A stretch of 64,000 nt of DNA from Clostridiaceae bacterium BRH_c20a (lineage in GTDB: Bacteria > Bacillota > Peptococcia > Peptococcales > BICA1-8). Positions 1-64,000 of the stretch are shown here, one piece after another. The DNA is taken from contig LADT01000042.1 in the NCBI GenBank assembly GCA_000961765.1, positions 40,907 through 104,906 on the forward strand. Reading direction: 5' to 3'. Positions within the stretch are counted from its first letter, which is position 1. Every line of letters begins with the position of its first letter. A model generated the notes under the pieces. It did not search any database and had not been told where the DNA came from. It saw only the letters and a list, made by a program, of their open reading frames with translations. The position numbers and the translations under genes were made by a program.

Positions 1-890
1 TTACCTTCGGTGGGATATCCCAGGAAATTTGCTCTGCGCTGGGCAACACTTTCCGACTTAATGTGACCTAATAGTAAATCTTCCAGAAAGTCACTTCGAA
101 ACCCTTCGACAATATCTTTTAGCGTTTTACGTTGCAGTAAATCTATATTAAATATCGAAAGAGTACCTTTAACTAATAATAAAATGTTCTCTTCAATTTT
201 TCCAAAAAGTTCACCTAAAACTAAATAGCCTTCTACACAGCCTTCAATTATTAATGGAAATATATGATAAGACATGTCTTCGTAAATTGTACTAGTTTCG
301 GAAATTAAACCTGAATTTTTTATTTTTTCTATAATAGACGTAACCTTAAACCATGGCTTTGGACTTTCCGCAAGGATGTTACCCATTTTATCCAAAATTG
401 CTATAGGATTTTTAATATGCTCTGAAAGAACAGAGAGCCTTTGTTCTATTCCTCCCCCAGCTATTGCAATCTCGGTTAACTGCCGTTGAAAGCTTGCGGT
501 TTCTCTCGTTATTATTTCAGTAATAATAGGTCTGATTATGTCTATATATGAAATATTATGTTCTAATTCTACTAATGGCAGTTCATATTTATTAGCTGCT
601 TCTAGCATTGCTTTGGGTATTAGATCTAGAAAACGCTGTGTTTTAATGACTAATGCTGAGGCACCTTTTTTTGCTAGTTCCCGGATCAATGTGATTTGTT
701 CCCCTTCATCTTTAGAAATGGCAAAACCACTGGTCAAAATAAGTTCGCCACCTTTGAGCCACTGGATGATATCCGGAACTTCCAAAACTGTTACATGCTC
801 AATTTGCCGGTTCATTCCATTTAAACCGGCTATAACTTTTCCGTACCGCAGTCCTCCAATTTTTAATGCCTCATGTACAGTAATACCCAT
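1..890 (-). CDS. PucR-family transcriptional regulator, N-terminal ~296 codons (the 3' end of the gene lies left of the window)
   Basis: Absent from the ORF track because there is no stop in the window. My minus-strand translation from ATG 888-890 (GGGGAGG RBS upstream) reads MGITVHEALKIGGLRYGKVIAGLNGMNRQIEHVTVLEVPDIIQWLKGGELILTSGFA... It is colinear with the N-terminus of the PucR-type protein at 44275-45948, and the frame stays open to position 1 (...DFLEDLLLGHIKSESVAQRRANFLGYPTEG). Confidence 0.75.
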   Translation of the reverse strand, partial: MGITVHEALKIGGLRYGKVIAGLNGMNRQIEHVTVLEVPDIIQWLKGGELILTSGFAISKDEGEQITLIRELAKKGASALVIKTQRFLDLIPKAMLEAANKYELPLVELEHNISYIDIIRPIITEIITRETASFQRQLTEIAIAGGGIEQRLSVLSEHIKNPIAILDKMGNILAESPKPWFKVTSIIEKIKNSGLISETSTIYEDMSYHIFPLIIEGCVEGYLVLGELFGKIEENILLLVKGTLSIFNIDLLQRKTLKDIVEGFRSDFLEDLLLGHIKSESVAQRRANFLGYPTEG

Positions 891-976
891 TACCCAGCCT
901 CCCCATTGACCCTAGTTTATTATAAATATATCACAAATCTAACGTCTGCTGTAGCCAGGTCTTATACTTTAAGAGA

Positions 977-1879
977 TTATTCTTTAGTGGAGTTATTCCT
1001 ACTATTAGTTATCAATACACCATTAACTATAAGTATTCCTCCTATTAAATGAAAAACATATAGCCTTTCGCCAAGAAAAGTCATCCCTAATATTGAAGTG
1101 AACACTATTTGCAAATTCAAATAGATAGAAGCTTTTATAGGGCCTATCTCCAACACAGCTCTATTAAAAAATAAAAAGGAAAGTATAGTGGGAAAAATCC
1201 CAAAATATATAAGACTTAGATAGTGTATCAATTCTAGTTGGGCTATCCAGGATAAGCCATTTGAGTAGCTTTCCACAATAAGCAAAGGCAAACCTACAAC
1301 TAAGCCTCCTAAAATTGAGCCTAAAAACAGAATCTTAGGATGAACTAAATTTCCCCTTAATTTAAGGATTATAAAATATAGTGCGTTAAACCCTACTGCT
1401 AAAAGCATTATCAGATCTCCGGGATTAAAGGACATTTCCACAAGTTTTGCCAGGTTTCCTTTTATTATTATCCAAACAACTCCTGAAAAAGCCAACACAA
1501 TACCTAATCCCTGTTTCATGCTTAACTTTTCCTTTAAATAGAATAAAGCTAAAATTGCAGTAAACATAGGTGTGGAAGCATTGATAATAGTAGCATTAAT
1601 AGCAGTTGTATACTTTACAGCCGAATACACAAAGACATTGAAGCCCATCATCCCTGTAATACCTAACATGAAAAACAGCTGCCAGTTTTCTCTCATTTCT
1701 TTGTGATTTTCCCTTATTTCTTTTAAGCAAAAAGGCAAGAACAACACAAATGCCTGAAACCACCGTAAAAAAGACAGGGTCATGGGAGGAATAACCTGTA
1801 CCGCTATTTTACCGAGAAAGAAATTGCCGCTCCAAAAAAGAACAGCAAGTATAATTAAGAGCTTTGGAGATATCTTCAC
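977..1879 (-). CDS. EamA/DMT-family permease (10-TM drug/metabolite transporter)
   Basis: 300 aa, uniformly hydrophobic with about 10 predicted helices in two similar halves. GTG start preceded by AGGAGG. Confidence 0.75.
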   Translation of the reverse strand: MKISPKLLIILAVLFWSGNFFLGKIAVQVIPPMTLSFLRWFQAFVLFLPFCLKEIRENHKEMRENWQLFFMLGITGMMGFNVFVYSAVKYTTAINATIINASTPMFTAILALFYLKEKLSMKQGLGIVLAFSGVVWIIIKGNLAKLVEMSFNPGDLIMLLAVGFNALYFIILKLRGNLVHPKILFLGSILGGLVVGLPLLIVESYSNGLSWIAQLELIHYLSLIYFGIFPTILSFLFFNRAVLEIGPIKASIYLNLQIVFTSILGMTFLGERLYVFHLIGGILIVNGVLITNSRNNSTKE

Positions 1880-1901
1880 TTTTTGCCTCCTATTTTTAGA
1901 A

Positions 1902-1931
1902 AAGTCTAGTCTTTTAGCAAAGACTAGACTT
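1902..1931 (-). terminator. Hairpin (13-bp stem AAGUCUAGUCUUU/AAAGACUAGACUU) followed by UUUUCU, between the TRAP operon and the EamA gene
   Basis: Inverted repeat read directly from the sequence. The U-tract is short, so it could instead be a processing or attenuation hairpin. Confidence 0.4.
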
Positions 1932-2015
1932 CCTTAAACTAATTTATTAATAATCGCTGGCCTATTCTAATAATCCCACTACCAAATGTAATGGGATTAT
2001 TTTCTCTTAAACTAA

Positions 2016-3293
2016 TTACTTCATAAATAAATTTGGTAGAAATAATGCAACATTTGGAAAATAGGTAACAATTAATGCAACTAAGAACATAGCGGCTAGC
2101 ATTGGTATCATAGGCCTCACTGTTTTAGCAATAGGTACTTTTCCAATGGAGCAAGCTGTAAAAAGCGTTAATCCTAATGGTGGTGTGGCCATACCAATTA
2201 CTAGGTTAGTCGTCATTATTATTCCTAGATGTAGTGGAGATACTCCAATACTGTTAGCTAGTGGTAATAACGCAGGTACTGTCATTACTAAAGCTGACGT
2301 GGTATCAATAAAGCAACCTAATACAAATAACATTACGTTTATCATAAATAAGATAACGTACTTGTTGTCTGAGATTTGCTGAAATGCCATAATCAATTTC
2401 TGGGGCCCTTGTTCTACAGTTAATAACCACGAAAAACTTGCTGCATTAGCAACAATTATCATTACAACCGCAGTAGTAATTGCTGTCTCCTTAAAAATTA
2501 CAGGTAAATCTTTAACCTTAAGTGAACGATAAATAAATAAACAAACAACCATAGCATATACCACACTGATAACAGCAGCCTCAGTAGGTGTAAATACGCC
2601 ACCCATAATACCGCCAATTATTACAACAGGCATTCCCATTGCCCATAAACTATCTTTAAAGGCTCTAGCAAGAGATTTGAAATCTATATGATCGGCTTTT
2701 TCTACTATATTCATCTTTTTTGCTCGTATATGGGCTAAAATCATTAAAGTTGCTCCCACCATTATCCCAGGTACAATACCTGCAAGAAACAATGCACCAA
2801 TGGATGCTCCTGCCATGCCTCCGTAAATAACCATAGTGATACTAGGAGGTATGATTGGGCCAATTGTTCCGGCGGTAGCAATTAATGCAACCGACCATTC
2901 TTTACCGTAACCCTTTTCTTCTAAGGCTGGTAAAGTTGCGCCTCCAATTGCCGCTGTTGTTGCTGGACCTGAACCAGAAATAGATGCAAAAATCATCGAA
3001 GCTAAAGATACTGCCATAGCTAAACCACCGGTTAATCGGCAAAGCAGTAATGAAGATAAATCGATCAGCCGTTGAGAAATACCTCCCCGTGTCATCAATA
3101 CTCCCGACAAAATAAAAAATGGCACTGCTAAGTAAACGAAAGAATCCAATCCGGTGAACATCTGTTGAGGTAATACATCTAAAGAAAATTTACCGGTTAG
3201 TAACAAATATGCTGTGGGTGCAGTAGCTAATGCAAAAGCTACGGGCATATTAAACAATAATAAGACTAATAACAATATTATTAATATCGACAA
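2016..3293 (-). CDS. TRAP transporter large permease subunit (DctM family), system 1
   Basis: 425 aa polytopic membrane protein. It abuts a 4-TM DctQ-like ORF (3294) and lies downstream of a DctP-like lipoprotein. It is a paralog of 22971-24269. Confidence 0.9.
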   Translation of the reverse strand: MSILIILLLVLLLFNMPVAFALATAPTAYLLLTGKFSLDVLPQQMFTGLDSFVYLAVPFFILSGVLMTRGGISQRLIDLSSLLLCRLTGGLAMAVSLASMIFASISGSGPATTAAIGGATLPALEEKGYGKEWSVALIATAGTIGPIIPPSITMVIYGGMAGASIGALFLAGIVPGIMVGATLMILAHIRAKKMNIVEKADHIDFKSLARAFKDSLWAMGMPVVIIGGIMGGVFTPTEAAVISVVYAMVVCLFIYRSLKVKDLPVIFKETAITTAVVMIIVANAASFSWLLTVEQGPQKLIMAFQQISDNKYVILFMINVMLFVLGCFIDTTSALVMTVPALLPLANSIGVSPLHLGIIMTTNLVIGMATPPLGLTLFTACSIGKVPIAKTVRPMIPMLAAMFLVALIVTYFPNVALFLPNLFMK

Positions 3294-3767
3294 CTAGACT
3301 TCCTCCCTTCTTAAAAGGGTTCGATAAAGATTGTTAATCACCTCAAAAAGCATTAAGGCACTACCAACCGGTATGGCAGCATAAGGTATTTTCATGGAAA
3401 TCCTCATTGCCGGCGATAACTGGCGGGATACAAAATCCGCCATATTGTACCCTTTCCAAACAAATATCGCCAAAATGCTGCAGAGCAATAAGCTTATTAC
3501 AATACTAACTACCTTCTGTAAACCTTTAGGCATCATACTTGTAAAAAAGTCAATTCCTAGATGATTTCCTGAACGAAATGCCATTGCAGCTCCCAAAAAA
3601 GTCAGCCATACTGCTAAATACCGTGCCAGTTCTTCTGTCCATGCCGGAGGGTTTTGAAATATATAACGACCTATTACTTGTAGGAAAGTTACGCAAACCA
3701 GTACTATTAATATTAGTATAGTAGTAAAGTCTACACTTTTATCCAATATACGTTTTACTTTACCCAT
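3294..3767 (-). CDS. TRAP transporter small permease subunit (DctQ family), system 1
   Basis: About 157 aa with 4 TM. Start trimmed to the internal ATG (MGKVKRILDK) because it has an AAAGGGGGG RBS. Contiguous with DctM. Confidence 0.8.
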   Translation of the reverse strand: MGKVKRILDKSVDFTTILILIVLVCVTFLQVIGRYIFQNPPAWTEELARYLAVWLTFLGAAMAFRSGNHLGIDFFTSMMPKGLQKVVSIVISLLLCSILAIFVWKGYNMADFVSRQLSPAMRISMKIPYAAIPVGSALMLFEVINNLYRTLLRREEV

Positions 3768-3844
3768 TGAGTTCCCCCCTTTAATAATCAAAAATTTAAA
3801 GAGGAGGACAAGAAAAGTTTATTCTTGTCCCCTTAAATAAAATA

Positions 3845-4912
3845 TTACTTACTGCGACCTTCAGCTTCTAGAATCTTTTTCAGGTTCTCACCGCCGTCAG
3901 GAATATTTTTTATAACTTCATCCCAGCTTAATTGTGCTGCTTCATGAAAAGGAGTCATATCATCAATTTCATAAACTTGTACCCCAGCGTTCTTCATTTC
4001 CTCAAGGGCTTTAGCAATATCCTGCTCGATAAGGGTATCTTCATATTCCCTAGCTTCTTTTGCTGCTTGTACAACCATTTCCTGTAATTCAGCAGGCAGG
4101 CTTTGGTAGAATTTTTCACTAACCATATACATTACGTTGTTAAATACATGATTTGTTAGAGAATAATGCTTGGCAACCTCATACTGCTTAGATGCAGCTA
4201 ATACATCTGGCGAGTTTTCGGCTGCGTGTACTGTTCCCTGTTGTAAACCGGTATATAGCTCAGGCCATGCCATTGGTGTTGGGCTAGCACCTAAAGCTTT
4301 AAAAAGCGCTTGGTGTGCAGGGTTTTCCATGGTTCTAATTTTAATTCCAGCCAAGTCTGCAGGTGTTTTAATAGGTTTGTTGCCATACACACTACGAAAT
4401 TCATATTTAATAAAGCCTAAATTCCGGATACCAATATCCAGCATTTTTTTGGATAAATCTTCTCCAACAGGGCCGTTTAAAATCTTCATAGCTTCTGCAC
4501 TATCTCTAAACAGGTAACCTAGATCTAGAATACCAAATTCAGGTACAAAGCCACTTAAAGGGCCGGAGGTAATAATACCCATCTCAATTGTGCCCATCTG
4601 AAGTCCTTCAAGAATAGCACGTTCTCCACCTAACTGAGCATTTGGGAATATTTCTACTTTAATTTTGCCACCAGATCTTTCTTCAATAAGTTCTTTAAAC
4701 TTTGCAGCACCTTTAGTATAGTGATGGTTCTCTGCTAATACGTGTGTAATCTTAATTGAATATTGTTTATCTGTGTTCTTATCTCCGCCATCAGCAGCCT
4801 TCTTATCCTCTCCACCTGTTGCACCTTTGTCCGAGCCACCACATCCAAGTGTCAGAACACTTATTAGAACCAATACTAATAATAATATTATACTTTTTCT
4901 TACTTTCTTCAT
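3845..4912 (-). CDS. TRAP transporter substrate-binding protein (DctP family), lipoprotein, system 1
   Basis: Signal peptide plus lipobox (LTLGCGG), then a low-complexity linker and a DctP-like body (ITHVLAENHHYTKGAAKFKELIEERSGGKIKVEIFPNAQLGGE). Confidence 0.85.
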   Translation of the reverse strand: MKKVRKSIILLLVLVLISVLTLGCGGSDKGATGGEDKKAADGGDKNTDKQYSIKITHVLAENHHYTKGAAKFKELIEERSGGKIKVEIFPNAQLGGERAILEGLQMGTIEMGIITSGPLSGFVPEFGILDLGYLFRDSAEAMKILNGPVGEDLSKKMLDIGIRNLGFIKYEFRSVYGNKPIKTPADLAGIKIRTMENPAHQALFKALGASPTPMAWPELYTGLQQGTVHAAENSPDVLAASKQYEVAKHYSLTNHVFNNVMYMVSEKFYQSLPAELQEMVVQAAKEAREYEDTLIEQDIAKALEEMKNAGVQVYEIDDMTPFHEAAQLSWDEVIKNIPDGGENLKKILEAEGRSK

Positions 4913-5014
4913 GAATTCTCCTCCTTTTTTACATGCCTAAATTTATTAATCGATGATAACACTAAAGAACCTATATTCCACCTCCTCAACAATAATCCAC
5001 TAATAATTAGCTTA

Positions 5015-6229
5015 TTAAACTAAATGTATCTTTGATGGATATAACAATTTTTTAACATCTACTACTTTTTTCTTTTGGGTAATATATGAGGCAATCACAC
5101 CAATATCTCTAATGTCACCAACCATAATTGCTCCCACTAATTGGCCTTGTTTAACAATAAGTTGTCTTATCACTCGCTTGTCCCTTTTTTCGATAGCATA
5201 TACTTGGTAGGCATCAATAATAGGACCCGTATACCCTACGGAAGCGACCTTGAGACCGAAGATATTTAAAGTATTTCTTTTTAAACCTCCGGCATATACA
5301 GCTGCTCGACCGGCCATATTTATACCTGCCAGATAGCCTTGCTCCAAAGCAATAGGCCAAATGGCATTTACTTCCTGACCACCACTTAAAAAATCGGGAG
5401 CCTGTGCAACATCACCCGCAGCATAAATATCAGGTACATTAGTTTCTAAGTTACAACCCACCTTAATTCCGTACCCAATTTCAACAGTAGTGTGGGCCAA
5501 CATTCTCACATTAGGCTGTACACCTTTACCAACAATCACCAACTGACAGTCAAGTATCTCTCCGTTTTCCAAGTGTACTCCCTCTACGTGTTCTTTACCT
5601 ACAATAGCTATAACATTGGTACCCATCCTGAAAGTGATTCCCTGTTCTTCTGCCTGTTGTTGAACAAAAGATGCCGGCTCCTTACTAAGCATTTGTGATA
5701 ACAACCGCTGTGAACTAATAAGAATTTCTACTTGTATACCTGCCTTTTGTAGTGCTTCCGCTGCTTTACAACTCACCAAGCCTCCACCAATAACTACAGC
5801 TTTCTCTACTTTCGGGAGTAAGCATTTAATCGCCATTGCATCCTGCAAAGTGCGGATACCAAATACTCCTTGAAGATCAATACCCGGAATATCAGGAAAA
5901 GATGGTGATGCACCAGTAGCTACTAGTAATTTATTATATTTCCAACTGCGCCCATCAACAGCAAAAATTTCTTTTGCTTCCACATCAACTTTTGTCACCA
6001 AGGTATTTAATACCAAATCCACATTTTGTTGCTGATACCAGTGGAAATCTCGATATATAGTTTCCGCAACTGATAGCTGCCCGGCAATTAAATATGTGGT
6101 TAAAATAGGTGAATACGCCTCACAGTCCTCACTCCCAATAACCGTAATAGAAGCCTCCTTATCTACACTTCTAATACCTTCTACTGCCTTAACCGCTGCA
6201 GCACTATTCCCGATTATTACATGTTTCAT
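5015..6229 (-). CDS. FAD/NAD(P)-dependent pyridine-nucleotide-disulfide-type oxidoreductase (AorC-like electron-transfer subunit)
   Basis: Two dinucleotide folds (VIIGNSAAAVKA; VVIGGGLVSCKAAEAL) and the AAGDVA motif. Last gene of the ferredoxin-AOR-MoaD-like operon. Confidence 0.75.
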   Translation of the reverse strand: MKHVIIGNSAAAVKAVEGIRSVDKEASITVIGSEDCEAYSPILTTYLIAGQLSVAETIYRDFHWYQQQNVDLVLNTLVTKVDVEAKEIFAVDGRSWKYNKLLVATGASPSFPDIPGIDLQGVFGIRTLQDAMAIKCLLPKVEKAVVIGGGLVSCKAAEALQKAGIQVEILISSQRLLSQMLSKEPASFVQQQAEEQGITFRMGTNVIAIVGKEHVEGVHLENGEILDCQLVIVGKGVQPNVRMLAHTTVEIGYGIKVGCNLETNVPDIYAAGDVAQAPDFLSGGQEVNAIWPIALEQGYLAGINMAGRAAVYAGGLKRNTLNIFGLKVASVGYTGPIIDAYQVYAIEKRDKRVIRQLIVKQGQLVGAIMVGDIRDIGVIASYITQKKKVVDVKKLLYPSKIHLV

Positions 6230-6260
6230 GCTATCACCGCCTAGTTAAATAAAGCTCACC

Positions 6261-6548
6261 CTAACCACCGGCTAGAGGGATTGAAATTAAAACTTTATCA
6301 CCAGTATTAATTTCAGTTTGCAGACCCTTAAAACGATAAATATTACTCCCATTTATTAAAATCTGATAAAAAAATACGTTGTCTGGCGGAACTTTGGTGT
6401 AAATTTCTTGTTCAAACTTTGTCCCATAACGGGATATTAAAAAATCTATTAATTCCTGTACCGTTATTGGAGTGGGTAGATAATATTCTACAACCACCTT
6501 TTCCACCAAATCTTTAACAGGACCAACAAATTGCACATTAAAGCTCAT
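6261..6548 (-). CDS. MoaD/ThiS-like beta-grasp protein with C-terminal Gly-Gly
   Basis: 95 aa ending ...ISIPLAGG. Overlaps the upstream AOR gene by 11 nt, which suggests translational coupling. Confidence 0.7.
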   Translation of the reverse strand: MSFNVQFVGPVKDLVEKVVVEYYLPTPITVQELIDFLISRYGTKFEQEIYTKVPPDNVFFYQILINGSNIYRFKGLQTEINTGDKVLISIPLAGG

Positions 6549-8391
6549 CTAATCCCAGTTCCTTAAGCTTATCTTGTGTTGGTTTACCCGTAGCAATATC
6601 CCAACCACGAGCTTCATAGTAGTCATCAAGCATATTTGAGACATCTATGGTCATTCCTTTAGAAGGACCTTCTGGGATTGCTTCTTTGGCAAACCGCTCT
6701 GGAAGCACGTCATCTTTCCGGTCAAATTTCCTTCTCACATTAAACATTCTTTCCAAATTATTAATTCGCTCTCCCACATGCAATAAATTAGAAGCTTCCA
6801 GAGAAATTCCGGTAATTGGTGTTATTAACTTAGCAAGCTGTTCGGGCAGTAGATAGGCAGTGCGGGTGAAAAACTTACAAACCCCTAAACAGTCCGCTAG
6901 AGCTCTCACATCTTCACACCACTTGATAAGCTTACCTTTCCCTTCTTCAGCAGTACGATCTACTGCTTTCTCGGTCCCCCAGATTTCCTTGGCCCTTTCT
7001 GGTGTGAAAATATATTCTACAACTGGGTGAGCACGTAAATGATCGGCACCGCGGCTTGCAACAGCAAAAGCTAAGCCCCAACCCAGTAACCCTCTGGGAT
7101 CACATGAGATAATTGCCTGACCTTTTACATGAGCGGAAAAATATTCGGAACCCTTACCAATTCGTTTAGCAGCTCCATACGAACCCTCAGCTAATAGGTC
7201 ACCCAATCCTTCACGATAGGACATTTTCTTTAACAATACTTCTGCTAATTGGTTGTCTCCCCAATTAAGAGTTAACCCATCAATTTCTTCATTGCTAATT
7301 AGTCCCTTTTCGTAGACTTCCAAAATAAATCCTATAACATCACCAGCACCGATGGTATCTAAACCATAACGGTTACACAAGTGATTGGCTTTCAAAATGG
7401 ACGGGTAGTCTATCACCCCAATACGTGGTCCTAATGCACCAATAGACTCAAACTCTAATCCTTCCTCTTTATGACTGCCTTCAACTTCGTAAAAGTGGCT
7501 GCAATGAATTACACAATTGTAACATGCCTTATGTTTCTTGGAGTATTTTTTAAGAAATGTATCTCCACTAATTTTCTCAGCTTCTCCATCCGGTACCCAA
7601 GATTTTTGGAAGTTTTTCACAGGAACTACTCCACGGGAATTATAAACATCAACCAAGCCTGGAGTCCCATGTGTTCCGAATAGTTTAAAGGACCAATCTG
7701 TTTCAGCTAATTTACGGGTCTCGCTCAATATTTCGAAAGTCTTTTCTAAGTCAACGTTATCAACACCACCGTGACCTCTAACAGCAACTGCTTTTAAGTT
7801 TTTTGAACCCATTACTGCACCCATACCACATCTACCAATAGCCCGTGTCAAGTTATTAATAATACAGGCTATTTTTGCTAGGTTCTCACCAGCCTGTCCA
7901 ATACAAGCTACCTGTACTTCCAGATCACCTAATTCTTCTTTTATAAATGTATCAGTTTCCCAAGTATCTTTACCCCATAAATGAGAGGCATCTCTAATTT
8001 CCACTTTGTCATTTTCTATATAAACATAAACAGGTTTTTCAGCTTTTCCTAAAAAAATAATATGACTATATCCAGCATAACGCATTTCAGGACCAAAAAA
8101 CCCCCCCGAGTTACCATCGCCAAAACCACCTGTTAGAGGAGATATGGCTGTTACAGTATATCTCCCTGAACATGGAGCAGCAGAACCAGTTAATAAACCA
8201 TTACCAAAGATTAAAGGATTTTGCGGAGAAAGGGGTTCTTCCTCACCACTTGTTAAGTCGTATAAAAATTTAGCACTTAACCCCCGACCACCCATATAGT
8301 TGTATATTTCTTCCTCTGTAACAGGACGAGAGGAATATTGTCCTGTAGTCAAATCTATTTGAAGAACTTTGCCAAAATCAAATTTGCTCAT
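6538..8391 (-). CDS. Aldehyde:ferredoxin oxidoreductase family tungsten-pterin enzyme (AOR-1, AorB-like)
   Basis: 617 aa. N-terminal GGRGLSAKFLYD, the CxxCxxxC cluster motif (CYNCVIHC) plus a distal Cys (DCLGVCKF), and typical AOR length. Confidence 0.9.
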   Translation of the reverse strand: MSKFDFGKVLQIDLTTGQYSSRPVTEEEIYNYMGGRGLSAKFLYDLTSGEEEPLSPQNPLIFGNGLLTGSAAPCSGRYTVTAISPLTGGFGDGNSGGFFGPEMRYAGYSHIIFLGKAEKPVYVYIENDKVEIRDASHLWGKDTWETDTFIKEELGDLEVQVACIGQAGENLAKIACIINNLTRAIGRCGMGAVMGSKNLKAVAVRGHGGVDNVDLEKTFEILSETRKLAETDWSFKLFGTHGTPGLVDVYNSRGVVPVKNFQKSWVPDGEAEKISGDTFLKKYSKKHKACYNCVIHCSHFYEVEGSHKEEGLEFESIGALGPRIGVIDYPSILKANHLCNRYGLDTIGAGDVIGFILEVYEKGLISNEEIDGLTLNWGDNQLAEVLLKKMSYREGLGDLLAEGSYGAAKRIGKGSEYFSAHVKGQAIISCDPRGLLGWGLAFAVASRGADHLRAHPVVEYIFTPERAKEIWGTEKAVDRTAEEGKGKLIKWCEDVRALADCLGVCKFFTRTAYLLPEQLAKLITPITGISLEASNLLHVGERINNLERMFNVRRKFDRKDDVLPERFAKEAIPEGPSKGMTIDVSNMLDDYYEARGWDIATGKPTQDKLKELGLDEL

Positions 8392-8407
8392 TTTTTATCC
8401 CTCCAAT

Positions 8408-8884
8408 CTAATTACCTATTAAACGTATCATTCGTCCAAGACCTTTACGCTGTTTTTGCTTAGTTATTTTAGTAAGCTGCAGATATTCAAGGGCTTTTGT
8501 TGGACAATTAGCTGCACAACGAGGTTTCCCTTCGCACAAATTGCATTTTTTCATTTTCTTTTCATCTGTAACAACTATACCGCCAATTGGACAGGCCATA
8601 ACACACATGGCACATCCTATACATTTATTTTCATTAATTGAAACTATTCCAGTCTCAGTATCTTTTGTTAAAGCTAAAGTAGGGCAAACTTCTATACATA
8701 AAGGTTGTTCACATTGCTGACAAAAAACAGGAAAGTCAATACCGTTTTGCTCATCCTTGATTACAGATATTCGAGCTTTACTTGGAATTACCTTACCTTC
8801 ATGACCTAAAGAGCAGACTGTTTCACACATCCGGCAACCTGCACATTTATCAACATCTACAATTAAAGCATATTTTTCTGACAT
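8408..8884 (-). CDS. 4Fe-4S multi-cluster ferredoxin-like subunit (AorA-like)
   Basis: 158 aa with repeated CxxCxxCxxxC(P) motifs (CAGCRMCETVC, CQQCEQPLC..CP, CIGCAMCVMACP, CNLCEG..C..CP). Lies directly upstream of AOR-1. Confidence 0.85.
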   Translation of the reverse strand: MSEKYALIVDVDKCAGCRMCETVCSLGHEGKVIPSKARISVIKDEQNGIDFPVFCQQCEQPLCIEVCPTLALTKDTETGIVSINENKCIGCAMCVMACPIGGIVVTDEKKMKKCNLCEGKPRCAANCPTKALEYLQLTKITKQKQRKGLGRMIRLIGN

Positions 8885-8919
8885 ATCCTACCCTCCCTAA
8901 TCATTATTATAATGAACCC

Positions 8920-10101
8920 CTACTTAGCCAGATGTTTCAAGGCCAAATAGCTGTAAATATAAGTTCCTTTGAGTAAATCTTCCACAAAAAGCACTTCATT
9001 ATCTGTATGCCAATAATCCATACTGCCAGGCCCAAACATAACAGCAGGGATATTTTGCTTATTTAAATAACCAGCGTCTATGGCGCTATTTGAATAAAAC
9101 TTTTCAGCCTCTTTGCCAGTGACTGTTTTAATCGCATCACTAAGCCTAGTAATAATAATGGAGTTGTCTTTAACTTCAGAGGGCAGTGTAACTGGTCCCA
9201 GTTTTACTTCTACTTTATACGGTGGAATCTCACCGATAGCCTCGCGTATTTCTTTCACAGCATCTGCTGCTTGGTCTCCCGGGAGTAAACGTCTATCAAA
9301 AATTATGTGACATTCATTTTGGATAGTATGCGTTGCATTAGGATAGCTTTTTATGGCTGTAGAAGCCAAGGTTGGCTTACCTAAGTGGGCATGTTTACTT
9401 GTAAATTTCATTTCTTTTAGTTTTTCTATAACGGCGCAAGCACCTTCAATAGCATTGATACCCTCTATAGGAGAGCTACTGTGACATGATTTCCCGTATA
9501 CTATTACTTCAACATCTGCTCTCCCTTTATTTCCTTGTGAGATTTTATTGTTTGTACCAATACCGACAACACCAAGGTCCGCTTTTATATCGGCAAACTT
9601 GCACATATTATCCACAGCTAAGTGTCGTCCTGTTTCACCAGCTAAACTGACACCAAATATTAATTCTCCATTCAAAAGATGATCGTTTTTATTAATTAAT
9701 TCTACTGCAGCAATCATTGCAGCCAAGGACCCTTTTTGTTCAGATACACCTCGCCCCCGAAGGGCTTCCTTACCAGCCTCTTCCACTATTTCGCCAGTAA
9801 AAGGATCTTTCATGGACGATGCTGGATGAGTCATGGCATAACCAAGAAAAAAAACTTTTTTCTTACCATCTGTGTTCCCTACACGGCAGATTAGGTTTCC
9901 CATATCATCCAGTTCCACGCTGTTTAACCCGCGTTTTTTTAGTTCAGGCATTAATGTGTCGCTAATGAAGCTTTTAATTTCTGGGTCGTATTCCATTTTG
10001 TCTGTCTGAGTACTTGGCCTGCTTACTAAATCCAGTGTTAGCCTTTTGAGATCTTCAATGTTCACACTGGATTTAACTATTTCATATAACTGATCACTCA
10101 T
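8920..10101 (-). CDS. M20-family metallopeptidase/deacylase (ArgE/DapE/YgeY-like)
   Basis: About 393 aa. Motifs read GYAMTHPASS, GRGVSEQKGSLAAM and SLAGETG. Start trimmed to MSDQLYEIV. Confidence 0.8.
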   Translation of the reverse strand: MSDQLYEIVKSSVNIEDLKRLTLDLVSRPSTQTDKMEYDPEIKSFISDTLMPELKKRGLNSVELDDMGNLICRVGNTDGKKKVFFLGYAMTHPASSMKDPFTGEIVEEAGKEALRGRGVSEQKGSLAAMIAAVELINKNDHLLNGELIFGVSLAGETGRHLAVDNMCKFADIKADLGVVGIGTNNKISQGNKGRADVEVIVYGKSCHSSSPIEGINAIEGACAVIEKLKEMKFTSKHAHLGKPTLASTAIKSYPNATHTIQNECHIIFDRRLLPGDQAADAVKEIREAIGEIPPYKVEVKLGPVTLPSEVKDNSIIITRLSDAIKTVTGKEAEKFYSNSAIDAGYLNKQNIPAVMFGPGSMDYWHTDNEVLFVEDLLKGTYIYSYLALKHLAK

Positions 10102-10244
10102 AAAACAAACCGCCCTTCTCAATAAATTAAGACGTAAACGTATAAAAAATCAGGATATTCTAGTGATATATCATCAATATACTAAGATGGGTGGTTACCG
10201 TTATGATTTTCCCTAAATGCTTATAAATAAGTATAGTTTCAATT

Positions 10245-12104
10245 TCACCTTATAGTAAAAGCTAAACCCAACTCCAGTAATTTTTCCCGGGTTGGATGAC
10301 CTGTTTCCACATTCCATCCTCTAACAGTATAATATTTGTCTAATAGTTTATTAATATCAAAGCTCTGACCCTGGGAAGCTCCTTCTTTTAGGGGTTCTGC
10401 ATATCTTGGGGGTAGTTTATCATCTTTTTTACCCAGACCCAATCTAACATTATACATCCGTTCCAGGTTAACAATCCGTTCTCCAATCTTTAATAGTTCC
10501 TGCTCATCAATTTCCCAGCCTGTTACTGTCCATAAGGCTTTTGCTGTCATCTCTATGGGAATGGTTAAAGCCATTTGGGCAAATTTGCACATTTCCAGTG
10601 AATCGGTGAAGCCACTTACCTCTTCAGACCATTTGACCAGTTTTTCCTTTCCGGTATAAGCAAAACGATCGACTACTTCTTCTGATCCAAAGGCCCGTAC
10701 TGCGTCTTCCTTAGTCCAAGTGGTCTCGGCTAAGGGAAAGGCCCGCAAATGGTCTGCACCCCGGTTCGATACAGCCCAACCTAGCCCCCAGGCTTTCATG
10801 CCTCGCGGTTCTTGCTCTGCGGGCTCCAAACCTTTGACATGGATGGCAAAATCTTCGGAACCCTTTATTTCTTCAGAAAGCTTTCTAACTCCTTGAGCTA
10901 ACCAAGCTCCACAGCCCTCACGATAGGCTATCTTTCTAACCAATTCTATGATGGTTTCGACATTACCCCAGCTTAGATCAAGATTATCAACCTGTTCCTT
11001 GTTAATAAGCCCTCTCTGATAACATTCCATTATAAAGGATATTACTCCGCCGGTGGATATAGAATCCAAGCCAAACTGATTTAGAAGCTGGTTCAGTTTC
11101 AATATAGAGGGCAGGCTGTAATTTCCACATCTTGGTCCAATGGCTACAATTGTCTCATATTCCGGCCCTTCCGAGTATGCATCAGAATAAGGACCTTGTT
11201 CAGTATACTTAGTATACCTGCTGCAATGAATGGGACAGGCAAAACAACCCTTTAGACCAGTGGTATATGCCGCTATCTTATCTGATGTTAGCTTTTTAGT
11301 TTGTTCATCATAGGCTTTCTGAGCATTATTAATGGGCATAGTACCATTACGAATATATATATCTGTAATAGCCGTCGTCCCTAATGTGGATCTTATCGGA
11401 TAACCAGGCGCACTGTAGATATGCTTCAGCATTTCATCAACAACTTTTAGGTGTTCCTCAGGATGGGCAATTTTTACCGGTTGGGTTCCTCGTACTACAA
11501 CAGCTTTCAGGTTCTTAGAGCCCATTACCGCTCCCATACCGCAGCGCCCTACCGCCCGCTTTAAGTTATTGATAATAGCTGCATATTTGACCTGATTTTC
11601 CCCTGCTTGCCCAATTGCTGCTACTTGAATATTTGGACCCAAGGTTTCTTTTAGGCTAACTGTTGTCTCCCAGACATCCCGTCCCCAAAGGTGCGCTGCT
11701 TCTTTTATTTCTACTTGGCCGTCATTTATCCAGATATATACCGGTTTTTCAGATACCCCTGTTATTACCACTGTATCAAACCCTGCATATTTGAGCTCCG
11801 GTGCCCAAAATCCTGCCGAATTGCCATCACCAAAGATACCTGTTAGAGGTGACTTAGCTGTCACAGTATACCGACCATTGGTGGGTATAAGACTTCCGGT
11901 TAGAGGGCCGGTACTAAAAATTAACGGATTATCTGGTCCTAAAGGATCGGTTTCTGCTACAGTCATGTCATATAATATTTTAGCATTTAAGCCTCGCCCG
12001 CCGAGATATTGTTTTAATAGTTTTTCTGCTATATCTTCATGGTAAACCTTACTATTGCTTAAGTCGATAATGACCTTTTTACCTGTCCATCCATACATAT
12101 TCAA
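10245..12104 (-). CDS. Aldehyde:ferredoxin oxidoreductase family tungsten-pterin enzyme (AOR-2)
   Basis: 619 aa. GGRGLNAKILYD, CFACPIHC, and a distal Cys in SLEMCKF. Paralog of AOR-1. Confidence 0.9.
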   Translation of the reverse strand: MNMYGWTGKKVIIDLSNSKVYHEDIAEKLLKQYLGGRGLNAKILYDMTVAETDPLGPDNPLIFSTGPLTGSLIPTNGRYTVTAKSPLTGIFGDGNSAGFWAPELKYAGFDTVVITGVSEKPVYIWINDGQVEIKEAAHLWGRDVWETTVSLKETLGPNIQVAAIGQAGENQVKYAAIINNLKRAVGRCGMGAVMGSKNLKAVVVRGTQPVKIAHPEEHLKVVDEMLKHIYSAPGYPIRSTLGTTAITDIYIRNGTMPINNAQKAYDEQTKKLTSDKIAAYTTGLKGCFACPIHCSRYTKYTEQGPYSDAYSEGPEYETIVAIGPRCGNYSLPSILKLNQLLNQFGLDSISTGGVISFIMECYQRGLINKEQVDNLDLSWGNVETIIELVRKIAYREGCGAWLAQGVRKLSEEIKGSEDFAIHVKGLEPAEQEPRGMKAWGLGWAVSNRGADHLRAFPLAETTWTKEDAVRAFGSEEVVDRFAYTGKEKLVKWSEEVSGFTDSLEMCKFAQMALTIPIEMTAKALWTVTGWEIDEQELLKIGERIVNLERMYNVRLGLGKKDDKLPPRYAEPLKEGASQGQSFDINKLLDKYYTVRGWNVETGHPTREKLLELGLAFTIR

Positions 12105-12110
12105 CCCCCC

Positions 12111-12515
12111 CTATTCAACCAAACTCAGTGTTTTTGTCGGACAATATTTAACACAGGCCGGGTCCCCGCCACAGATATCACATTTTAATATTATGTTTAG
12201 GCTTTGATGAAACCAAATAGCATTAAAGGGACAAGCTTCTACACAGGCCTGACATTGGGTACATAAATCATTAATATAAAGCACAACACCTGTTTTTTCA
12301 TCTTTATACAGCGCACCGGTGGGACAAGCTTCTACACATTTGGGCTTACTACATTGCCTGCAAACAACAGGCTTTTCTGTTCCCCGTATTTCATCTTTCT
12401 CAATTTTAATTCTACCTCTTGATGGGTCACATACCTCACTTTTATTGAAACTGCATATCACTTCACAATAGCGACAGCCAGTACATGTATGTCTATCAAC
12501 CTTAATGAAACTCAT
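12111..12515 (-). CDS. 4Fe-4S dicluster/multicluster ferredoxin-like partner of AOR-2
   Basis: 134 aa with CTGCRYCEVIC, CRQCSKPKC..CP, CTQCQACVEACP and CDICGG..C..CP. Confidence 0.85.
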   Translation of the reverse strand: MSFIKVDRHTCTGCRYCEVICSFNKSEVCDPSRGRIKIEKDEIRGTEKPVVCRQCSKPKCVEACPTGALYKDEKTGVVLYINDLCTQCQACVEACPFNAIWFHQSLNIILKCDICGGDPACVKYCPTKTLSLVE

Positions 12516-12627
12516 ACTTTTCCCCCTTTAAAAAAAAGCAATTTTTCATAAACTTCTCCGAAGGATTTAAAAACACCTTTTCATTTTTAGATGAAATATC
12601 AGGAAAGTGTTTATCTTTAAATGATAA

Positions 12628-12655
12628 GAAAAAACCACCGGGAAATCTCCGGTGG
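12628..12655 (-). terminator. Rho-independent terminator after the VUT-like gene
   Basis: Minus-strand RNA reads CCACCGGAGAUUUCCCGGUGG followed by UUUUUUCUU. Confidence 0.6.
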
Positions 12656-12698
12656 AATAAAAAAGTAGGCGTATTTTAATAAAATTAGCTTTACTCGG

Positions 12699-13484
12699 TT
12701 ATAGTTTACTTATCGGTGCAACTATAATAGGATCATCGCTTTGCAGAATATAACCTTTATCTCTAAAGTAAGACATGCTGTAAAGGAAGACAATCTCTAA
12801 TACTCCAGTAATTAATCGAACAATTACGGATATTAAAATCATTTCAATTAATTTCGATGCTGGAACAACAAAGGCAAAGGCAAGCAGCGTAAATATTATG
12901 GCATTGACAAAAAGTCCTGTAGCTGTAGAAACAAACGTTCTTAACCAAAGCATACCGCCCTCTGTTCTGCGTTTAACAAAGTCAAATAAATTTACATTAA
13001 TTATACCGCCAACATAAGTCGCTAGCATACTGGAAATAGCTACCCTTGGCACTATCCCCATTAAGTTTTTAAATGTTCCAAAATTTTCTGAATTAAAAGA
13101 GGGAGCTGGTAGAAAAATTAACCAGATGAGGAACAGGGTGGAAAGGGCTCGCACTATAAACTGCGCATAGACGGAAGATTTAGCGATCTTTGGACCATAA
13201 AATTCATTTAAATAGTCTTCACCCAAGGCCAAAATGGGGTACATTAAAGACCCAGCAACTATAAAATATTCTACTCCCCCTACGGATAATCCCACGAATT
13301 TGGAGGAAGTAAAGGAAACCATGATCTGCAAACCGCCCATTAATCCTACAATAACAAATGGTGCATATTTCTTGCCAAATTTTTCTGCCAGCAAGCAACC
13401 TACGGAAATCGTTAATAAACCAAAAATACATGTTAATAAGAGATTTGGAACACCTGACCAAGGACCACTAATCCAAGGACCCAT
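12699..13484 (-). CDS. VUT/YhhQ-family (DUF165) transporter, queuosine-precursor-transporter-like
   Basis: 261 aa, about 6-7 TM. The segments SSMLATYVGGIINVNLFDFVKRR and TGLFVNAIIFTLLAF resemble E. coli YhhQ motifs as I remember them. Confidence 0.6.
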   Translation of the reverse strand: MGPWISGPWSGVPNLLLTCIFGLLTISVGCLLAEKFGKKYAPFVIVGLMGGLQIMVSFTSSKFVGLSVGGVEYFIVAGSLMYPILALGEDYLNEFYGPKIAKSSVYAQFIVRALSTLFLIWLIFLPAPSFNSENFGTFKNLMGIVPRVAISSMLATYVGGIINVNLFDFVKRRTEGGMLWLRTFVSTATGLFVNAIIFTLLAFAFVVPASKLIEMILISVIVRLITGVLEIVFLYSMSYFRDKGYILQSDDPIIVAPISKL

Positions 13485-13508
13485 GAAAAACCCTCCTTTA
13501 AATTTATA

Positions 13509-14387
13509 TTATATTTTTAAAATCTCCTTGCTAATCTCAAACCTTACAGTGCATAAAGGATTAACCACTTGACAAATTCTTAAATGAGCACACTGGCCTG
13601 TTAGAGCATAAGCCTCATCAAAAGTTATATTCAGTTTTTCCCGAATAAAACCAATCATTGACCGTGTCGCTTCTTTACAGGCTTCTACCAAATCTTCATT
13701 AGAAACAACTATTTCATAACTGTCTTTAGTCTCAATTAGTGGATGTTTTATACTTTTAGCTTTGATAACATTAACTGTTAGAGTTACTACACTTCCAATT
13801 TCAATTCCAGTTCCTAATACTTCCCCTTCACCCATGGCAGCATGAACATCACCCACCGCCAATAACGCTCCTTCAACACTTACCGGTAGATAAACCTTAC
13901 TACCAGGAGCAAGAGAAAGTACATCCATATTACCACCGTGATTACCTTGTCTTAAACAATCAATTTCTTCCAGGGGAGCAACTCCAATAGTGCCAATCAT
14001 GGGCTTAACAGGAAAGCTAATTTTCTCATTAAAAAATACTCTGCCATTTTCCACGTTTACCTTTTTCAAATAGGGCTTAGTGACCTCATCCATTAAAATA
14101 CCCATCCACTGCCCCATCCACATCTTACCCTGACTTTTCAAATCAATTTTGTCGATAGAAACTTCCAATAAATCGCCAGACTGAGCACCTTCAATATATA
14201 CAGGGCCCGTAATAGAGAGAATCCGTTGAGGATAATTACCGTCACTATAATCTTTTTCAAAGACTTCATCGGGAATTCCGGGAGAACGAGTTTCTATTTT
14301 AAAAGTTTCCCCATCTTCCACCTTAGCAATTGGTTCATTAAATGGTGACATGGTATGAATTATCTTTTCATCGGAAATAAACCGCAA
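13509..14387 (-). CDS. Acetamidase/formamidase-family amidohydrolase
   Basis: 292 aa. The N-terminal pattern (HTMSPFNEPIAKVEDGETFKIETR) and the GNHGGNMD / GDVHAAMGEGE segments are typical of the FmdA/AmdA family. Confidence 0.7.
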   Translation of the reverse strand: MRFISDEKIIHTMSPFNEPIAKVEDGETFKIETRSPGIPDEVFEKDYSDGNYPQRILSITGPVYIEGAQSGDLLEVSIDKIDLKSQGKMWMGQWMGILMDEVTKPYLKKVNVENGRVFFNEKISFPVKPMIGTIGVAPLEEIDCLRQGNHGGNMDVLSLAPGSKVYLPVSVEGALLAVGDVHAAMGEGEVLGTGIEIGSVVTLTVNVIKAKSIKHPLIETKDSYEIVVSNEDLVEACKEATRSMIGFIREKLNITFDEAYALTGQCAHLRICQVVNPLCTVRFEISKEILKI

Positions 14388-14557
14388 TTTTAGAACCTCC
14401 TTTTAGTATATTTATTAATACTCTTAGCCCAGGCTTTTTGATTTTCGAGTATTTTCACTATAAGTGTACAATTTATCACAATCCTCGACTATGGCAATTT
14501 ACACATATCTTTTTATTATTTTTGGTATATTAGCACAACATTATATATATTTTACAT

Positions 14558-14590
14558 AAAAAAACCCCCCACCAATTTACAATGGCAGGG
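14558..14590 (-). terminator. Rho-independent terminator after the flavoprotein gene
   Basis: Minus-strand RNA reads CCCUGCCAUUGUAAAUUGGUGGGG followed by GGUUUUUUU. Confidence 0.6.
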
Positions 14591-14691
14591 TTTGAAAGCA
14601 TGGGAAACTTCATATAAAGGGTTATAGTAATCCTTGCAGATAAGACCTAATTGCCTTTATTAAAAGCCGAAAGCTATCTAACACTTTGTAA

Positions 14692-15306
14692 TTAGCGAAG
14701 GCTTCTTGTGGCCAGGCTAACCTCGTAAATTCGCTTCACCATTACAGACAATTCAGCCTGGGCTCCCTGATCATCACTGGAGGGCTTTTGCGCTGCCACT
14801 CCGCAATGACCCGGCTTATCACTTCTATAGCTAGGATTGACTACAGTAATTCCTTGAATCAGCATAATATCCTGGATGGTACGCAAGGTTCCTTCCTGAC
14901 CTCCAAACCGCGAAGCACCCACGGCCACAGCACCACCAACTTTGTTTAGTAAAACCTTGCCCGTCCACATATAACGGGCCTTGTCCCAAAAGGCTTTTAG
15001 CTGAGCACTTACTGTGCCGAAGTATACCGGAGAGCCTACAATAATTCCATCTGCTTCCCTTAGCAGCTGGTGAACTTCATAGAGGGGACTGTCCACCACA
15101 CAGGCTCCCCTGCAGGGGGTTGAACAATTGGTGCAAAAGGGAACGGGAAACTGGTTCATGATTTCACCCGCCTGAATCAAGCAGGTAAGACCACCCATGG
15201 CCTCAACCTGTTCCATTGCTTTATTTAGCAGATATGCAGTGTTGCCATCTTTAATAGGGCTTCCATTTATACCCACAATAAATACAGGTTTCTCTCTTTC
15301 CAACAT
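14692..15306 (-). CDS. Flavodoxin-like FMN reductase / iron-sulfur flavoprotein family
   Basis: 204 aa. Contains VGINGSPIKDGNT, the Cys cluster CTNCSTPCRGAC, and GSPVYFGTVSAQLKAF. Confidence 0.65.
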   Translation of the reverse strand: MLEREKPVFIVGINGSPIKDGNTAYLLNKAMEQVEAMGGLTCLIQAGEIMNQFPVPFCTNCSTPCRGACVVDSPLYEVHQLLREADGIIVGSPVYFGTVSAQLKAFWDKARYMWTGKVLLNKVGGAVAVGASRFGGQEGTLRTIQDIMLIQGITVVNPSYRSDKPGHCGVAAQKPSSDDQGAQAELSVMVKRIYEVSLATRSLR

Positions 15307-15327
15307 TACCCACCTCTTTACTGCAAT

Positions 15328-16755
15328 TTATTTTAACTCTTTGAGGATCTGGACCACCCATTCCCTAGAAGTTCTGGTTTCCGCAGCCAGGAAGTCCACT
15401 TCCTCCTTACTTACATGGGTAATCTTGCTGCTTTCAAGTGAATTGCGGAGGTATGAGCGGCGTAATTTGCCCAAGGACTGGTCAGTCACTTGAAGCTGTG
15501 AAAAACGCTCCGGAATGACTATTGTTTTCCCCGGAACATTCTCTGCGGGGTCACCTCTTCTGATTTCAACGCCCATATTCTTGGCAAAATTCAACTGTGC
15601 CATAGGATGCTTTCCGGCCCCAGTGTATTCTGTTTCCTGGACAACAACTATTTCATCCTGGTCATATTCACTGGCAATTGCCAGGGCTGCAGCCAGGGAA
15701 GTATTGCCAGCGGGACCCCGCTCAAGTCCTTCTACTTCAGCCAAGGCCTGAGTGACATAGAAAACCTCTCCCTGGGTAACTGTAACATAACGGTCCAGGT
15801 AACGCAGAGGCCTAGCCGCACTCCGGGGAACATCGGTCCTGTCCGGCCAGGAAGCAAAGGGTACACCAAAGCCTGTATGCCCGGTGGTAAATGACTTACG
15901 GTTAAAATCATAGTCAGAGGCCATATGTAATCCCATCAGATCAACACTGACCCCAATTACCTTAGTATCAATACATCCGGCTTTCAACAGACCTCGAGCC
16001 GTTCCCGTTACATTGCCTCCCCCTGCGTGGGTGACAATAACAGCGGCCGGGTCCTGGCTATATCTTTCCCTTACCTGTCCGGCCAACTCATAGCCTAAAG
16101 TCTCCACCCCTGATATGCCTAGTGGGCTGTATAGGGATGCATTGAAAAATCCTGTCTCTTCTAAAAGAAGCAGAGACATGTAAAAAAGCTCCGGCCCAAC
16201 GGTCAACTGGATAACCTCCGCACCTAACGCCTCGCATTTACGGGTCTTTTCAATTATCTCAGGCTGTCCAATATGTTTGGAATCAAATACCTCTTGAACA
16301 ATGATGCACTTTAATCCCCTCATTGCAGCCTGAGAAGCGACAGCGGCCCCATAGTTGCCGCTGGTTGCAGCTATTACACCGGGATAACCTTTTTCACGGG
16401 CATGATAAACAGAGATGGAGGCCCGTCTGTCCTTAAAGCTCCCCGCAGGATTTGCGGCCTCGTCTTTGACCATAATCCGAGCCCCTTTTCCCGACGGCGA
16501 ATTGGCCCGGACCAGGGCTGTGAGATTTTTGAGCTCGAACAAGGGGGTATTGCCTACACCCGCCTGTTTCTGAATGGCCGCTGTTTCCTCCAGAGAATAA
16601 GCAGTATTATTCATCATTCCTTCATAATCAAAGGCTAGGGGCGATATTTCAAAGGCAGCGTAATCTATTCCTAAGGCTTTGTTCATTATGTCGTTTTTCC
16701 TGCCCAACACAGACCCATAAGATATGTCCTTTGTCAATTTTCCTTCACCCCCCAT
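15328..16755 (-). CDS. ortB: 2-amino-4-oxopentanoate thiolase beta subunit-like (PLP enzyme, OrtB family)
   Basis: 475 aa. Trp-synthase-beta-fold PLP motif NPAGSFKDRRA and ATSGNYGAA. Overlaps the upstream ~100-aa OrtA-like ORF by 22 nt. Confidence 0.8.
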   Translation of the reverse strand: MGGEGKLTKDISYGSVLGRKNDIMNKALGIDYAAFEISPLAFDYEGMMNNTAYSLEETAAIQKQAGVGNTPLFELKNLTALVRANSPSGKGARIMVKDEAANPAGSFKDRRASISVYHAREKGYPGVIAATSGNYGAAVASQAAMRGLKCIIVQEVFDSKHIGQPEIIEKTRKCEALGAEVIQLTVGPELFYMSLLLLEETGFFNASLYSPLGISGVETLGYELAGQVRERYSQDPAAVIVTHAGGGNVTGTARGLLKAGCIDTKVIGVSVDLMGLHMASDYDFNRKSFTTGHTGFGVPFASWPDRTDVPRSAARPLRYLDRYVTVTQGEVFYVTQALAEVEGLERGPAGNTSLAAALAIASEYDQDEIVVVQETEYTGAGKHPMAQLNFAKNMGVEIRRGDPAENVPGKTIVIPERFSQLQVTDQSLGKLRRSYLRNSLESSKITHVSKEEVDFLAAETRTSREWVVQILKELK

Positions 16756-17045
16756 AGCTGCTCCCGCAGTTCTGAACCGATACGCTGAAGTTCTGCCACC
16801 GCTGGCCCAAAACTCTGAGTATAACCGGGGTTGACCTCGGTTAGTTCTCCCTGGATTATCCGCCCTGTTACGGTTTTAATTGAGCAAAGCTGTCCTTTTT
16901 CACATTCATCCAGTGCAAAACCTTTTATCCACATTTCAAAGGGTACTGTACGTGTTTCTTCCGGCAGGGAAGCAAGCCTATCCTGAACTTCAAAAATTAT
17001 CCCATGAACCTCTACCCAGTCCCCTGGTTTACATTTTAAATCCAT
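16734..17045 (-). CDS. ortA: 2-amino-4-oxopentanoate thiolase alpha subunit-like (OrtA family)
   Basis: 103 aa. The pattern GDWVEVH...VPFEMWIKGF...TVTGR...G.L.EVNP.Y...FG matches my memory of OrtA. Sits directly upstream of OrtB. Confidence 0.7.
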   Translation of the reverse strand: MDLKCKPGDWVEVHGIIFEVQDRLASLPEETRTVPFEMWIKGFALDECEKGQLCSIKTVTGRIIQGELTEVNPGYTQSFGPAVAELQRIGSELREQLWGVKEN

Positions 17046-17061
17046 ACTTATCCCCCTTTCA

Positions 17062-18414
17062 TTACCACCCTTTAACCATATCTAAAACGTTGTCCGGCAC
17101 CTTACCACTAATGGCATCGGCAATTGCCCCTTCCAAAATAGATATTCCCCGGTCAAGCTCCTCTTGTGTAATTACTAGCGGCGGACAAATTCTTAAGACT
17201 GACCCGCTGAAGAAAGTAAGATAAAGTCCTTGTTCATAACAACGCCAGACTATTTTGGCCGCCAGATCCCGGGCTCTTTCCCGGGAAGATCTATCTTTAA
17301 CAAGATCCACACCTATCATAAAACCCTGTCCCCGTACCTGACTGATCTGTTCATATTCTTCCGCAAGACGGTTAAATCTTTCTCTGATGTAACGACCCAT
17401 TTCCTCCGTTTTCTTTAATAACCCTTCCCGGCGAATTATGCCAATAGTCGCTAGGGATGCAGCACAACAAATTGGATTACCTGAAGTACAGAAGACATGT
17501 CCCGGTGAAGTCCAGGCTTCAAAAATCTCCTTCCTAGCTACCAAGGCAGATAATGGCATCCCTGAGGCTAGTGCTTTGCCAATTACAATGATATCAGGCT
17601 CAAGATTAAAGTGTTCTATACCAAACCATTTCCCGGTGCGGCCCATGCCGGTCTGAACTTCTTCCGAGACAAAAAGAATCCCATGCTTCTTACAAAAATC
17701 ATAGAGATACTGCATATACTCCTGGGGCGGAATTATTATACCCGAATCTCCCTGAATGGGCTCCATGATTACAGCAGCCACTTCATCAGGTGAAAACAGA
17801 GTTTCAAACATCCCAAGAAAGTACTGATAGCAGGCTAAGCCGCATCTCTCGGCATTCTGGTGTCCTAGGGGGCACCGATAACAGTCAGGGTAGGGGACGT
17901 GATAAATTTCTGGTACCCCAGGACCGAAGTGATAACGCATGGGTAAACTGACCGCTGAAATGCCCATGGCGCCATAGGTATTGCCATGATAAGAACGCAA
18001 AAAGGCTATGATTTTCTGGCGTCCCGTATAAGCCCTGGCCGCTTTAATTGCCCCGTCATTGGCATCTCCACCGGAGACACCATATGCCACTCTTTTCTCA
18101 AAGTTCCCCGGGGTTATTACTGTTAGCTCTTCTGTAAGCTCTGTCAGTTTTTCGTGGAAAGCATATGCGGGGTTACAGTGGATTAAGGATTCTGCTTGTT
18201 CTTTAATTGCCTCTACCACTGCCGGGTGATTGTGGCCAACGTTTGAGATGGCGCCGAAGGAAAGGAAATCAATGTATTTCCTACCTTCCAGGTCCTCTAA
18301 AACAGCACCCCTGCCGGACTTCACAACTAAGGGAAAAAAGGGAATGCGGATAGAGCGGGAAAGCAGTTTCTCATCCTTATCAATTATAGACCGGGTTTTA
18401 TTACTGATATCCAT
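17062..18414 (-). CDS. Class-III (omega-) aminotransferase
   Basis: 450 aa. Contains SGGDANDGAIK, DEVQTG-type SEEVQTGMGRTG, and the PLP-lysine context IVIGKALASG. Confidence 0.85.
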   Translation of the reverse strand: MDISNKTRSIIDKDEKLLSRSIRIPFFPLVVKSGRGAVLEDLEGRKYIDFLSFGAISNVGHNHPAVVEAIKEQAESLIHCNPAYAFHEKLTELTEELTVITPGNFEKRVAYGVSGGDANDGAIKAARAYTGRQKIIAFLRSYHGNTYGAMGISAVSLPMRYHFGPGVPEIYHVPYPDCYRCPLGHQNAERCGLACYQYFLGMFETLFSPDEVAAVIMEPIQGDSGIIIPPQEYMQYLYDFCKKHGILFVSEEVQTGMGRTGKWFGIEHFNLEPDIIVIGKALASGMPLSALVARKEIFEAWTSPGHVFCTSGNPICCAASLATIGIIRREGLLKKTEEMGRYIRERFNRLAEEYEQISQVRGQGFMIGVDLVKDRSSRERARDLAAKIVWRCYEQGLYLTFFSGSVLRICPPLVITQEELDRGISILEGAIADAISGKVPDNVLDMVKGW

Positions 18415-18441
18415 AAACTAACCCCCTTTACACTTGATAAA

Positions 18442-19455
18442 TTAATCTAGTTTAACTTTTTGCCCAATCTTCCGGGCTAAGGCCTCTTGGTATACATGCC
18501 AGCCGCTCAGGACATCTTGGGCCGCTGTTCCGACACTCTTAAAAAGGGTGTAATCCTCCGGTGTGCGCCGCCCCTCTACTGAGCCCATCAGGACGTGCCC
18601 CAGTTCAATAACTTGTTCCTCTTTAATCAGGCCCTGGGCTAGCGGACGAGCCAGGTCTCCGGGGACAAAGGCAGCAGGCTTACTATCAACTGTAATAATA
18701 CTGGAGGCCTGTACCAGTTCCTCATCGATTTCCTGCATAGAGGAGCTAAATGAGCCAGTGGCATTAACATGGGTTCCCGGCTTTAGCCATTCTTTCCGGA
18801 CAATAGGCTCATAGGATGTAGTGCAAGCACAGATAACATCACTCTGGTTACATAATTCCGCAGCTGAAGTACAGATTATTATTTCTACGGGTCTGGCTGC
18901 TTTTTCCGTCAATTCCTTCAGTTGGCCGACTAGGGTTTCCACTTTACTAAGGGTCCGGGAATAGAGCAAAATCTTTTCGATGGGTCTTACTGCCAAGACA
19001 GCCTCGGCCTGATGGAAGGACATACTCCCTGCTCCCAGTACTCCCAAGGTAGACGCCTCTGGTCGGGCTAAGGCCGCGGTAGCCACAGCCGAAGCTGCTC
19101 CCGTTCGGATTGCCGTCAGGTAAGTAGCATCCATAACTGCTTCCAGTTGGCCAGTCTTATTATTAACAAGCATTAAAGATCCTATGGTTGCCGGTAGTCC
19201 CTGGGAGGGGTTTTCCGGAAACAGCGAAACGATTTTGACACTTAACAATTCTTCATCCCCCACCAAGCCGGACATAACCAGCATATCTGCTTCCTGTGAA
19301 GGGATGGAGACTTGGTGCCGTTGGGGAACGTTGACCTTTTTGTCTGCTATGTTAATAAACGCCTTGGATGTAGCTTCTATTGCTGCTTTTATTGGGAAAA
19401 GCTGTCGAACTTCAGCTTGGTTTAAAATTAACAAGCTATCAACTCCCGTTTTCAA
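18442..19455 (-). CDS. Ornithine cyclodeaminase / mu-crystallin family NAD(P) enzyme
   Basis: 337 aa. Contains DATYLTAIRTGAASAVAT and the Rossmann motif LGVLGAGSMSFHQ. Confidence 0.8.
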   Translation of the reverse strand: MKTGVDSLLILNQAEVRQLFPIKAAIEATSKAFINIADKKVNVPQRHQVSIPSQEADMLVMSGLVGDEELLSVKIVSLFPENPSQGLPATIGSLMLVNNKTGQLEAVMDATYLTAIRTGAASAVATAALARPEASTLGVLGAGSMSFHQAEAVLAVRPIEKILLYSRTLSKVETLVGQLKELTEKAARPVEIIICTSAAELCNQSDVICACTTSYEPIVRKEWLKPGTHVNATGSFSSSMQEIDEELVQASSIITVDSKPAAFVPGDLARPLAQGLIKEEQVIELGHVLMGSVEGRRTPEDYTLFKSVGTAAQDVLSGWHVYQEALARKIGQKVKLD

Positions 19456-20717
19456 TATTTGTTTTTATATGCCAACTGGCGAATGGCCTCTGCCAATACT
19501 GTCACCCCTGCCATGCATTGACTAGGGGATGTATACTCTTCCCCGCAATGGCTTCTGCCCCCAGTGCTGGGTACGAAGAGCATGCCGATTGGGGCAAAAC
19601 GAGCCGCCATAATGGCATCGTGCCCGGCACCACTAACCATTTCATGATAGTCAAGTCCGGCCTTACGAGCCGCCTCAGCTAAAATATCCCTTAATATTGG
19701 ACTACAAGGCACCGGTTCCACCGCCAGTATATTTTTCCATTCCACTAGTACGCCCGTTTGGGCTGCTACTTTTAGGGTCTCTTCCTCCAATTGACTATAC
19801 AAACCCTTTAGTTTTTTGGGATCAGGGTCCCGCATATCAATGGTAAAAACCGTCTCAGCGGCCACAACATTTACAGCCCCGGGGTTAGCTGAGATTCTGC
19901 CTACAGTAAATACGGTATCTCCCCCGGACTGTCGGACACATAAATCCATGGCCCCAATCATCTTGGCCGCGGCCAATAAAGCATCATGCCGCATTCCCAT
20001 GGGCGTAGTGCCCGCATGGTCACTGCGTCCCCTGATAGTGAGTTCTGCCTGTCTCATGCCCGTTATACCACTTACTATACCTATTGGACAACCCTTGGCT
20101 TCGAGTACGGGCCCTTGTTCAATGTGCAGTTCCAAAAAGGCTTCTACATCCGATCGTGGGGTAGAACCGGAAGGGGAGAGACTATAGCCAAATGCTTGAG
20201 CAGCGGCTTTCAGGGAAATACCGTTTTCATCCACTTTAACTAACTCTTTTTCTTCCAAATCACCGGCCATCCATTTACTGCCCATAAGACCGCTGAACCT
20301 GCTGCCCTCCTCGCCGATAAAGGCGATAACTTCAATAGGATTCTGCGGTCGGCCATAGGTTTTCAGCAGGTAGCCTGCTGCAATTATGCCACCTGCAACA
20401 CCCAGCATCCCATCATATATTCCTCCACCTCTAACTGTGTCAAGGTGTGAACCCATTGTGACAGCCCGGGCCTGGTTGTCTGTACCCTCAATACGGCCAA
20501 TTATGTTGCCAATACCGTCCTTTTTCACCTCAAAGCCGTGTTCTTTCATCCAGCCCGCTACAAGATTGGCCGCCTCCTCATATTCCTGAGTATAGGGGCT
20601 ACGCCACAGGCCAAATTCTCCAATGCCAACCTTTCCTAGTTCCTGCAGATAACTGGAAAGCAAAACTTCATACCCATGTGAATTGAGCTTTTGTAAATCT
20701 TTAGATATTTTCATCAA
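19452..20717 (-). CDS. M20 amidase of the hydantoinase/carbamoylase family (N-carbamoyl-amino-acid / beta-ureidopropionate / allantoate amidohydrolase type)
   Basis: 421 aa. Contains MGSHLDTVRGGGIYDGMLGV, IGEEGSRF and GRSDHAGTTPM. A 4-nt overlap links it to the downstream OCD gene. Confidence 0.8.
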   Translation of the reverse strand: MMKISKDLQKLNSHGYEVLLSSYLQELGKVGIGEFGLWRSPYTQEYEEAANLVAGWMKEHGFEVKKDGIGNIIGRIEGTDNQARAVTMGSHLDTVRGGGIYDGMLGVAGGIIAAGYLLKTYGRPQNPIEVIAFIGEEGSRFSGLMGSKWMAGDLEEKELVKVDENGISLKAAAQAFGYSLSPSGSTPRSDVEAFLELHIEQGPVLEAKGCPIGIVSGITGMRQAELTIRGRSDHAGTTPMGMRHDALLAAAKMIGAMDLCVRQSGGDTVFTVGRISANPGAVNVVAAETVFTIDMRDPDPKKLKGLYSQLEEETLKVAAQTGVLVEWKNILAVEPVPCSPILRDILAEAARKAGLDYHEMVSGAGHDAIMAARFAPIGMLFVPSTGGRSHCGEEYTSPSQCMAGVTVLAEAIRQLAYKNKY

Positions 20718-20720
20718 GTG

Positions 20721-21467
20721 CTAACCTCCCTGAAAAATTCCAAGCCCCTTTTTTAAGCTATCCATTAAGGCACAATCGGGAGCAGAGCCAGTATCTCGCA
20801 AACCTAAAATATCGAGAAATGCCCAGAAAATAGCTAGATTGGTAGAAACCACTGGGATGCCCAGGTCGTGCTCCAAGGGAGCTATTACTTCTAAGGTCCG
20901 TAAGTCTGTGGCCAGGATGCAGAGAGCATCAGCCCCTTTAAAACCCATAGCCCTAGCTTCCCGGTAGAGGCTTTCCGGGGTTACCCTTGTTACTGCATGA
21001 TAATCATCAATATCCAAACTTTTTAAGGCCACCGGGTTTAGACCCCATTCCTGAAAGTAAGGGGCTACAAGAGGCTGAATTGTAGAAGGATAAGGTGTAA
21101 GCACAGCCACATTTTTGGCCTGAAGCTCAATCAAGGCTTTGGCAGTGCATTGGGCGGCAGTAATCAATTCCACTCCCTGCCCCTGTATACGCTCCTGAAA
21201 GGAGCAATCCCACTGTTTTCCTTTGACCAGGCTGGTTGACATGCAGGCATAGACAATAACGTCCACCTGGGAAAGAGCAAGTTCACCAGTACCACGGGAA
21301 GCCTGGGTTTCCATGCGGTTCAAAGCTTCTGAATTAAAGGCTCCCTCCACAATCATTCGTGTGGCAAAAGCCGCCGCCCCTTCAGGTAAGACTTTACTCA
21401 TTTCGGGTTCAATAATAGTATTATTGGCAGGAATCAAAAGACCAAGTTTACCTCTCCACCCGTACAT
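20721..21467 (-). CDS. Asp/Glu/hydantoin-racemase superfamily enzyme (maleate-isomerase / arylmalonate-decarboxylase-like)
   Basis: About 248 aa from MYGWRGKLGLLIPANNTIIEPE (RBS GAAAGGA). Two candidate catalytic Cys (VYACMSTS; ALCILATDL) sit at the spacing known for maleate isomerase. Confidence 0.7.
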   Translation of the reverse strand: MYGWRGKLGLLIPANNTIIEPEMSKVLPEGAAAFATRMIVEGAFNSEALNRMETQASRGTGELALSQVDVIVYACMSTSLVKGKQWDCSFQERIQGQGVELITAAQCTAKALIELQAKNVAVLTPYPSTIQPLVAPYFQEWGLNPVALKSLDIDDYHAVTRVTPESLYREARAMGFKGADALCILATDLRTLEVIAPLEHDLGIPVVSTNLAIFWAFLDILGLRDTGSAPDCALMDSLKKGLGIFQGG

Positions 21468-21547
21468 TTTAACTATCATCCTTTCACTATGCCCAAGGCA
21501 CAAAAACTAATGATGTCATCTCATTCTCAATTCTCCATTTTCAATTT

Positions 21548-22912
21548 TCAATTCCTAGAAACACTCTCTCCGTAACCGGGTTTTACAATTATAGTGCCGC
21601 TGTCATATACCCATTTCCCCCGGACCATGGTTTTCTCAACCCTACCCTGGAGTGTTACTCCCTCAAAAGGAGTCCATTTCGATTTGCCCAGCAGTGCCTT
21701 TCCTTGGACCTTCAAACTGACCCTAGGGTCAACTATGGCTAGGTCAGCATCTACCCCCGCAGCTATGGTCCCCTTGCGGGGGTAAAGGCCTAGCCAACGG
21801 GCAGGCTGTTCAGACATAAGGTTGACGATATTCTCTATGGTAATTCTTCCTCGACTGGCGGCATCCAGCATTAGGGGCAAAGCTGTTTCTAAGGTGGGGA
21901 CACCACTGGCCCCTTTCCAGATATCCTCTTTTCCTGCTATCTTTTCTTCCCAGCTATGGGGTGCATGATCTCCGCCAATCATGTCGATTGTGCCATCAAC
22001 AAGCTCGGTCCACAGAGCTTTAACCATGTCTGCTTCCCTAAGAGGCGGAGCCATCTTAGCTGCCGGTCCTAAACGAAGCATGTCATCGGTGTTCAGAAAA
22101 AGATGATGGGGATTTACTTCGATCTTAATATCTGCCAAAGACTTTAAAGCTTTATAAGCTTTTATTACGTTAAGTGCCTCCATTGTGCTTATCTGCCGAA
22201 ATAGAAGCCGGACATTTGTTACCCTAGCTATTTGAGTGATGCGGGCCACCTCGGCAGCTTCCGCCACCGGTGGTCTGGCCTGTACCCAGGCCAGGGGATC
22301 TATCCGGCCACTATTTTGTAAGTGCTCTGTTTCGGCAGCAACTATGCTGGCATCGGTGGCATAAACAGCCACCGGCAGTCCCAGCTGGACCGCGTTCCTA
22401 AAAATTTGCAAGTAATGGGCTCCATCTCTAACCAACCACCCCTCAGGTACATCGCAGGCAGCAACATCCAAGATAATGGCTCCTGCATTTTTTAGAGCTA
22501 CCAAATTTTTGATGTTTTGAGGGGTCACTTGGGCACTCACCCCAAAGTCAACTACACAACGGTCCTGACCCAATTCCAGTAAATTCCTGATACTGGCGCT
22601 ATCGACAGCAGGGGGAGACGTATTAGGCTGTGCCACCACAGTTCCATACCCCCCGGCCGCAGCTGCACAGGTCCCGGTGTAGAAATCCTCCTTTTGGGTA
22701 TAGCCGGGGTCCCGCAGGTGTACATGTGTATCAACTAGAGCAGGAATTACCAGTTTACCCTCGGCATTATAATAGCCGTCAGCTTCCGGCACATTTGAAC
22801 AGTCGGAAATAGCAATGATACGGCCGTTCTTAATGGCGAGATTGGCTTTACCCCTCCAGGAGGAGGTTACTACCTCTCCATTCATCACCACATAATCAAA
22901 CAAACCTGTCAC
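21548..22912 (-). CDS. Cyclic amidohydrolase (dihydroorotase / dihydropyrimidinase / allantoinase-like)
   Basis: 454 aa. The metal motif VDTHVHLRDPG and ...AQPNTSP parallel the operon-encoded PyrC (IDMHVHLREPG...MPNTNP), but the protein is longer and divergent. Confidence 0.8.
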   Translation of the reverse strand: MTGLFDYVVMNGEVVTSSWRGKANLAIKNGRIIAISDCSNVPEADGYYNAEGKLVIPALVDTHVHLRDPGYTQKEDFYTGTCAAAAGGYGTVVAQPNTSPPAVDSASIRNLLELGQDRCVVDFGVSAQVTPQNIKNLVALKNAGAIILDVAACDVPEGWLVRDGAHYLQIFRNAVQLGLPVAVYATDASIVAAETEHLQNSGRIDPLAWVQARPPVAEAAEVARITQIARVTNVRLLFRQISTMEALNVIKAYKALKSLADIKIEVNPHHLFLNTDDMLRLGPAAKMAPPLREADMVKALWTELVDGTIDMIGGDHAPHSWEEKIAGKEDIWKGASGVPTLETALPLMLDAASRGRITIENIVNLMSEQPARWLGLYPRKGTIAAGVDADLAIVDPRVSLKVQGKALLGKSKWTPFEGVTLQGRVEKTMVRGKWVYDSGTIIVKPGYGESVSRN

Positions 22913-22970
22913 CCCTTCTTGAAACTAATATTCATGCTGCAATTATCTTACATCTCAGCTTTTTCTTTAA

Positions 22971-24269
22971 TTACCTGGTTATGCCCACGCTATCAGGATA
23001 GGTAATGCTAGGCAGATAAAGGGTCAATTCTGGCCAGTAGGTGATTAAAAGCAGGGCAATGAGAGTTACAGCTATAAAAGGCAGTACTGCTGGAATTATC
23101 TTGACCATAGGCACTTTGGTAACACCTGTAGCAACAAATAAGTTTAAGCCAAAGGGCGGTGTATACATACCAATTGCTAGATTTGCCGTCAGCACAACAC
23201 CCAGATGAACGGGGTTAATGCCCATTTTCATTGCCATTGGATAAATCAAAGGAGCAAGAATGGTAACCGCCGCCGCTCCATCCATAAACATCCCGGCAAC
23301 TAAAAAGAGAACGTTGATAGACAACCAGAAGACTATCTGAGTGGTATTGGGACCCAGCATCATTTCTGCTAAGAGCTGCGGGGCCTGGTTAACGGTAAGA
23401 ACCCAGCCAAAAACTGAAGCTCCAGCTACCAAAACCATGACACCCGCCAGGGTTATAGTGGACTCGAGAGCCGTTTCTAGCAGAGACTTCCAAGTGAACT
23501 CCTTGTAAACATACATCCCCACGAAGGCAGCATATACAGCCGAGACACCGGCTGACTCTGTGGGAGTAAAGACCCCTGTATAAATTCCACCGAGAATTAT
23601 AAAAGGAACTCCAAGAGCCCAAGCCGCATCCTTACCTGTCCGAACAATTTCCTTTAAGCTAAAATGTGAATCAGGCTGGCGCTTTCCTTTGACGGCTACA
23701 TAATAGGAGTAGGCTAGGATAGAAATTCCGAATATTATACCGGGTATAATGCCAGCCACAAATAAGGCGCCGATGGAAACTCCAGTAACCGTACCATAAA
23801 CTATCAGAGTTATGCTGGGGGGAATTAGAATAGCTACAGCACCGCTAGCAGTAATCAAACCAACGGCAAAGGCACTGTCATATCCCTTTTTTGTCATTTC
23901 GGGATACATAAACCCGCCCATGGCGGCAACAGTGGCTGGGCTTGAACCAGAAAGGGCTCCAAAAAACATACAAGCCAACTGGGTAGTAAGAGCCAGACCC
24001 CCACGCATAAAACCAGCTAAGCAGAGGGTAAACTCCAAAAGCCTTTGGGCAATACCTCCTCTACGCATTATGTCTGCAGCAAAAATAAAAAAGGGCATAG
24101 CCATCAAGGAAAACTTATCAATTCCGGCAAACATCCGCTGAGCCACAACGGAGGTTGGTATATCACTACCAAAGATTAATGCCAAAAGAGGGGCAAAGGA
24201 TAGTGCGATAAAAATAGGCACCCTAGCAAAAAGCATGAAAAAAAGAACCAAAAGCATAGAAAGAATCAT
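22971..24269 (-). CDS. TRAP transporter large permease subunit (DctM family), system 2
   Basis: 432 aa polytopic protein. Paralog of 2016-3293 and contiguous with a DctQ-like ORF. Confidence 0.9.
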   Translation of the reverse strand: MILSMLLVLFFMLFARVPIFIALSFAPLLALIFGSDIPTSVVAQRMFAGIDKFSLMAMPFFIFAADIMRRGGIAQRLLEFTLCLAGFMRGGLALTTQLACMFFGALSGSSPATVAAMGGFMYPEMTKKGYDSAFAVGLITASGAVAILIPPSITLIVYGTVTGVSIGALFVAGIIPGIIFGISILAYSYYVAVKGKRQPDSHFSLKEIVRTGKDAAWALGVPFIILGGIYTGVFTPTESAGVSAVYAAFVGMYVYKEFTWKSLLETALESTITLAGVMVLVAGASVFGWVLTVNQAPQLLAEMMLGPNTTQIVFWLSINVLFLVAGMFMDGAAAVTILAPLIYPMAMKMGINPVHLGVVLTANLAIGMYTPPFGLNLFVATGVTKVPMVKIIPAVLPFIAVTLIALLLITYWPELTLYLPSITYPDSVGITR

Positions 24270-24755
24270 TTACTGCTCCCCTCCTTCTTTAAAAGTTAAG
24301 TAAAAATGCTGAGAAAATCTAAGAGCTCCCAGACCAAAGCCCAGCGGCAGACAAAAGTACACCAAGTAAAAAGGCAGTTGTAAGGCAGGTGATTTCTGGG
24401 CTGTAGCCATCTGCTTACTCACCGTCTCAAAGCTGTAAAAAATCATCATTACACAAAAAACAATAGAGACCAGGTCAGCAAATAAAGTCATGTACCTCTG
24501 ATTCTTCTTGCTGAGAAATGCGGCAAAAAAATCGATGCTGACATGGGCATTCTTACGGGCATTGAGACCGATCCCAATAAAAGTAGCCCAAATAATAAGA
24601 TAGCGGATTAATTCTTCAGACCAAGGCAAACCCGCTTTAAAGACATAACGCAGAACCACGTTAATAAACATCAGCGCTGTGGCTAGTATAAAGCCCAGCG
24701 AACAAAACCATTCTTCAGCTTTGCCAATTAAAGTGTTAAGCTTTTCCATGGACAT
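24270..24755 (-). CDS. TRAP transporter small permease subunit (DctQ family), system 2
   Basis: 161 aa, 4 TM, positioned between the DctP-like and DctM-like genes. Confidence 0.8.
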   Translation of the reverse strand: MSMEKLNTLIGKAEEWFCSLGFILATALMFINVVLRYVFKAGLPWSEELIRYLIIWATFIGIGLNARKNAHVSIDFFAAFLSKKNQRYMTLFADLVSIVFCVMMIFYSFETVSKQMATAQKSPALQLPFYLVYFCLPLGFGLGALRFSQHFYLTFKEGGEQ

Positions 24756-24860
24756 ACCACCTTGTTGTTTTGAATTTTAATTTTTTTAAAAAAGGAGAGG
24801 CTCCTTCTGGCAGCCCCTCCCTGGAGGTCTTAATGGCATGATTCAATTCTTGGCTTCCTA

Positions 24861-25928
24861 TTATTTATTGGCTTCCTCAGCGGCTTTCTGGAGCTCAGTT
24901 ACCATATCTGCGCCAACGCGGCCGGAAACGAACTCAACAACAGGCTTGGAGGCAGCTTGGAAAGCCGTAAGTTCTTGCTCACTTGGAACGTATACTTCCA
25001 TCTTGTTCTTTTTCAGTTCTTCCAGCCACTTATCGGAGTTGGTCTTCATCTCTTCCCACTCGGACTTGGAAGCGAATATAGCAGCCTCACTAACATTCTT
25101 CTGAATATCTGCAGGCAGTCCGTCAAACCACTGCTTGTTGGCTACAGTAATATACAAGAAGGGAGCGTGGTTGGTCACGGTTACAACCTTCTGAACTTCC
25201 CAAAGCTTCAGCATGACAAGAGTCTGAAAGCCGTTCTCTTGCCCATCAACAACTTTTTGCTGGAGAGCGTTGTACATTTCACCGTACTCGATAGGAGTAG
25301 GATTTGCTCCAAAAGCCTTATAGGTCTCAATTAGGATAGGTGCTGGCATAACACGGAACTTCATACCTTTTAAAGCTGCCGGTCCTTTGATGGGGACGTT
25401 GGCTGTCATCTGCTTTAAACCACCGGTTTCCATTCCCAGTGCAACCATACCCTTTTCTTCTAGCCCCTTATTGATTTTAGCTGCGGCAGGACCAAACATA
25501 ACTTCCTGAGCTGCATCCATGTCTTTGAATAAGAAAGGAATATCATAAACCTCTAAGGCTTGGTTAAAGTTAGAAAGCACGGAAGTAGGCTGCTGGGTCA
25601 TTTCGATAGTACCGTTGGCAGCTTGCTCAGCTTGCTCTCTCATCTGTCCCAACTGCATATTGGGGAAAATAGTTACCTGAACCTGACCGTTACTGAGTTC
25701 TTCCACTTTTTGTTTAAAGGCTTCTACGCCGCGATGCTGCGGGCTGTTAGTATCCTGATTATGACCAAATTTAATTTTGTAAGTTTTTGCTTCCTTAGCA
25801 GGCGCCGGGTCAGACTTGGAGTCAGGCGCCGGAGCAGGTGTTGGATCAGGTTTTGAACAACCTGCCAATGCTAAAACTAAGACTGCTACCAAACACACAA
25901 CAATAAGCTTTTTAAAGTTAAACTTCAT
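24861..25928 (-). CDS. TRAP transporter substrate-binding protein (DctP family), lipoprotein, system 2
   Basis: Start trimmed to MKFNFKKLIVV (RBS AGAGGAGGAA). Lipobox LALAGCS, a Pro/Ala-rich linker, then a DctP-like body. Confidence 0.85.
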   Translation of the reverse strand: MKFNFKKLIVVCLVAVLVLALAGCSKPDPTPAPAPDSKSDPAPAKEAKTYKIKFGHNQDTNSPQHRGVEAFKQKVEELSNGQVQVTIFPNMQLGQMREQAEQAANGTIEMTQQPTSVLSNFNQALEVYDIPFLFKDMDAAQEVMFGPAAAKINKGLEEKGMVALGMETGGLKQMTANVPIKGPAALKGMKFRVMPAPILIETYKAFGANPTPIEYGEMYNALQQKVVDGQENGFQTLVMLKLWEVQKVVTVTNHAPFLYITVANKQWFDGLPADIQKNVSEAAIFASKSEWEEMKTNSDKWLEELKKNKMEVYVPSEQELTAFQAASKPVVEFVSGRVGADMVTELQKAAEEANK

Positions 25929-26062
25929 TTTTATTCCTCCTCTTTTTTTCAATCAAATTTTGTTTGTCTTAAATAGGAAAACGCAACACGGGACAGCTTC
26001 CTCTCATCACCTCCTTAAATGACCTGACCTTACTTTACTTAAAAACAAATCCGATGAATTGG

Positions 26063-26974
26063 TCAATTCCGAGTGTGGGCAGCTCCCACTAGGCTGTTAA
26101 CATCTTCTATCCCTTTTTCTTCTAAATATTGTTCAAGCCCTGCTAAAATTTTAGGCGCAGCCATGGGGTCGAAAAAGTTAACTACACCCAACGCCACTGC
26201 CTGAGACCCTGCCAAAAGAAACTCAATGACATCACGGACATTGGCAATTCCCCCCATCCCGATAATGGGTATCTTCACGTTTTGGTATACCTGGTAAACA
26301 AGGGCGACAGCAATGGGACGGATAGCTGGCCCCGAGAGGGCTCCCATCACATTTCCCAAAAATGGCTTTCTTGTTTCTATATCAATCATCATAGCCCTGG
26401 GAGAGTTGATCATAGAGATAGCATCAGCTCCAGCAGCTTCTACAGCCTTGGCAACCTCGATAATATTGGACTGATCAGGGGGAAGCTTGGGGATTAAGGT
26501 CAGCCCTGTTTTCTTTCGGGAAAGAGCTACCACCTTGTAAGCCATATCCTTGTTAGCCCCAAACTGCAGACCTCCTGCCTTCACATTGGGACAGGAAAGG
26601 TTTAATTCAATCCCCGCCAGAAAGCCCAACCCATCACTTAGTTCAACTATCTCGGCATATTCTTCTTCAGTCCGTCCCACAACACTTAAAATAACTGGGG
26701 TCTTAAGTGCTTTAAGCTTAGGTACATCCTCGCTGACAAACATTTCCCAGCCTTTACTGGGTATACCCACTGCGGAAAGGACCCCGGAGGGGGTTTCTGT
26801 TATCCTCGGAGGAGGATTGCCAGGCCAAGAATAAGCCCGGACTGTCTTTGGAACAAAGGCGCCGAGTATATCAGGAGAATAAAGGCTCTCATAATCCAGA
26901 CTATGGCAGCCTGAACCTGTTGTTATGGGATTTTGCATTTTTATTTTACCAATCTTTACGGAAAGATTAACCAT
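26063..26974 (-). CDS. pyrD: Dihydroorotate-dehydrogenase type 1B catalytic-subunit-like flavoenzyme (PyrD-like; possibly an orotate/pyrimidine reductase)
   Basis: Start trimmed to MVNLSVKIGKIKMQNPITTGSG, giving an 8-nt overlap with the pyrK-like stop. Contains the active-site motif IELNLSCPNVKAGG and the FMN-binding tail IIGMGGI. The IGLQNPG-type loop is divergent (VGIPSKG). Confidence 0.75.
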   Translation of the reverse strand: MVNLSVKIGKIKMQNPITTGSGCHSLDYESLYSPDILGAFVPKTVRAYSWPGNPPPRITETPSGVLSAVGIPSKGWEMFVSEDVPKLKALKTPVILSVVGRTEEEYAEIVELSDGLGFLAGIELNLSCPNVKAGGLQFGANKDMAYKVVALSRKKTGLTLIPKLPPDQSNIIEVAKAVEAAGADAISMINSPRAMMIDIETRKPFLGNVMGALSGPAIRPIAVALVYQVYQNVKIPIIGMGGIANVRDVIEFLLAGSQAVALGVVNFFDPMAAPKILAGLEQYLEEKGIEDVNSLVGAAHTRN

Positions 26975-27788
26975 TTGAGACCACCTCCCAGGACAAGAAA
27001 ACAGGTCCTTCTTTACATACCCGCTTATAACACCTGCTCTTCTGATCCTGACCTTGATATAGTTCAACCACACAACCCTGACAGGCTCCTAGTCCGCAGG
27101 CCATATACTGGTCTAGGGATATCTGGGCATTAATTCCCTGCCGGTGAGCCAGGTGGTGGATATTTTTAATTAAACTGCAGGAAGGACAGAAGTCGCATAA
27201 TCCTCCCATATAAATCTGATCCAGCTTGATCTTACCAGCTACCCGTTCCAACTCCTTTGTCATAAATGGACCACATCTCCAGGCACCGTTGTCCGGGTAG
27301 AATAACAATTCACCTTTTCCTTCAAGGAAGCTAAAAGAGTGCAAAAGCTCAGTGTATTTCGAGCTTAGGAAAGCATATACCCCCACTCCCTTTGCTGCAG
27401 CCTGATCAATTAAGGCAGCTAAGGGACCTATGCCTGTATCTCGACCCAAAACCGCAATATTTTTAGCTGAAGCAGGAAGGGTAAAGCCATTACCCAAGGG
27501 GCCCAATATTGAACAAGTATGACCTGGTTCCCAGGTCGTCATAATCTCAGTACCCTGGCCTACAACCTTGTATAGGATATCAATAACCCCTTCTTCCTTA
27601 TAGATTCTCGAGACCGTTAACGGCCTTCTGAACAAAGGATCGGTCTGTTCAGTTAGCCGGAGCATTACAAACTGTCCGGGAACAATGATGCGGGCTATTT
27701 CCGGGCACTCTAATTTAATCAGCCAGAAATTTTCCATAACTTTGCTATTTTCTAATACTTTACCACTGATATCATACTTTTTGTCCAT
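26967..27788 (-). CDS. pyrK: PyrK-like FAD / 2Fe-2S electron-transfer subunit
   Basis: 273 aa. Ferredoxin-reductase fold with the C-terminal motif MACGLGACQGC...C..GPVF. Confidence 0.75.
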   Translation of the reverse strand: MDKKYDISGKVLENSKVMENFWLIKLECPEIARIIVPGQFVMLRLTEQTDPLFRRPLTVSRIYKEEGVIDILYKVVGQGTEIMTTWEPGHTCSILGPLGNGFTLPASAKNIAVLGRDTGIGPLAALIDQAAAKGVGVYAFLSSKYTELLHSFSFLEGKGELLFYPDNGAWRCGPFMTKELERVAGKIKLDQIYMGGLCDFCPSCSLIKNIHHLAHRQGINAQISLDQYMACGLGACQGCVVELYQGQDQKSRCYKRVCKEGPVFLSWEVVSNG

Positions 27789-27846
27789 TTTTTACACCTC
27801 ACCTAAACATTTTTCCTGGCTAACAGCTCTTAGTCAGCCAAGATAA

Positions 27847-28056
27847 TCAAGAACGGCGTAAGCATAAAATAAAATTGCCTCGAGCATCCAGCCTGACCAA
27901 TAAGCCCAGTTCCTCCACATAAGGTTTGACTATGTTTTTAATAAATTCCTGGACCATAGGCTCATTTTCAAAGAGCTCCGCCTGAGGACTAGGAATCCCT
28001 AGGATCTTCTGGGTAATCTCAATTATTTTTGAGCCCTCACTTAGCTGTTCAACCAA
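27847..28056 (-). pseudogene. Remnant of an M20 peptidase gene (N-terminal ~65 codons only)
   Basis: The 69-aa ORF ITQKILGIPSPQAELFENEPMVQEFIKNIVKPYVEELGLLVRLDARGNFILCL aligns without gaps to LTLDLVSRPSTQTDKMEYDPEIKSFISDTLMPELKKRGLNSVELDDMGNLICRV of the M20 at 8920-10101. Like that gene, it lies directly downstream of an AOR gene. Confidence 0.5.
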
Positions 28057-28119
28057 CTCAACAAGATATCCTTCATTTTAACTATCATTCCTTTCGCTAT
28101 CCTCAAGGCCATTGGTTTA

Positions 28120-30021
28120 CTAGAGCTTTACCCACTCAAGGTTTAATTTTTCGAGAGTTTCTTTTTTAGGAATTCCTGTATCAGTATCCCAGTTCATAGC
28201 TGTATAATACTGCTCTAGCAAATTCCTTAAATCTTCTGGGCTCACTCTTTCTCCGCTGCCCGGTCCATCGGGAACAGGTTCTTCCATTAAACGTCCCGGC
28301 AAGGTATCATCTGCTGAAGTAAACCCTTCCCGGATGTTGTAGCAGCGCTCCAAGGTATTAATTCGGGCTGCCGCAGTGTAAAGATCCTCAATAGTATAAG
28401 TGTGGCCAAGGGCCGCACTGAGAAGTTCACTCCAGTTCTGCCAGTCAAAACTCCGGTTGTAAGCAAAAGTACAGTTGGGTCCGCTATCCTGAATAATCCT
28501 TAGGGCAGCATGCCTTTTCACCAGTTCCCCTTTGCCTTCTATCTCTTTGTGTATTCCCAACTTAAGTTCCTCAAAAACAGGAAGCCCAATGGCATGGTGG
28601 CAACCGCCTCGGTTGCCGGCGGCAAAGACTATTGCCTGTCCCTTGGCTGTCCTCGGTTCATATCCACCCAACTCCATACCTTTTACATGCATAGCAAAAT
28701 ATTCGCTGCCCTGACCGATTTGTTCAGCCGCCCGTTTGGTTCCCATAGCCAGAAGGGCACCAAACCCTCTCCTGTAAGCGATATCTTCAATAAGGGTCAA
28801 AACCACCTTGCTGTTTCCGAAGCGAACCTCCAACCCCCCTGTATCCTCCCTATCAAGATATCCCCTTTCGAAGCATTCCATGGCAAAAGCAATAGATACT
28901 CCCGCAGAAATGGTGTCAAGCCCCAGCTCATCACAGAGTTGATTTGCCGCTATAATTGCCTCCGGGTCTCCAATACCGCAAGCAGAACCCAAAGCAAAGA
29001 TAGATTCATACTCAGGTCCGTCGCAACTTGCCCCGGCAAAAGGGCCTTCTTTTACTAGGGTCAGCTTGCCGCAGCGCAAGGGGCACCCAAAGCAGCCTGT
29101 ATCTTTAACAACCAGCCCCAGGTTATCCCGCATATAATTCATGGAGATATCCCGAGCCTTAGAGAAGGTACATTGAGCCCAGTTGGATGTAGGCAGCCCT
29201 CCCAAAGCGCTGCGGGCTTCTTGGGACTCTCCTGTACCGTAGCGGGCAAAACTGTCGCCATTGCCGGGCTTTGCCTTAAAGTCTGTCATAATTCTTTTAA
29301 AAATCTGCTTATATTGCCCCGGATCAGCCATGCTAATCTGTTTATGTCCCTTTTCCACCATTATTGCTTTAAGGTTTTTACTTCCCATAACGGCGCCTAG
29401 ACCACCCCGGCCAAACTGGCGCCAATCATCGGTACTGACACCCGCATAAGGAATGAGGTTTTCCCCGGCAGGTCCTATGATGGCCCCGGAGAAACTTGAA
29501 CCAATTTCGTTTTTTAGATGGTATAGGGCTAGGGTGGTACCCATCCCCCACAAATATTGGGCTTCCCTGACTTTGATGCCATCGGGAGTAATCAGTAAAT
29601 TAACAGGCTTTTCTGCTTTTCCTTCAACTATGATAATATCATATCCTGCCTGGCGCATATTAGCTCCCAATCTTCCGCCAGCCATTGTGTACATATATGT
29701 CCCGGTAAGGGGGGATTTCGTTAGCATAATTACCCTAGAAGCTGTTGGAAAACCAGTGCCAGTAAGGGGTCCCGTAGCTAGAATCACCTTATTTTCAGGC
29801 GAAAGTGCCTCAATAGCTGGTCCCACTTCATCCCACATAATTTTAGCACCAAGGCCCCGGCCGCCAATAAATCTTGAGACGGTCTCTTGGTCAATCTTTT
29901 CGATTTTGCTGGTACCACTGCTTAAATCAACCCTTAACACTCTGCCGAAATCAGACACAATATTCACCCCTATTTTCCCCAAGATGTTTTTTCCAAAAAG
30001 TGAAAATACCACTTTCAACAA
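28120..30021 (-). CDS. Aldehyde:ferredoxin oxidoreductase family tungsten-pterin enzyme (AOR-3)
   Basis: 633 aa ORF. Contains GGRGLGAKIMWD and CFGCPLRC, with a distal Cys in GPNCTF. The true start may be the GTG near 29958 (RBS AGGGGTG), giving M-SDFGRVLRVDL. No adjacent ferredoxin gene. Confidence 0.85.
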   Translation of the reverse strand: MLKVVFSLFGKNILGKIGVNIVSDFGRVLRVDLSSGTSKIEKIDQETVSRFIGGRGLGAKIMWDEVGPAIEALSPENKVILATGPLTGTGFPTASRVIMLTKSPLTGTYMYTMAGGRLGANMRQAGYDIIIVEGKAEKPVNLLITPDGIKVREAQYLWGMGTTLALYHLKNEIGSSFSGAIIGPAGENLIPYAGVSTDDWRQFGRGGLGAVMGSKNLKAIMVEKGHKQISMADPGQYKQIFKRIMTDFKAKPGNGDSFARYGTGESQEARSALGGLPTSNWAQCTFSKARDISMNYMRDNLGLVVKDTGCFGCPLRCGKLTLVKEGPFAGASCDGPEYESIFALGSACGIGDPEAIIAANQLCDELGLDTISAGVSIAFAMECFERGYLDREDTGGLEVRFGNSKVVLTLIEDIAYRRGFGALLAMGTKRAAEQIGQGSEYFAMHVKGMELGGYEPRTAKGQAIVFAAGNRGGCHHAIGLPVFEELKLGIHKEIEGKGELVKRHAALRIIQDSGPNCTFAYNRSFDWQNWSELLSAALGHTYTIEDLYTAAARINTLERCYNIREGFTSADDTLPGRLMEEPVPDGPGSGERVSPEDLRNLLEQYYTAMNWDTDTGIPKKETLEKLNLEWVKL

Positions 30022-31442
30022 AGTTTTTGTAATATTGCTGACTGCCGTTCAACCTGGTCCTTGTGGGTCCTAAAAAAGGCATCCCTGATTCGTTGACCCC
30101 GTTTGGTGGTCTCATCCATAATTTTTTGCTCCGAATTATTCAGCAATCTTCCATTTAATAAAACCGGTTTACCCTGGACTATCACAGTTTCTACCGCAGA
30201 AACCGGTTCAGAATATATTAGCTGCCACATTACATTATTAAGAGGATTTAAAGAACAGTTTTCCAGATTCAACAAAACAAGATCAGCCTTTTGACCAGGT
30301 GCTATTGTACCCAGGTCATTTTGAAGCAAGACCTTGGGTCCATGGTGAGTAACCATCTCCCAGACATTATGGGGCTGTATCCAAGTATCGGGCTGTTCAT
30401 TTAAGGCATTGTGAATTAGCCCTGCCAGTTTCATAGATCCAAACATACTTAAACTACCTGAAACATTAGCTCCGTCAGTACCCAAGGCCACAGGCACTCC
30501 TTTTTCCCTGTACTTTGTTACCGGTGCAATACCGCTGCCAAGAATGGAATTACTAGCAGGACTGTGCACAACGGTAGCACCGCGGGATGCAACCAGGTCT
30601 ATTTCATCTTCCGAAAGCCAGATTGAGTGAACTAATGATGTACGTTCACTTATGCATCCCAGTTGATCCAAGTGAAAAATCATTGGTTTTCCATAAAGGG
30701 ATTCTGCGGTCCGAGCCTGGGCCCTTGTCTCCAAGACATGGGTGTGGAAACCGGTATCAAGCAGCATGGCCTGTCTTGCACATTCCCGCAGAAGCTGATC
30801 CGAACAGCGCTGCGGTCCCGAAGGCCCAAAAGCAACCTGGAGTCTCCCCTCTTTTGTATGCCATTTTTTATATAGTGAGGTTGTGAGTTCTAGTAAATCA
30901 TTAGCAGAAGGGACTTCTTGGTTCTTAAATTCAGCAGGAACAAGTTCTTCCCTTACAGGCAATGTTGCATAATAGGGCTTATCACTGATCATAGGAGCCA
31001 TGGTAACCCGTATTCCTATATCCCGATAGGCCTGCATTGCAGCATCAAGAGCCTCCGGCCCTTGGGCTAAGTGATCCATGCAACTTGTCGTCCCCGTCTT
31101 CAGCATTTCCATGGCTCCACTCAACACATTCCAATAGACGTCTTCCGGTGTTAAAAGGCCGCCTAGAGCCATGGTGTAAAGCATCCATTGTTCCAAGGCG
31201 ACTGTAGGGTTAAGTCCTTTTACAAAATTGGCATAGGAATGGTAATGGGCATTGATAAGGCCAGGCATTATTAGTTTGTTTTGCCCATCAATCACCATAT
31301 CAAAATTATCGGGTTCTATATATACCCCAGTTGTTACAGAAGCGATTTTTCCCTGTTCAATAGTAACACAACCCTCTAACAGTAAAGGGTTTTCTTTGTC
31401 TCCTGTAAATATAGAAATATTTCTTATAAGAATTTTCGACAT
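30015..31442 (-). CDS. Amidohydrolase-superfamily aminohydrolase (SsnA / chlorohydrolase / nucleobase-deaminase-like)
   Basis: 475 aa. Contains the HxH motif PGLINAHYHS, later HTHVLE, and GTDGA. Confidence 0.7.
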   Translation of the reverse strand: MSKILIRNISIFTGDKENPLLLEGCVTIEQGKIASVTTGVYIEPDNFDMVIDGQNKLIMPGLINAHYHSYANFVKGLNPTVALEQWMLYTMALGGLLTPEDVYWNVLSGAMEMLKTGTTSCMDHLAQGPEALDAAMQAYRDIGIRVTMAPMISDKPYYATLPVREELVPAEFKNQEVPSANDLLELTTSLYKKWHTKEGRLQVAFGPSGPQRCSDQLLRECARQAMLLDTGFHTHVLETRAQARTAESLYGKPMIFHLDQLGCISERTSLVHSIWLSEDEIDLVASRGATVVHSPASNSILGSGIAPVTKYREKGVPVALGTDGANVSGSLSMFGSMKLAGLIHNALNEQPDTWIQPHNVWEMVTHHGPKVLLQNDLGTIAPGQKADLVLLNLENCSLNPLNNVMWQLIYSEPVSAVETVIVQGKPVLLNGRLLNNSEQKIMDETTKRGQRIRDAFFRTHKDQVERQSAILQKLC

Positions 31443-31642
31443 ATAAAGTAATTCTCCTTTGCTGGAAGTTATCCAATCTTTAAGAATACATTATTCTTGC
31501 TAAAAAACGGGCCATTTGAGTGACTGTATTTTCTGAAAGTTCATCTTTTTTTATTCGCCATTTTTTATGTGAAGTCCTTTACTTTATTTGCGGAAAGAAT
31601 AGGAAGCTCTTTATCCAAAAGTGATAAACGAGATAAGAACAC

Positions 31643-31665
31643 CCTTCGGATATACTCCGAAGGGT
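31643..31665 (-). terminator. Hairpin CCCUUCGGAGUAUAUCCGAAGGG downstream of the TAXI-TRAP permease gene
   Basis: Perfect 8-bp GC-rich stem, but the following U-tract is weak (UGUUCUUAUCU). Confidence 0.45.
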
Positions 31666-31697
31666 TAAAAAGGGGGTAAGGAGTTTGTATACTAAAA

Positions 31698-33593
31698 TTA
31701 TGGGGAAGCCGTTTTAAGTTGTTCTTTTTTAGCTCTCAAATATTGAATAAACAATACTATAGCTAATGCAGCTAACCCAAGTATATCAGTTGTTTTTCCG
31801 TACATTACCAACATGATAGATGAAATTCCTAGCAAGCCTCTATCCATTAGAGTTGTTTTAGTTAATAAAAAGCCTTGCATAGCCGCTGAAAATGACAGTA
31901 CACCCAATAAGGCAGTAATAGATGCTCCTATAATTTGCATGGCTGTCCCTTGCCATAAAAGGAAGGGAATATACACAAACATAATTGGAATATAATAAAT
32001 GGAAAGTCCCATTCTTAGAGAATACCACCCGGTTTTCCAGGCATCAGCCTGTGCTATAGCAGCAGCAACATAGGCCGATATGCATACTGGAGGAGTTATT
32101 ACCGCTAGTTGACTGGCCCAGAATACGAAAAAATGGGCAGTTAATAGGGGTACTCCCATTTCCACTAATGCGGGAGCAGCCAAAGTTATTAAAACTAAAT
32201 AGGCAGAGGTAACATTCATACCCATCCCCAGTACAAAGCTGGCCACCATGACCAAGAAAAGGGCTATGGGTACACTGCCTCCGGATAACTTTAAAACTAT
32301 TAGGCTAAATTTCATACCCAACCCTGGCAGGGCAATGGCAGTAATAATAATCCCGACTACCCCTGCTGTTACGGCCATTATTAAAGAACTCTTAGCACCT
32401 TCTGCAAGGGTTTCAAAAACATCCCTAGGCGTCATTCTAGTTTCCTTTCTTACAAAAGAAACCAGAAAGGCGGTAACTATAGCCCAAAAGGCGACCATTG
32501 ATGGAGAGTTCCCCCTGAGAAGAAAGACAACAATTACCAAAATAGGAACGAGAGAATGCCAACCTGATTTTAATACCGTCCAAGGGTTGGGCAATTCTTC
32601 TACAGGCATACCCTTAAGTCCCATACGCTTTGCTTCTAGATACACCATAAAGATCATACTAAGGAAAAACAGTAAGGCAGGAATAAGTCCGGCTTTAACG
32701 ATTTCTATATAGGGTACTCCTATAAAGGCCGCCATCAGGAAGGCTGCTGCTCCCATTATCGGCGGCATAAATTGTCCGCCAATGGATACAACCGCTTCAA
32801 TTGCCGCAGCTACATGACGTTTATAACCCCTAGAGATCATTAAAGGAATAGTTACAGCCCCTGTTATGGCTGTATTAGCAGTAGAAGAGCCTATTACTGA
32901 ACCCAATATCCAGCTTGATACCACAGCAGCCTGAGCAGGGCCACCCGTAAATCTTCCCACAAAAGCTTTAGATAGTTCAATAAAAAACATCCCTGCACCA
33001 GACCTCTGCAAAAAGGTACCAAAGATAATGAATAAAAAGATAAAGGTAGAAAATATATACACAACAGACCCGAAAATCCCGTCAGTACTGGCATAAACTA
33101 CACTGATCACTCGGTTTAAATCATAACCTTTATGGGAAATTATCGCGGGTAATGATCTTCCATATAAGGTGTAAAATATAAAGACAATCCCAATAATCGG
33201 CAAGGCCCAGCCCACTATACGTCTAGCAGCCTCCAAAACGAGAATAACTGTGATAACTCCTAGATAAACATCAATAGATTCCAATTTTAACCCGGCCATA
33301 TCTGCATAATAATTAAACCTATACATAAAAGAAACTACCACCAGACAGGACAAAAGGACTAAGCCCAGATCAATAATTTCTGTGTATTTGTTAACTTTAT
33401 TTTTAATAAGGGGATAGATTAAAAATGTCAATACTAGTGTAAAGAGTATATAAAGCCCACGGCTAATATGAGCCTCCCAGACTCCAAAAGCAGCCTGGTA
33501 CAAAAATACTCCCGAAAAAGCTGCTGCGAGCAGATTAATTGCTTTATTCTTAATTTCTGAATATATCAAGATGAATATTCCCCTTTCTTCCAT
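31698..33593 (-). CDS. TRAP transporter fused 4TM/12TM permease (TAXI-type system)
   Basis: 631 aa, highly hydrophobic throughout. Sits directly downstream of a TAXI-like binding lipoprotein. Confidence 0.8.
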   Translation of the reverse strand: MEERGIFILIYSEIKNKAINLLAAAFSGVFLYQAAFGVWEAHISRGLYILFTLVLTFLIYPLIKNKVNKYTEIIDLGLVLLSCLVVVSFMYRFNYYADMAGLKLESIDVYLGVITVILVLEAARRIVGWALPIIGIVFIFYTLYGRSLPAIISHKGYDLNRVISVVYASTDGIFGSVVYIFSTFIFLFIIFGTFLQRSGAGMFFIELSKAFVGRFTGGPAQAAVVSSWILGSVIGSSTANTAITGAVTIPLMISRGYKRHVAAAIEAVVSIGGQFMPPIMGAAAFLMAAFIGVPYIEIVKAGLIPALLFFLSMIFMVYLEAKRMGLKGMPVEELPNPWTVLKSGWHSLVPILVIVVFLLRGNSPSMVAFWAIVTAFLVSFVRKETRMTPRDVFETLAEGAKSSLIMAVTAGVVGIIITAIALPGLGMKFSLIVLKLSGGSVPIALFLVMVASFVLGMGMNVTSAYLVLITLAAPALVEMGVPLLTAHFFVFWASQLAVITPPVCISAYVAAAIAQADAWKTGWYSLRMGLSIYYIPIMFVYIPFLLWQGTAMQIIGASITALLGVLSFSAAMQGFLLTKTTLMDRGLLGISSIMLVMYGKTTDILGLAALAIVLFIQYLRAKKEQLKTASP

Positions 33594-33646
33594 GTTACCT
33601 TCAGCCTAGGGATTTTTCCCTAGGCTGAAGGAATGCAAAAAACTAC

Positions 33647-34642
33647 CTATTTGTTTTCACTGTAGAATTTTTTTGCACCTGGATGGAGCTCTAAATTAAT
33701 CTTTTCAAAACGTTCAATTCCAGGTGACATTTCTTTAAAAGCAGCCTGAGTATTTTCTAAATATCCACGCCCTTTTTCTGAGAACATAACTTTTAACATT
33801 TTGTAAATAACCTCTTCAGGTATATCATCTCTAGCTACCCAGATAACCGTATAACCCACGGTTTTAACTGGTTCCTGCAAACTTTTATAGCCACCAACCG
33901 GGATGGTATATTCGACATGGTAGGGTCTGGCATCTAGAAATGTTTTTCTTCTGGCATCATCCACCGGCAATAAAACCATATCGTGGGTTGATTCCAGCTC
34001 AATTAATGCGGGAACCGGTGTATTGCCTCCGATTATAAACGCATCAAGATGACCATCTCTTAAGGAAGAAGCAGAGTCGCTAAAACTGAGGTAGCTTATT
34101 TCAATGTCATCAAATAATCCTACTATTTTAAGGAAATCTTCGGCAACAGCAGCACTTCCTGAGCCTTTAGGACCAATAGATACCTTTTTGCCTTTCAAAT
34201 CATCTAATGTTGTGATACCTGTTTTCTTTAAAGTTACAAAGTTCAATGCACCATCGTGAATATTAGCTACAGCTCTTAGGCCCTCGTATTTATTGTTTGC
34301 GAAGTCCCCTTCACCTCTGATCGCCTCATAAGCTGTAGAGCCATAGGAAAAGCCCATATCTGTCTGATTGGAAGCCATTAATCTTACATTTTCCACAACA
34401 CCTTTAGTTACTTCAGCTGTAACTTCTAGACCATCCACCTCACCACTAACAAGGCCGGCAATACCTGAAGCCGCAACATAAAAGGTACCGCCTTGTCCAC
34501 TACTAGCAAATGAAAAATATTGTTTTTCCTGTTTCTTCTCTTGAGCTTGAGGCTCATCTTTGGGAGTTTCACTGGAACAACCTACTAAACTGAGGCTAAC
34601 TAATAATGCAAAAACGATAAACAACAGCATTCTTTTTTTCAT
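33647..34642 (-). CDS. TAXI-family TRAP solute-binding lipoprotein
   Basis: Start trimmed to MKKRMLLFIV (RBS AAAGGAG). Lipobox SLVGCSS, then SGQGGTFYVAASGIAGLV, typical of the TAXI/Imp family. Confidence 0.8.
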   Translation of the reverse strand: MKKRMLLFIVFALLVSLSLVGCSSETPKDEPQAQEKKQEKQYFSFASSGQGGTFYVAASGIAGLVSGEVDGLEVTAEVTKGVVENVRLMASNQTDMGFSYGSTAYEAIRGEGDFANNKYEGLRAVANIHDGALNFVTLKKTGITTLDDLKGKKVSIGPKGSGSAAVAEDFLKIVGLFDDIEISYLSFSDSASSLRDGHLDAFIIGGNTPVPALIELESTHDMVLLPVDDARRKTFLDARPYHVEYTIPVGGYKSLQEPVKTVGYTVIWVARDDIPEEVIYKMLKVMFSEKGRGYLENTQAAFKEMSPGIERFEKINLELHPGAKKFYSENK

Positions 34643-34959
34643 TTGTTCGACTCCTTTATTTTTGATTTTGTACTTGAATAAAAGATTAATTCTAACAATA
34701 TTTCCTCCCTTCAATCAATCATCTAATTTATCTCGTAGCTTCAAAAAATATCTTTGTTTATCCTTAATGTACTATTTTTCTCATTCAAATCATATGTAAT
34801 AACGCACAATGAATCACGGGATTTTTGTTAAAACTGCATAAATGCCGTACTAATAGCTAACTTTATTGAGTTGAGATTAGCTTATAAGCGAGTGGCAGGC
34901 TGAAGAACCTACGTTCATGCTATTGAAATAAAAGGCTGGCTGTGTTGATAAATAATGCT

Positions 34960-34999
34960 AAAAAGGCCGTTGAAGCAAAACCCTTCAACAGCCTTTTTT
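34960..34999 (-). terminator. Rho-independent terminator after the carbamate kinase gene (A/U tracts on both sides)
   Basis: Minus-strand RNA reads GGCUGUUGAAGGGUUUUGCUUCAACGGCC followed by UUUUU. Confidence 0.7.
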
Positions 35000-35003
35000 A
35001 ATA

Positions 35004-35981
35004 CTAAATTACCTCTTCGAAAATACCATTTGCATCTGGAACTATAAATGTCCCGGCTTCACCTTTCAAGGCAGCTCCTACCATTTCCAGCGATGTTATC
35101 AGAGCTTTGCCACCTGTCTTTTCTACATAATCAATTGCGGCAGCAATTTTAGGTCCCATGCTGCCTGGTGGGAAATGCCCTTCATCATAATATTTTTTTG
35201 CTTCGAAAACCGTAAGTTGAGAAAGCAGCTCCATATTAGGGCGGCCGAAATTTATAGCTACTTTTTCCACACCAGTGATAATTACCAGTAAGTCAGATTT
35301 AATTTCTTGAGCGAGGACCGAGGATGCCCAGTCTTTGTCTATAACAGCTTCGATTCCCCTAAGCTCACCTTTCCCATCGGTAATTACCGGTATCCCACCA
35401 CCACCGGCTGTAATAACAATTTTTCCTTGTTCTACAAGGTCTTTAATTACATGGTTTTCAATAATGCCTATGGGTTTGGGCGAAGGGACAACCCTGCGGT
35501 AGCCTCTGCCGCTATCTTCTACAAATACAGCATTTTTTTCCAGCTTCAGCTTATTGGCCTGTTCCTCAGAATAAAAAGGACCAATTGGCTTAGTGGGGTC
35601 TTTAAAAGCGGGATCATTACTATCGACCAGTACCTGGGTCAAGATAGTCACAACTTCTTTGTCTAATCCCCGTTGTCTTATCTTATTGGTCAATGTTCTT
35701 TGAATTAAATACCCCAACTGCCCCTGACTTTCGGCGCCACAGACATCTAAAGGCATAGGGGGAACTATATGTGCAGCTGCCTCCATCCTTAGCAGTATAT
35801 TTCCTATTTGTGGCCCGTTACCATGGGTAAGAACTACTCGATAGCCCATAGCTATTATATCAATGATACTGTCAGCACTGCTTTCAATATTAGCTAGCTT
35901 TTCCTCTAAAGTCCCCTTTTGGTTTTCCTTAGTTATGGCATTACCACCGATGGCAATAACTATTGTTGATTGTTTGGCCAT
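35004..35981 (-). CDS. arcC: Carbamate kinase
   Basis: 325 aa. Contains IVIAIGGNAI, VLTHGNGPQIGN and ITAGGGGIPV. Confidence 0.9.
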   Translation of the reverse strand: MAKQSTIVIAIGGNAITKENQKGTLEEKLANIESSADSIIDIIAMGYRVVLTHGNGPQIGNILLRMEAAAHIVPPMPLDVCGAESQGQLGYLIQRTLTNKIRQRGLDKEVVTILTQVLVDSNDPAFKDPTKPIGPFYSEEQANKLKLEKNAVFVEDSGRGYRRVVPSPKPIGIIENHVIKDLVEQGKIVITAGGGGIPVITDGKGELRGIEAVIDKDWASSVLAQEIKSDLLVIITGVEKVAINFGRPNMELLSQLTVFEAKKYYDEGHFPPGSMGPKIAAAIDYVEKTGGKALITSLEMVGAALKGEAGTFIVPDANGIFEEVI

Positions 35982-36012
35982 TATACTCCCCCTATTTTGT
36001 CTTTATGCAATG

Positions 36013-36210
36013 TTATTTGTTTATTTTATACAGAAGGCCTATTAAAGGGTAAACCATACCCAGACCTAAAAGGATGAAAGCCACAATTAATAATCCTACC
36101 TGCCCCCTTGTCCCTGCTAGATAAAGAAAAGGAAAGGAGAGAAGCACCAAGGTGCTGGCTAAAGTATATTGCCCGAACTGAGTTTTAAGCCATTTTCCCA
36201 TATTACTCAA
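36013..36210 (-). CDS. Small 2-TM membrane protein of unknown function
   Basis: 65 aa with two hydrophobic helices. Tightly spaced after the LctP-like gene, but has no recognisable family. Confidence 0.35.
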   Translation of the reverse strand: MSNMGKWLKTQFGQYTLASTLVLLSFPFLYLAGTRGQVGLLIVAFILLGLGMVYPLIGLLYKINK

Positions 36211-36217
36211 GCCCCTT

Positions 36218-37834
36218 TCAGCGGAATATTAAATGAAAAACCAAGAGAAAGACTCCACTTAACCCGGTAATGAGAAGTGTAGGCGGTAAGATTTTACGCA
36301 TAACCTCACCTTCCAATCCCAGGATGCCGGTAGTAGTAGTTCCTAAGAGGACCTTGCCCGGGGCAATTACCGAACCAATGGCTCCGCCACCGGTCTGGGC
36401 CCCTAAAATAGCCGCTCTGTCTAGTCCCAAAAGTGAAGACATAGTATCCTGGAAGCTACCGAAAAGTATATTAGAGGACATATTGCTGGAGGTCATAAAA
36501 GAACCTAAAACACCGATAAAAGGGGCGATCACCGGATAAATAGCCTGGGTAGCATTAGCGGTTCCATAAGCTAAAACTACCGTCTGCCCAGTGCCATCCA
36601 TAATCTTGGACATTACAATCAAACCAATAGTAGCTATGGCGGCGGGCATAACCTTTTCCATAGTGCTCAGAAAAATTCTCCGACCGCCTCCGGTTGCAAT
36701 AGCTCCCATCTTTTTAAAAGAAAAGTAACCAATTAAGGCTGCTATTAAAAGAAAGGTGCCGGAATGGGTAAATACTGTAATTGGCGAGTACAATTGAACT
36801 GCTTTATTAACATGCCCAAAGGCTGTCAGCGTTTCCGGAAAGGCAAAACCTATCTTTAAAAAACTTAAGGCGTTTTCTACAGGTTTAATTAATAACACGA
36901 AGAGGGTAATAAAGGTTAAGGCATAATAAGGGATAAAGGCTTGATGTAAAGACATCTCCTTATCTACTTTTTCATCCCAGTCAACCTCCCTGCCTTTGCG
37001 GTCCATAATCATGCTATCTGGCTCTTGGTAGGGCTTATTGTACCAGGAAGTTTTACCCAGCAGAAATACAACAGCTAAGGCTATACAAGCCATGACGAAA
37101 TTTGCCAAGGTCGGATTGGCCTGGGAAAAGAGCATCTGTCCCCCCCCATGAATTAGAGAAATTATTAAGACCGCCGGCAGACCTGTTTTTAAACCCTTAC
37201 GACCACCGTAAAAGTAACAGATTAAAATACCTGCAGCGATATTTATGAGCCAATTAAAACCACTGGCCCATAAGGCAGTTGCCTTAATTAAAGCAGGGTC
37301 ACTTATCCCTGTTTGCAAAATCAAAGCGTCCCAAGCCACGGCTAATGTCCCAAAGGTATTGGCCCAAGCCTGACCATATAAAGAAATAATAACTGCCCAC
37401 AAGGGGGTTACCCCAATACCTACCAGTAAAGGTGCCCCAACAGCAACTGGTACACCAAAACCGGTTACCCCTTGGAGAAAGCTGACAAATACCCAGCCAA
37501 TAGCCAAGATCTGCAGCAATTCATTGGGAGAAAACTTCTGCATCCCTTTGCGAAAAGGCTCAAAAGCCTTTGCCTCGTTAGTCACTTCATAGATTAAAAT
37601 AGCTGGCAAGACAACGGTAAGAACCGCTATCCCGTTCCAGATCCCTTTGGCACTTTCCAAAGCAATTAAATCCCAGGGCGCCTTATAAAAAACAACCCCG
37701 CTTACCAGAGCGATGATAACCCCAACAGGGGCAGCCTCTGCCGCTCCCCACCGGAATTTAACCATCAAGAGCATTAACACTACAATCGGAAGTAATGCCA
37801 AAAGCCAGTAATTTAAGGTAATAGGTAGTGACAT
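36218..37834 (-). CDS. L-lactate/glycolate permease (LctP) family organic-anion transporter
   Basis: 538 aa, polytopic. Overall organisation and glycine-rich helices are typical of the LctP family. Confidence 0.75.
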   Translation of the reverse strand: MSLPITLNYWLLALLPIVVLMLLMVKFRWGAAEAAPVGVIIALVSGVVFYKAPWDLIALESAKGIWNGIAVLTVVLPAILIYEVTNEAKAFEPFRKGMQKFSPNELLQILAIGWVFVSFLQGVTGFGVPVAVGAPLLVGIGVTPLWAVIISLYGQAWANTFGTLAVAWDALILQTGISDPALIKATALWASGFNWLINIAAGILICYFYGGRKGLKTGLPAVLIISLIHGGGQMLFSQANPTLANFVMACIALAVVFLLGKTSWYNKPYQEPDSMIMDRKGREVDWDEKVDKEMSLHQAFIPYYALTFITLFVLLIKPVENALSFLKIGFAFPETLTAFGHVNKAVQLYSPITVFTHSGTFLLIAALIGYFSFKKMGAIATGGGRRIFLSTMEKVMPAAIATIGLIVMSKIMDGTGQTVVLAYGTANATQAIYPVIAPFIGVLGSFMTSSNMSSNILFGSFQDTMSSLLGLDRAAILGAQTGGGAIGSVIAPGKVLLGTTTTGILGLEGEVMRKILPPTLLITGLSGVFLLVFHLIFR

Positions 37835-37844
37835 CGTTTACCTC

Positions 37845-39284
37845 CTAAAGACCTTCATTTTTCATAAAAGCCCGCAATGCTTCCAAAAATATTTTCATGG
37901 GCGGTCTAACAATACCGGCACCTACCTGACCGATACCCGGTTTTTTATGAGCTATACCTGTATTAATAATTGGTAAAATTCCTGTTTCGACAACCTTGCT
38001 AATATCTATGCCGGTAGCCACCCCTTGGAAGTTTAGGTTAGGCATAGGCAAGTTGGCGTTACGGGTAACTGTGATTTCTCCCATACTCTCGGAATATTTG
38101 ATAGCCGCACTAACTGAGCCGGCTCCCACGAAGTTAACAACTGCCGGGGCACAGCCCATTGCAAAACCACCAATACCGATACATTCCACAATAGTGCTAT
38201 CACCCATATCGGGGTTAGCATCTTCCTCAGTATAGCCCGGGAAATATAAACCTTCCGGCATATTAACCGGTGCTGTAAACCAGCGGGAACCTAAACCACT
38301 GACATTGATACCAAATTCCACACCATTTCTGCTCATAGCTGTTACCACAGTGCTGTGAGGAATATCTCTAGCTGAATCCATTATGGCCTTTGAGGCTACC
38401 ATAGCCAAATTAAGGAAAAATTGATCATTTTTCTTAGCGATAAACTCTACTATATCTTTGGCATCTTCCCGGCCGGCTACCTCTTGGGATAATTCGCCAC
38501 TAATAGTACGATAAAAGAGCAGGCTTGCTGCTACGTTACGTTGATGCATTTCATCACCCATAGCTAGAGCTTGGGCTATAATGTTTTTAAGGTTAACCCC
38601 GCCGGCTTTTTTAATGGCTTTATCCAGCACAGGAGCTAAGACCTGTTCCAACCATTTTAAACGGGTAATAACCTTTTCGCCATTAGCGCCAAAACGCATA
38701 ACTTCGCCCAAACCTTCATTAATTGTACAATAGCCATAATTGCCATAAGTTTCATTTTTCACCACGAAGACAGGCATTGAATATGAAATCATCCCGGTCA
38801 TCGGGCCAACAGCACCGTGATTATGATTAGGACTATATTCTATTTTTCCTTGTTCCATTAAAGCTACTGCTTCTTCTTCAGTTTGGGCCAAGCCCTCATA
38901 GCGGATAGCTCCAATAAAGGCTCCTTGCATAGGTCCACACATGTCTCGCCAAGCCACAGGAGGTCCTGCATGAAAGATAGAATTTTTCTTCATTTCCGGA
39001 AAAACCTCATGAGCTGGTTTTACACCAATTAATATCGGCTGACTGGCCATTATTCTTTCCACAGCTATTTTATTTGCCTGTTCAACCCGGGTAAGGCAAT
39101 TTTCATCCTTTTCCATTAACTGCAGATGAAAAAGCAAATCAACAATCTCGGCATCACCCTGAGCAGGCGGTCTCCAGTCTAAGCCTATAAAGGGTGTATT
39201 TGTATCACTAAAGGCCTTAGTGAAGTTATCTAGGCCAATATTTACAACTCTCAGTTCTTCGGGTACATTTTTTAATTCAGTCAC
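37845..39284 (-). CDS. DUF1116 (YlbE-like) protein, copy 1
   Basis: 479 aa. Paralog of 40862-42301, sharing VVNIGLD, HAGPP, VGPMTG, NPDMGDS and MPNLNF. Each copy follows an FdrA-like gene, as with E. coli fdrA-ylbE. Confidence 0.75.
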   Translation of the reverse strand: MTELKNVPEELRVVNIGLDNFTKAFSDTNTPFIGLDWRPPAQGDAEIVDLLFHLQLMEKDENCLTRVEQANKIAVERIMASQPILIGVKPAHEVFPEMKKNSIFHAGPPVAWRDMCGPMQGAFIGAIRYEGLAQTEEEAVALMEQGKIEYSPNHNHGAVGPMTGMISYSMPVFVVKNETYGNYGYCTINEGLGEVMRFGANGEKVITRLKWLEQVLAPVLDKAIKKAGGVNLKNIIAQALAMGDEMHQRNVAASLLFYRTISGELSQEVAGREDAKDIVEFIAKKNDQFFLNLAMVASKAIMDSARDIPHSTVVTAMSRNGVEFGINVSGLGSRWFTAPVNMPEGLYFPGYTEEDANPDMGDSTIVECIGIGGFAMGCAPAVVNFVGAGSVSAAIKYSESMGEITVTRNANLPMPNLNFQGVATGIDISKVVETGILPIINTGIAHKKPGIGQVGAGIVRPPMKIFLEALRAFMKNEGL

Positions 39285-39299
39285 CTTTTGAAACCCCCT

Positions 39300-40865
39300 T
39301 TATATATTTTTAATTAGATCACCCGCTAGTTTGGCAGCATGGGCATTGGAAGGCATAACGATAACTCCCGCCGCTACTAACTTTGCTACCTGTTCTTTGC
39401 GGGAGGGACTATCATTATCTGTACCACAAACAGAAGTAACCAGACTAACACCCAGGCTTCCCGCTTTTTCTGCTTTAGCTTTGTTTATTATTTGCACAAC
39501 CTCTCCCGCTGGATCAGGGTGGGAACCATAGCCGATAACCAAGTCAAAAATCACAACTGCTGCGTCCGGATCAAGTATCTCCCGGTAGAGCCTGTTATTT
39601 TTCATAGTGGGGTCAATCATAGGATGGGGTTTGCCCACAGTAAATTCGTCTTCTCCCATATCCAAAAAAGTGTGTTTTTGACTTTTTTGATTATCAGGTA
39701 AAGAATGCATGCCTTTTAAGGGAATATTTGAATATATGTCTTCTTGAGGAAGAAGGGTACCCAGGATATTCATAGTTTCATAGCAGAGACTGCCCCCGCC
39801 AAAAATACCCCGCAAATATTTTCCTTTTTCTACCTGTTTTACCCCTTTTGCTAAAAGGGCATTATAGGCAGCAGCATCACTTATAGATACTTTATCCATT
39901 TCCAATTTAGCCGTTAGGGAGTTAACAGCTAGGGTTGCAGCTTCCTCTAAAGTGCTAGTTACTAGTGCTCCTGCAGTTTTTTCAGGAGTATAGTCTTCAC
40001 AACCGGCATAATTAATGATAAAAGGTTTAGAAGAATCCTTTATTACACTGCATATTTTTTCCCTAACCTGCTCTCCTGGTGGTTTAGAAATCAGAACAAT
40101 AACCTGGGTTTGGGGGTCATTGAGAAGATACTTTAATCCAGCCAAGGCAGTAATTCCGCCAATTACATCTTTTAGATCCCGTCCACCGGTACCAATAGCC
40201 TGACTAATTCCCTGACCTAAAGCATCGATAAGGCAAGTTACCTCTTGAATTCCCGTACCTGAAGCCCCCACAATACCGATACTCCCCGTACTGACTTTAT
40301 TTGCAAAAGCCAAAGGTATACCATTTAAAATGGCTGTTCCACAATCAGGTCCCATGACCATCAAGCCTCTGCTCTGTGCCATTTTCTTTAAACGGAGCTC
40401 GTCTTCTAAGGAAATATTGTCACTGTAGAGCATAACATTAAGACCTTTGCTTAAAGCTTTAGCCGCTTCATACTTGGCATAGTCGCCAGCCACGGAGATT
40501 AAAGCCAGATTAAGCTCAGCATCTTCCAGGAGGGCGTGCTCCAATGTATTAATTATTCTAGTATTGTCACCAGCATCTTTGCTTTTGACAGAGGCTGTTA
40601 GCATTTCATTAATTTTAGCCATTGCTGATGCTAAAACATCTTCATTTGCAGAACTCACAGCTATAGCTAAATCATCGGAGTTGGCCTGGGCTAATTCGTC
40701 GGTATATAAGCCCGCAACCTTAAACAGATCTTTATTTCTCTCCGTAGCCATCATTGCTGAAGCCACCGTTACACCTTCTAATTGGCTGGCTTGGCTGGAA
40801 ATTTTCATTAGAAATACAGAGTCCCGGTAAGTGTTCTTAACAATTAAACTTTTAATAAAACTCAT
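39300..40865 (-). CDS. fdrA: FdrA-like protein (succinyl-CoA-synthetase-alpha-like CoA-ligase fold), copy 1
   Basis: 521 aa. Contains GPDCGTA, VGASGTGIQE, IGTGGRDL and GKPHPMIDP. Confidence 0.8.
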   Translation of the reverse strand: MSFIKSLIVKNTYRDSVFLMKISSQASQLEGVTVASAMMATERNKDLFKVAGLYTDELAQANSDDLAIAVSSANEDVLASAMAKINEMLTASVKSKDAGDNTRIINTLEHALLEDAELNLALISVAGDYAKYEAAKALSKGLNVMLYSDNISLEDELRLKKMAQSRGLMVMGPDCGTAILNGIPLAFANKVSTGSIGIVGASGTGIQEVTCLIDALGQGISQAIGTGGRDLKDVIGGITALAGLKYLLNDPQTQVIVLISKPPGEQVREKICSVIKDSSKPFIINYAGCEDYTPEKTAGALVTSTLEEAATLAVNSLTAKLEMDKVSISDAAAYNALLAKGVKQVEKGKYLRGIFGGGSLCYETMNILGTLLPQEDIYSNIPLKGMHSLPDNQKSQKHTFLDMGEDEFTVGKPHPMIDPTMKNNRLYREILDPDAAVVIFDLVIGYGSHPDPAGEVVQIINKAKAEKAGSLGVSLVTSVCGTDNDSPSRKEQVAKLVAAGVIVMPSNAHAAKLAGDLIKNI

Positions 40866-42301
40866 GGTTTTCCCCCTTTCCCTTTAGAATTCTCCATATT
40901 TTCAGCAAAGGCCTGAAAAGCCCTAATAAATACATCCTTGGGTGCTCTAGCCATACCGGCTCCGATCATACCCACTCCCGGCTCCTTGTGGGAAATAGCT
41001 GTGTTGATGATAGGCTCAATTCCACTTTCCACCACTTTTAAAATATCAATTCCGGTAGGTGTACCCCGAAAATTCAAGTTAGGCATAATAAACTGCCGGT
41101 TTTCGGCAAGGGTTATTTCATACATTTCATGGGTGTTAGCAAAGGCATCATAAGCGGTACCTGTTCCTAAGAAGCGAATTATCGCCGGTGCCGTAGCCAT
41201 TGCAAAACCACCCAAGCTATAGGTTTCCATAATGGCACTATCACCCATGTCAGGATTAGCGTCTTCTTGAGAGTACCCTGAAAAATACAGGCCATTGATG
41301 CGATTAGCAGGTGCAGTAAACCACTGGTCTCCTAAACCGCTGACTTTTATGCCAAATTCGTAGCCATTCCTGGCCATAATAGTAACCAAGGTACTTCCCG
41401 GAATATTATGAGCAGCCTCCAAGGTAGCCTTACCAGCTGCCATAGCTAGATTTAAGAAAATCTGATCATTATTGATGGATATAAATTTCAAAATCCTAAT
41501 TAGCCTTTGCTGGTCAGTACAAACCTCAGCTAATAAGGGCGAGAGGTAACGGACATACAGTGCGGCAGTAGCAGCATTGCGCATATGCAATTCATCACCC
41601 ATAGTCACCGCCTGAGAAATAACCACCTTCAGATTTAAACCCCCTGAAAGTTGAATAGCCTTTTTCAATTCAGGAGCAAGTTCATTTTCTATCCACTTTA
41701 ACCTATCTACTACTTCTTGGGAATTAGCACCAAATCTTAAGACCTTACCCATCCCTTCATTGATAGTAGTGTAGCTGAAATTACCATAGGTCTTGTTTTC
41801 TACAACATAGAGGGGCATCGAATAGGAAGTAATACCTGTCATCGGACCAACTGTATGAAAATCATTACAGGAAGCAAATTTAATTTTGCCCTCTTTAAGG
41901 AGATTTTCGGCCTCCTGGTCATCTTTAGCCAGGCCTTCGTACTTCAAGGCCGCAAAGACACCGGCCCGCATAGGTCCGCACATGTTTTCCCAGCCTACAG
42001 GAGGGCCGGCATGGAGTAAAGTGTATTTGTCCATACCAGAAATAACCTCATGGGCCGGCAAAATATCCATTAACACGGGCTGGCCATTTTGCACTATTTC
42101 AATAGCCTTTTCATTAGCCTCGCTAATTCGGTCTTTACTGCTTTCCAATTTAGTTAATAGGTTAAGCATTTTTTTATCCCCAGCCGGTGGCCGCCAGCTA
42201 AGATTTATGTTGGGTACATTTTGTTCCTCCAGATCTTGAGGAAAAATATCTAAACCAATATTTACCACCTGTAATTCGCTGTTTAAAAGATTGTTCTTCA
42301 T
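40862..42301 (-). CDS. DUF1116 (YlbE-like) protein, copy 2
   Basis: 479 aa. 4-nt start/stop overlaps with both flanking fdrA-like genes. Confidence 0.75.
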   Translation of the reverse strand: MKNNLLNSELQVVNIGLDIFPQDLEEQNVPNINLSWRPPAGDKKMLNLLTKLESSKDRISEANEKAIEIVQNGQPVLMDILPAHEVISGMDKYTLLHAGPPVGWENMCGPMRAGVFAALKYEGLAKDDQEAENLLKEGKIKFASCNDFHTVGPMTGITSYSMPLYVVENKTYGNFSYTTINEGMGKVLRFGANSQEVVDRLKWIENELAPELKKAIQLSGGLNLKVVISQAVTMGDELHMRNAATAALYVRYLSPLLAEVCTDQQRLIRILKFISINNDQIFLNLAMAAGKATLEAAHNIPGSTLVTIMARNGYEFGIKVSGLGDQWFTAPANRINGLYFSGYSQEDANPDMGDSAIMETYSLGGFAMATAPAIIRFLGTGTAYDAFANTHEMYEITLAENRQFIMPNLNFRGTPTGIDILKVVESGIEPIINTAISHKEPGVGMIGAGMARAPKDVFIRAFQAFAENMENSKGKGGKP

Positions 42302-43869
42302 TTACCTCCCCCTTTATCTGTTAAATTTTGCACAATTTCCACCGCTAAACGGGCAGCCTCAGCATTAGAGTTCATAACAATAACACCGGCACTTTCCAGT
42401 TTTTCTATCTGCCCCTCATAGTCTTGGGGGTCATCTTTGGTACCACATAGGGAAGCAATAAAAGAGATGTGTCTTTCTTCCTGGAGGGCTATTTCCTGAG
42501 CCTTTTTAATTTTTGGCACCAACGCCCCAGCAGGGTCACTATGGGAACCATATCCCAGCACAACATCTAATAAAATGACCGCAGTCTCAGGGTCCTTGGC
42601 TTCCACCAGGATTTTTTCAGCTCTCAGACTAGGGTCAATCATGGGATGGGGTCTTCCTTGGGTAAACTCATCATCTCCTAAGTCAATAAACGTATTTTCC
42701 CGGGACTTATCTGAAGCACCTAGTTTTAACTGTGGTTTTAAAGGCACATTAGAATAAACATCACCGATGAAGCTCTGGGAAATTAAAAGAGCTTCATAGC
42801 AGAGGGTACCTCCCGAGAACAAACCCCTGATATATTTTTGCTCGGCATTAAACTTTTCACACTCACCATTAGCGATTTCCCTTAGTTCAAAGCATTCTTC
42901 ATTCAGACTTTTTTCAATATTAGCACTGCCCTTTGAAACTGCCAAAGCTAAAGCTGCTGTTTCTTCCAGAGTGTGGCCAAAATAAATATCCTTCTTCGCC
43001 ATAGTTAAAATACTGCCGCCTAAGAAACAGACCACAACAGGTTTCTCTATACTACTGATAGTTTCGATAATTTTCTTTTCTACCATAGGGGAGGGTGGTT
43101 TGGAAACCAAGACAATAACCTTGGTTTTCTCATCCTCGGTCAACATCTTAATCCCTTGCAGCATGGTACTACCGCCCACCGCCTCTTTTAAGTCCCTGCC
43201 CCCTGTACCGATGGCATGGGAAATACCTCCACCTTTTTCTGAAATCAAACAGGCTATTTCTTGCAGTCCAGTCCCCGAGGCAGCAACTATGCCGATATCA
43301 CCGTTTTTAACAACATTAGCAAAGCCAATACCCTTGCCGTTGATGTAGGCTGTACCACAATCAGGACCCATCACCAAAAGACCTTTTTTAGCACTTTTCT
43401 CTTTAAGCTCAATCTCTTCTTCCAGGGATACATTATCACTGAATAGAAAAACATTGAGCCCATTATCCAGAGCTTTATGGGCTTCTCGAGCTGCATATTC
43501 ACCAGGTATAGAAATAATAACTAGATTAGCCTCCGGCAATTTTTCTAAAGCTTTAGCTAAACTCCTAATGGGTACATTAGACCGTTCGACATCTGAGCCC
43601 GGTTTATTTAAAGCCTTGTCGATTTCTTCCAATACCTTTTGCTGACATTTTTCATCCAAACATTTAATACAAATAAGCATATCGGAAGATGAAGCCTTTT
43701 CACCTTCAGCATTTAATAGGTCAGCCTGCCTTAAAATTTCTTTGTTATTATCGGTAGCCATCATCACGGCTGCTTCTTCTACTTCTTCCAGAACAGACAC
43801 TTTTTGCGTAATGGACATTAATGTTACTGAATCATAGTAAGTGTTTAACTTAACTATATTAGTTAGCAT
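42298..43869 (-). CDS. fdrA: FdrA-like protein, copy 2
   Basis: Start trimmed to MLTNIVKLNTYYDSV (RBS AAAAGGAGGG). Contains GPDCGTA, VAASGTGLQE, IGTGGRDL and GRPHPMIDP. Confidence 0.8.
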   Translation of the reverse strand: MLTNIVKLNTYYDSVTLMSITQKVSVLEEVEEAAVMMATDNNKEILRQADLLNAEGEKASSSDMLICIKCLDEKCQQKVLEEIDKALNKPGSDVERSNVPIRSLAKALEKLPEANLVIISIPGEYAAREAHKALDNGLNVFLFSDNVSLEEEIELKEKSAKKGLLVMGPDCGTAYINGKGIGFANVVKNGDIGIVAASGTGLQEIACLISEKGGGISHAIGTGGRDLKEAVGGSTMLQGIKMLTEDEKTKVIVLVSKPPSPMVEKKIIETISSIEKPVVVCFLGGSILTMAKKDIYFGHTLEETAALALAVSKGSANIEKSLNEECFELREIANGECEKFNAEQKYIRGLFSGGTLCYEALLISQSFIGDVYSNVPLKPQLKLGASDKSRENTFIDLGDDEFTQGRPHPMIDPSLRAEKILVEAKDPETAVILLDVVLGYGSHSDPAGALVPKIKKAQEIALQEERHISFIASLCGTKDDPQDYEGQIEKLESAGVIVMNSNAEAARLAVEIVQNLTDKGGGK

Positions 43870-44018
43870 GTCATCCCTCCTTTTGTTAATCATCGGGATT
43901 AAGAGTTAATCCCATAAGCTTGCCTATTATCTAAAATTGTAGCACGACACTAATCCTCAGTCATTGTCAGTGGAATCAATTTTCGCCTTGGTTTGTTGTG
44001 CACATTGTACAAAAGGAA

Positions 44019-44231
44019 GGGGACACACCTGCTGATACTGAGACAGTTTTTTAGCCAGGAATGTCCCCATTAAAGTGAAAAAACCTGCCTCGGCAGGTTT
44101 TTTGGGCAAAAACAGTGAAAGGGGACACACCTCCCTACAGAGTAATACTTTGCGGTCAGAGGAATGTCCCCATTAAAAAGAAAGGGGACGCACCTGCTGA
44201 GACTGAAAGTTTTTTAGCCAGGAATGTCCCC
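44019..44231 (+). repeat. Three same-orientation copies (44019-44068, 44121-44171, 44184-44231) of a ~50-nt hairpin element GGGGACRCACCT-N24-27-AGGAATGTCCCCATTAAA
   Basis: Read directly from the sequence. Copies 1 and 3 are near-identical including the loop, while copy 2 has a different loop. Related copies lie at 58383-58430 and (degenerate) 58176-58208. Confidence 0.85.
44078..44103 (-). terminator. Rho-independent (bidirectional-looking) terminator downstream of the PucR gene
   Basis: AAAAAACCTGCCTCGGCAGGTTTTTT: a perfect GC-rich stem flanked by A and T runs. Confidence 0.75.
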
Positions 44232-44274
44232 ATTAAAATAGTGCTACAGAAAAAAATTAAGTGAAATAGAGGAG

Positions 44275-45948
44275 CTATTCTGTTTCATTGTTTAAAAGCC
44301 CCTTTAGTTTCAAGGCCAACTGCAGTTTGAGTAAAGTATTATAATCATTTAAATCCATATTTAATATTTCTTTAATCTTGTCTAAGCGATAGGTAAAGGT
44401 ATTGCGGTGAATAAACATCTCCTTGGCAGCCTCAGAATAATTAAAATTACAATGAAAATAGGTTTCTAAGGTTTTTACCAGATCCATTTTATTATCTTTG
44501 TCAAAAAGCATTAATTTTTCAATACTTTCATGATAAATTTCTTTAAGCTTAGCTTTATCCAGTGAGTTTAAGAGGTGTTCAACAAAAAAATCTTCAAAAT
44601 AGAGCAGACAATCCTTCTTTTGTTGCATCTTAGCCCCTAATTTGATTGCCTCTACAGCATTAGCATAGCTTTCATGGACCAACAGGGCATTTTTAATGGT
44701 ACCCACTCCGATGGAAACAGTTAACCCACTGATATTTTTATAAATATGAGACTTTATGTCATAGGCTAACTGTTTAGTAATTTCCCGACTTCTCTCCTTT
44801 GGATTGTGTTGCAGGATAATAACTATCTGGTCACTCTGACTAAAGGTTACCGCTTTAAGATTATTATTGGCTAATATTTCATCTACCAGGGCTGAAAGCT
44901 TTCTTTTCAACTTCTGGGCACGGAAATCACTGCCTTCCATTTCTTCCAAATAAATCTTTGTAAAATGGTCTACATCCAAGACCATACAAATATAAAAGGA
45001 ACTTGGATTGATTCCATAAGCGGTACCTCTTCTAGCTAAAATTTCCCGGGATTTTATATTGCCTGATAAATAATCACTAAAAAAGTCTACTTTTAGTCTA
45101 TTGCGCATTTCGGAAAAGGCCGTATTTTTTAACAACTCTAAGCCCACTACGGTAGCTGCATGTTCAATAGCGACAATATCCGGCTCCTCTAGTTCCTCCA
45201 CATTTTGCCAGATGGTAATATGTCCGTACAGTTTCTTTTCGGACATAACCAGATAAATTATCCGCTTAATCTCATGGTCATCAATAAAAATTTTGTCCTC
45301 TAGGTATTTCCTGTTTCCGTTGATAATCTCCTGCATAGTCTGATTATCAATAGGACTTTCAAAAATCAAAAGTTTACTTAAGGGAATTTGTGCTTCAGGA
45401 TGATTATACAAGCTTAAGCTTTTCCAGTTGGCATCAGAAATGGAAATGCTATTATTGACAAAGCTCGACAATAACTCGGCAATCTCATTGAGTCCGCCGC
45501 CCTTTAAAGCCAGTTTGGTAAACCAGTCATGTATTTGGTGGGACCTTTCAATTTTCCTGGCTTGACAGACTAATATTTCTTTCATCATCTCATTCATGAT
45601 TTCTGCAATATTATCTTCAAAGGGGATTTCTATCAAGGGTAAACCTTCCTGATCGGCCAAATCAATCATGTGTTGAGGAATGGTTCTAAAAAACCTTTTC
45701 ACTTTAATGCCTAAACCGGCACATTTTTTTTCGTTTAGATCGAGAATAAGCTGTTTTTGTTCATTAATATCATTACGAATAAAATATCCTGTGGTCACAA
45801 TAAACTGATTTTCCTTGGTCCAGTTAACAAAATCGGGGGCATCCATCTGATTGACCGAGCTGATCATTCTGTCTACGCCTCTGCTTCCGCCTATTACTTT
45901 ACACCCTTTTAATGCTTCCAACTTTAAGGCCTCAGACACCTTGATCAT
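44275..45948 (-). CDS. PucR-family transcriptional regulator
   Basis: 557 aa. N-terminal PucR-type domain, a GGDEF-like middle region, and a C-terminal HTH (YSEAAKEMFIHRNTFTYRLDKIKEIL). Confidence 0.85.
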   Translation of the reverse strand: MIKVSEALKLEALKGCKVIGGSRGVDRMISSVNQMDAPDFVNWTKENQFIVTTGYFIRNDINEQKQLILDLNEKKCAGLGIKVKRFFRTIPQHMIDLADQEGLPLIEIPFEDNIAEIMNEMMKEILVCQARKIERSHQIHDWFTKLALKGGGLNEIAELLSSFVNNSISISDANWKSLSLYNHPEAQIPLSKLLIFESPIDNQTMQEIINGNRKYLEDKIFIDDHEIKRIIYLVMSEKKLYGHITIWQNVEELEEPDIVAIEHAATVVGLELLKNTAFSEMRNRLKVDFFSDYLSGNIKSREILARRGTAYGINPSSFYICMVLDVDHFTKIYLEEMEGSDFRAQKLKRKLSALVDEILANNNLKAVTFSQSDQIVIILQHNPKERSREITKQLAYDIKSHIYKNISGLTVSIGVGTIKNALLVHESYANAVEAIKLGAKMQQKKDCLLYFEDFFVEHLLNSLDKAKLKEIYHESIEKLMLFDKDNKMDLVKTLETYFHCNFNYSEAAKEMFIHRNTFTYRLDKIKEILNMDLNDYNTLLKLQLALKLKGLLNNETE

Positions 45949-45981
45949 TTCTCAAACCCTCCCTAAATCAATCCATTTAAT

Positions 45982-46194
45982 CTAACCTCCGGCGAGAACT
46001 GGAAGGACCTGAATGAAATCATCTTCCTCCAGCTCAAAATCTAAATCATTTACTATTCCAACATTGTTTCTTAATACCAGCACATCATTAAAGGAAACCT
46101 CCAATAAGTCTAATAGTCCCTTTAGGTTCATGGGGCCTTCAATATCTAAATCCTTCCTGTATGGATGCAAAACTTTTATTTTCAGCTGCCTCAC
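45982..46194 (-). CDS. Small MoaD/ThiS-like beta-grasp protein with C-terminal Gly-Gly
   Basis: 70 aa ending ...IQVLPVLAGG, the same C-terminal signature as 6261-6548. Confidence 0.55.
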   Translation of the reverse strand: MRQLKIKVLHPYRKDLDIEGPMNLKGLLDLLEVSFNDVLVLRNNVGIVNDLDFELEEDDFIQVLPVLAGG

Positions 46195-46212
46195 CCCATT
46201 TTTTACTATTAA

Positions 46213-47124
46213 CTATCCCAAATATTTTCTTGCTAAAAAATCCAATCCTAAATAAACGCCAGTCAGAAAGTCCTTACCTGAGGAATGACCAATAACAGCA
46301 ATAACAGGTAAGCAATCCCTGAATTGTTCCAGGTTATCTTGGTTTAAAGCTTTTATAAGCAGGTATATGGGCTGAGAGTAATAGTTTTGAAAAAAGTAAG
46401 CAATAAATTCAAAACTAATTTCCGTAGTAGAGGCTCTAGCCAAATGTAAAATTTCATCTTTTATACTTTCTACTATTCTACTATATTTTTCTTGTACTGT
46501 AAGTATGGTTAAAAAGCCTAACAAAAGATCATCTCCACTGGGTGTCAAGCCTATACCCAAACCCAATAACTGATCTATCCCTTTAATTATGAGGGTTTTA
46601 TCCTGATTTAGAAAGCCCTGCTTAATTTCTTCAGCAGCTGCGGATATTTTTTGCGCTAAAGCCTTCTCAATAGCAGTTAAGGCATTACTCTGGTCCCAAG
46701 CTATCAGAAAATGATAAAGATTTACCGGGCTTTCCCGTAGAAAATCCTTCATAGCCTTTAGATAATCAGAATAACATATGCTGTGTTTTTTTATCTCAAT
46801 TTTAGTTGAAAACTCTTGGGCACCTGCTAGGGAAAATGTATTTTCCCCGATTTGTATGTTTTGGTCCACAAGGCTTAAAACGGCTGTCTCGCCGGGTTTA
46901 AGGGATAAAAGAGTAAAATCATCAATTTCTGGTGAGCATAAACAGCTCATGGGTGTCTTGGCAACTTTTGCATTTTGCAGGGTTAAGAGTGGGCCCATAC
47001 GGGTTTTAATATTACAGGAAGAATTAAAGACCGAATGAACGGCACCAAATAGTCCACTAGAAGAATTCAATAAAAGCTTTGCCATTGGTGAACTTATTTC
47101 TGTAATTGGATAAACTCTGCCCAT
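46213..47124 (-). CDS. DUF2877 (YlbF-like) protein
   Basis: 303 aa. The motif GLGIGLTPSGDDLLLGFL is the signature I associate with DUF2877, the third component of the E. coli fdrA-ylbE-ylbF set. Confidence 0.65.
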   Translation of the reverse strand: MGRVYPITEISSPMAKLLLNSSSGLFGAVHSVFNSSCNIKTRMGPLLTLQNAKVAKTPMSCLCSPEIDDFTLLSLKPGETAVLSLVDQNIQIGENTFSLAGAQEFSTKIEIKKHSICYSDYLKAMKDFLRESPVNLYHFLIAWDQSNALTAIEKALAQKISAAAEEIKQGFLNQDKTLIIKGIDQLLGLGIGLTPSGDDLLLGFLTILTVQEKYSRIVESIKDEILHLARASTTEISFEFIAYFFQNYYSQPIYLLIKALNQDNLEQFRDCLPVIAVIGHSSGKDFLTGVYLGLDFLARKYLG

Positions 47125-47179
47125 AAGCCCTTTCCTCTCATTTAGTTTTAAAAAAAGCGCCTTAAAAGACGCTTTTTTT

Positions 47180-48325
47180 TTAGAAGAACCTTTTTTCTAT
47201 AATCTGGGGACTACGAAAAATATCAGAAGGGTTATTACACCCTAGTAAAGTGAATTGAGCTTTGTTGCCTTCTTGGATGCTAAATCTTTTTACATCAACA
47301 AGGCCCTTGCCGTTTTGGATCAGCATTTGAAAAATATCTGCCTGTTCATCGTCACTATAAAAACGCTGTACATAAGTTAGTAACTGTGCTACTTCAAACA
47401 CATTACCATTACCTAAGGGATTAAATTGGTCCTGTATATTATCAGTACCCAAGCTTACATTAACTCCCGCTAGCAGCAGTTTCTTCACTTCGGTGAGCCG
47501 TCGAGTGGCGATGGCTGTAGGGCAGACAATAACATTAATACCCGCTTTCTTGATGCCTTCAATATCTTTGCTAGCCTCCTCTTCAGAGATAACCGGCAAA
47601 GAACAGCAGTGAATAGCATTTACCCGTCCCTGGTAGCCCTCATTTATAGTCTTTTCGATTAAATAGGGCAGCATATGATCATCAGGTCTACCTGTTTCAT
47701 CTGCATGAAAATCAATGTCCACATCAAAGGCTTTGCCTAGTGCAAAAATAGTATCTATGTGCTCCTTTTTCCTGTCGGCATCCATGCTTGTATGACCGCC
47801 AACGCTGTCAGCACCCATACGTAAGGCTTCTTCAAGGAGCTCTTTAGTTTCCGGGAACCTATTAAAGCCTTCCTGAGAGAAAGCAGTAACGTGGATATCC
47901 ATCATATCCCGGACTTCTGCTTTTAGTTCTAATACAGCCTCAATACCCTTTAAGCCAACCAGAGGGTCCACATCCACATTGGTTCTGATGCCGATCACAC
48001 CGTTTTGTCTAGACATCCTGATAACTTCCCGGGCCCGTTCCTTAATATCCTCTTTGGTAAAGGTTTCTTTTAGCTCCCTGACCCAGCCGGCCCGTACAGG
48101 GGGTGCTTCATCCTGGTACGGTTTTCGTCCAATAATTAAGGATTTATCAATATGGGCATGGGCATTAATTACACCGCTAATCACTATCTTTCCTTGGGCA
48201 TCAAAAACATCACACTGGTTAATGTCAATATTAGCGGCTATCTTTTTGATAATATTATTTTCCACATAAATATCCTGCAGTGTATTACCATCTAGGAGAT
48301 TAGCATTTTTAATAAGCTTGTTCAT
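47180..48325 (-). CDS. Amidohydrolase of the cytosine-deaminase / AtzC (N-isopropylammelide aminohydrolase) / creatinine-deaminase type
   Basis: Start trimmed to MNKLIKNANLL (RBS AGGAGTG). Contains GVINAHAHIDKS, RTNVDVD, VTAFSQEGF, DVDIDFHADE, AIHCCS and SLGTDNIQDQFNPLGNGN. Confidence 0.8.
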   Translation of the reverse strand: MNKLIKNANLLDGNTLQDIYVENNIIKKIAANIDINQCDVFDAQGKIVISGVINAHAHIDKSLIIGRKPYQDEAPPVRAGWVRELKETFTKEDIKERAREVIRMSRQNGVIGIRTNVDVDPLVGLKGIEAVLELKAEVRDMMDIHVTAFSQEGFNRFPETKELLEEALRMGADSVGGHTSMDADRKKEHIDTIFALGKAFDVDIDFHADETGRPDDHMLPYLIEKTINEGYQGRVNAIHCCSLPVISEEEASKDIEGIKKAGINVIVCPTAIATRRLTEVKKLLLAGVNVSLGTDNIQDQFNPLGNGNVFEVAQLLTYVQRFYSDDEQADIFQMLIQNGKGLVDVKRFSIQEGNKAQFTLLGCNNPSDIFRSPQIIEKRFF

Positions 48326-48335
48326 TAAGTCACTC

Positions 48336-49436
48336 CTATTCGGCCTTAACAATAACAGCCAAGAGATTTGCCCCCAGAGGACCTTGGTGCTCGGCTCCTG
48401 CAGAAGCTAAAATCATCGGATCACCGATTAGGGAAGCTACTACAGCATTAGCTACCGCTTTAGCCATAATCCCGGAATAGCCGGCTAAAAAGTCAGTTTT
48501 AATGGTATTTCTCCTGCCTCTGACTGCCCCTACGGAATCAGCCCCGGCGTTAACAAAGATATTAACAACTCTCTGCGCTTCTTCTTTGGAAGGCATACAG
48601 TCAAATTTAAGGCCAGCACTTCTTAAGGCATCTTTAGCTCCTTCTACATCTAGCTGATCCTTCATTACACCGCTGCCCACATAATATTTACTGTTAGATT
48701 TTGAAGAATTACCCATAAGAACTATACGGCAAGCTACCTGTTCGCCACCGGCAGAAGTAGATGCCTTATTTGAATAAAATCCCCAGTTGCTGCAGATATC
48801 TTCCTGCTTTAAAGCTGCAAAGTCAACTTCTCCTAAAGCCACAGCCACACCTAGGGCTGCAGCTCCTTTAGCCAGGCTGCTGGCTTTTCCTAAATCTTCC
48901 GAAACCACGGCTTGGCCCCTGTTTTTAGCATCATTAACCCTAGCGGCAGTCATAGCCGGTAGTTTTACTTCTACACAATGGACATCTTCAACATTATCAA
49001 TACCGGCATCCTGTATTGCCTCTTTAACAGCTTCAGCCACTAATCGCACCTGCTCTAAGGTCCCGTATTCTTCAGGTTTAAGTACCGGTGTGTTGGTAAT
49101 TCCTAAGGCAAAACACTTTTTAGTGTTATCCCCTTTTTCGGCTAGAACCTTCTTGGTAAATACTGTATAATGAGGACTCATAAGACCACCGGTCAAACCG
49201 ATCATCAACATAGGAATTCTATCAAAAACCTCTTGCCTGGTAATTCCCAGTTTTTCAGATAATAGAACCTGAAAAGCCAGAGTGGCATATCCCCTGTCAT
49301 GTCCATCTCCTTCAGTCTGAGCGATAATAGCTGCAATTTCTTCGGGAATAATTTCACCCTGATTAATCATTCTTTCCAACTCAGACACATCACCGGGATG
49401 AGCCATAGGCAATTTGTAAACATTAACATCAAACAT
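48336..49436 (-). CDS. Ring-opening amidohydrolase family protein (cyanuric acid hydrolase AtzD/TrzD / barbiturase family), divergent
   Basis: Start trimmed to MFDVNVYKLP (RBS GGAGGTG). Contains VHCVEVKLPAMT, ASTSAGGE and VRGRRNT, with the C-terminal SAGAEHQGP matching the family signature GGAEHQGP. Confidence 0.8.
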   Translation of the reverse strand: MFDVNVYKLPMAHPGDVSELERMINQGEIIPEEIAAIIAQTEGDGHDRGYATLAFQVLLSEKLGITRQEVFDRIPMLMIGLTGGLMSPHYTVFTKKVLAEKGDNTKKCFALGITNTPVLKPEEYGTLEQVRLVAEAVKEAIQDAGIDNVEDVHCVEVKLPAMTAARVNDAKNRGQAVVSEDLGKASSLAKGAAALGVAVALGEVDFAALKQEDICSNWGFYSNKASTSAGGEQVACRIVLMGNSSKSNSKYYVGSGVMKDQLDVEGAKDALRSAGLKFDCMPSKEEAQRVVNIFVNAGADSVGAVRGRRNTIKTDFLAGYSGIMAKAVANAVVASLIGDPMILASAGAEHQGPLGANLLAVIVKAE

Positions 49437-49575
49437 CAACTGCACCTCCAGAGCTTTTGTTTATATTATTCGTCACAAATATACCATACTACAACCCTTT
49501 GGTCATTGTAATTTATAACCCAAGGAAACCGTAAGCTATTGTGCATCTTGCCCAACTTGGTGCCATTTTAACAAC

Positions 49576-50148
49576 TTATTCTCTGCTGCCAGGTTTATAG
49601 ATGGGTATTCCTTGTTTGCATAAGGGGCAATCATTAGGGTCATAATTATTCATACTTATTGTTACCAAGGAGAAATACGGAACTGTCAGTTTAGCCAAAC
49701 CATTACTACGGTCAACTATAGAGCCTACAGCTAAAACTTCACCTCCCAATCCTTCCACTAAATCAATAACTTCCTGAGAGGAAAGTCCTGTTGTGATGAC
49801 ATCCTCGACCACTAAAACCTTTTGACCAGGTTTAATACTAAACATTCTTCTTAGCTGAGCTTTCCCCTCCACTTTTTCAGTGAAAATACCGGGGACCCCC
49901 AAATAACGAGCAACTTCATAAGCGACTATGATGCCTCCCATGGCAGGGCCAATGACGATATCCGGTTTATCTTGGCAAAAGTGCTCGGCAAGGGTAGTAC
50001 ACACCTTTTCAGATAAATCAGGTTCTTTTAATAGTTGTGCGCACTGTATATACACCTCACTATGTAAGCCGGAACTAAATTTGAAGTGCCCTTCTTTAAA
50101 AGCATCTACCTTTTTCAGCATTTCTAATACTTCATTGGAATCTAACAT
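49576..50148 (-). CDS. pyrE: Orotate phosphoribosyltransferase
   Basis: Start trimmed to MLDSNEVLEMLKK (RBS AGAGGAGA). Contains the PRPP loop VLVVEDVITTGLSS. Confidence 0.85.
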   Translation of the reverse strand: MLDSNEVLEMLKKVDAFKEGHFKFSSGLHSEVYIQCAQLLKEPDLSEKVCTTLAEHFCQDKPDIVIGPAMGGIIVAYEVARYLGVPGIFTEKVEGKAQLRRMFSIKPGQKVLVVEDVITTGLSSQEVIDLVEGLGGEVLAVGSIVDRSNGLAKLTVPYFSLVTISMNNYDPNDCPLCKQGIPIYKPGSRE

Positions 50149-50188
50149 AATTATCCATCTCCTCTTTGTAAATTTTTTATGCTTTAAC

Positions 50189-50296
50189 AAAAAAACCTTT
50201 TATCCAATCGCATAAGACTCCCTCTTCTATAAGCGGGAGATAAGGAATTAGGATAAGTCTCCCTAAGTTCAGGTGGAGTCAAAACTCCATCTGAAC
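50189..50296 (-). promoter_or_regulatory. Structured pyrF-pyrE spacer: a strong hairpin (50267-50296) plus a second composite stem ending in U7 (50189-50245); possible internal attenuator/terminator
   Basis: Minus-strand RNA reads GUUCAGAUGGAGUUUUGACUCCACCUGAAC, then CCUUAUCUCCC...GGGAGUCUUAUGCGAUUGGAUAAAAGG-UUUUUUU. Alternative GGGAG/CUCCC pairings are possible. Confidence 0.3.
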
Positions 50297-50306
50297 AAGT
50301 TCGGCT

Positions 50307-51017
50307 TTATATGGTCACCATTTCAGTGACAATGTCCTTGGCGGCCTGGTTAGGATTAATACTTTTCGTTATAGGTCGTCCTACTACAAGATAATCTGCA
50401 CCCATCTTTATTGCTTCCTGGGGTGTGGTAATCCTTTTTTGATCTTCGAGCAAGGTTCCCCGAGGCCGAACCCCCGGACAAACTGTCATAAATTCCTGAC
50501 CACATACTGTTTTTATTTGATTTGCTTCCTGGGGGGAACAAACTACACCATCCAGACCTGACTTTTGACAAAGCTGGGCTAGATTCATTACTGTTTCTGG
50601 GATAGTATATTTATAGCCTACCTGACTAAAGCTCTCTATATCAAAGCTTGTCAATACTGTAACACCGATTATCAAAGGAACCTTAAACCCGTTATTGAGA
50701 GCAGTATTTTTAACTGTTTCCACCGTAGTGGACATCATTACCCCCCCTCCGGAAGCATGAACATTAAACATATCAACACCTAAGCCCGCCGCCCACTTGG
50801 CAGCCTGGGTAACGGTATTGGGAATATCATGAAACTTTAGGTCCAGGAAAATCTTTTTTTCCTTAGTCTTTAAGTAATCTAGAATCTCCCCTCTGGTATT
50901 TAGAAATAATTCCAATCCTACTTTGTAAAAATTTGCTGCATCATCCAAAACATCAATAAGTTCTTTCGCCTTTGCTAGGCTTGGTACATCTAAGGCCACA
51001 ATTAATCTGTTTTCCAT
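50307..51017 (-). CDS. pyrF: Orotidine-5'-phosphate decarboxylase
   Basis: 236 aa. Contains LIVALDV, FLDLKFHDIPNTV and VVGRPI. Confidence 0.9.
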   Translation of the reverse strand: MENRLIVALDVPSLAKAKELIDVLDDAANFYKVGLELFLNTRGEILDYLKTKEKKIFLDLKFHDIPNTVTQAAKWAAGLGVDMFNVHASGGGVMMSTTVETVKNTALNNGFKVPLIIGVTVLTSFDIESFSQVGYKYTIPETVMNLAQLCQKSGLDGVVCSPQEANQIKTVCGQEFMTVCPGVRPRGTLLEDQKRITTPQEAIKMGADYLVVGRPITKSINPNQAAKDIVTEMVTI

Positions 51018-51075
51018 CTTCTCTCTCCTTTCTTTTGCTTAAGGGATATTTTGAATGTCAGTGTGATGACTAATG

Positions 51076-51113
51076 GGTAAGTCTGCACGACAGTGCTACA
51101 GTGCTACAGAAAA
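51076..51113 (-). repeat. 38-bp element TTTTCTGTAGCACTGTAGCACTGTCGTGCAGACTTACC (minus-strand reading); inverted partner of 54651-54688
   Basis: By direct comparison, 34/38 positions are identical to the plus-strand sequence at 54651-54688. Confidence 0.85.
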
Positions 51114-51185
51114 TGACAGGTTAAGGTTTCGCTTCGCTAGGCTGAGGTTAAGAAGAACCATAAGCAAGTCTGGACACTGAGCACT

Positions 51186-51260
51186 AATCACCAGTCACTA
51201 ATAGACCATAGACCATCGACTATAGACTATAGACTTTACTAGTCACCAGTCACCAGTCAC
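51186..51260. repeat. Short tandem repeats: (GACCATA/GACTATA)x5 at 51204-51238 and (AGTCACC)x3 at 51239-51260
   Basis: Read directly from the sequence. They lie immediately downstream of the carB stop. Confidence 0.8.
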
Positions 51261-51264
51261 TTTA

Positions 51265-54200
51265 CTAATACATCTGCAGCGGTTTGACTCTAATCATTGA
51301 TTCTAAAACCTGAACTATAGCCAAAACTAAATCTAGTGAGGTAAGACAGGGCACGTTGAACTCCACTGCCGCTCTCCGGATTCTAAACCCATCCCGGGCT
51401 GGAATTTTCCCTTTAGTCAAGGTATTGAGGACCAAATCTATTTCCCCTTTTTTAATCACATCAACCACATGGGGACTTCCTTCCTTAATTTTGTTCACTT
51501 CCCTGACCTCTAAGCCATGTTTTCGTAAAAGTTGGGCAGTTCCGCTGGTAGCAACTAAATTAAATCCTAAAGCCTTTAACCTTTTTATACTGGGTAAAGC
51601 CTCTTCTTTATCCTTATCAGCAATAGTTACCAGTACATTTCCCCTGCGGGGAATTACATATCCTGCAGCAATAAGAGCTTTATATAGAGCCTTATTAGGA
51701 TCTTTATCAAGTCCTAAAACCTCTCCAGTAGACTTCATTTCCGGACCTAAGGAGGTTTCTACATCGATAAGCTTACTAAAAGAAAACACCGGCATCTTTA
51801 CTGCTACAAGATCTTTAGCCTTAGCAAGTCCCGGGATATAATCTAATTCCCGTATAGTTTTGCCTAAAATAACCTCAGTTGCGATTTCCATCATAGGAAT
51901 TCCTGTTACTTTGCTTAAATATGGAACAGTCCGACTGGAGCGGGGATTGACCTCAATTACATAAACTTCATCTTCATGAATAACATATTGAATATTTAGT
52001 AACCCCTTAATTTTTAAAGCTATGGCCAGCTTTTCTGTCTTTTCTACCAGCTTATTTACTTCTTCTTCCTTTAAGGACATGGGAGGATATACAGCGGTAC
52101 TATCCCCAGAGTGGACACCAGCCCTTTCAATATGCTCCATTATTCCCGGAATCAAAACCTCGCTGCCATCACAGATGGCGTCTATTTCTACTTCCTTCCC
52201 AGTTAAATACCTATCAACCAGCACAGGATGGTCTGGGGAGATTTTAACAGCATTCGCCAAATACTCCTCTAGTTCCTCTAGTGAATAAACTATCTCCATA
52301 GCTCTTCCCCCCAAAACATAGGAGGGTCTGACTAAGACGGGAAAGCCTAATTGTTCTGCAATATTTTTAGCTTCCTTGACATTTCTGGCTGTTTTACCGG
52401 AAGGTCGGACAATGTTTAGCTCTTCTAAAATTGCTTCAAATTTTTCCCGATCTTCAGCCCCATCAATATTTTCCACTTGAGTGCCCAAAATCCTTATCCC
52501 TGCATCATGTAATGGTCTAGCCAGGTTGATGGCAGTCTGGCCGCCAAATTGGACAATTACACCCAGAGGCTTTTCTTTTTCTATAACATTTAACACGTCC
52601 TCTTTTGTTAAGGGTTCAAAATATAGCCTGTCAGATGTGTCAAAGTCTGTACTTACTGTTTCCGGATTGTTATTAATAACAATAGACTCATAGCCGGCAT
52701 TTCTTAGACCCCAGGCACAATGTACTGAGCAGTAGTCAAACTCTATGCCCTGTCCAATCCGGATGGGACCGCTCCCTAATACCACAACCTTTTTGTTGTT
52801 ATTTGTAGGTTCAACCTCATCTTTTTCATTGTAGCTGGAATAATAGTAGGGGGTAACTGCTTCAAATTCTCCTGCACAGGTATCAACCATTCTAAAAACT
52901 GCCCCAAGCTTTAATTGTTTTCTCAGCTCATATACCTCTTGCTCCGAAACACCCCAAGCCTCTGCAATCTGCAAATCACTAAAGCCTAATTCTTTAGCCT
53001 CTTTGAGTTTTTCACTATCAAATTTATTATTGGGCAGTATTGCTTTTTCCCAATTGACCAGCGTCGCAAATTTATTTAAAAAGAAGACATCAACATCTGT
53101 TAGTTTATGAATTTCTTTTATTAAGTAGCCTCTTCTTAAAGCTTCACCAAGGAGGAACAGTCTCTCATCATCAGGGTAAATGAGTCTTTCTTCAAGCTCC
53201 TCTTTACTGATGCTTTGGAATTGGGGATTTAGTAAACCCTTAACATCTAATTCTAAGGAACGGATTCCTTTCTGTAAAGCCATTTCAAAATTACGTCCTA
53301 TAGCCATAATTTCTCCGGTCGCCTTCATTTGTGAACCTAATTTTCTATTGCCTGATTGGAATTTATCAAAAGGCCAGCGGGGTATTTTGACAACTACATA
53401 ATCTAAAGCCGGCTCAAAAGCCGCTAAAGTTTTATCTGTTACACTATTAGGTATTTCATCTAAAAAATATCCTAAAGCAATCTTAGCCGCAATCTTGGCA
53501 ATTGGATAACCGGTTGCCTTAGAAGCAAGAGCACTAGATCTACTGACCCTGGGATTAACCTCTATCACAATATATTCCAGCTTATTAGGATTTAGGGCAA
53601 ACTGAACATTACAGCCTCCTTCAATCCCTAAAGCCCTAATTATTTTTATTGATGCAGTCCGTAATAGTTGATATTCTACATCCGTTAAGGTTTGACTAGG
53701 AGCTACCACAATACTGTCTCCTGTATGCACACCTACAGCATCAATGTTCTCCATATTACAAATAGTAATACAGGTATCATTGGCATCCCGCATTACTTCG
53801 TATTCTATTTCTTTCCAGCCCTTAACACTCTTTTCAATTAAGAGCTGGTTAATTGCACTATATTTTAAGCCTTTAGCTACAATCTCCTTAAGCTCAGCAT
53901 CAGTATGGGCAAAGCCACCCCCGGAGCCACCTAGGGTATAAGCAGGCCGGACAATAAGGGGATAGCCTATTTCCTCAGCCAAAAGTTTAGCTTCTTCATA
54001 ATTATTGGCAATACCACTCTCTGGTACCGGCTCATCTATTTCCTTTAATAAAGCTTTAAACATTTCCCTGTCTTCCGCTTTTCGGATAGCCTCCAAGGGC
54101 GTTCCTAAAAGTCTAACACCTGCTTTTTCCAAAATTCCGCTTTCCGCTAACTCTTGGGCCAGGTTAAGACCCACCTGTCCGCCTAGAGTGGCTAATAGCC

Positions 54201-54453
54201 CTTGAGGTCGTTCCGCATAAATAATTTCTTCTAAAAACTCTTTAGTTAAGGGCTCAATATATACACGGTCAGCCATGTTTTCATCGGTCATTATGGTGGC
54301 AGGATTGCTGTTTACTAATACTACCTCTATTCCTTCGTCCTTTAAGGCTCGGCAGGCCTGGGTACCAGCATAATCGAATTCCGCCGCCTGCCCGATTATT
54401 ATCGGACCAGAACCGATGACCATTACCTTTTTGATATCTTGACGTTTAGGCAT
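51265..54453 (-). CDS. carB: Carbamoyl-phosphate synthase large subunit
   Basis: 1062 aa from [30 protein letters not shown] (RBS GAAAGGAGA). Duplicated ATP-grasp halves and a C-terminal MGS-like domain. Confidence 0.95.
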
Positions 54454-54472
54454 GTGCTTTCTCCTTTCATGC

Positions 54473-54688
54473 TTAAGTGTGTAAGTGTTTAAGTGTTTAA
54501 GTTGAGATGTTGGGTCTGACAATGCTTTGGAGTGGACATTACGCGTCTGACAATACTACTGGGTAAATTTTTTGCGTCTGACAAATACTTTACGGGCATA
54601 CTAGTGCGTCTGACACAGGATTGGTTTGTGCAACATCCGGGTTTTAGTATTTTTCTGTAGCACTGTAGCACTGTCCTGCAGTCTAGCC
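54473..54688 (+). repeat. Repeat-filled carA-carB spacer: (TAAGTGTK)x4 at 54473-54506; four ~31-bp units with core GYGTCTGACA (cores at 54514, 54545, 54576, 54608); 38-bp CTGTAGCAC element at 54651-54688
   Basis: Read directly from the sequence. The spacer is 282 bp, where carA and carB are normally adjacent. Confidence 0.85.
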
Positions 54689-54735
54689 TGTGAGCCGTCA
54701 CACTAACATGCAGTTTATCCTATAAGCCTACACAC

Positions 54736-55812
54736 TTAAGTTTTATTTAGTTTGGCCAGAAATTCTTCAAACAAATATGCCGAATCTTGAGGACCTGGGG
54801 CTGCTTCGGGGTGATACTGTACACTGCCTACCGGCAGTCTTTTATGCCTTAATCCTTCGACCGTGCCATCATTTAGATTAATATGGGTTACTTCTACATC
54901 TTTATTCAGGCTTTCTGAGTCTACAGCAAAGCCATGATTTTGGGAGGTGATATATACCCGACCGGTTTGTAAATCTTTGACTGGATGGTTTCCACCTCGG
55001 TGACCAAATTTTAGTTTATAGGTTTTGCCGCCTAAGGCTAAGCCTAGCAGCTGGTGACCCATGCAAATACCAAACATAGGTATTTTTTGGGGTATTAACC
55101 TTTTAATGGTTTCTACAGCAAAAGCTACATCCTGAGGATCGCCCGGTCCGTTAGAGAGCAAAATCCCATTGGGTTTATGGGCTAATATCTCTTCTGCTTT
55201 TGTATCAGAAGGAACTACTATCACCGTACAGCCCTGTTCCTGTAATTTCCGTATTGAGTTGTTTTTAACACCAAAATCCATTACAACAACCCTTTTAGCC
55301 CCTCCCGGAAGGACATAGCTAAAAGGAGTGCTTACTTCCTTGACCAGCTGCTGTCCCGAGAGGGGTGGTATCCCTTCGGTCATACTTTTGAGCTCTTCTA
55401 TCCCCGTACCATCATTGGCAACTATGCCCGCCATTGTTCCGTGATACCGAAGATGCTTAGTAAGAGTCCGAGTATCTATGCCTTGTATTCCTACTAGTTT
55501 ATGTTCAACCAAAAACGCCTGAAAGCTTTGATTAGCCCGCCAACTACTAGGTTCCTCACAAGCTTCCTTAACTATCACACCCCGCCCGAAAACCTTGCGG
55601 CCTTCCCAGTCGGTAGTATTAGTTCCGTAGTTACCTATTAGGGGATAAGTAAAAGTAATGATTTCCCCAGCATAAGACGGGTCAGTAAGTATCTCTTGAT
55701 AGCCCACCATGCTTGTATTAAATACCACCTCGCCTTGAGTCCTGCCCCTCCAACCCAGGCCTTTTCCAGGGAAAACCGTACCATCTGCTAAGACAAGATA
55801 AGCCTTATTCAT
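54736..55812 (-). CDS. carA: Carbamoyl-phosphate synthase small (glutaminase) subunit
   Basis: Start trimmed to MNKAYLVLADGTVF. Contains the GATase triad Cys in FGICMGHQLL and the HPE tail (VQYHPEA). Confidence 0.95.
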   Translation of the reverse strand: MNKAYLVLADGTVFPGKGLGWRGRTQGEVVFNTSMVGYQEILTDPSYAGEIITFTYPLIGNYGTNTTDWEGRKVFGRGVIVKEACEEPSSWRANQSFQAFLVEHKLVGIQGIDTRTLTKHLRYHGTMAGIVANDGTGIEELKSMTEGIPPLSGQQLVKEVSTPFSYVLPGGAKRVVVMDFGVKNNSIRKLQEQGCTVIVVPSDTKAEEILAHKPNGILLSNGPGDPQDVAFAVETIKRLIPQKIPMFGICMGHQLLGLALGGKTYKLKFGHRGGNHPVKDLQTGRVYITSQNHGFAVDSESLNKDVEVTHINLNDGTVEGLRHKRLPVGSVQYHPEAAPGPQDSAYLFEEFLAKLNKT

Positions 55813-57094
55813 TGACTTCACCCTTTTCCATAACAATTTTTCCAGCTTTTATTGTTAGTATCGGCCACCCGGTAAGTTCCCAATCCTGAAAGGGAGTATT
55901 TTTGCCCAAGGAATAAAATGTTTCTCTTTTTACTTTTTGTGTAAGCTCTGGATCAATTACAGTGATATCAGCATTTTTTCCAGCTTGAACAGTGCCTCTA
56001 TCTATCCCCAATATTTTTGCCGGGGTTGTAGTAAATGTCTTTACCAGATCGAGCATACTAAGATGCCCCGCTAGATAAAGGTTTTGCCAGGCTAAAGGTA
56101 CAGCTGTTTCTAAGCCAGAGATACCATATGGTGCATAATCAAACTCTACATCTTTTTCCTCGCGAGCATGGGGCGCATGGTCAGTTGCAATGCAATCTAT
56201 AGTACCGTCCTGTAAACCCTGGATTAAGGCATAAACATCTTCCTCTGTTCTCAATGGAGGATTAACTTTAGTATTAGTGCAATAACCTTTTACAGCAGCA
56301 TCTGTCAAGGAAAAATGATGGGGTGTAACCTCAGCAGTCACCTTAACTCCTCTTTTTTTAGCGGCACGAATTAATTCTACTCCGCTTTTAGTTGACACAT
56401 GGGCAATATGAATTCGGCCTTTTGTTAGCTCCGCTAAGCGGATGTCCCGGTCGATAATAATATCCTCTACTTCTCTGGGAATACCAGCTAAGCCTAACTG
56501 AGTGCTGATTAACCCTTCATGCATTACGCCGGAGCCAGCTAGCTCCTCATCTTCACAGTGACTAATAATCAATAGATCCAGCATTTTTGCATAATCTAAT
56601 GCTCTACGCATAACACCACTATTCCTTACAGAATGTCCATCCTCAGATAAAGCTATAGCACCACACTCATGTAATATAGCAAACTCGGTCAACTCTTTCC
56701 CTTCCTGACCTTTAGTTATACTTGCTATTGGATAAACCTCTACTAGGTCATACCGCTTTGCTCGAGCTAGGATAAGCTCGATTACTCCTTCTGTGTCAGC
56801 AACCGGATTGGTATTGGGCATACAGGCTATTCCAGTAAAGCCTCCCCGAGCTGCAGCCCGGCAGCCACTTAGAATTGTTTCTTTATGCTCAAAGCCCGGT
56901 TCTCTAAGATGAACATGCATATCAATAAATCCGGGAGCAACTATTTTTTCATTAACATCTATTACCTTGATATCAGGAGAAGCTTTAATATCCTTTCCTA
57001 ACTCCACTACTTTACTATTTGCTATAAGAATATCCATTTTCTCACAGATGTTCTGACTGGGGTCAACCAACAACCCATTCTTAAGCAGTAACAT
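55805..57094 (-). CDS. pyrC: Dihydroorotase
   Basis: Start trimmed to MLLLKNGLLVDP (RBS GGGGGAGG). Contains FIDMHVHLREPG and ATDHAPH. Overlaps both the pyrB stop and the carA start. Confidence 0.9.
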   Translation of the reverse strand: MLLLKNGLLVDPSQNICEKMDILIANSKVVELGKDIKASPDIKVIDVNEKIVAPGFIDMHVHLREPGFEHKETILSGCRAAARGGFTGIACMPNTNPVADTEGVIELILARAKRYDLVEVYPIASITKGQEGKELTEFAILHECGAIALSEDGHSVRNSGVMRRALDYAKMLDLLIISHCEDEELAGSGVMHEGLISTQLGLAGIPREVEDIIIDRDIRLAELTKGRIHIAHVSTKSGVELIRAAKKRGVKVTAEVTPHHFSLTDAAVKGYCTNTKVNPPLRTEEDVYALIQGLQDGTIDCIATDHAPHAREEKDVEFDYAPYGISGLETAVPLAWQNLYLAGHLSMLDLVKTFTTTPAKILGIDRGTVQAGKNADITVIDPELTQKVKRETFYSLGKNTPFQDWELTGWPILTIKAGKIVMEKGEVNE

Positions 57095-58016
57095 TAAATT
57101 TACCTCCCCCCATGGCATATAATAACGCCATTCGTATTGCTACACCATTGGTCACCTGCTCTTCTATTACTGATTGAGAGGACTCAGCAACCTCAGCAGT
57201 TATTTCAATTCCCCGATTCATGGGACCGGGATGCATAACCAAAGCATTATCCTGGGCAAGCTTCAGCTTTTCTTGATTAAGTCCATAAAGCTTTGCGTAC
57301 TCTCTAGTGGAAGGAAACAGCCCTTTCTTCTGCCTTTCCAGTTGAATCCTAAGCACCATTACTACATCTGCTCCCTCTAGAGCTTTTTTCATATCCCAGG
57401 TAACCTTTACTCCCAGCTTTTCCACCTGTGCGGGTAAAAGGGTTGGTGGTGCACAAACCCAGACATCAGCACCAAAGGCATTTAAACCCAATATATTTGA
57501 ACGGGCAACCCTACTGTGCAAAACATCCCCAATTATAGCAATTTTTTTTCCGCTAAGTGTACCTAGGTGACCTAGCATAGTAAACATGTCCAAGAGTGCC
57601 TGTGTAGGATGCTCATGGGTTCCATCACCGGCATTGATCACTCGAGCGTTTATGGCTTTAGCCAAGATATGGTGGGCACCACTGGCAGGATGGCGCATTA
57701 TAACTACATCAGCTCCCATCCTCTCAATGGTTTTAGCTGTATCCCGCAGACTTTCACCCTTAGCGACACTTGAAGTGCCGGCACTGATATTAATTACATC
57801 GGCACCCATGTATTTGCCTGCTAGTTCAAAGGAGCTTCGAGTCCGAGTACTATTTTCATAAAAAAGATTAATGATTGCCTTTCCCCTAAGGGTAGGTACC
57901 TTTTTAATTTCCCGGTGAATAATTTCTTTCATGGATTTTGCATTAATGAATATTTCCTTCATTTCTTCAACAGATAAATCAGATAAGCTTATGAGGTCTT
58001 TACTTTTAATTCCCAT
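57081..58016 (-). CDS. pyrB: Aspartate carbamoyltransferase catalytic subunit
   Basis: 311 aa. Contains ENSTRTRSSFE, HEHPTQALLD and HPGPMNRG. Confidence 0.95.
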   Translation of the reverse strand: MGIKSKDLISLSDLSVEEMKEIFINAKSMKEIIHREIKKVPTLRGKAIINLFYENSTRTRSSFELAGKYMGADVINISAGTSSVAKGESLRDTAKTIERMGADVVIMRHPASGAHHILAKAINARVINAGDGTHEHPTQALLDMFTMLGHLGTLSGKKIAIIGDVLHSRVARSNILGLNAFGADVWVCAPPTLLPAQVEKLGVKVTWDMKKALEGADVVMVLRIQLERQKKGLFPSTREYAKLYGLNQEKLKLAQDNALVMHPGPMNRGIEITAEVAESSQSVIEEQVTNGVAIRMALLYAMGGGKFNVTA

Positions 58017-58046
58017 GGTTAAACCTCCTTTTAGTTGCTGGTGGCG

Positions 58047-58084
58047 CTAGTTGTTAGTGGCTAGTGGCTAGTGACTGGTTACTG
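58047..58084. repeat. Tandem heptamers CTAGTTG-TTAGTGG-CTAGTGG-CTAGTGA-CTGGTTA in the pyrB 5' leader
   Basis: Read directly from the sequence. The reverse complement is related to the (AGTCACC)n run at 51239-51260. Confidence 0.75.
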
Positions 58085-58211
58085 ATAATTAGTCTATGGT
58101 CTTCTTTTATCATGTGGTCTAGTGATTGTTATTAGTAACTAGTTTTTGGTAAAACACTAAAATATATTATGGATCGGGGGAACACCTCTTCACTTTGAGG
58201 AATTCCCCTAA

Positions 58212-58359
58212 TTAATAAAGCCGGGTCAGAGGACCCGGCAGGTAGACTAGTTATACTACAGCCAGCTTTACAGTAAAAACTGTAGTACTGTAGCACTGTA
58301 GCACTGCTAGAACTGAGCTACAGTTTCTCCTTGCCGGACTCTCAGGACCGATTTAAAGG
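58212..58359 (-). promoter_or_regulatory. PyrR-type transcription attenuator 1 (binding loop + terminator), proximal to pyrB
   Basis: Minus-strand RNA reads CCUUUAAAUCGGUCCUGAGAGUCCGGCAAGG, against the B. subtilis PyrR loop consensus UUUAA..RUCCAGAGAGGYU..AAGG. It is followed by the terminator GCCGGGUCCUCUGACCCGGC-UUUAUU. Confidence 0.7.
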
Positions 58360-58382
58360 GAATAATATTCAATTATATGCAC

Positions 58383-58430
58383 GGGGACACACCTCTTTTA
58401 TGGTTTATCATTGGGATGAGGAATGTCCCC
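58383..58430 (+). repeat. Copy of the GGGGACAC...GGAATGTCCCC hairpin element between the two attenuators
   Basis: GGGGACACACCT-N24-AGGAATGTCCCC, with the same termini as the 44019-44231 copies. Confidence 0.8.
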
Positions 58431-58460
58431 AAATAATTATGGGCGCGATAAACTTTATAT

Positions 58461-58610
58461 TAATAAAGCCGGGTCTTAAAAGACCCGGCAGGTAGACTAA
58501 TTATACTACAGTCAGCTTTACAGTAAAAACTGTAGAACTGTAGAACTGTAGAACTGCTAGAACTAACTACAGATTCTTCCTTGCCAGCCTCACAGGACCG
58601 AACTTAAAGG
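58461..58610 (-). promoter_or_regulatory. PyrR-type transcription attenuator 2 (distal; first after the promoter)
   Basis: Minus-strand RNA reads CCUUUAAGUUCGGUCCUGUGAGGCUGGCAAGG, followed by the terminator GCCGGGUCUUUUAAGACCCGGC-UUUAUU. By eye it is about 85-90% identical to attenuator 1. Confidence 0.7.
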
Positions 58611-58627
58611 ACTATTTATTTTTATTA

Positions 58628-58656
58628 ATTATAACCTTCCAAAATAAAATTGACAA
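58628..58656 (-). promoter_or_regulatory. Sigma-A-type promoter of the pyr operon (-35 TTGTCA, 17-nt spacer, -10 TATAAT)
   Basis: Minus-strand reading TTGTCAattttattttggaaggtTATAAT, lying about 15-20 nt upstream of the first PyrR loop. Confidence 0.6.
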
Positions 58657-58713
58657 GTTAAATTTACTAAAAATATGTTTACTGCTATAATTTTGGCTAG
58701 TGGGTAATTTTTG

Positions 58714-58963
58714 GAGTGACATATACTACAGGGTGAACATTATTGGGCTGACATTCTTCTGGGCGAATATTACGCGTCTGACATATACTTTTGGGTGATC
58801 ATTATGGGTCTGACATACTCCTACGCCATATTTTGCGTCTGACACAACCATTAACAGATATTCTATCAGATGCTAAACTAAACCCTTAAGCTATTGTCAG
58901 ACGCGAAAGACTGTCCCCATAGCAATGTCAGACCCATAAGTTAAACCCCTTAGTCTATCAGAC
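58714..58963. repeat. Head-to-head array of ~31-bp units with core G(C/G)GTCTGACA: five direct units (cores 58714, 58746, 58776, 58808, 58837) facing three inverted units (TGTCAGAC at 58895, 58926; TATCAGAC at 58956)
   Basis: Read directly from the sequence. The unit is the same as in the carA-carB spacer. Confidence 0.85.
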
Positions 58964-59029
58964 GTATTATCTTCACCCAGAAGTACATTTAACCAATGAA
59001 CTAGACCCATTAGCAAAAAGGAGGACAAA

Positions 59030-59674
59030 ATGAGGAAAATCAAAGGAATACTATTTGACCTAGACGGTACTTTAATCAATACCAACGAGCTAATAATTGA
59101 AACCTTCCAATACACTTATAAAAATATTCTAAACCTAGATATCCCCCGTGAGGAAATTGTCCAGTATTTTGGTGAACCCCTTATTGATACCCTTGCCAAA
59201 TACGGTCCTGACAAGGTTGAACTATTGCTAAAAACCTACCGTGATTATAACTTCCAGAGACATGATGAAGTAACTACCATTTTTCCCGGTGTCAAAGATA
59301 CAGTCATTACCCTAAAAAATCAAGGCTATCAATTGGCAGTTGTAACCTCAAAAAAAAATATTGGAGCCCGCAAGGGCTTAGATCTATTTGGGTTAACCCC
59401 ATATATTGATTTTTTTGTAGGATATGATGACACAGATAAACATAAGCCCAATCCTGACCCTGCTCTAAAAGCTTTATCTGGCTTAAAATTAACACCCCAG
59501 GAAGCACTCATGATTGGAGACAGCCCTTATGATATCTTATGTGGTAAAAATGCTGGGACCCATACTGCTGTAGTTAAATATAGCGAGCATTCCTTGGAAA
59601 AACTAATGGAATTAAAACCTGATTATGTATTAAATCATTTGGCAGATTTACTCCAAATACTAAATCGTCCGTGA
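59030..59674 (+). CDS. HAD-IA family phosphatase (PpaX / phosphoglycolate-phosphatase-like)
   Basis: 214 aa. Contains ILFDLDGTLINT, VVTSK and MIGDSPYDILCG. RBS AAAGGAGGA. This is the only convincing plus-strand gene in the window. Confidence 0.8.
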   Translation: MRKIKGILFDLDGTLINTNELIIETFQYTYKNILNLDIPREEIVQYFGEPLIDTLAKYGPDKVELLLKTYRDYNFQRHDEVTTIFPGVKDTVITLKNQGYQLAVVTSKKNIGARKGLDLFGLTPYIDFFVGYDDTDKHKPNPDPALKALSGLKLTPQEALMIGDSPYDILCGKNAGTHTAVVKYSEHSLEKLMELKPDYVLNHLADLLQILNRP

Positions 59675-59736
59675 TCAGTGATCAGTGCTCCGTGTCCAGA
59701 TCACGGGGCGGCGTGGAAACCGCCCCCTACAATATA

Positions 59737-59779
59737 AAAGCCCTCCGCCAGTATATTGTGCAACTGGCGGAGGGCTTTT
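59737..59779. terminator. Bidirectional rho-independent terminator between the convergent HAD and ATPase genes
   Basis: AAAAGCCCTCCGCCAG-N12-CTGGCGGAGGGCTTTT. Confidence 0.8.
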
Positions 59780-59781
59780 AA

Positions 59782-62475
59782 TTATTTTTTGAAACTTCTT
59801 TTAAAGATTTTAGCAATTTCCACTATCACCAGTGGTGCAAGGCTTAAAAGCAGTACCATTAACAATTCTTGTGTTGTTAGTACAGCTGTTTCGAATATTC
59901 CCCTTAAGAAAGGAACATAGACTACAGCTAACTGAAGACCTGCCGAGAGTAGGAAAGCATACACTAATGCTCTATTAGTACCTATGCCCATTTTAAAGAG
60001 TGACTGGTCAAAGCTTCGGGCGTTAAAAGATTGCACTAATTGGGAGAAGGCCATAGTCATAAAAGCCATAGTATGAGCTTCTTCTATACTCTGTCCCCAC
60101 CGGAGACCCAGCCAATAGGCAAAAAAGGATAACAAACCAATTGCGAAACCTTGATAAAGAATAGCTCCACCCACACCACCTGCAAAAACTGTTTCCTTAG
60201 AACTTCGGGGCGGATTATTCATAACTCCTTTTTCCGGTGGCTCCAAGCCTAAAGCTAGAGCAGGCGGACCATCAGTAACCAGGTTCAGCCATAATATCTG
60301 AATGGGTGTCAACGGACTTCCATAACCCAAGAGAATAGCGGTAAAAATGGCAACAATTTCCCCAGTATTACACGATAACAGATAATGAATAGACTTTCTA
60401 ATATTAGAGTATATAGTTCTGCCTTCTTCAACTGCATTAACAATAGTTGCAAAGTTATCATCAAGAAGCACCATGTCAGCGGCTTCTTTAGCCACTTCTG
60501 TACCTGTAATCCCCATGGCAGCACCGATATCAGCCCTTTTTAAAGCGGGGGCATCGTTAACACCATCTCCAGTCATTGCAACAACATGACCATGGGCTTT
60601 CAATGCACCTACAATCCGCAGCTTATGCTCCGGAGAAACCCTTGCATAAACTGTTGTCTTAGTAACATGTTTTTTTAATTCTTCTTCATCCATTTTTTCT
60701 AGCTGTGAACCGGTAAGAACACCATCACCTTTCTGCCAGATATTCAGCTCTTTGGCAATAGCTAAAGCTGTATCCTGGTGGTCACCGGTAATCATTACAG
60801 TTTTAATACCCGCCTTACGACTTATTTCCACGGCATCTTTAACTTCATCCCGTGCTGGGTCCAAGATAGCAAAGAAACCAATAAAGATAAGTTTATCTTC
60901 TACTGTATCCGAGTTTGGCTTTTCAGGGACTTCCGGCCATTTGCGGAAAGCCAGAGCGAGAACCCGTTGCCCTTGGGAAGCAATACTAGAATTCACCTTT
61001 AAAATCTTATCAAGAACCTCTTTACTTAATGCCTTTACTCCATCTTTTGTAAGCATTTCGCTGCAACGGGATAAAAGAACATCAGGGGCTCCTTTGGTAA
61101 AAGAAATAATTTCACCGTCAATTTTATTGAAGGTAGTCATCATTTTCCGAGCTGAATCAAAGGGAATTTCTTCTAAACGAGGATACTTTTTATCTATTTC
61201 GTCTTTGGTAAGTCCCGCTTTACCGGCAGCTACCACTAAAGCACCTTCTGTGGGGTCACCTATTACTTCATAGGCTTTTTCTGTTTTTTCAACCCGGGCA
61301 TCACTATTTAGAACACCACCCCTGAGCATTAGTTCCAAATTTTTATCAGCTAAAGGTGATAATTTCCCGTCTTTTTGATCTAAAAATTCCCCTTCCGGTT
61401 GATAACCAGTTCCTGTTAATTTAATAAAATTCTCGTCCTGATAAATTTGTATAACTGTCATCTCATTTTTAGTAAGGGTACCTGTTTTATCAGAACAGAT
61501 ATAGGTTGCTACACCCAAGGTTTCTACTGCCGGCAGCTTTCTGATAATAGCATTACGACGGCTCATCCTGGTCACACCTAAAGCTAACACTATGGTAACA
61601 ACTGAAGGTAAACCTTCTGGAATAGCTGCTACTGCTAAGGCAATAGAGGTCATAAACATTTCTAGAATTTCTTCACCCCGCCATAAACCAGTTGCAAAGA
61701 CTACAGCCACAATAACTCCAGCGGCAATTCCCAGGATTTTACCTAAAGCTGCTAACTGACGCTGTAATGGTGTAGGGTCCGGAGGTGATTCTTGGAGCAT
61801 TTGGGCAATTTTACCTAATTCACTATTCATACCAGTACCGGTAACTATCATTTTCGCCCGACCACCGGTTACAGTAGTTCCTCGGAAAACCATATTTTTC
61901 CGGTCGCCAATAGAAACATCTTCACCTTGGATTACTTTTAACTCTTTTTCTACCGGTACCGATTCACCAGTTAGAGCAGCTTCATTCACCCTTAAGGATG
62001 CGGACTCAAACAATCGAGCATCAGCTGGGATGGAGTCACCAGCATCTAGTAGTACTATATCACCTGGAACTAGTTGATCGACCTCAACCTGAGTCACTTT
62101 ACCGTTTCGCAGTACCTTAACCATAGCCTTGGTCATTTCTTTTAGTGCCTTGAGAGCTTGTTCAGCTTTGTTTTCCTGAAATACACCTAAAGCAGCATTT
62201 AAAACAACTATAATAAGGATAACTATTGAATCTGCCACTTCGCCTAGTGCTCCAGATACAACTGCAGCAACAATTAGGATTAACACCAAGACTTCCTTGA
62301 GCTGGGCAATAAACATAGAAATTAGACTGCGGGGCGGTGGCTCTTTTAAAGCATTTGGACCGTAAGAATTTAACCGTTTATTAACTTCTTCGGTACTTAG
62401 CCCTTTTTCCAGGTCCCCATTTAATTCCTGGGTAACCTGGGTGACCTCCTGTGAATACCACTTTTTGTCCTTCAA
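59782..62475 (-). CDS. P-type ATPase, type IIA (SERCA/PMR-like Ca2+/Mn2+ transporter)
   Basis: 897 aa. Contains CSDKTGTLT, TGES, MITGD and MTGDGVNDAPALKRAD, with 10 TM. TTG start with a GGGAGG RBS. Confidence 0.9.
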   Translation of the reverse strand: MKDKKWYSQEVTQVTQELNGDLEKGLSTEEVNKRLNSYGPNALKEPPPRSLISMFIAQLKEVLVLILIVAAVVSGALGEVADSIVILIIVVLNAALGVFQENKAEQALKALKEMTKAMVKVLRNGKVTQVEVDQLVPGDIVLLDAGDSIPADARLFESASLRVNEAALTGESVPVEKELKVIQGEDVSIGDRKNMVFRGTTVTGGRAKMIVTGTGMNSELGKIAQMLQESPPDPTPLQRQLAALGKILGIAAGVIVAVVFATGLWRGEEILEMFMTSIALAVAAIPEGLPSVVTIVLALGVTRMSRRNAIIRKLPAVETLGVATYICSDKTGTLTKNEMTVIQIYQDENFIKLTGTGYQPEGEFLDQKDGKLSPLADKNLELMLRGGVLNSDARVEKTEKAYEVIGDPTEGALVVAAGKAGLTKDEIDKKYPRLEEIPFDSARKMMTTFNKIDGEIISFTKGAPDVLLSRCSEMLTKDGVKALSKEVLDKILKVNSSIASQGQRVLALAFRKWPEVPEKPNSDTVEDKLIFIGFFAILDPARDEVKDAVEISRKAGIKTVMITGDHQDTALAIAKELNIWQKGDGVLTGSQLEKMDEEELKKHVTKTTVYARVSPEHKLRIVGALKAHGHVVAMTGDGVNDAPALKRADIGAAMGITGTEVAKEAADMVLLDDNFATIVNAVEEGRTIYSNIRKSIHYLLSCNTGEIVAIFTAILLGYGSPLTPIQILWLNLVTDGPPALALGLEPPEKGVMNNPPRSSKETVFAGGVGGAILYQGFAIGLLSFFAYWLGLRWGQSIEEAHTMAFMTMAFSQLVQSFNARSFDQSLFKMGIGTNRALVYAFLLSAGLQLAVVYVPFLRGIFETAVLTTQELLMVLLLSLAPLVIVEIAKIFKRSFKK

Positions 62476-62719
62476 ATTAATACCTCCCTATTTATTTAAA
62501 GCAATTTATTCTCTAAACCTTAATTAATTACTGTCGACTAGCGACTAGCTATTAGTTATTATTCCAAAAATGTAGGCTTAGATTTATTTATTTGTCTTTG
62601 TTAGACAAAAAATTACTAGAAAAATTTACTTCTTCCTGTAAATAAGACATTAAGGGGACAATTAACTCAATAATCATTAACATTTCCATTTGAATTACTA
62701 TTAATCCTTTTATTCAGAT

Positions 62720-62862
62720 ATTAAAAAGACCTCTACCCTGATATTATTAATCAAGGTAAAGGTCTGGCTTTAGCAATATACTAAGGTAACACCGGGCTTT
62801 TTAGGGCCGAGAAATGTCGACGTTACCACCAAAGAACTGGCAGTTACTCCCCTTTACGGAGG
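62720..62862 (-). promoter_or_regulatory. yybP-ykoY-like (Mn2+) riboswitch with a terminator expression platform
   Basis: Minus-strand RNA reads GUAAAGGGGAGUAACUGCC...GUCGACAUUUCUCGGCCC...UUGCUAAAGCCAGACCUUUACC. The 5' AAAGGGGAGUA and 3' AGACCUUU form the hallmark P1/L1 elements. The 3' P1 strand can instead pair in the terminator AGACCUUUACCUUGAU...AUCAGGGUAGAGGUCU-UUUUU. Confidence 0.65.
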
Positions 62863-62974
62863 GTTATTTAATTTGCATATTTATTGTAAACTATGTTTTA
62901 AAAAACTGCAATAGCATTTGCATAATTGGTAAAAGTCGTTAATACGTCTATTTGTCAACTCACTTTTAGCGTTT

Positions 62975-63131
62975 CATCGTGACATCGTGTCGCCGTGTCA
63001 TCGATTAAAAGGCATCTGCTATTGGGTTGAGATATTGGGATGCATCTCATGCAAGTGGAGATTACTGGATGCATCTGCTTAAAGGTCTAGCTTAAGGGAT
63101 GCATCAAAAAGATTGGCATTCATCTGATGCC
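62975..63131 (+). repeat. Tandem octamers (CATCGTGA-CATCGTGT-CGCCGTGT-CATCGATT, 62975-63006), then a ~30-bp-period array with core GG(G)ATGCATCT (GCATC at 63012, 63042, 63071, 63101, and CATCT at 63121)
   Basis: Read directly from the sequence. It lies between the riboswitch promoter region and the stop of the M20D gene. Confidence 0.8.
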
Positions 63132-63166
63132 ATAACTATTAACTCGCCCACTGACTCACTTTGAGA

Positions 63167-64000
63167 CTAATTTAGTCGTTCTTCAACTATTGCGGCTAAT
63201 ATCTTCGCCCCATGGATCAGTGCTTCCAAATTAAATTTCATTTCGGGATGATGGAGACCTGGAGCTAAATCAGCACCTAGACCTATATAGGCTGTTTTAA
63301 TTTGTCCCTTGGTACTATAGTAGTGAAAATCCTCGCCACCGGGAGTAATAACGGGATCCATGGTTTCTCCTAAAACTTTTTGAATAGCTTTAGAGGTTAA
63401 ATCAATTAATCCCTGGTCATAACTCGCTCCCGGAACACCTCCTAGTACTGAAATCCGGGAAGAGGCTCCAAGAGCAGCAGCCCCATTTTCTACAGCACGC
63501 TGAACCCTTTTCTGCAGTTCCTCCATTGCTTCATTAGTTTGGGCTCTTAAATCAAAAACCATTTCTGCCCTATCAGGAATAATATTATTTGCCCCATTAT
63601 TTGCCAACAGTTTAGTGGTTTTTACAGAAAAAGGCACAGTAGGATTAAGTCTAATAGCATTAACTGCGTTGACAACTGCTGCCGCTGCATCAATAGCATT
63701 AATTCCCAAATGAGGTCTCGCACCATGAGCTGGTAAACCTTTAATTTCGGCCCACATAATATAAGAAGACCCATGACATAATGCAGGCGTAGCTTGGCCA
63801 AGCTTACCCTCTTGGATAGGCCTCAGGTGTATCCCAAACATTTCCTCAACATCAGCCAAAATACCACTTTTTAGCATTGCCTCAGCCCCACCAAGGGCTT
63901 CTTCGGCTGGCTGAAACAATATTTTTAAGGTCCCCCTTTTGATTCTCCTTTTAGCCCATACTAAAGCTGCCATCAATACCATAGTACTGTTAGCATCGTG
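63167..64000 (-). CDS. M20D-family amidohydrolase (N-acyl-amino-acid amidohydrolase / hippurate-hydrolase-like), C-terminal 277 codons (the 5' end lies right of the window)
   Basis: The frame is open to position 64000 (...HDANSTMVLMAALVW...). Contains LFQPAEEALGGA and the dimerisation-domain pattern GLPAHGARPHLGINAI. Confidence 0.8.
   Translation of the reverse strand, partial: HDANSTMVLMAALVWAKRRIKRGTLKILFQPAEEALGGAEAMLKSGILADVEEMFGIHLRPIQEGKLGQATPALCHGSSYIMWAEIKGLPAHGARPHLGINAIDAAAAVVNAVNAIRLNPTVPFSVKTTKLLANNGANNIIPDRAEMVFDLRAQTNEAMEELQKRVQRAVENGAAALGASSRISVLGGVPGASYDQGLIDLTSKAIQKVLGETMDPVITPGGEDFHYYSTKGQIKTAYIGLGADLAPGLHHPEMKFNLEALIHGAKILAAIVEERLN

Follow-up and report, generated by a model that had tools for sequence, protein, structure and literature searches.

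The two arrays of regularly spaced short repeats located in the pyr region of Clostridiaceae bacterium BRH_c20a are best read as members of an apparently undescribed, lineage-specific family of composite interspersed repeats. The stretch of DNA analyzed here (64,000 nucleotides, referred to below as the window) carries one of these arrays between carA and carB and the other between pyrB and the gene of a HAD-family hydrolase. The anatomy of the elements, their dispersal, their restriction to intergenic DNA, the rule followed by the polarity of their arms, the turnover of their units and the polymorphism of their insertions are observed directly, and a putative mechanism of mobility, a putative trans-acting factor and possible effects on expression are proposed on that basis. 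A brief search of the literature found no description of the motif or of repeats in Peptococcaceae.

Two arrays of phased units in the window

The 8-mer GTCTGACA occurs in nine exact copies in the window, and all nine lie within the two arrays, where the period is 29–32 bp. The longer motif GYGTCTGACA, with up to one mismatch, has ten matches in the window against 2.5 ± 1.5 in shuffled sequences (none of 100 shuffles reached ten), and the arrays described in the initial annotation are real and non-random. At the core positions the heads read GCGTCTGACA or GGGTCTGACA. The direct cores of the HAD-side array are at 58714 (degenerate), 58746, 58776, 58808 and 58837 (spacings of 32/30/32/29 bp), and the inverted ones at 58895, 58926 and 58956 (31/30 bp), while those of the carA–carB array are found at 54514, 54545, 54576 and 54608 (31/31/32 bp); the positions and spacings first reported for both sites were reproduced. 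Tandem Repeats Finder (TRF) detects periods of 32 and 62 bp at 58717–58844.

When a 31-nt position matrix derived from 240 related units is applied to the window, it recognizes 12 units and essentially nothing else, four of them between carA and carB and the other eight (four direct and four inverted) near the HAD gene (Table 1). The two sets near HAD do face each other, as had been claimed, and their limits require correction: the right arm extends to 58986 instead of 58963 (23 bp more), the centre occupies 58845–58863, and the carA–carB array begins at 54491. The right arm may include an additional decayed unit, up to ~59017, which would adjoin the HAD ribosome-binding site. The units of the carA–carB array appear as their complement, UGUCAGACGC, in the pyr transcript (− strand).

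Table 1. Coordinates of repeat features and promoter-like sites in the window.
Feature	Position	Strand	Description
carB-side end of carA–carB insert	54455–54502	+	Terminal inverted repeat CTTAAGTGTGTAAG extended by tandem TTAAGTGT copies
carA–carB array	54491–54615	+	Four direct units; matrix scores 17.2, 32.3, 39.9, 33.1
Remainder of carA–carB insert	54616–54735	+	Short centre, CTGTAGCA octamer run, ~two second-family units (GTGTGACGGCTCACAGG...)
Back-to-back promoter-like sites	58628–58691	both	Consensus scan only; region conserved in BICA1-8
pyr promoter-like site	58628–58656	−	TTGTCA-17-TATAAT; consensus scan
HAD promoter-like site	58663–58691	+	TTTACT-17-TATAAT with TG; consensus scan
Left arm of paired element	58692–58844	+	One degenerate unit, then four 31-nt units
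Decayed left-arm unit	58692–58722	+	Core GGAGTGACA; from the sequence
Left-arm units	58723–58753, 58753–58783, 58785–58815, 58814–58844	+	Matrix scores 25.0, 35.4, 36.3, 12.2
Centre of paired element	58845–58863	.	CAACCATTAACAGATATTC, ~19 nt; opens with CAAsC extension of innermost unit
Right arm of paired element	58864–58986	−	Four inverted units
Right-arm units	58864–58894 (degenerate, innermost), 58895–58925, 58926–58956, 58956–58986	−	Matrix scores 7.5, 34.3, 31.4, 30.5
Related array	62990–63142	+	Core a perfect palindrome, GATGCATC; similar backbone, TATTGGGTTGAGATATTGG; period ~29–31 bp

Gene context and leader regions

The Pfam annotation, which covered nine neighbouring ORFs (window 49576–63982), assigns the − strand genes to pyrB, pyrC, carA, carB, pyrF and pyrE, and the + strand genes to a HAD-family hydrolase (59030–59674) and, beyond it, a P-type ATPase. 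No rep, par or cas gene was found among these nine ORFs, nor among the translated flanking ORFs of five related loci, which read as housekeeping genes.

Two PyrR attenuators in tandem (58459–58614 and 58211–58363), each provided with a terminator hairpin (58468–58489 and 58220–58239, respectively), lie on the − strand in the 1-kb gap between pyrB and HAD. Their scores (49.7 and 43.4 bits) lie below the Rfam threshold of 54, probably due to runs of the octamer CTGTAGCA/CTGTAGAA that are inserted within the sites; other short repeats (TAGTGGC) occupy that place in relatives. The pyr leader as a whole (58160–58620, − strand) is built from two tandem 250-bp repeats, each containing one PyrR-binding site and its terminator. 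At the gathering threshold, Rfam gives no matches over the whole window, and a permissive search of both array regions returned only the two sub-threshold PyrR sites of the pyr leader and noise. The gap that separates HAD from the convergent ATPase gene contains a perfect 18-bp inverted repeat (TAAAAGCCCTCCGCCAGT / ACTGGCGGAGGGCTTTTA, 59735–59780), which is probably a bidirectional terminator.

If the two promoter-like sites listed in Table 1 are real, the paired arrays lie inside the ~330-nt 5′ leader of HAD and outside the pyr transcript. Because the arms are inverted with respect to each other, this leader is predicted to fold into a long imperfect hairpin (−106.5 kcal/mol, z = −6.35), and such a hairpin would be the likely local effect of the element. 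The likely local effect at the other site would be an untranslated spacer of 281 nt separating carA from carB.

Anatomy of the carA–carB insert

The array between carA and carB, apparently one-sided, is a hybrid of two unit families, in which the arm on the carA side consists of about two GACGGCT-family units plus octamers, and the arm on the carB side of four GTCTGACA units. The insert ends toward carA in the inverted terminal repeat CTTACACACTTAAG, inside which the carA stop codon is found, and toward carB just upstream of the ribosome-binding site of that gene (− strand); the two ends pair with each other in the predicted RNA fold. The element folds no better than shuffled sequences do (z = −1.4). 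Its modules recur in related genomes, and two inverted copies of a 77-nt module (79% complementary, at 51037–51113 and 54651–54727), composed of GTGTGACGGCT-type units and CAGTGCTA octamers, bracket carB.

A dispersed family of 31-nt units

A scan of one genome per species, in which three phased cores were searched for, located the same units in the low-GC genomes of Peptococcaceae bacterium BICA1-8, Clostridia DJKA51 and Bacillota Betzabe_MAG005. The first of these is a close relative, with 89% nucleotide identity over the ATPase region and synteny at the HAD gene. In the metagenome Ga0209643, 17 large contigs of a single population, totalling 1.9 Mb, carry at least 24 loci. The 37 related loci gathered (359 kb) hold 279 units in approximately 50 arrays; they were picked for containing arrays, and the copy number per genome (on the order of 100) is an extrapolation. 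Viral contigs contained nothing related, only 12 chance-level matches, and the sole locus with several of them is a 15-nt coding repeat. The ERZ1034... loci share the core and were rejected as members of the family, being one unrelated single-locus array.

The consensus of 240 units, ATACTTTTGGGTCAAGCTTTTGCGTCTGACA, describes a non-palindromic unit of 31 nt in which the last 8–10 nt, the core GCGTCTGACA, are almost invariant and are set in a loose, T-rich backbone whose landmarks are TACT, GGG and a T six bases before the core. The remaining 21 nt are only ~53% identical between units. This agrees with the conserved head and semi-conserved TACT...GGG...T-rich tail of the initial description, as does the period of about three helical turns: of the 195 distances between adjacent units, 183 are 30, 31 or 32 bp, and the mean spacing is 31.26 bp.

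In a complete element, an arm of direct units and an arm of inverted units flank a short and variable centre, toward which the ACA ends point. All 24 paired elements are convergent, with the direct arm first and the inverted arm second, and none is divergent; their arms have 1–13 units and their centres 18–159 nt, and the innermost units lengthen the palindrome (GTCTGACACAAGC ... GCTTGTGTCAGAC in related loci). There are also 27 one-sided arrays, and half elements as well as hybrids with other unit families exist.

Most of the family resides between genes, with 260 of the 279 units outside long ORFs, though ORFs make up 81% of the bases. The elements occupy gaps that open with a stop codon and close with the ribosome-binding site of the following gene, in all contexts of gene orientation and often inside housekeeping operons (for example hisD-hisB, glmM-acpS, cdaR-glmM, pcrA-ligA, from a T-box terminator to alaS, and upstream of dapF), which implies that they are co-transcribed with housekeeping genes. 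The pcrA helicase gene of Clostridia bacterium DJKA51 (L088, 3–2924) appears to have an intein-like insertion (CLLEG...VVHNS) in its helicase domain, seen by eye.

At least two further families of ~31-nt units are present in genomes of the clade, one with the core GTCGGCAT/GACGGCT and the other with the palindromic core GATGCATC; the array of the latter type in the window has BLAST matches in loci L143, L053 and L020. The same genomes contain octamer runs (CAGTGCTA/CTGTAGCA, TTAAGTGT), heptamer runs (ATAGACT, AGTCACC, GCTAGTG) and the hairpin module GGTTAAGGTTTCGC. Short runs of 7–8-nt tandem repeats occupy many intergenic gaps of the window (51090–51260, 54473–54502, 54655–54674, 58046–58073, 58279–58315, 58528–58564, 59671–59687 and 62535–62549), with the sequences ACAGTGCT, ATAGACT, AGTCACC, TTAAGTGT, CTGTAGCA, GCTAGTG, GTGATCA and CGACTAG, and related genomes contain these heptamers and octamers too, in many cases immediately before a ribosome-binding site.

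A separate element with 31-bp units (GGGGTCAGGTCTGACAWTCGGACA) was found in the high-GC genomes of ‘Pseudomonadota bin05’ (L029 4520–4785, L063 681–960, L077, L078, L083, L086 and L105) and Massilia eurypsychrophila (L028, L041, L081, L089 and L095). Each complete ‘bin05’ copy has three direct and three inverted units, and those of Massilia vary (2+3 in L028, 3+5 in L081). The arms are nearly identical between copies, the centres (65–87 nt) are mostly unrelated, and the outer ends show short ‘stutter’ duplications, in which the last few bases are repeated together with 7–10 bp of flank. Polarity and period match those of the family in the window; as nothing aligns beyond the 8-mer used in the search, homology was rejected and the element is treated as a separate family.

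Growth, turnover and presence among relatives

Arrays bear the marks of growth by duplication. Four consecutive units are identical in locus L165, higher-order repeats of 95 bp are 98% identical in L163 and 93% in L194, and units of the same arm resemble each other more than units of different elements do (0.58–0.63 vs 0.535; adjacent units against units of other elements, Mann–Whitney p = 9e-4). At the HAD site, BICA1-8 has one left unit fewer and two right units more than the window, and the three inner left units are nearly identical in both while the others cannot be aligned. The composition of the element also differs between genomes at glmM-acpS and at the site upstream of dapF.

Orthologous pyr loci, gathered by means of carA homologues, reveal how variable a single site can be. 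The carA–carB spacer of the window (281 bp) contains about two second-family units followed by four units of the GTCTGACA family of 31-nt units (F1). The spacer of L212, whose carA is 92% identical to that of the window, measures 331 bp and carries ten convergent units, five per arm, that belong to another family (core GTCGGCAT/ATGCCGAC), and that of L208 (87%) measures 217 bp and carries two F1 units. Sites without an element are found in L210 (carA 84% identical, spacer of 34 bp), L214 (81%, 31 bp) and L215 (78%, 1 bp), and a single decayed unit lies in the 76-bp spacer of L211 (77%). In the window and in L208, the insert is delimited by the inverted repeat CTTAAGTGTGTAAG, with the carA stop codon inside this repeat. 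The L212 element (3322–3654) is made of 32-nt units, five direct and five inverted, around an AT-rich centre, and the protein identity of this relative is 92–95%; the family that forms the arms has thus been exchanged within a short evolutionary distance. Filled and empty carA–carB sites were compared in search of a target-site duplication, and none is visible between flanks that are too diverged.

The array of the HAD leader is absent from L210 and L211, both of which keep the two PyrR attenuators. Given that arrays are missing in relatives that retain the pyr operon and its attenuators, neither of them is a conserved control element of these genes.

Comparison with known repeat classes

The initial annotation allowed that the arrays might be decayed copies of a known repeat family; they do belong to a dispersed family, and no named family was found that includes them. 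The closest matches are the composite small interspersed repeats, namely BOX, STAR, enterobacterial BIME/REP and MIRU. As in repeats of the BOX/BIME/NIME type, modules (the 31-nt unit, the second unit family, octamer and heptamer runs, and the hairpin module) recur in various arrangements.

The BOX elements of Streptococcus pneumoniae, boxA-boxB(n)-boxC, resemble the present family in being composite, intergenic and interspersed, with an internal tandem module of variable copy number, in being co-transcribed with their neighbours and capable of extensive secondary structure, and in being confined to a narrow lineage with slow gain and loss between strains (PMC3049150). The L165 copy lies behind a T-box leader, a position also described for a BOX element (PMC3049150). 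The sequences, however, are unrelated, the 31-nt family has no distinct terminal A and C modules, since both of its arms consist of one unit in opposite orientations, and no IS with matching ends was found for it in the family loci.

STAR of Staphylococcus aureus shares with the family a short conserved core of direct repeats between looser recurring sequence, an intergenic location, loci that expand and contract, and locations that differ between species (PMC3532100). Its 14-bp core is GC-rich, its spacers are of at least 40 bp and it has no convergent two-arm plan (PMC3532100), in contrast to the tight period of 30–32 bp and the strict polarity of pairs, 24 to 0, in the 31-nt family.

The presence of CGTC in the core led to a comparison with REP and CGTC-tagged REP sequences (PMC3733652). 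Both are mosaics of modules in transcribed intergenic regions with a predominantly head-to-head arrangement, and both have CGTC in the core and units of ~30 nt (PMC2817692, PMC3733652). REP units, nevertheless, are stem-loops with an unpaired tag (PMC2817692, PMC3733652), and the 31-nt unit lacks the imperfect palindrome, with a stem of 5–13 bp, that such a tag (GTAG or CGTC) accompanies. Taken singly, the units do not fold (energies of 0 to −1.2 kcal/mol, not better than those of shuffled sequences), and identity with REP was rejected. The units of BIMEs alternate in orientation, whereas those of the 31-nt family are direct within each arm. GTAG families are associated with a RAYT (IS200/IS605-like) gene that has the repeats on either side; in the ~400 kb of sampled loci no RAYT-like gene was seen and no multi-copy ORFs were present.

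Mycobacterial interspersed repetitive units (MIRUs) are repeats of 40–100 bp in one orientation relative to transcription, with small ORFs for translational coupling. Like them, the 31-nt family consists of direct tandem repeats of variable number in operon spacers, and the carA stop codon lies inside the carA–carB insert just as a MIRU starts at or overlaps the upstream stop codon; units of 31–32 nt, on the other hand, cannot maintain a reading frame.

Features of MITEs are also present, including inverted arms of one unit family, element lengths of ~150–650 bp (the class size being under ~600 bp), the outer inverted repeat CTTAAGTGTGTAAG of the carA–carB insert, and presence/absence polymorphism at orthologous sites together with many copies. 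No autonomous partner with a transposase and the same ends was found in the sampled loci (~400 kb).

The unit core resembles the DNA uptake sequence of Neisseria, GCCGTCTGAA. Uptake sequences are short motifs in excess across a whole genome, genes included, and such a function was rejected because the core is not enriched outside the arrays, where its 8-mer occurs at chance level (4 observed vs 4.6 expected in 395 kb).

CRISPR arrays consist of near-identical repeats of 23–47 nt separated by unique spacers of similar length, with a leader and cas genes nearby. The whole period of the arrays described here is 31 nt; invariance is limited to ~10 nt and the other positions conform to a common consensus, hence there are no unique spacers, and the view that they are not CRISPR, already expressed in the initial annotation, was upheld. 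The single match to a CRISPR-repeat model (RF01344, 17 bits vs a threshold of 35, E = 4.7) lies outside the arrays, at 58295–58324.

An intergenic or operon-internal location, modularity, a variable number of units and a narrow host range are therefore what the family has in common with known composite repeats, and the tight 30–32-bp period, the non-palindromic unit, the strictly convergent arms and the variation of cores on a shared scaffold are what sets it apart.

Constraint on the units and possible explanations

Single units do not form structures: six F1 units, folded as single-stranded DNA, gave 0 to −1.2 kcal/mol with z between −0.15 and +1.4, and no two segments within the consensus are complementary to each other. 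When opposite arms are compared at mirror positions, their units show no greater complementarity than units taken at random from the family (0.528 vs 0.535 over 21 backbone positions), which indicates that the pairing of the arms is a by-product of their common consensus and is not maintained. Selection on a hairpin was rejected for this reason, and also because the carA–carB element is not unusually stable. The persistence of a near-invariant core in a drifting backbone points instead to recognition of the unit itself. The core is intact in most units despite a backbone that cannot be aligned, even at orthologous sites in different genera, and the most economical explanation of this invariance would be a trans-acting factor that recognizes it, be it the transposase or recombinase of a mobile element or a DNA-binding protein of the host. 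Core retention is not expected of decaying junk, and selection for the binding of a host factor fits at least as well. A search of ~400 kb of family loci for a transposase or any other multi-copy ORF found none; a linked transposase was rejected after the 421 ORFs of these loci, compared all against all, yielded orthologues only. Resemblances of each unit to a sigma-70 promoter (CTGACA / CATTAT, with two 9-of-12 matches) and to a sigma-54-like GG-N10-GC site are weak at the level of consensus and were dropped.

With moderate probability, the elements are selfish or near-neutral DNA, spreading from one intergenic site to another, growing by tandem duplication and incidentally affecting RNA structure in the HAD leader and the carA–carB spacer. 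Spread would take place by transposition or ectopic recombination, and the conserved core would be the part recognized by the putative trans-acting factor. Copies are inherited vertically for a time and change fast, as whole units are gained, lost or replaced (by tandem and higher-order duplication), and a given site may be occupied in one species and not in another.

The constraint on the core also agrees with a second proposal, considered rather unlikely, according to which the arrays are a binding platform for a sequence-specific DNA-binding protein (nucleoid-associated, a global regulator or a domesticated transposase). This protein would load cooperatively on the GCGTCTGACA core, on one helix face every three turns, and the two arms would correspond to opposed filaments; the proposal extends the idea of the initial annotation to the genome as a whole. 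Apart from the difference between the core and the other 21 nt, the tight spread around the mean period of 31.3 bp would suit such loading, but spacings of 30, 31 and 32 bp are equally tolerated and the phase across the centre (18–159 nt) is not fixed. The orientation of solo arrays is independent of transcription (11 sense vs 7 antisense), arm complementarity is not kept, so that it is the sequence of the unit and not the hairpin that seems constrained, and the sister arrays with cores GATGCATC and GTCGGCAT, which have a similar period and GGGT, resemble sites for paralogous binders. The gain, loss and swapping for another family of arrays at one site among close relatives, by contrast, are unlike the behaviour of conserved operators or organizing sites, and no candidate protein is linked to the arrays.

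An effect at the level of RNA, in which convergent arms carried on one transcript would pair into long hairpins, either cleaved by RNase III or acting as a barrier to exonucleases, and would set the relative stability and translation of neighbouring cistrons with the C-rich arm always beside the downstream ribosome-binding site, is improbable. The location of the elements between stop codons and ribosome-binding sites, in operons and leaders, and the strong predicted hairpin of the HAD leader would suit such a role, and comparable effects are known for Correia, ERIC and BOX repeats (PMC3049150); the fold of the carA–carB element and the random level of complementarity between mirror units do not, arms drawn from different families, as in the hybrid elements, cannot form good pairing, and there is no Rfam match. 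As a consequence of the convergent rule, the arm next to the downstream start always reads UGUCAGACGC...ACCC in the mRNA, and 12 of 16 solo arrays obey the same rule (counted by eye from distances), yet solo arrays exist in both orientations relative to transcription.

There is a similarly small chance that the families constitute a modular ‘address’ system, in which paralogous factors, perhaps domesticated transposases or nucleases, would each recognize one core (GCGTCTGACA, GTCGGCAT or GATGCATC) and form polar filaments on intergenic arrays, meeting head-to-head at the centre. Such a system would actively make, remove and exchange units, and would at the same time shape operon expression or chromosome structure. 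If this were true, machinery of this kind would have a second instance in Oxalobacteraceae, in the form of their independent ‘3+3, 31-bp, GTCTGACA’ elements.

Plasmid- or phage-type iterons, a centromere-like (parS/parC) site or a degenerate CRISPR array, brought to mind by regularly spaced direct repeats in two opposed sets, as at some partition sites, are scarcely credible, being contradicted by the gene context of both arrays (pyrB, pyrC, carA, carB, pyrF, pyrE, the HAD hydrolase and the P-type ATPase, with no rep, par or cas gene among the nine ORFs scanned), by copy numbers of dozens of loci per genome, by viral contigs devoid of anything related and by units without unique spacers. Plasmid iterons and partition repeats likewise have direct units in phase, each with a conserved core, and these are sometimes divided into two opposed groups; iterons are found at one or few sites per replicon, where an AT-rich unwinding region and rep or par genes adjoin them, whereas the 31-nt family occupies dozens of chromosomal sites in housekeeping operons, with ~50 arrays in 37 related loci, and the arrays of the window are flanked by pyr, car and HAD genes. 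The local role as iteron, centromere or regulator of pyr/HAD that was initially implied is not supported, in view of the recurrence of the units at unrelated intergenic sites of related genomes, the lack of rep and par genes beside the arrays of the window and in the five related loci, and the absence of arrays from relatives that retain the pyr operon with its PyrR attenuators.

Significance

For the annotation of these genomes, the arrays are not to be taken as pyrimidine regulators, replication origins or CRISPR. They inflate intergenic spacers and break assemblies: the BICA1-8 contig ends in the repeated pyr leader beside the array, and in the unrelated high-GC ‘bin05’ genome several contigs break off within its own 3+3 arrays.

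The repeat family is apparently undescribed, and the clade that carries it consists of poorly studied, mostly uncultivated Peptococcaceae-like Bacillota. The simple decay of a mobile element leaves four of its properties unexplained, namely the invariance of the core in a drifting backbone, the strict convergent polarity without complementarity of the arms, the existence of several cores that share a period of ~31 bp and GGGT (one of them also much of the backbone), and the exchange of unit families at a single site in genomes with 92–95% protein identity. If a cognate factor exists, the genomes of this clade would be a good place in which to learn how such repeats arise and persist, a question that STAR and REPs of the CGTC type also raise.
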